10,891 nt of DNA from Candidatus Bathyarchaeia archaeon (GCA_038883655.1 JAVZLQ010000010.1:1-10891); one strand, 5' to 3'. Counted from the stretch's first letter, positions 1 to 10,891 are shown. Made by a program: numbers and translations. Notes: generated from the letters alone by a model not told the origin.

Positions 1-51
1 CCAGTGAGATTGCAGTTACTAATATGAGTTAAGGTTTTCCCTAAACGTCGG

Positions 52-2187
52 CTATTTCGCGTATTTCTTTGGATTCTTCTTGAATTCTTCCTCGCACATT
101 CTTGAACAGAAATAGATGACGCGCCCATCATATTCAATTTTGCTGTAGGCTGTATCCGGATCTATTTTCATGCCGCAGACAGGATCCGTAACCAAGCGCT
201 TTTTCTCCATTATCCCTTTCACCACCTCTGGCTCATATTTCCTTAAAGTCTGACTATTTAAGGCGACTATAACAGTGCTTAGGGACATTATTATCGCACC
301 GATGGCTGGCGGTAGATTCACGCCGTAGCCTGCTAGCACACCTGCTGCTAAGGGTATTGTCACCGTGTTGTAGCCGGCTGCCCACCATAGGTTTTGAACC
401 ATTTTAGAGTAGGTTTTGCGGGAAACGTCTATGGCTTTAACCACGTCCCGCGGGTCGTTTCGAACGAGGATTATGTCGGCGCTTTCAATTGCCACGTCTG
501 TTCCAGCGCCTATGGCTATGCCCACATCCGCTGTGACAAGCGCCGGAGCGTCGTTGATGCCGTCGCCTACCATGGCAACGCGGTAGCCTCCGTCTCTTAG
601 AAACTTTATTTTTTCCGCCTTTTTGTCGGGTAAAACTCTGGCGAAATAGTTGTCTATGCCGAGTTCCTTGGCAACCCAGCTGGCAACTTCTTCCGAGTCA
701 CCGGTAAGCATGTAAACCTTTACGCCTCTCTTTTTGAGTTCCCTAACAGCCTCGTAGGATTCTTCCCTAATAATGTCAGCCAAAGCCAAGGCGCCGGCAA
801 GCTTGCCATCAACAACCACAAAGACAACGGTTTTGCCTTGCCTTTGCAACTCCGCTATTTTTGGGTCGTTGACGCTTATGCCCAACTCGTCTAGGAGATT
901 TACGCTTCCAACATAAACCTCGTTTTTTCCAACCTTGGCGTAGGCACCTCGCCCAGGTAGAGCCTTAAATTCTTTGACTTGTGGAATTTTGGCTCCCTTG
1001 TTTCTGGCGTACTCCACTATGGCTTTTGCAATCACGTGCTCTGAGTTGAGTTCAACGGCAGCTGTTAAACTCAAAAGCTTTTCCTCAGACATTTGTGTAA
1101 CGATGTCTGTTACGCCGAACTTGCCAACAGTTAAGGTGCCGGTTTTGTCGAAGACTACAACGTCCACGTCTTTAACCATTTCGAAGGCACGTCTATCCCT
1201 TATGAGGATGCCGCTCTTTGCAGTTATTGATGTGGAAATTGCCACAACCAGCGGTATTGCCAAGCCAAGTGCATGGGGACAAGCAATGACAAGCACTGTT
1301 ACAGCCCTTTCAAGGGCAGCATCTGAACCAGCCAGAAAACTCCATGCTATGAAGGAGGTTATTCCAGCCACAAGCGCCACGTAAAAGAGCAGAGCTGCAG
1401 CCCTATTCGCCAAATCCTGTGTTCGCGAACGGCTTTCTTGGGCTTGTTTGACAAGCTTTATGACCTGCGCTAGATAGGTTTCTTCGCCTATCCTTTCAAT
1501 ACGCACTTTTAGCATGCCTTCGCTGTTTATGGAGCCGCCCACCACTTTGTCGCCGATGGTTTTGCTTATGGGCTTTGACTCCCCAGTCAGCAGCGCCTCG
1601 TTAACCGAAGACGTACCCTCAACGACAACGCCGTCTGACGGTATTTTCTCTCCGGGGCGAACTAACACAACGTCGCCCTTCTGCAGCTGGGCTGTTGGCA
1701 CATCTACGATTTCGCCATTTTTGACCAAGTGGGCTGATGTTGGCATTATGCGGACAAGCTCCTCCAGTGCCATGGAAGCGCCCATAACGCTCTTGGCTTC
1801 AACCCAATGACCCAAAAGCATAACATCAATCAATGTTGCAAGCTCCCAGTAGAAGTCTTTTCCGCTAAAGACAAAGACTGTTCCAAGCGAGTAGAACATA
1901 GCAACTGAAATGGCTACACCGATAAGCGTCATCATGCCCGGCTGTTTAGCCTTAATCTCGTCCGTCAAGCCTTTGAGGAAGGGCCAGCCGCCATAAACAT
2001 AGACTATCAGAGATAACAGTGAAAGGATTTCCTTCTGGAAGGGGATTTTAAGCCACTCTAAGCCAAACCACATCTGAATCATTTCGGAAAGTAGCAAAAT
2101 TGGAACCGTTAACACAAGCGAAACCCAAAATCTCCGCTTAAATTCCCCCACGTGATGGGCATGGTGATGATGACTATGGGTGCTCAA
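52..2187 (-). CDS. copB: Copper-transporting P1B-3 type ATPase (CopB-like) with short His-rich N-terminus and C-terminal YHS/TRASH domain
   Basis: TGES, CPH (IACPHALGLAIP), DKTGT, SEH, TGD, GDGIND, YN and MSLST motifs. N-terminus MSTHSHHHHAHH; C-terminus DPVCGM...YFCSRMC...F. TTG start with GGAGCGGAGG upstream. Confidence 0.93.
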   Translation of the reverse strand: MSTHSHHHHAHHVGEFKRRFWVSLVLTVPILLLSEMIQMWFGLEWLKIPFQKEILSLLSLIVYVYGGWPFLKGLTDEIKAKQPGMMTLIGVAISVAMFYSLGTVFVFSGKDFYWELATLIDVMLLGHWVEAKSVMGASMALEELVRIMPTSAHLVKNGEIVDVPTAQLQKGDVVLVRPGEKIPSDGVVVEGTSSVNEALLTGESKPISKTIGDKVVGGSINSEGMLKVRIERIGEETYLAQVIKLVKQAQESRSRTQDLANRAAALLFYVALVAGITSFIAWSFLAGSDAALERAVTVLVIACPHALGLAIPLVVAISTSITAKSGILIRDRRAFEMVKDVDVVVFDKTGTLTVGKFGVTDIVTQMSEEKLLSLTAAVELNSEHVIAKAIVEYARNKGAKIPQVKEFKALPGRGAYAKVGKNEVYVGSVNLLDELGISVNDPKIAELQRQGKTVVFVVVDGKLAGALALADIIREESYEAVRELKKRGVKVYMLTGDSEEVASWVAKELGIDNYFARVLPDKKAEKIKFLRDGGYRVAMVGDGINDAPALVTADVGIAIGAGTDVAIESADIILVRNDPRDVVKAIDVSRKTYSKMVQNLWWAAGYNTVTIPLAAGVLAGYGVNLPPAIGAIIMSLSTVIVALNSQTLRKYEPEVVKGIMEKKRLVTDPVCGMKIDPDTAYSKIEYDGRVIYFCSRMCEEEFKKNPKKYAK

Positions 2188-2205
2188 ATGCCTCCGCTCC
2201 AGTAT

Positions 2206-2652
2206 CTAGCCTTTAAGCTTCTCAAGAATTATTGCGGGACAGATTTTCTTAACCCCTTCTATTGGCCCGATTTTTTCAGATATAAGCCTCGTTAGTTCTC
2301 GGCCGTCTTTTGTCCAGATTTCCGTCATTATCATGTGGTCGCCGGTGGATGTGGCGACGCTTCGGATTTCTTTGAACTCGCAGAGTTTTTGGGCAACCTC
2401 CAAAAGTTTAGGTGGATCCACATCTATGCCAACAATAGCCACGGTGTTTAATCCTATCATCGCTGGGTTTATTTCAACAGTGAACCTTTTTATTACGCCT
2501 TTTTCTTTAAGGGCTTGAACCCTCTTGCGGATTGTGGACTCGCTTAATCTGAGCTTTTGAGCTATCTCTAAAAAGGGAAGCCTTGCATCCTCCTGCAGAA
2601 GCTTTAGGATTTTCTGATCAACTTCGTCTATTTCCGCATTTTTTCGCGCCAT
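2206..2652 (-). CDS. Lrp/AsnC family transcriptional regulator, LrpA/Ptr2-like (148 aa)
   Basis: N-terminal HTH (IDEVDQKILKLLQEDAR..EIAQKL..SESTIRKRV) plus RAM domain with STGDHMIMTEIW and KICPAIILEKL, as recalled for Pyrococcus LrpA and M. jannaschii Ptr2. Start moved from 2913 to ATG 2652 because the extension overlaps the peroxiredoxin gene. Confidence 0.92.
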   Translation of the reverse strand: MARKNAEIDEVDQKILKLLQEDARLPFLEIAQKLRLSESTIRKRVQALKEKGVIKRFTVEINPAMIGLNTVAIVGIDVDPPKLLEVAQKLCEFKEIRSVATSTGDHMIMTEIWTKDGRELTRLISEKIGPIEGVKKICPAIILEKLKG

Positions 2653-2702
2653 TTTCGTATCATCTTGTACGATTTTAGCTGAAATTTGTACGAAAAGCAT
2701 AT
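2646..2702. promoter_or_regulatory. Three phased putative Lrp/Ptr2 binding sites in the divergent lrp / prx promoter
   Basis: 15-mers GCGCCATTTTCGTAT (2646), GTACGATTTTAGCTG (2667) and GTACGAAAAGCATAT (2688), spaced 21 bp. Each is a partial match to the palindrome RTACGA-WWW-TCGTAY. Confidence 0.6.
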
Positions 2703-2707
2703 ATGCC

Positions 2708-2722
2708 TTGAAAGATAAAAAG
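2708..2722 (+). promoter_or_regulatory. Candidate BRE/TATA for the peroxiredoxin operon
   Basis: TTGAAAGATAAAAAG, 34-48 nt before the ATG at 2756. CGAAAAGCATATATG (2691-2705) is an alternative. Confidence 0.4.
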
Positions 2723-2755
2723 ATTGTGGTATACGGAAGTGGAGAAGGATGTAAA

Positions 2756-3418
2756 ATGGAGAAAGTTGAAGAGAAAAAACCGCTTTTGAGTCTCGGCGAA
2801 GTGGTTCCAGATTTTGAGGCGCTGACAACCCATGGCAAGATTAGGCTTTCAGACTTTAAGGGAAGATGGGTTATCCTGTTTTCACATCCCGCTGACTTCA
2901 CACCTGTCTGCACAACGGAGTTTGTGGCTTTCGCTCAAATTTATCCTGAGCTTGTCAAACGCAACGTCCAACTTATAGGATTAAGCATTGACAGTGTCTA
3001 CTCCCACATCGCATGGGTTAAAACCATCAAGGAAAAATTTGGCATAACAATACCATTCCCAGTGATCGCCGATTTAGACATGAAAGTAGCCAGCTTATTC
3101 GGCATGATACATCCCAAACAAAGCACGACAGCAGCAGTTCGCTGTGTCTTTGTAATAGACCCGGAAATGAAATTACGCGCAATGATATATTACCCGCTGA
3201 ATGTAGGTAGAAACATGGACGAGATTTTGAGGCTTATTGACGCGCTACAAACAGCTGACAAGTACAAGGTGGCTTTGCCAGCCAACTGGAGACCCGGCGA
3301 CCCGGTGATAGTGCCGCCTCCAACAACTCAAGAGGATGCTGAAAAACGTTTGCAGGAAGCCGCTCAACAAGGCTACGAGTGCGTTGACTGGTTCCTATGC
3401 AAGAAAAAGCTTCCATAA
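2756..3418 (+). CDS. Peroxiredoxin, Prx6 / archaeal type (220 aa)
   Basis: SHPADFTPVCTTE peroxidatic motif, GRNMDEILR, WRPGDPVIVPP and C-terminal CVDWFLC. ATG 2756 follows purine-rich GGAGAAGGA. Confidence 0.95.
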   Translation: MEKVEEKKPLLSLGEVVPDFEALTTHGKIRLSDFKGRWVILFSHPADFTPVCTTEFVAFAQIYPELVKRNVQLIGLSIDSVYSHIAWVKTIKEKFGITIPFPVIADLDMKVASLFGMIHPKQSTTAAVRCVFVIDPEMKLRAMIYYPLNVGRNMDEILRLIDALQTADKYKVALPANWRPGDPVIVPPPTTQEDAEKRLQEAAQQGYECVDWFLCKKKLP

Positions 3419-3454
3419 ACCTCCTTTTTATGCATTTAATTGAGGTGAAAGTGT

Positions 3455-3871
3455 TTGGTGCAGAAGCTTCGTTCCACAGCTAAGCTTGTGAAAGACTTTC
3501 GAATAAATGTTGACAACGGCAGAGCCCACAGCGTCTGCCTTGACCTACCGCCTGAACTTGGAACAAATATGGGACCCACAGCTCTTGAATTATGCGTAAT
3601 GAGCTATGCGGGCTGTTTCGCAACAATTTTCGCTTTGATGGCTAAGAAAATGAGAGTTCAGCTTAATGACTTGGAAGTTAAACTTGAAGCCGTAAAATCC
3701 GACGAGGCTGGAACCCTAACAGAAGCAGCTTTTGATATCCTCGTGAAAACCGACGCTTCAGAGGAAACAGTTCAGAGAATTTTCAAGCTGACGGTGGAAA
3801 ACTGTCCGGTTGGGAAGCTTTTCGAAAGAGCCAACGTCAAGATCAGCTATAACCTAAAAACAGAAAGATAG
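3455..3871 (+). CDS. OsmC/Ohr family protein
   Basis: D-x-P...G...GPTALE, AGC and NCPVG cysteine motifs; SD GAGGTGA at 3442-3448. Start is TTG 3455 or GTG 3458. Confidence 0.9.
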   Translation: MVQKLRSTAKLVKDFRINVDNGRAHSVCLDLPPELGTNMGPTALELCVMSYAGCFATIFALMAKKMRVQLNDLEVKLEAVKSDEAGTLTEAAFDILVKTDASEETVQRIFKLTVENCPVGKLFERANVKISYNLKTER

Positions 3872-3878
3872 GAGCTAG

Positions 3879-4046
3879 ATGCCTTTGACAAAGTGGGAAT
3901 GCTCGATTTGCGGGTACATTTACGACCCGGTGATTGGAGACCCGGAGCACGGCGTAAAACCCGGAACACCCTTCGAGGCTCTACCTGAAGATTGGGTTTG
4001 CCCAATTTGCGGAGCCCCTAAAGACCAGTTTGTTAAGAAGGAATAG
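3879..4046 (+). CDS. Rubredoxin (55 aa; absent from the ORF track)
   Basis: Manual translation: [55 protein letters not shown], with two CxxCG knuckles. GGAG upstream; TTG 3885 is an alternative start. Confidence 0.97.
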
Positions 4047-4065
4047 TTTTATGGAGGTGAATGCT

Positions 4066-4680
4066 TTGGAGCAGACTAAACTCTATGTTTTGCCGCAGCT
4101 GCTTTACGGCTATGGAGATTTGCAGCCTTACATGTCTGAGGAGCAGTTGCGGATACACCACACCAAACACCATCAAGCCTACGTTAACGGGGCGAACGCC
4201 ATCCTCCAAAGGCTGGACAAAGCTCGCAGGGAAAACCTAGACATCGACGTTAAGGCTACACTTAAAGAGCTTTCATGGAACGTGGCTGGGCATTTGCTGC
4301 ATTCGCTATTCTGGGGCAACCTAGCCCCGCCAAGCAGAGACGGCGGGAAGCCCGGCGGCAAACTCGCCGATAAAATCGCTGAAGAATTCGGAAGCTTTGA
4401 ACGCTTCAAGAAAGAGTTTTCACAGGCAGCTCTAAGCGTTGAAGGCTCCGGCTGGGCAGCCCTAACATTATGTAGGCAGACGGGCCGCCTAATGCTTATG
4501 CAGGTGGAAAAACACAACGTGAACGTTTATCCAATGTTCCGCATACTAATGGTTTTAGATGTTTTCGAACACGCCTACTACATAGACTACAAAAATGACA
4601 GAGCCAAGTTCGTCGAAGCTTTCTGGAACATAGTAAACTGGGACGAAGTCGACAGACGCTTGGAAGAATCCCTAAAATAG
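4066..4680 (+). CDS. sod: Fe/Mn superoxide dismutase (204 aa)
   Basis: [26 protein letters not shown] and DVFEHAYY motifs. GGAGGTGA (4053-4060) lies 5 nt before TTG 4066; the ORF-track start at 4030 overlaps rubredoxin. Confidence 0.96.
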
Positions 4681-4691
4681 GATGAGGGAAA

Positions 4692-5132
4692 GTGGCAAAA
4701 ATTCTAGTACTTTATTATAGTAAGACTGGCAACACTGAGAAGATGGCTAGGGCCGTGGCTGAAGGCGCAAAAACAGTGCAAGGCATCGAAGTGGAATTAA
4801 CCTATCATGTGACGGCGGAGCAGCTGAAGGAGTTTGACGCCATAATTGTGGGGACACCAACATATCACCATGACACAACCATCGACATTAAAAAGCTGTT
4901 TGAAGATGCGGCTGCAAAAAACATAGACTTGAAGGACAAGGCTGGTGCTGCTTTTGGATCCTACGGGTGGAGTGGCGAAGCCCCGAGACTGGTCCTTGAA
5001 ATTATGAAAAACAGGTTTAGTATGGACGTGGCGGAGCCTCCTCTTTTGGCGAAGTACACACCGGACCAAGCGATGCTTGAAAAGTGCAAGGAGTTTGGGC
5101 GGAGAGTTGCTGAGAGGCTTATCCATAAATAG
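4692..5132 (+). CDS. Stand-alone flavodoxin, similar to the FprA/flavodiiron C-terminal domain
   Basis: FMN phosphate loop YYSKTGNTEKMA, GTPTY and AFGSYGWSGEA. GTG start after GAGGG. Confidence 0.92.
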   Translation: MAKILVLYYSKTGNTEKMARAVAEGAKTVQGIEVELTYHVTAEQLKEFDAIIVGTPTYHHDTTIDIKKLFEDAAAKNIDLKDKAGAAFGSYGWSGEAPRLVLEIMKNRFSMDVAEPPLLAKYTPDQAMLEKCKEFGRRVAERLIHK

Positions 5133-5168
5133 GTTAAAGTGGACATATTATGTATGGAGAAAGGGGTT

Positions 5169-5648
5169 ATGCCCTCAAAAAGTGAGCTTTTAAATTTTAT
5201 TAAACGACAGATAGAAGTGGAGAACGAGATTGTTGATTCGCTTAACGAAGCTTTGAAAACTATTGGCAATCCGTCGGTTAGGGGTGTTTTGAAAGGGATT
5301 TCGCTTGATTCTCTAAAGCATGCGGAAATGTATGATGCAGCCTTGAAGCTTTTAACTACAACCCAGCAGGCGCTTGCCCAAGAGCATCTTGACAAGCAGC
5401 GAAGTCTTGTAGAGAAGCATATCCGTGTGGAAGCCGAGCTGATTAAGAAGATAAGTGATATCTTACCAACAGTTGAAAATGAGAAAGTTAAGCTTCTTTT
5501 AACCGCCATACTTGCCGACGAAAGGAGACATCATGAACTTCTGAAAGCGGTTTTGGAAATCATTGTTAGAGGCGAAACAATAACCGAGGAAGACTGGTGG
5601 GACATTCTCTGGAAAAATGTGCCGTTCCACGGAGCACCGGGTGGTTAG
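5169..5648 (+). CDS. Ferritin-like / rubrerythrin-like diiron four-helix-bundle protein
   Basis: Two internally repeated halves: QIEVENE...DSLKH and HIRVEAE...DERRHH. Start uncertain (5139, 5154 or 5169); ATG 5169 follows GGAGAAAGGGG. Confidence 0.82.
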   Translation: MPSKSELLNFIKRQIEVENEIVDSLNEALKTIGNPSVRGVLKGISLDSLKHAEMYDAALKLLTTTQQALAQEHLDKQRSLVEKHIRVEAELIKKISDILPTVENEKVKLLLTAILADERRHHELLKAVLEIIVRGETITEEDWWDILWKNVPFHGAPGG

Positions 5649-5664
5649 CTTACATGCTTCAAAT

Positions 5665-5675
5665 CCCCCTTTTTT
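5665..5675 (+). terminator. Putative oligo(T) terminator of the prx-to-ferritin-like operon
   Basis: CCCCCTTTTTT just after the stop at 5648; similar CC(C)TTTT tracts follow other + strand genes here. Confidence 0.45.
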
Positions 5676-5691
5676 CGTGAAAGTTTTAAAA
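5676..5691 (+). promoter_or_regulatory. BRE/TATA promoter for the bacterioferritin-like gene
   Basis: CGTGAAAGTTTTAAAA: purine-rich BRE plus TTTTAAA, about 25 nt upstream of the SD GGAGGTGA (5716-5723). Confidence 0.55.
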
Positions 5692-5728
5692 TTGAACTTT
5701 AAATAAAACTGGAAAGGAGGTGAATTTG

Positions 5729-6148
5729 TTGGTTTCTAAAAAGTTGTTGGAAATGTTGAATGACGCCATCGCAAGGGAGATGCAAGTCGCTATCCAATAC
5801 ATGTGGCAGCACGTTCAATGGAGCGGAGTTAAAGGCTTCGCCGTCCAAGAAGAACTCAAAAAAGTGGCAATTACAGAGATGAAGCATGCAGAAGCTATTG
5901 CTGAAAGGCTTTTCTATTTAGGCGGGACGCCCACCACAAAGCCAACCGAAATTTTTGTTGGTAAAACCCTTAAGGAAATGATTGAACGAGACATAAAAGA
6001 CGAGGAAAACGCCATAAACCTATACAAGGAGATAATAGCCCAAGCCCAGAAAGAGGGCGATGTAACAACAGCATTCTTATTTGAAGGAATTCTCAAGGAC
6101 GAAGAGGAACACCATGACCTATTCACAACTCTAGCAGAAGAACTATAA
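5729..6148 (+). CDS. Short bacterioferritin-like protein (139 aa)
   Basis: Ferroxidase pattern ARE..QY / TEMKHAE..AERL / DEENAI / DEEEH, with the Bfr heme-ligand Met in EMKH. The ORF-track GTG 5720 lies inside the SD; TTG 5729 gives 5-nt spacing (TTG 5726 possible). Confidence 0.88.
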   Translation: MVSKKLLEMLNDAIAREMQVAIQYMWQHVQWSGVKGFAVQEELKKVAITEMKHAEAIAERLFYLGGTPTTKPTEIFVGKTLKEMIERDIKDEENAINLYKEIIAQAQKEGDVTTAFLFEGILKDEEEHHDLFTTLAEEL

Positions 6149-6172
6149 ACACGCAACTCCATTCCCTTCACA

Positions 6173-6189
6173 CCCTTTTTATTTATTTT
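6173..6189 (+). terminator. Putative T-rich terminator
   Basis: CCCTTTTTATTTATTTT after the stop at 6148. Confidence 0.5.
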
Positions 6190-6263
6190 GACGTATGTTT
6201 CTGCACTAATGAACTAGAGGGGGGAGTAGGGAAATAAGCTGTGAGTGTTTGCCATTTTCTTTG

Positions 6264-6277
6264 CGAAAGTTTAATTT
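6264..6277 (+). promoter_or_regulatory. BRE/TATA promoter for the EncFtn-like gene
   Basis: CGAAAGTTTAATTT shares GAAAGTTT with the promoter at 5679. Confidence 0.45.
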
Positions 6278-6328
6278 GTGCTGAAAACACAGTGGCAAAA
6301 TATAATCGGCATGAAAGGTGAGAAATGT

Positions 6329-6610
6329 ATGTTATCCCAGATGCCTACCAAGATGGAGAAGGTTTCAAAGAAGCCGTTAGACTGTGAAATTTTGAGGGTT
6401 GCTATAATCGCTGAATTGGACGCTGTGAACCTTTATGAGCAAATGGCAGCCGTCGCTAACAATGAGAAGGTCAAGAAAGTGCTCTTAGAAGTTGCCAAGG
6501 AAGAGAAAACCCATGTCGGCGAGTTTCAAGCATTGCTCCTGAAGGAGGATGTAGAGCAAGCCCAAGAGTTGGAAAAGGGGAAAAAAGAAGTCGAGGAAAT
6601 AACAGAATAA
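6329..6610 (+). CDS. Encapsulated-ferritin-like (EncFtn/Flp) two-helix protein (93 aa)
   Basis: EILRVAIIAELDAVNLYEQMA...VAKEEKTHVGEF matches the recalled N-terminal ferritin domain of Pyrococcus furiosus encapsulin. SD AGGTGA (6316-6321) supports ATG 6329 over 6278. Confidence 0.87.
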   Translation: MLSQMPTKMEKVSKKPLDCEILRVAIIAELDAVNLYEQMAAVANNEKVKKVLLEVAKEEKTHVGEFQALLLKEDVEQAQELEKGKKEVEEITE

Positions 6611-6646
6611 GTGTTGAGCGTTTCAATGTATATTCTTAAATAACAA

Positions 6647-6659
6647 CCCTTTTATTTTT
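6647..6659 (+). terminator. Putative T-rich terminator
   Basis: CCCTTTTATTTTT after the stop at 6610. Confidence 0.4.
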
Positions 6660-6696
6660 AACACGCCACATGCTGAACATTAAGTGATTAAGAGAA

Positions 6697-7152
6697 ATGA
6701 TGTGGAAACACTTAATTGGAATCCTTATACAATCGCTGCTGGCCAGCGCTAAACTAGACTGGCACTGGGGAATGAGAGAAGGCCTAACGCTGCTTTTCGC
6801 TCTTGCCTTGTTCTTTATAGAACTGTTTGTGCTGGCGGTTCTGCTTTACCTTGCAGGCTTAATTGTCGTCGGCAAAAAGCGTGCATTGTTTTCAGACGCC
6901 TTTATAATAGCGCTTCTTGGAACAGTGCTGTCAACACTTTTTGTGATCTTTCTTCCAAACCTCATCGCGCTACTGCTCATAGTTGTTACATGGCTGTTAC
7001 TGATAAAACGCTTATTTGAAACAGGCTGGCTTGGCGCCATCGCCGTAGGCATACTGGCCATCTTAATCTACTTGGCAATCCTCATGCTGTTAGCCTTCGT
7101 CCTCGGGCTTCTGGGCTGGATAACCCGGTGGCTCACTACTATACCCTTCTAG
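6697..7152 (+). CDS. Hypothetical membrane protein (about 4 TM helices)
   Basis: Long hydrophobic segments separated by short basic loops (GKKRA, IKRLFETGW). Start may be 6697, 6700 or 6772. Confidence 0.75.
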   Translation: MMWKHLIGILIQSLLASAKLDWHWGMREGLTLLFALALFFIELFVLAVLLYLAGLIVVGKKRALFSDAFIIALLGTVLSTLFVIFLPNLIALLLIVVTWLLLIKRLFETGWLGAIAVGILAILIYLAILMLLAFVLGLLGWITRWLTTIPF

Positions 7153-7175
7153 AGACAACAAGCGAGGTTTAACTG

Positions 7176-7730
7176 TTGTCAGAATCTAAGAAGCACACAG
7201 CCTTGCTGGGCTTAGTCTTCCTCGCTTTTTTGCTTTTATCATCCTACGAAAACACTGTTTTCTTCAATCTTTTGTTGAGAGAAATCCTCAAAAACCAGTT
7301 TTTGGCTGTTGGAACGCTTTTGTTACACAACCTCCTTGTGGTCTCGCTTATTTTGCTTGGCATGAGCTTTTACGTCAGCCTCGTGCAATCTGGATTTTTT
7401 AGAAGAGAAAAACACTCTCACATAGTTTTGGAGCACCCGAGAATATTCGCCCTCGTTTTTACAGTGGTGGTAGTTTTCCTAAGCATATTGAGGGGGTGTA
7501 CCCTTATATATGGCGGAGTTAGCCTCGAGACCTTACCTGCAATACTTCTGATAAGTACACCAATCGGCTTGGTGGAGGGCTACGGCATATACACAACAAT
7601 AAAGAAGACGCTAAGCCAAACAATGAAGACAAGAGACCTGGCCTTCATTTACAGTATTTTTCTAGCTGCAGCGGTGTTAGAGGTAACCTTCATAAACGTT
7701 CTCATTCTAGTTTTAAGGCTGTCCGCCTAA
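7176..7730 (+). CDS. Membrane protein, possibly divergent SpoIIM (DUF95) family
   Basis: About 5 hydrophobic segments; HN, PIGLVE and AAVLE resemble SpoIIM N / PHGxxE / AAxIE motifs. TTG start after GAGG. Family assignment is tentative. Confidence 0.65.
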   Translation: MSESKKHTALLGLVFLAFLLLSSYENTVFFNLLLREILKNQFLAVGTLLLHNLLVVSLILLGMSFYVSLVQSGFFRREKHSHIVLEHPRIFALVFTVVVVFLSILRGCTLIYGGVSLETLPAILLISTPIGLVEGYGIYTTIKKTLSQTMKTRDLAFIYSIFLAAAVLEVTFINVLILVLRLSA

Positions 7731-9122
7731 ACTGGCAATTGCTTCCTCTGTTTTCCGCAGTTTCTCGCTCAACTCTTTAATGAGACTTCTAAGCTTTGGG
7801 CTAAGCTTAACAGGGTATTTGGCAGCGCCCCGGAGGCGCTTGTATTTGTCTGGAAGTCTAGCAAGATTGTCTAAAGCCCTTTTCCGGATATCCTCAAGCG
7901 AAGGCAAATTGTACACTATTCTGCCCTTTTCCATGACTTTAACCAGCAGTGGTTCCCCGCTGATTTTTTCGCCTTCGAGAGCTATGACGTCCTTTATAAA
8001 GTTGCCTTTGTCGTCTACAAATCTATGGACCTGTTTTCTTCCAGGCAATGTGGCTTTTCTTTCGCTGAGCTTCATTATCGGAACAAACTCGCCTTTTTCG
8101 TTGGCTCTTTCGCACAGCTTGTATATTATATCCACATACGGTCTGTCAGCTGAAGTCCCCATCTTTGTACCAACGCCGAAAGCATCAATTTTTGCCCCCC
8201 TACTCAATAGTTCTTCTATTCTATACTCGTCTAGGTCTCCGCTGGCGAAAATTTGCACATAGCCAAGCCCATTTTTATCGAGCATCTCTCTAACCCTGTG
8301 GCTTATCGCCACAAGGTCACCGCTGTCAATACGTACCCCTCGAAGTCTAAACCCTTGTCTTTCAAGCTCTTTAGCGACTTTTATGGCGTTTTCAGCACCC
8401 TTAACGTTGTCAAAGGTGTCTATGAGAAGCGTAACCTTATCTGGAAACGTTCTAGCAAAAGCCCTAAAAGATTCTAACTCATTACTGAAAAACATGACAA
8501 AAGAATGCGCCATAGTCCCAAAAACTGGCATGCCATAAACCATTCCGGCGAGAACGTTTGACGTGCCGTTGCAGCCAGCTATGTAGCTTGCCCGTGCAAC
8601 CTTCATGCCAGCATCCGTTCCGTGTTCCCGTCTTAATCCAAACTCGATTACGGTTCTGCCTTTAGCAGCGTAAACAACTCTAGAAGCTTTTGTAGCGATG
8701 GTTGTCTGCAAATTAATGGTGTTCAAGGCGAAGGTCTCTATCAACTGAGCCTCGATTATTGGGGCTGTAACCCTAATCAAAGGCTCGTTTGGAAAAACCA
8801 CAGTCCCCTCCGGAACCGCCCAAACATCACCAGTGAAGCGGAAATCCTTCAAATAATTCAGAAAATCATCCTTAAACCCTAAACTTTTCAGATATTTTAT
8901 GTGTTCTTCTGTGAACTTCATTTTTTCTAGAAAAAGCAGAACCTGTTCTAAACCAGCAAAAAGGAAATAGGAACGGTTTGGTGGAAGACGCCTAATGAAT
9001 AGGTCGAAGGTGGCTGGCTCAAACTTTTTGTGGTCAAAATAGCTAGCACACATGGTAAGCTCGTATAAATCTGTGAGCATGCTCATGTTAGACTCGTTAA
9101 CGAAGCCCAACGTGCCTTTCAT
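7713..9122 (-). CDS. pncB: Nicotinate phosphoribosyltransferase
   Basis: TDLYELTM, EFGLRR, GTMAHS (phospho-His), IDTFD, RIDSGD, ASGDLDE and FGVGT motifs; GGTGA SD upstream. Confidence 0.95.
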   Translation of the reverse strand: MKGTLGFVNESNMSMLTDLYELTMCASYFDHKKFEPATFDLFIRRLPPNRSYFLFAGLEQVLLFLEKMKFTEEHIKYLKSLGFKDDFLNYLKDFRFTGDVWAVPEGTVVFPNEPLIRVTAPIIEAQLIETFALNTINLQTTIATKASRVVYAAKGRTVIEFGLRREHGTDAGMKVARASYIAGCNGTSNVLAGMVYGMPVFGTMAHSFVMFFSNELESFRAFARTFPDKVTLLIDTFDNVKGAENAIKVAKELERQGFRLRGVRIDSGDLVAISHRVREMLDKNGLGYVQIFASGDLDEYRIEELLSRGAKIDAFGVGTKMGTSADRPYVDIIYKLCERANEKGEFVPIMKLSERKATLPGRKQVHRFVDDKGNFIKDVIALEGEKISGEPLLVKVMEKGRIVYNLPSLEDIRKRALDNLARLPDKYKRLRGAAKYPVKLSPKLRSLIKELSEKLRKTEEAIASLGGQP

Positions 9123-9161
9123 AGACTTTCACCATGCGACAACCAACTAATATCCCTTTTT

Positions 9162-10891
9162 CTATCCGGGGAACGGGCAAGTTTTAGCGGGACACCCTCC
9201 AGCATATTCTGATTCTGCTGCCACGAAAGTTTTCTCAGCAGTTTTCACCTCGCCAATGTAGAGCACTTGCTCCGGCTTGCTTCCATAACGGAACACCGTT
9301 ATACCCTTACATTTCAACCGCCAAGCAAGTTCAAACACTTTACGGACGTCCTCAACAGTAGCCTCGAAAGGTAAGTTTACAGTTTTTGAAACAGCGTTAT
9401 CCGTATATTTCTGGAAGGCAGCCTGCATCCGCACGTGCCATTCTGGCGCAATGTCCAAGGCTGTTACGAAAACCTTTTTCACGTCTTCTGGAATCTTGTC
9501 AATTTTCTGCACAGAACCAGTTTTAGCAATCTCCTCAAGAAGCCTTGCATCATAGAAGCCTCTTTCCTTGGCTATTATTTCGAAAAGCGGATTCGTTTCA
9601 AAAAGTCTTGTACCATCTAAAACGTTTCTAATGAAAGATATAGCGAACAGGGGTTCAATCCCTGAAGAGCAACCGGCTATAATGCTTATGCTACCTGTTG
9701 GTGCAATAGTAGTGACTGTGGCGTTTCTCATAGCCTTGTACTTATCTTTCCAGATACTTTTGTCAAAGTTTGGGAATGACCCACGTTTTTCAGCTATTTC
9801 CTCAGACTTACGGTGGGCTTCCTCGTCGATAAAACGCATCAGTTTTTCGGCAAGTTCCAAGGCTTGTTCAGAATTGTATGGGATCCCAAGCTTTATGAGC
9901 ATATCAGCGAATCCCATCACGCCTAGGCCTATTTTCCTATTTGCTTTTGTTATCCTTTCAATCTCCTTTAGCGGATATTTGTTAGCGTCTATAACATTGT
10001 CTAAGAAGTGGACGGCATTGTGCACGGTTTCTCTAAGTTTTTCCCAGCTGATTTTCCCGTTTTCCACCATGCGGGAAAGGTTAATTGAACCGAGATTACA
10101 CGACTCGTAAGGCAAAAGCGGCTGTTCACCACATGGGTTGGTTGCTTCTATACGCCCTAACTCTGGTGTAGGGTTATGCCTATTAACTTCGTCTATGAAT
10201 ATTACGCCGGGATCACCGCTCGCCCACGCGGAACGTGCAATTAAATCCCAAACTTCTCTGGCTTTAAGCTCGCTTGTCTTATCTCTATTTCTTGGGTTAA
10301 TAAGCCAGTAGTTGCCGTTTTCTTCAACCGCTTTCATGAAATCATCTGTCACCGCCACTGAAATGTTAAAATTAGACAAGAAGCCGGGTTTCTGTTTAGC
10401 TGTTATAAACTCTAATATGTCTGGATGGTCGATGCGCAGAATACCCATCATAGCACCTCTCCGCTTTCCGCCAGCCTTTATAACTTCTGTGGCAACGTCG
10501 AAAACCCTCATGAAACTTACTGGCCCAGAAGCTACGCCCTTTGTGGACATCACTATGTCACCTTTCGGTCTAAGCCTTGAAAAGTCGAAGCCCACCCCAC
10601 CGCCGCTCTTCTCAATTAAAGCCATATTCTTCACCGCCGTGAAAATACTGTCTAATGAGTCTTCAACCGGTAGCACAAAACATGCAGAAAGTTGTCCAAG
10701 TCTTGTGCCCGCATTAAAAAGTGTAGGTGAATTCGGCAGAAATTCCAGCCTTGCCATCATTTTGTAAAAAGTTTCCTCGCTTGTCTTCGGATTATCACCA
10801 TATCTTCTGTCTACTCTTGCTATGGCTCTGGCAACTCGACGGAACATTTGCGCAGGAGTCTCAATTACACGCTCGTTTTCATCTTTCAATA
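9162..10891 (-). CDS. nrdJ: Adenosylcobalamin-dependent (class II) ribonucleotide reductase, 5' end outside the window
   Basis: PNSPT, SACFV, TNPCGEQ, SCNLGS, TIAPTGS and SGIEP motifs. KGITVFR lacks the class I YY pair; C-terminal CPAKTC. The frame stays open to the window edge. Confidence 0.93.

Follow-up and report, generated by a model that had tools for sequence, protein, structure and literature searches.

A candidate local switch for oxygen defence: an LrpA/Ptr2-subfamily regulator back to back with a peroxiredoxin operon on an archaeal contig

Introduction

In Methanothermobacter, the redox-sensitive regulator MsvR is encoded divergently from an oxidative-stress operon, fpaA-rlp-rub. 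Ptr2 of M. jannaschii (MJ0723), as described in the published passages on which we draw here, is a member of the Lrp family that activates fdxA, rb2 and rbr through recruitment of TBP. In sources of the same kind, LrpA of P. furiosus (PF1601, PDB 1I1G) is presented as a negative autoregulator, with vor and por given in a review table as suggested targets, while CopR of P. furiosus, which combines an Lrp-type HTH with a TRASH domain, is octameric and lies divergent from copA.

The stretch of DNA considered here (the window, 10,891 nucleotides; GCA_038883655.1, JAVZLQ010000010.1:1-10891) comes from an uncultured hot-spring archaeon, on a contig that is probably mis-binned. A sequence-only reading had placed in it an island for oxygen defence and iron sequestration, jointly controlled by a Ptr2 orthologue. 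The reading that we retain, with a probability of about 0.65, is narrower: a regulator of the LrpA/Ptr2 subfamily would act locally, on the 103-bp intergenic region that lrp shares with the prx operon.

The locus and its genes

Every gene and every gap described earlier for positions 2206-6610 was reproduced, in the same order, and Pfam and NCBIfam back every gene name in the island. The features are as follows.

52-2187, minus strand: copA, P1B-type copper ATPase (TIGR01511, 614.4 bits against a cut-off of 397)
2206-2652, minus strand: lrp, 148 amino acids, HTH_AsnC-type and AsnC_trans_reg domains
2647-2701, unstranded: candidate operator, three 13-bp boxes (2647-2659, 2668-2680, 2689-2701)
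2697-2722, unstranded: two back-to-back TATA-like elements, conserved blocks in 19 close relatives
2756-3418, plus strand: prx, first gene of the operon, AhpC-TSA and 1-cysPrx_C domains (NF009668, 322.5 bits against a cut-off of 211)
3455-3871, plus strand: osmC, OsmC/Ohr-family thiol peroxidase (PF02566, E 1.3e-18)
3879-4046, plus strand: rubredoxin (NF045768, 93.9 bits against a cut-off of 90)
4066-4680, plus strand: Fe/Mn superoxide dismutase (SOD), likely start TTG 4066, alternative ATG 4051
4692-5132, plus strand: short-chain flavodoxin (above threshold in Pfam; TIGR01753, 81 bits, below the 123-bit cut-off)
5169-5648, plus strand: ftlA, ferritin-like four-helix-bundle protein (weak partial Rubrerythrin match, E 1.2e-5), last gene of the tight operon
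5672-5691, plus strand: predicted bfrL promoter, TTTTCGTGAAAG-TTTTAAAA, TATA block kept in 18 sequences
5720-6148 (ORF), plus strand: bfrL, small ferritin/bacterioferritin-like protein, likely start TTG 5726 (PF00210, E 3.7e-30)
6252-6275, plus strand: predicted encF promoter, CCATTTTC..TGCGAAAG-TTTAAT, conserved TATA and upstream block
6329-6610, plus strand: encF, EncFtn-like diiron protein (PF22277, 34.8 bits against a cut-off of 27)
6647-6659, plus strand: predicted membrane-gene promoter, CCCTTTTATTTTT, conserved TATA block
6697-7152 and 7176-7730, plus strand: two membrane proteins without any Pfam or NCBIfam match

From prx to ftlA the six genes of the operon are tightly spaced, each with its own ribosome-binding site upstream, and the recomputed intergenic gaps are 36, 7, 19, 11 and 36 bp. 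The 19-bp value corresponds to a SOD start at TTG 4066, which has the ribosome-binding motif GGAGGTGA five bases upstream; a start at ATG 4051 would reduce the gap to 4 bp. With both domains present and an NCBIfam score over the cut-off, the prx product is of the archaeal Prx6 type. All NCBIfam subfamily matches of OsmC stay under their respective cut-offs, and CopA, a copper exporter by its TIGR01511 score, has a His-rich N-terminus and a C-terminal YHS domain. The clusters to which ftlA belongs are made of Bathyarchaeota, with Rubrerythrin annotated on 21-39% of the members, and a PDB search found no real relative of its product; the gene travels with that of flavodoxin, this adjacency recurring in other loci.

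That the island would sequester iron, as had been proposed, holds weakly and in part. The part that stands is one small ferritin-family protein, BfrL, whose best PDB match is a 139-residue 'bacterioferritin' (105 bits); as a bacterioferritin proper (TIGR00754) it was set aside, with 70.3 bits under a cut-off of 125.55, and the general Ferritin domain PF00210 is the one it matches. An encapsulated store is not supported: EncF does match the P. furiosus EncFtn domain (5N5E, 89.6 bits), but the encapsulin shell PF04454, which the same search recovered in three well-known genomes, was found in none of five genomes carrying this island type (completeness is known for one, G080, at 94%). A terminal oxidase was likewise found in none of these five, in keeping with an anaerobe that has to withstand oxygen; the earlier guess about the host fares well.

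A regulator of the LrpA/Ptr2 subfamily

The lrp product falls within the Lrp/AsnC family (PF13404, 60.4 bits; PF01037, 53.6 bits; each over its cut-off). Its best PDB relative is P. furiosus LrpA (1I1G, 166 bits against 108 for the next match), and the two align without a gap over residues 8-147, with about 80 of these 140 positions identical (~57%). The subfamily motifs GDHMIM..W (104-113) and CPAIILEKLK (138-147) are present, and GDHMIM..W together with C-P-A-I-I-L-E is common to the window Lrp, LrpA and a Ptr2-type protein of Methanocaldococcus; their invariance over 125 unique sequences is partly built in, as these peptides served as search patterns. The latter protein, from Methanocaldococcus sp. 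28A, bears the published recognition residues of Ptr2 (Y-S-E-S-S-R), is 58.6% identical to the window Lrp and is the sole match in that genome at E<=0.001; its gene is divergent from that of a 2x[4Fe-4S] ferredoxin and adjoins rubrerythrin-like, hemerythrin and flavodiiron genes. The next paralogue in genome G000 is 32% identical and sits in a separate clade of the tree (SH-aLRT 86/96). By its sequence, then, the window Lrp is a member of the LrpA/Ptr2 subfamily, as had been suggested.

To call it a Ptr2 orthologue was, however, too strong. In a quick IQ-TREE analysis (116 rows, 146 columns) 62 of the 113 inner branches stay open, and neither WIN nor L150 falls within a starred set. The DNA-recognition residues of the window Lrp (F27, S37, E38, S39, T40, R42) are identical to those of Ptr2 (Y24, S34, E35, S36, S37, R39) at four of six positions. 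Assignment to the NCBIfam LrpA equivalog NF040820 was rejected at 180.5 bits under a cut-off of 250, which was exceeded in none of 14 control genomes, M. jannaschii included.

Conservation of the arrangement

A first set of 80 loci from 80 assemblies, related sequences that are not independent of one another, has an oxygen-defence or redox gene as the divergent neighbour in 72 cases: prx in 46, rubrerythrin in 19, OsmC in four, and rubredoxin/SOD, ferritin and a flavin reductase-like gene in one each. The neighbour is unrelated in four of the remaining loci and not assessable in the other four. The island arrangement is more than chance, because the order prx-osmC-rub-sod-fld-ferritin-like-ferritin is kept in 17 of the 80 loci, all from different assemblies (L002-L018). 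The two membrane genes (6697-7730) are also syntenic with the island in related loci.

The linkage extends well beyond close relatives, as the earlier description required, though it is not universal. In a second set of 47 loci, whose titles do not name Bathyarchaeia, the neighbour is a redox or oxygen-defence gene in 20 cases (rubrerythrin 13, ferredoxin 3, flavin reductase-like 2, SOR 1, flavodiiron-like 1), is without a Pfam family in another 20, mostly ANME-2/Methanosarcinales, and is unrelated in three. The pairing is found again in Hadarchaeota, Hydrothermarchaeota, Thermoplasmatota and Methanococci, and was not seen among the ANME-2/Methanosarcinales loci of this second set. Within the same order, 31 of 121 sampled genomes hold a subfamily member (E<=1e-30). 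Since the pairing is kept in many archaeal lineages, this Lrp, back to back with the prx operon, is likely to be a local oxygen-defence switch.

The shared control region

Applied to F-S-E-S-T-R, the published recognition code yields the half-site T[A/G]CGA, which is found 111 times over 80 upstream segments, shuffles giving 22.9 +/- 4.5. Of 124 unique upstream regions, 55 have the exact core CGA-W3-TCG (shuffles 0.39, maximum 2; random segments of the same loci 1.17, maximum 5), and 104 have it with at most one mismatch, against 8-11 in controls; these counts overstate the support, as related sequences are not independent. In the window each candidate box has one perfect TACGA/TCGTA half-site around an A/T triplet; none carries the exact CGA-W3-TCG core, the best having one mismatch, and the box best conserved in close relatives, ..AAATTCGG.., is degraded in the window to ..ATTTCAG... 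We speak of CGA-W3-TCG-type boxes as a candidate operator.

The box centres (2653, 2674, 2695) are 21 bp apart, that is, two helical turns, and all three boxes are on the side of the lrp TATA that faces lrp. This TATA is predicted to be GCATATATGC (2697-2706), and the prx TATA GATAAAAAG (2714-2722), followed 18 nt on by the ribosome-binding site GGAGAAGGA, a TATA-to-SD geometry equal to that of the bfrL promoter. Published rules, as stated in the passages on which we draw, place an activator site within a few bp of the BRE, ask for a spacing of two or three turns, and locate LrpA repression downstream of the TATA; the geometry of the window boxes matches them.

Transcription units

The locus is not a single transcription unit: bfrL, encF and the membrane-gene pair are each preceded by a conserved TATA of their own, and by this reckoning the 'island' is made of at least four transcription units. 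RNA evidence is thin and comes from 131 metatranscriptome reads (depth at most 7), 108 of which, being just 90-95% alike, derive from relatives. In one stranded metatranscriptome the read orientation flips at the divergent region, the first mate being on the plus strand over copA/lrp and on the minus strand from prx to bfrL, and one RNA contig bridges the prx-osmC junction (3372-3477). In contigs of relatives from one run, prx gives by far the strongest RNA signal of the locus, with a word depth of 245 against 5-27; the bins 5097-5460 and 6189-7280 have no RNA depth, and two other metatranscriptome runs contain no reads of the locus.

Proposed mechanism and alternatives

Dimers of an Lrp oligomer would occupy the three phased boxes. 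These lie downstream of the lrp TATA, where P. furiosus LrpA is described as blocking recruitment of RNA polymerase at its own promoter, and the outermost of them stops some 5 bp short of the prx BRE/TATA, where M. jannaschii Ptr2 is described as recruiting TBP; given these positions relative to both promoters, a single protein-DNA complex would couple lrp-copA with the prx-osmC-rubredoxin-sod-flavodoxin-ferritin-like operon of the opposite strand. The operon would supply two proteins against peroxide (Prx, OsmC), one against superoxide (SOD) and two small electron carriers. Binding, co-regulation and a response to oxygen or oxidants are what we infer from the arrangement of the DNA, and bfrL, encF and the membrane genes, as separate units, could lie inside or outside this regulon.

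The Lrp might instead be purely autoregulatory, the antioxidant genes being constitutive or under another factor. Negative autoregulation is the reported in vitro behaviour of P. furiosus LrpA, a box downstream of the lrp TATA is in the position for autorepression, and the dominance of prx RNA would suit a highly expressed housekeeping peroxidase. Yet this leaves unexplained why the partner stays an oxygen-defence gene while its identity shifts across phyla (prx, rbr, OsmC, SOR, flavodiiron), and Ptr2, of the same subfamily, appears in a review table as acting on fdxA, rb2 and rbr; we consider it unlikely.

Slightly less likely still is a metal-homeostasis unit, in which the Lrp would govern itself and a co-transcribed copA alone, its sharing of a region with prx being meaningless for regulation. 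As 18 bp separate lrp from copA, the next gene on the same strand, which has its own GGAGG ribosome-binding site, lrp-copA is likely to be an operon; 22 of the 80 loci likewise have copA behind lrp, on one strand and at most 150 bp away; the position of the boxes on the lrp side of its TATA suits this view, and archaeal copper regulators with an Lrp-type HTH (CopR) are described next to copA. Against it, copA is missing from that position in 58 of the 80 loci, a protein-disulfide oxidoreductase taking its place in 16, whereas the divergent neighbour is antioxidant in 72; the window Lrp, furthermore, has a RAM domain and lacks the metal-sensing TRASH domain described for CopR.

An ordinary amino-acid-responsive feast/famine Lrp, steering metabolism elsewhere amid inherited synteny, fits the family name, the domain architecture and the JGI annotation of close relatives ('regulator for asnA, asnC and gidA') but is very improbable, as LrpA and Ptr2 are, according to a review, predicted not to bind amino acids, the loci examined have no gene of amino-acid metabolism next to the regulator, and synteny alone leaves linkage across five phyla with differing gene orders unexplained. 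Local action on the shared region is the reading that we carry into the comparison below.

Comparison with known systems

Like MsvR, the window Lrp is a small regulator encoded divergently from an archaeal operon for oxygen defence with a rubredoxin gene in it; it belongs to another protein family, its match to the MsvR model in NCBIfam being marginal and confined to the HTH (E 8.6e-4, 19 bits against a 220-bit cut-off). With CopR it shares an Lrp-like nature and the proximity of a copper ATPase, and CopR is described as acting on divergent promoters. Unlike CopR, however, it has a RAM domain and neither TRASH domain nor His tail, and its copA lies downstream on the same strand, with a YHS/TRASH-like domain on CopA itself.

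LrpA is its closest solved relative; the candidate boxes lie downstream of the regulator's own TATA, as published for LrpA, whose box, GTCGA-W3-TCGAC, has the same core. It differs from LrpA in its score under the equivalog cut-off, in residues 36/37 (S-T in the window, T-A in LrpA) and in its putative targets, those suggested for LrpA in the review table being vor/por and not oxygen-defence genes. From Ptr2 it departs at two of six recognition residues (F for Y, T for S) and in its inferred targets, aerobic-type SOD, Prx and OsmC in place of ferredoxin, rubredoxin-2 and rubrerythrin. Through the Methanocaldococcus sp. 28A protein it nonetheless shares motifs with Ptr2; its gene and that of the 28A protein both have small redox and oxygen-defence genes as divergent or adjacent neighbours; the binding sites, candidates here, are of the CGA-W3-TCG type in both systems; and one box sits a few bp from the BRE of the putative target, as published for Ptr2.

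Gene content and transcription units

Calling of open reading frames (ORFs), combined with Pfam and NCBIfam scans, reproduced the arrangement seen in the sequence-only reading: a regulator divergent from genes for peroxiredoxin, OsmC, rubredoxin, superoxide dismutase, flavodoxin and a ferritin-like protein (gaps of 36, 7, 19, 11 and 36 bp), with two further ferritin-family genes downstream.

Features of the window
52–2187, minus: copper P1B-ATPase with a C-terminal YHS domain (copA)
2206–2652, minus: 148-aa Lrp/AsnC regulator (lrp), 18 bp upstream of copA
103 bp: intergenic region between lrp and prx
2756–3418, plus: peroxiredoxin (prx)
3455–3871, plus: osmC
3879–4046, plus: rubredoxin
4066 or 4051 to 4680, plus: Fe/Mn superoxide dismutase (sod)
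4692–5132, plus: flavodoxin
5169–5648, plus: ferritin-like protein (ftlA)
5720–6148, plus: small ferritin/bacterioferritin-like protein (bfrL)
6329–6610, plus: EncFtn-like protein (encF)
6697–7730, plus: two membrane proteins without family (first gene, mem1)
Beyond the membrane genes, minus: NAPRT, then class II ribonucleotide reductase (RNR)

All six tightly spaced genes from prx to ftlA are preceded by a GGAGGTGA-like ribosome-binding site. The genes do not form a single unit: alignment of the larger gaps in 14–18 close relatives brought out conserved TATA blocks before bfrL, encF and mem1, each about 20–25 nt ahead of a ribosome-binding site, and the island therefore comprises lrp-copA, the prx operon of six genes and a minimum of three more units. 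Motifs containing T-C-G adjoin the BREs of bfrL and encF, with only moderate conservation, so that these genes may or may not be part of the regulon. Upstream of the encF TATA (6215–6275 in the window; the corresponding gap in L007–L018), relatives keep an inverted repeat, GAAAATGG..N12-16..CCATTTTC, which may be the site of a different factor, and some of them (e.g. locus L009) have a TCGCA-TCT-TGCGA palindrome besides. In two relatives, L003 and L013, about 300–400 bp are inserted between bfrL and encF, apparently a further small gene in the opposite orientation. Within the window, a TATA-like CTTTTTATGCATTTAAT lies in the 36-bp gap between prx and osmC (3424–3440), about 26 nt ahead of the osmC start, and could give rise to a leaderless internal transcript, while the second membrane gene and NAPRT converge with an 18-bp overlap (7713–7730).

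Reads of four out of six available RNA runs were mapped, and two of the four gave none. A stranded run yielded 131 reads, 108 of them only 90–95% alike to the window, so that they come from relatives, at a depth too shallow for start mapping or proof of co-transcription; their orientation switches at the divergent region, as the gene strands predict. Among metatranscriptome contigs the strongest signal is that of prx, and a single contig covers the boundary between prx and osmC. What these data show is natural transcription of homologous loci, with the directions expected, and nothing beyond.

Source of the contig

The bin consists of 19 contigs, five of them large, and the window is one entire contig. 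Nearly all its genes, the housekeeping RNR and NAPRT included, have second copies on the five large contigs (64–86% amino-acid identity), and 12 of the 14 small contigs, this one among them, bear ORFs that duplicate large-contig genes (66–86%) and have a slightly higher G+C content (0.44–0.475 vs 0.43). Two copies of the regulator were found only in this bin and in one other of the 121 genomes sampled in the order, and the 80 related loci belong to 80 different assemblies. The bin looks chimeric. Gene duplicates, G+C content and the rarity of two regulator copies therefore make the contig probably a mis-binned fragment from a second, related species, and as a consequence the context of its "own genome" should not be used for the window. 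The closest loci in the collection of species-representative genomes all have titles of Bathyarchaeia or Bathyarchaeota MAGs. The main genome carries a counterpart of this system (contig C2, 44600–52800, partly L082): a rubrerythrin-prx-osmC operon is divergent from a 73%-identical regulator, a two-domain protein-disulfide oxidoreductase comes after the regulator, and sod, encF, rubredoxin and RNR are close by; this layout is common to L038, L041, L042, L045, L047, L051 and L053.

Identity of the regulator

By far the best match of the window protein among solved structures is LrpA of Pyrococcus furiosus (1I1G; 166 bits vs 108 for the next). The alignment is gapless over residues 8–147, with about 80 of 140 positions identical by match-line count, and motifs of the RAM domain, the C-terminal domain of Lrp/AsnC proteins, are common to both (S-x-GDHMIM, IW-KDG, CPAIILEKLK); this comparison was made through the PDB alignment alone, as the loci collected exclude both P. 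furiosus and Methanocaldococcus jannaschii. The top NCBIfam family is likewise the LrpA model, at 180.5 bits, below its 250-bit equivalog cut-off. Homologue searches with the window protein returned solely Bathyarchaeia-type relatives, and the residue signature of Ptr2 was met in none of the metagenomic protein-cluster representatives. Only a second scan of genomes, for which subfamily members had been aligned, brought in Methanocaldococcus loci. One of these, L150 from Methanocaldococcus sp. 28A, encodes a protein that is the sole match in its genome at E<=0.001, has the six DNA-recognition residues Y-S-E-S-S-R exactly as published for Ptr2 (PMC2715240), and is 58.6% identical to the window protein; its gene is divergent from a 2x[4Fe-4S] ferredoxin gene, with rubrerythrin-like, hemerythrin and flavodiiron genes convergent. 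These comparisons support placing the window regulator in the same subfamily as LrpA and Ptr2. The "Ptr2 orthologue" of the sequence-only reading is at most a possible one: a tree built from 116 sequences leaves 62 of its 113 inner branches open and is too poorly resolved for a Ptr2/LrpA clade to be defined.

Linkage to oxygen-defence genes

A search with the window protein had retrieved 80 loci, and their divergent neighbours were identified in three ways: tblastn with the proteins of the window, Pfam scanning of 56 candidate ORFs, and tblastn with the second-copy proteins. The neighbour belongs to oxygen defence or redox metabolism in 72 of the 80 loci: peroxiredoxin (46), rubrerythrin (19), OsmC (4), rubredoxin/SOD (1), ferritin (1) or a flavin reductase-like protein (1). 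Four loci have an unrelated or family-less neighbour (L032, L060, L073, L078) and four are not assessable (L057, L071, L076, L080). The whole order from prx to bfrL is retained in 17 loci (L002–L018), L001 ending at a contig edge; the gene downstream of the regulator and co-oriented with it is copA in 22 of the 80 loci, while in 16 it encodes a two-domain protein-disulfide oxidoreductase. The second scan added 47 loci without a Bathyarchaeia title. Their divergent neighbours are rubrerythrin (13), ferredoxin (3), desulfoferrodoxin (SOR; 1), a flavodiiron-like protein (1) or a flavin reductase-like protein (2), the latter followed in Aciduliprofundum by rubrerythrin, flavodiiron protein, ferritin and SOR; 20, mostly in ANME-2/Methanosarcinales, belong to no Pfam family, three are unrelated and four were not assessed. 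From both sets of counts, therefore, the pairing spans Bathyarchaeia, Hadarchaeota, Hydrothermarchaeota/Pyrohabitans, Thermoplasmatota and Methanococci, but is not universal; the linkage proposed from a single locus is conserved, and extends to further phyla. Subfamily members at E<=1e-30 are limited to 31 of the 121 genomes sampled from the window's order. A full-text literature search, with most subscription journals outside its reach, found no paper that describes a conserved position of the subfamily beside oxygen-defence operons, and none that describes this island in Bathyarchaeia.

In six ANME-2/Methanosarcinales loci (L086, L088, L090, L093, L095, L097) the regulator is divergent from a conserved protein of 233–236 aa without Pfam family. 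Flavodoxin and ftlA make a travelling pair (4692–5648 in the window; contig C5, 65767–68933, of the main genome, where it directly adjoins a second copA; adjacent also in L023, L033, L054 and L065), which may constitute a flavodoxin-dependent diiron enzyme.

Iron, oxygen and lifestyle

For encF the match is to the EncFtn domain in the encapsulin of P. furiosus; the general ferritin domain is all that bfrL matches, and no real solved relative was found for ftlA, whose clusters in the protein atlas are Bathyarchaeota proteins with partial Rubrerythrin annotation. In five genomes with this type of island (completeness given for one, 94%), the encapsulin shell family, heme-copper oxidase and cytochrome bd were each sought and found in none. 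These results weaken iron sequestration as a label and fit an anaerobe that is exposed to oxygen.

Candidate operators and promoters

Yokoyama et al. (PMC2715240) describe 13-bp boxes of the form abcde-W3-e'd'c'b'a' (GGACGA-W3-TCGTCC for Ptr2, GTCGA-W3-TCGAC for LrpA, TACGA-W3-TCGTA for TvFL3) together with a residue-to-base code, by which the residues F-S-E-S-T-R of the window protein predict the half-site T[A/G]CGA. The 80 upstream segments, each 112 nt long, hold 111 copies of this half-site (22.9 +/- 4.5 in 500 shuffles; max 40), and the exact core CGA-W3-TCG is present in 55 of 124 unique 130-nt regions upstream of subfamily genes (shuffles 0.39, max 2; random segments from the same loci 1.17, max 5) or, with at most one mismatch, in 104 of 124 vs 8–11 in controls, these counts being inflated by the relatedness of the sequences, at loci selected without use of the boxes. 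Three candidate boxes are found in the window (2647–2659, 2668–2680, 2689–2701), with centres 21 bp apart; each has one perfect half-site, and the exact core is present in none of the three. They lie downstream of a TATA-like GCATATATGC (2697–2706), which we tentatively assign to the lrp promoter, and the outermost ends about 5 bp before a BRE/TATA (2714–2722) that we would assign to prx; several close relatives have an extra exact-core box between the prx TATA and the ribosome-binding site. The review PMC2995911 places activator sites a few bp upstream of the BRE, gives site spacings of two or three helical turns and lists fdxA, rb2 and rbr as Ptr2 targets; according to PMC7830388, LrpA represses by blocking polymerase recruitment and Ptr2 activates through TBP. 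As judged from the positions of the boxes, the geometry fits three outcomes alike: the regulator may repress its own gene, activate the divergent operon, or repress both.

What the regulator may sense

The locus is real and conserved, and we can best understand it as a local regulator of Ptr2/LrpA type that is coupled with an operon for oxygen defence. In uncultured lineages the subfamily recurs beside oxygen-defence genes, and its operator type travels along, a cross-phylum pattern that merits experiment; a result obtained in vitro with a single organism becomes a testable general hypothesis, for which a concrete DNA fragment and protein are supplied. For Bathyarchaeia, it points to a compact SOD/Prx-based module of oxygen survival where a terminal oxidase was not found.

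A universal disulfide switch between Cys91 and Cys138 is unlikely because Cys138 is replaced in some members and Cys91 is patchy. Of 125 unique sequences of the subfamily, 118 have Cys138-Pro139, the remaining seven (L114, L115, L117, L120, L121, L128, L156; Hydrothermarchaeota-type) having Arg instead of Cys138 while still paired with rubrerythrin. Cys91 occurs in no more than 77 of the 125 and is largely confined to Bathyarchaeia (70 of 73).

The review PMC2995911 presents Ptr2 and LrpA as the textbook models of archaeal activation and repression, with no known physiological signal. We give roughly one chance in four to a broader reading, in which their subfamily would be a pan-archaeal regulator of oxygen and redox defence, with a remodelled RAM domain that senses an oxidant, a metal or a redox carrier; the invariant G-D-H-M-I-M segment and the Cys-Pro near the C-terminus would act as the sensor, replacing the sensing of amino acids. 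Such a reading would account for the lack of any effector identified for LrpA or Ptr2, as well as for the peroxiredoxin, rubrerythrin, SOR, flavodiiron or ferredoxin neighbours in five phyla, and the subfamily would then be an archaeal functional counterpart of the bacterial PerR and OxyR.
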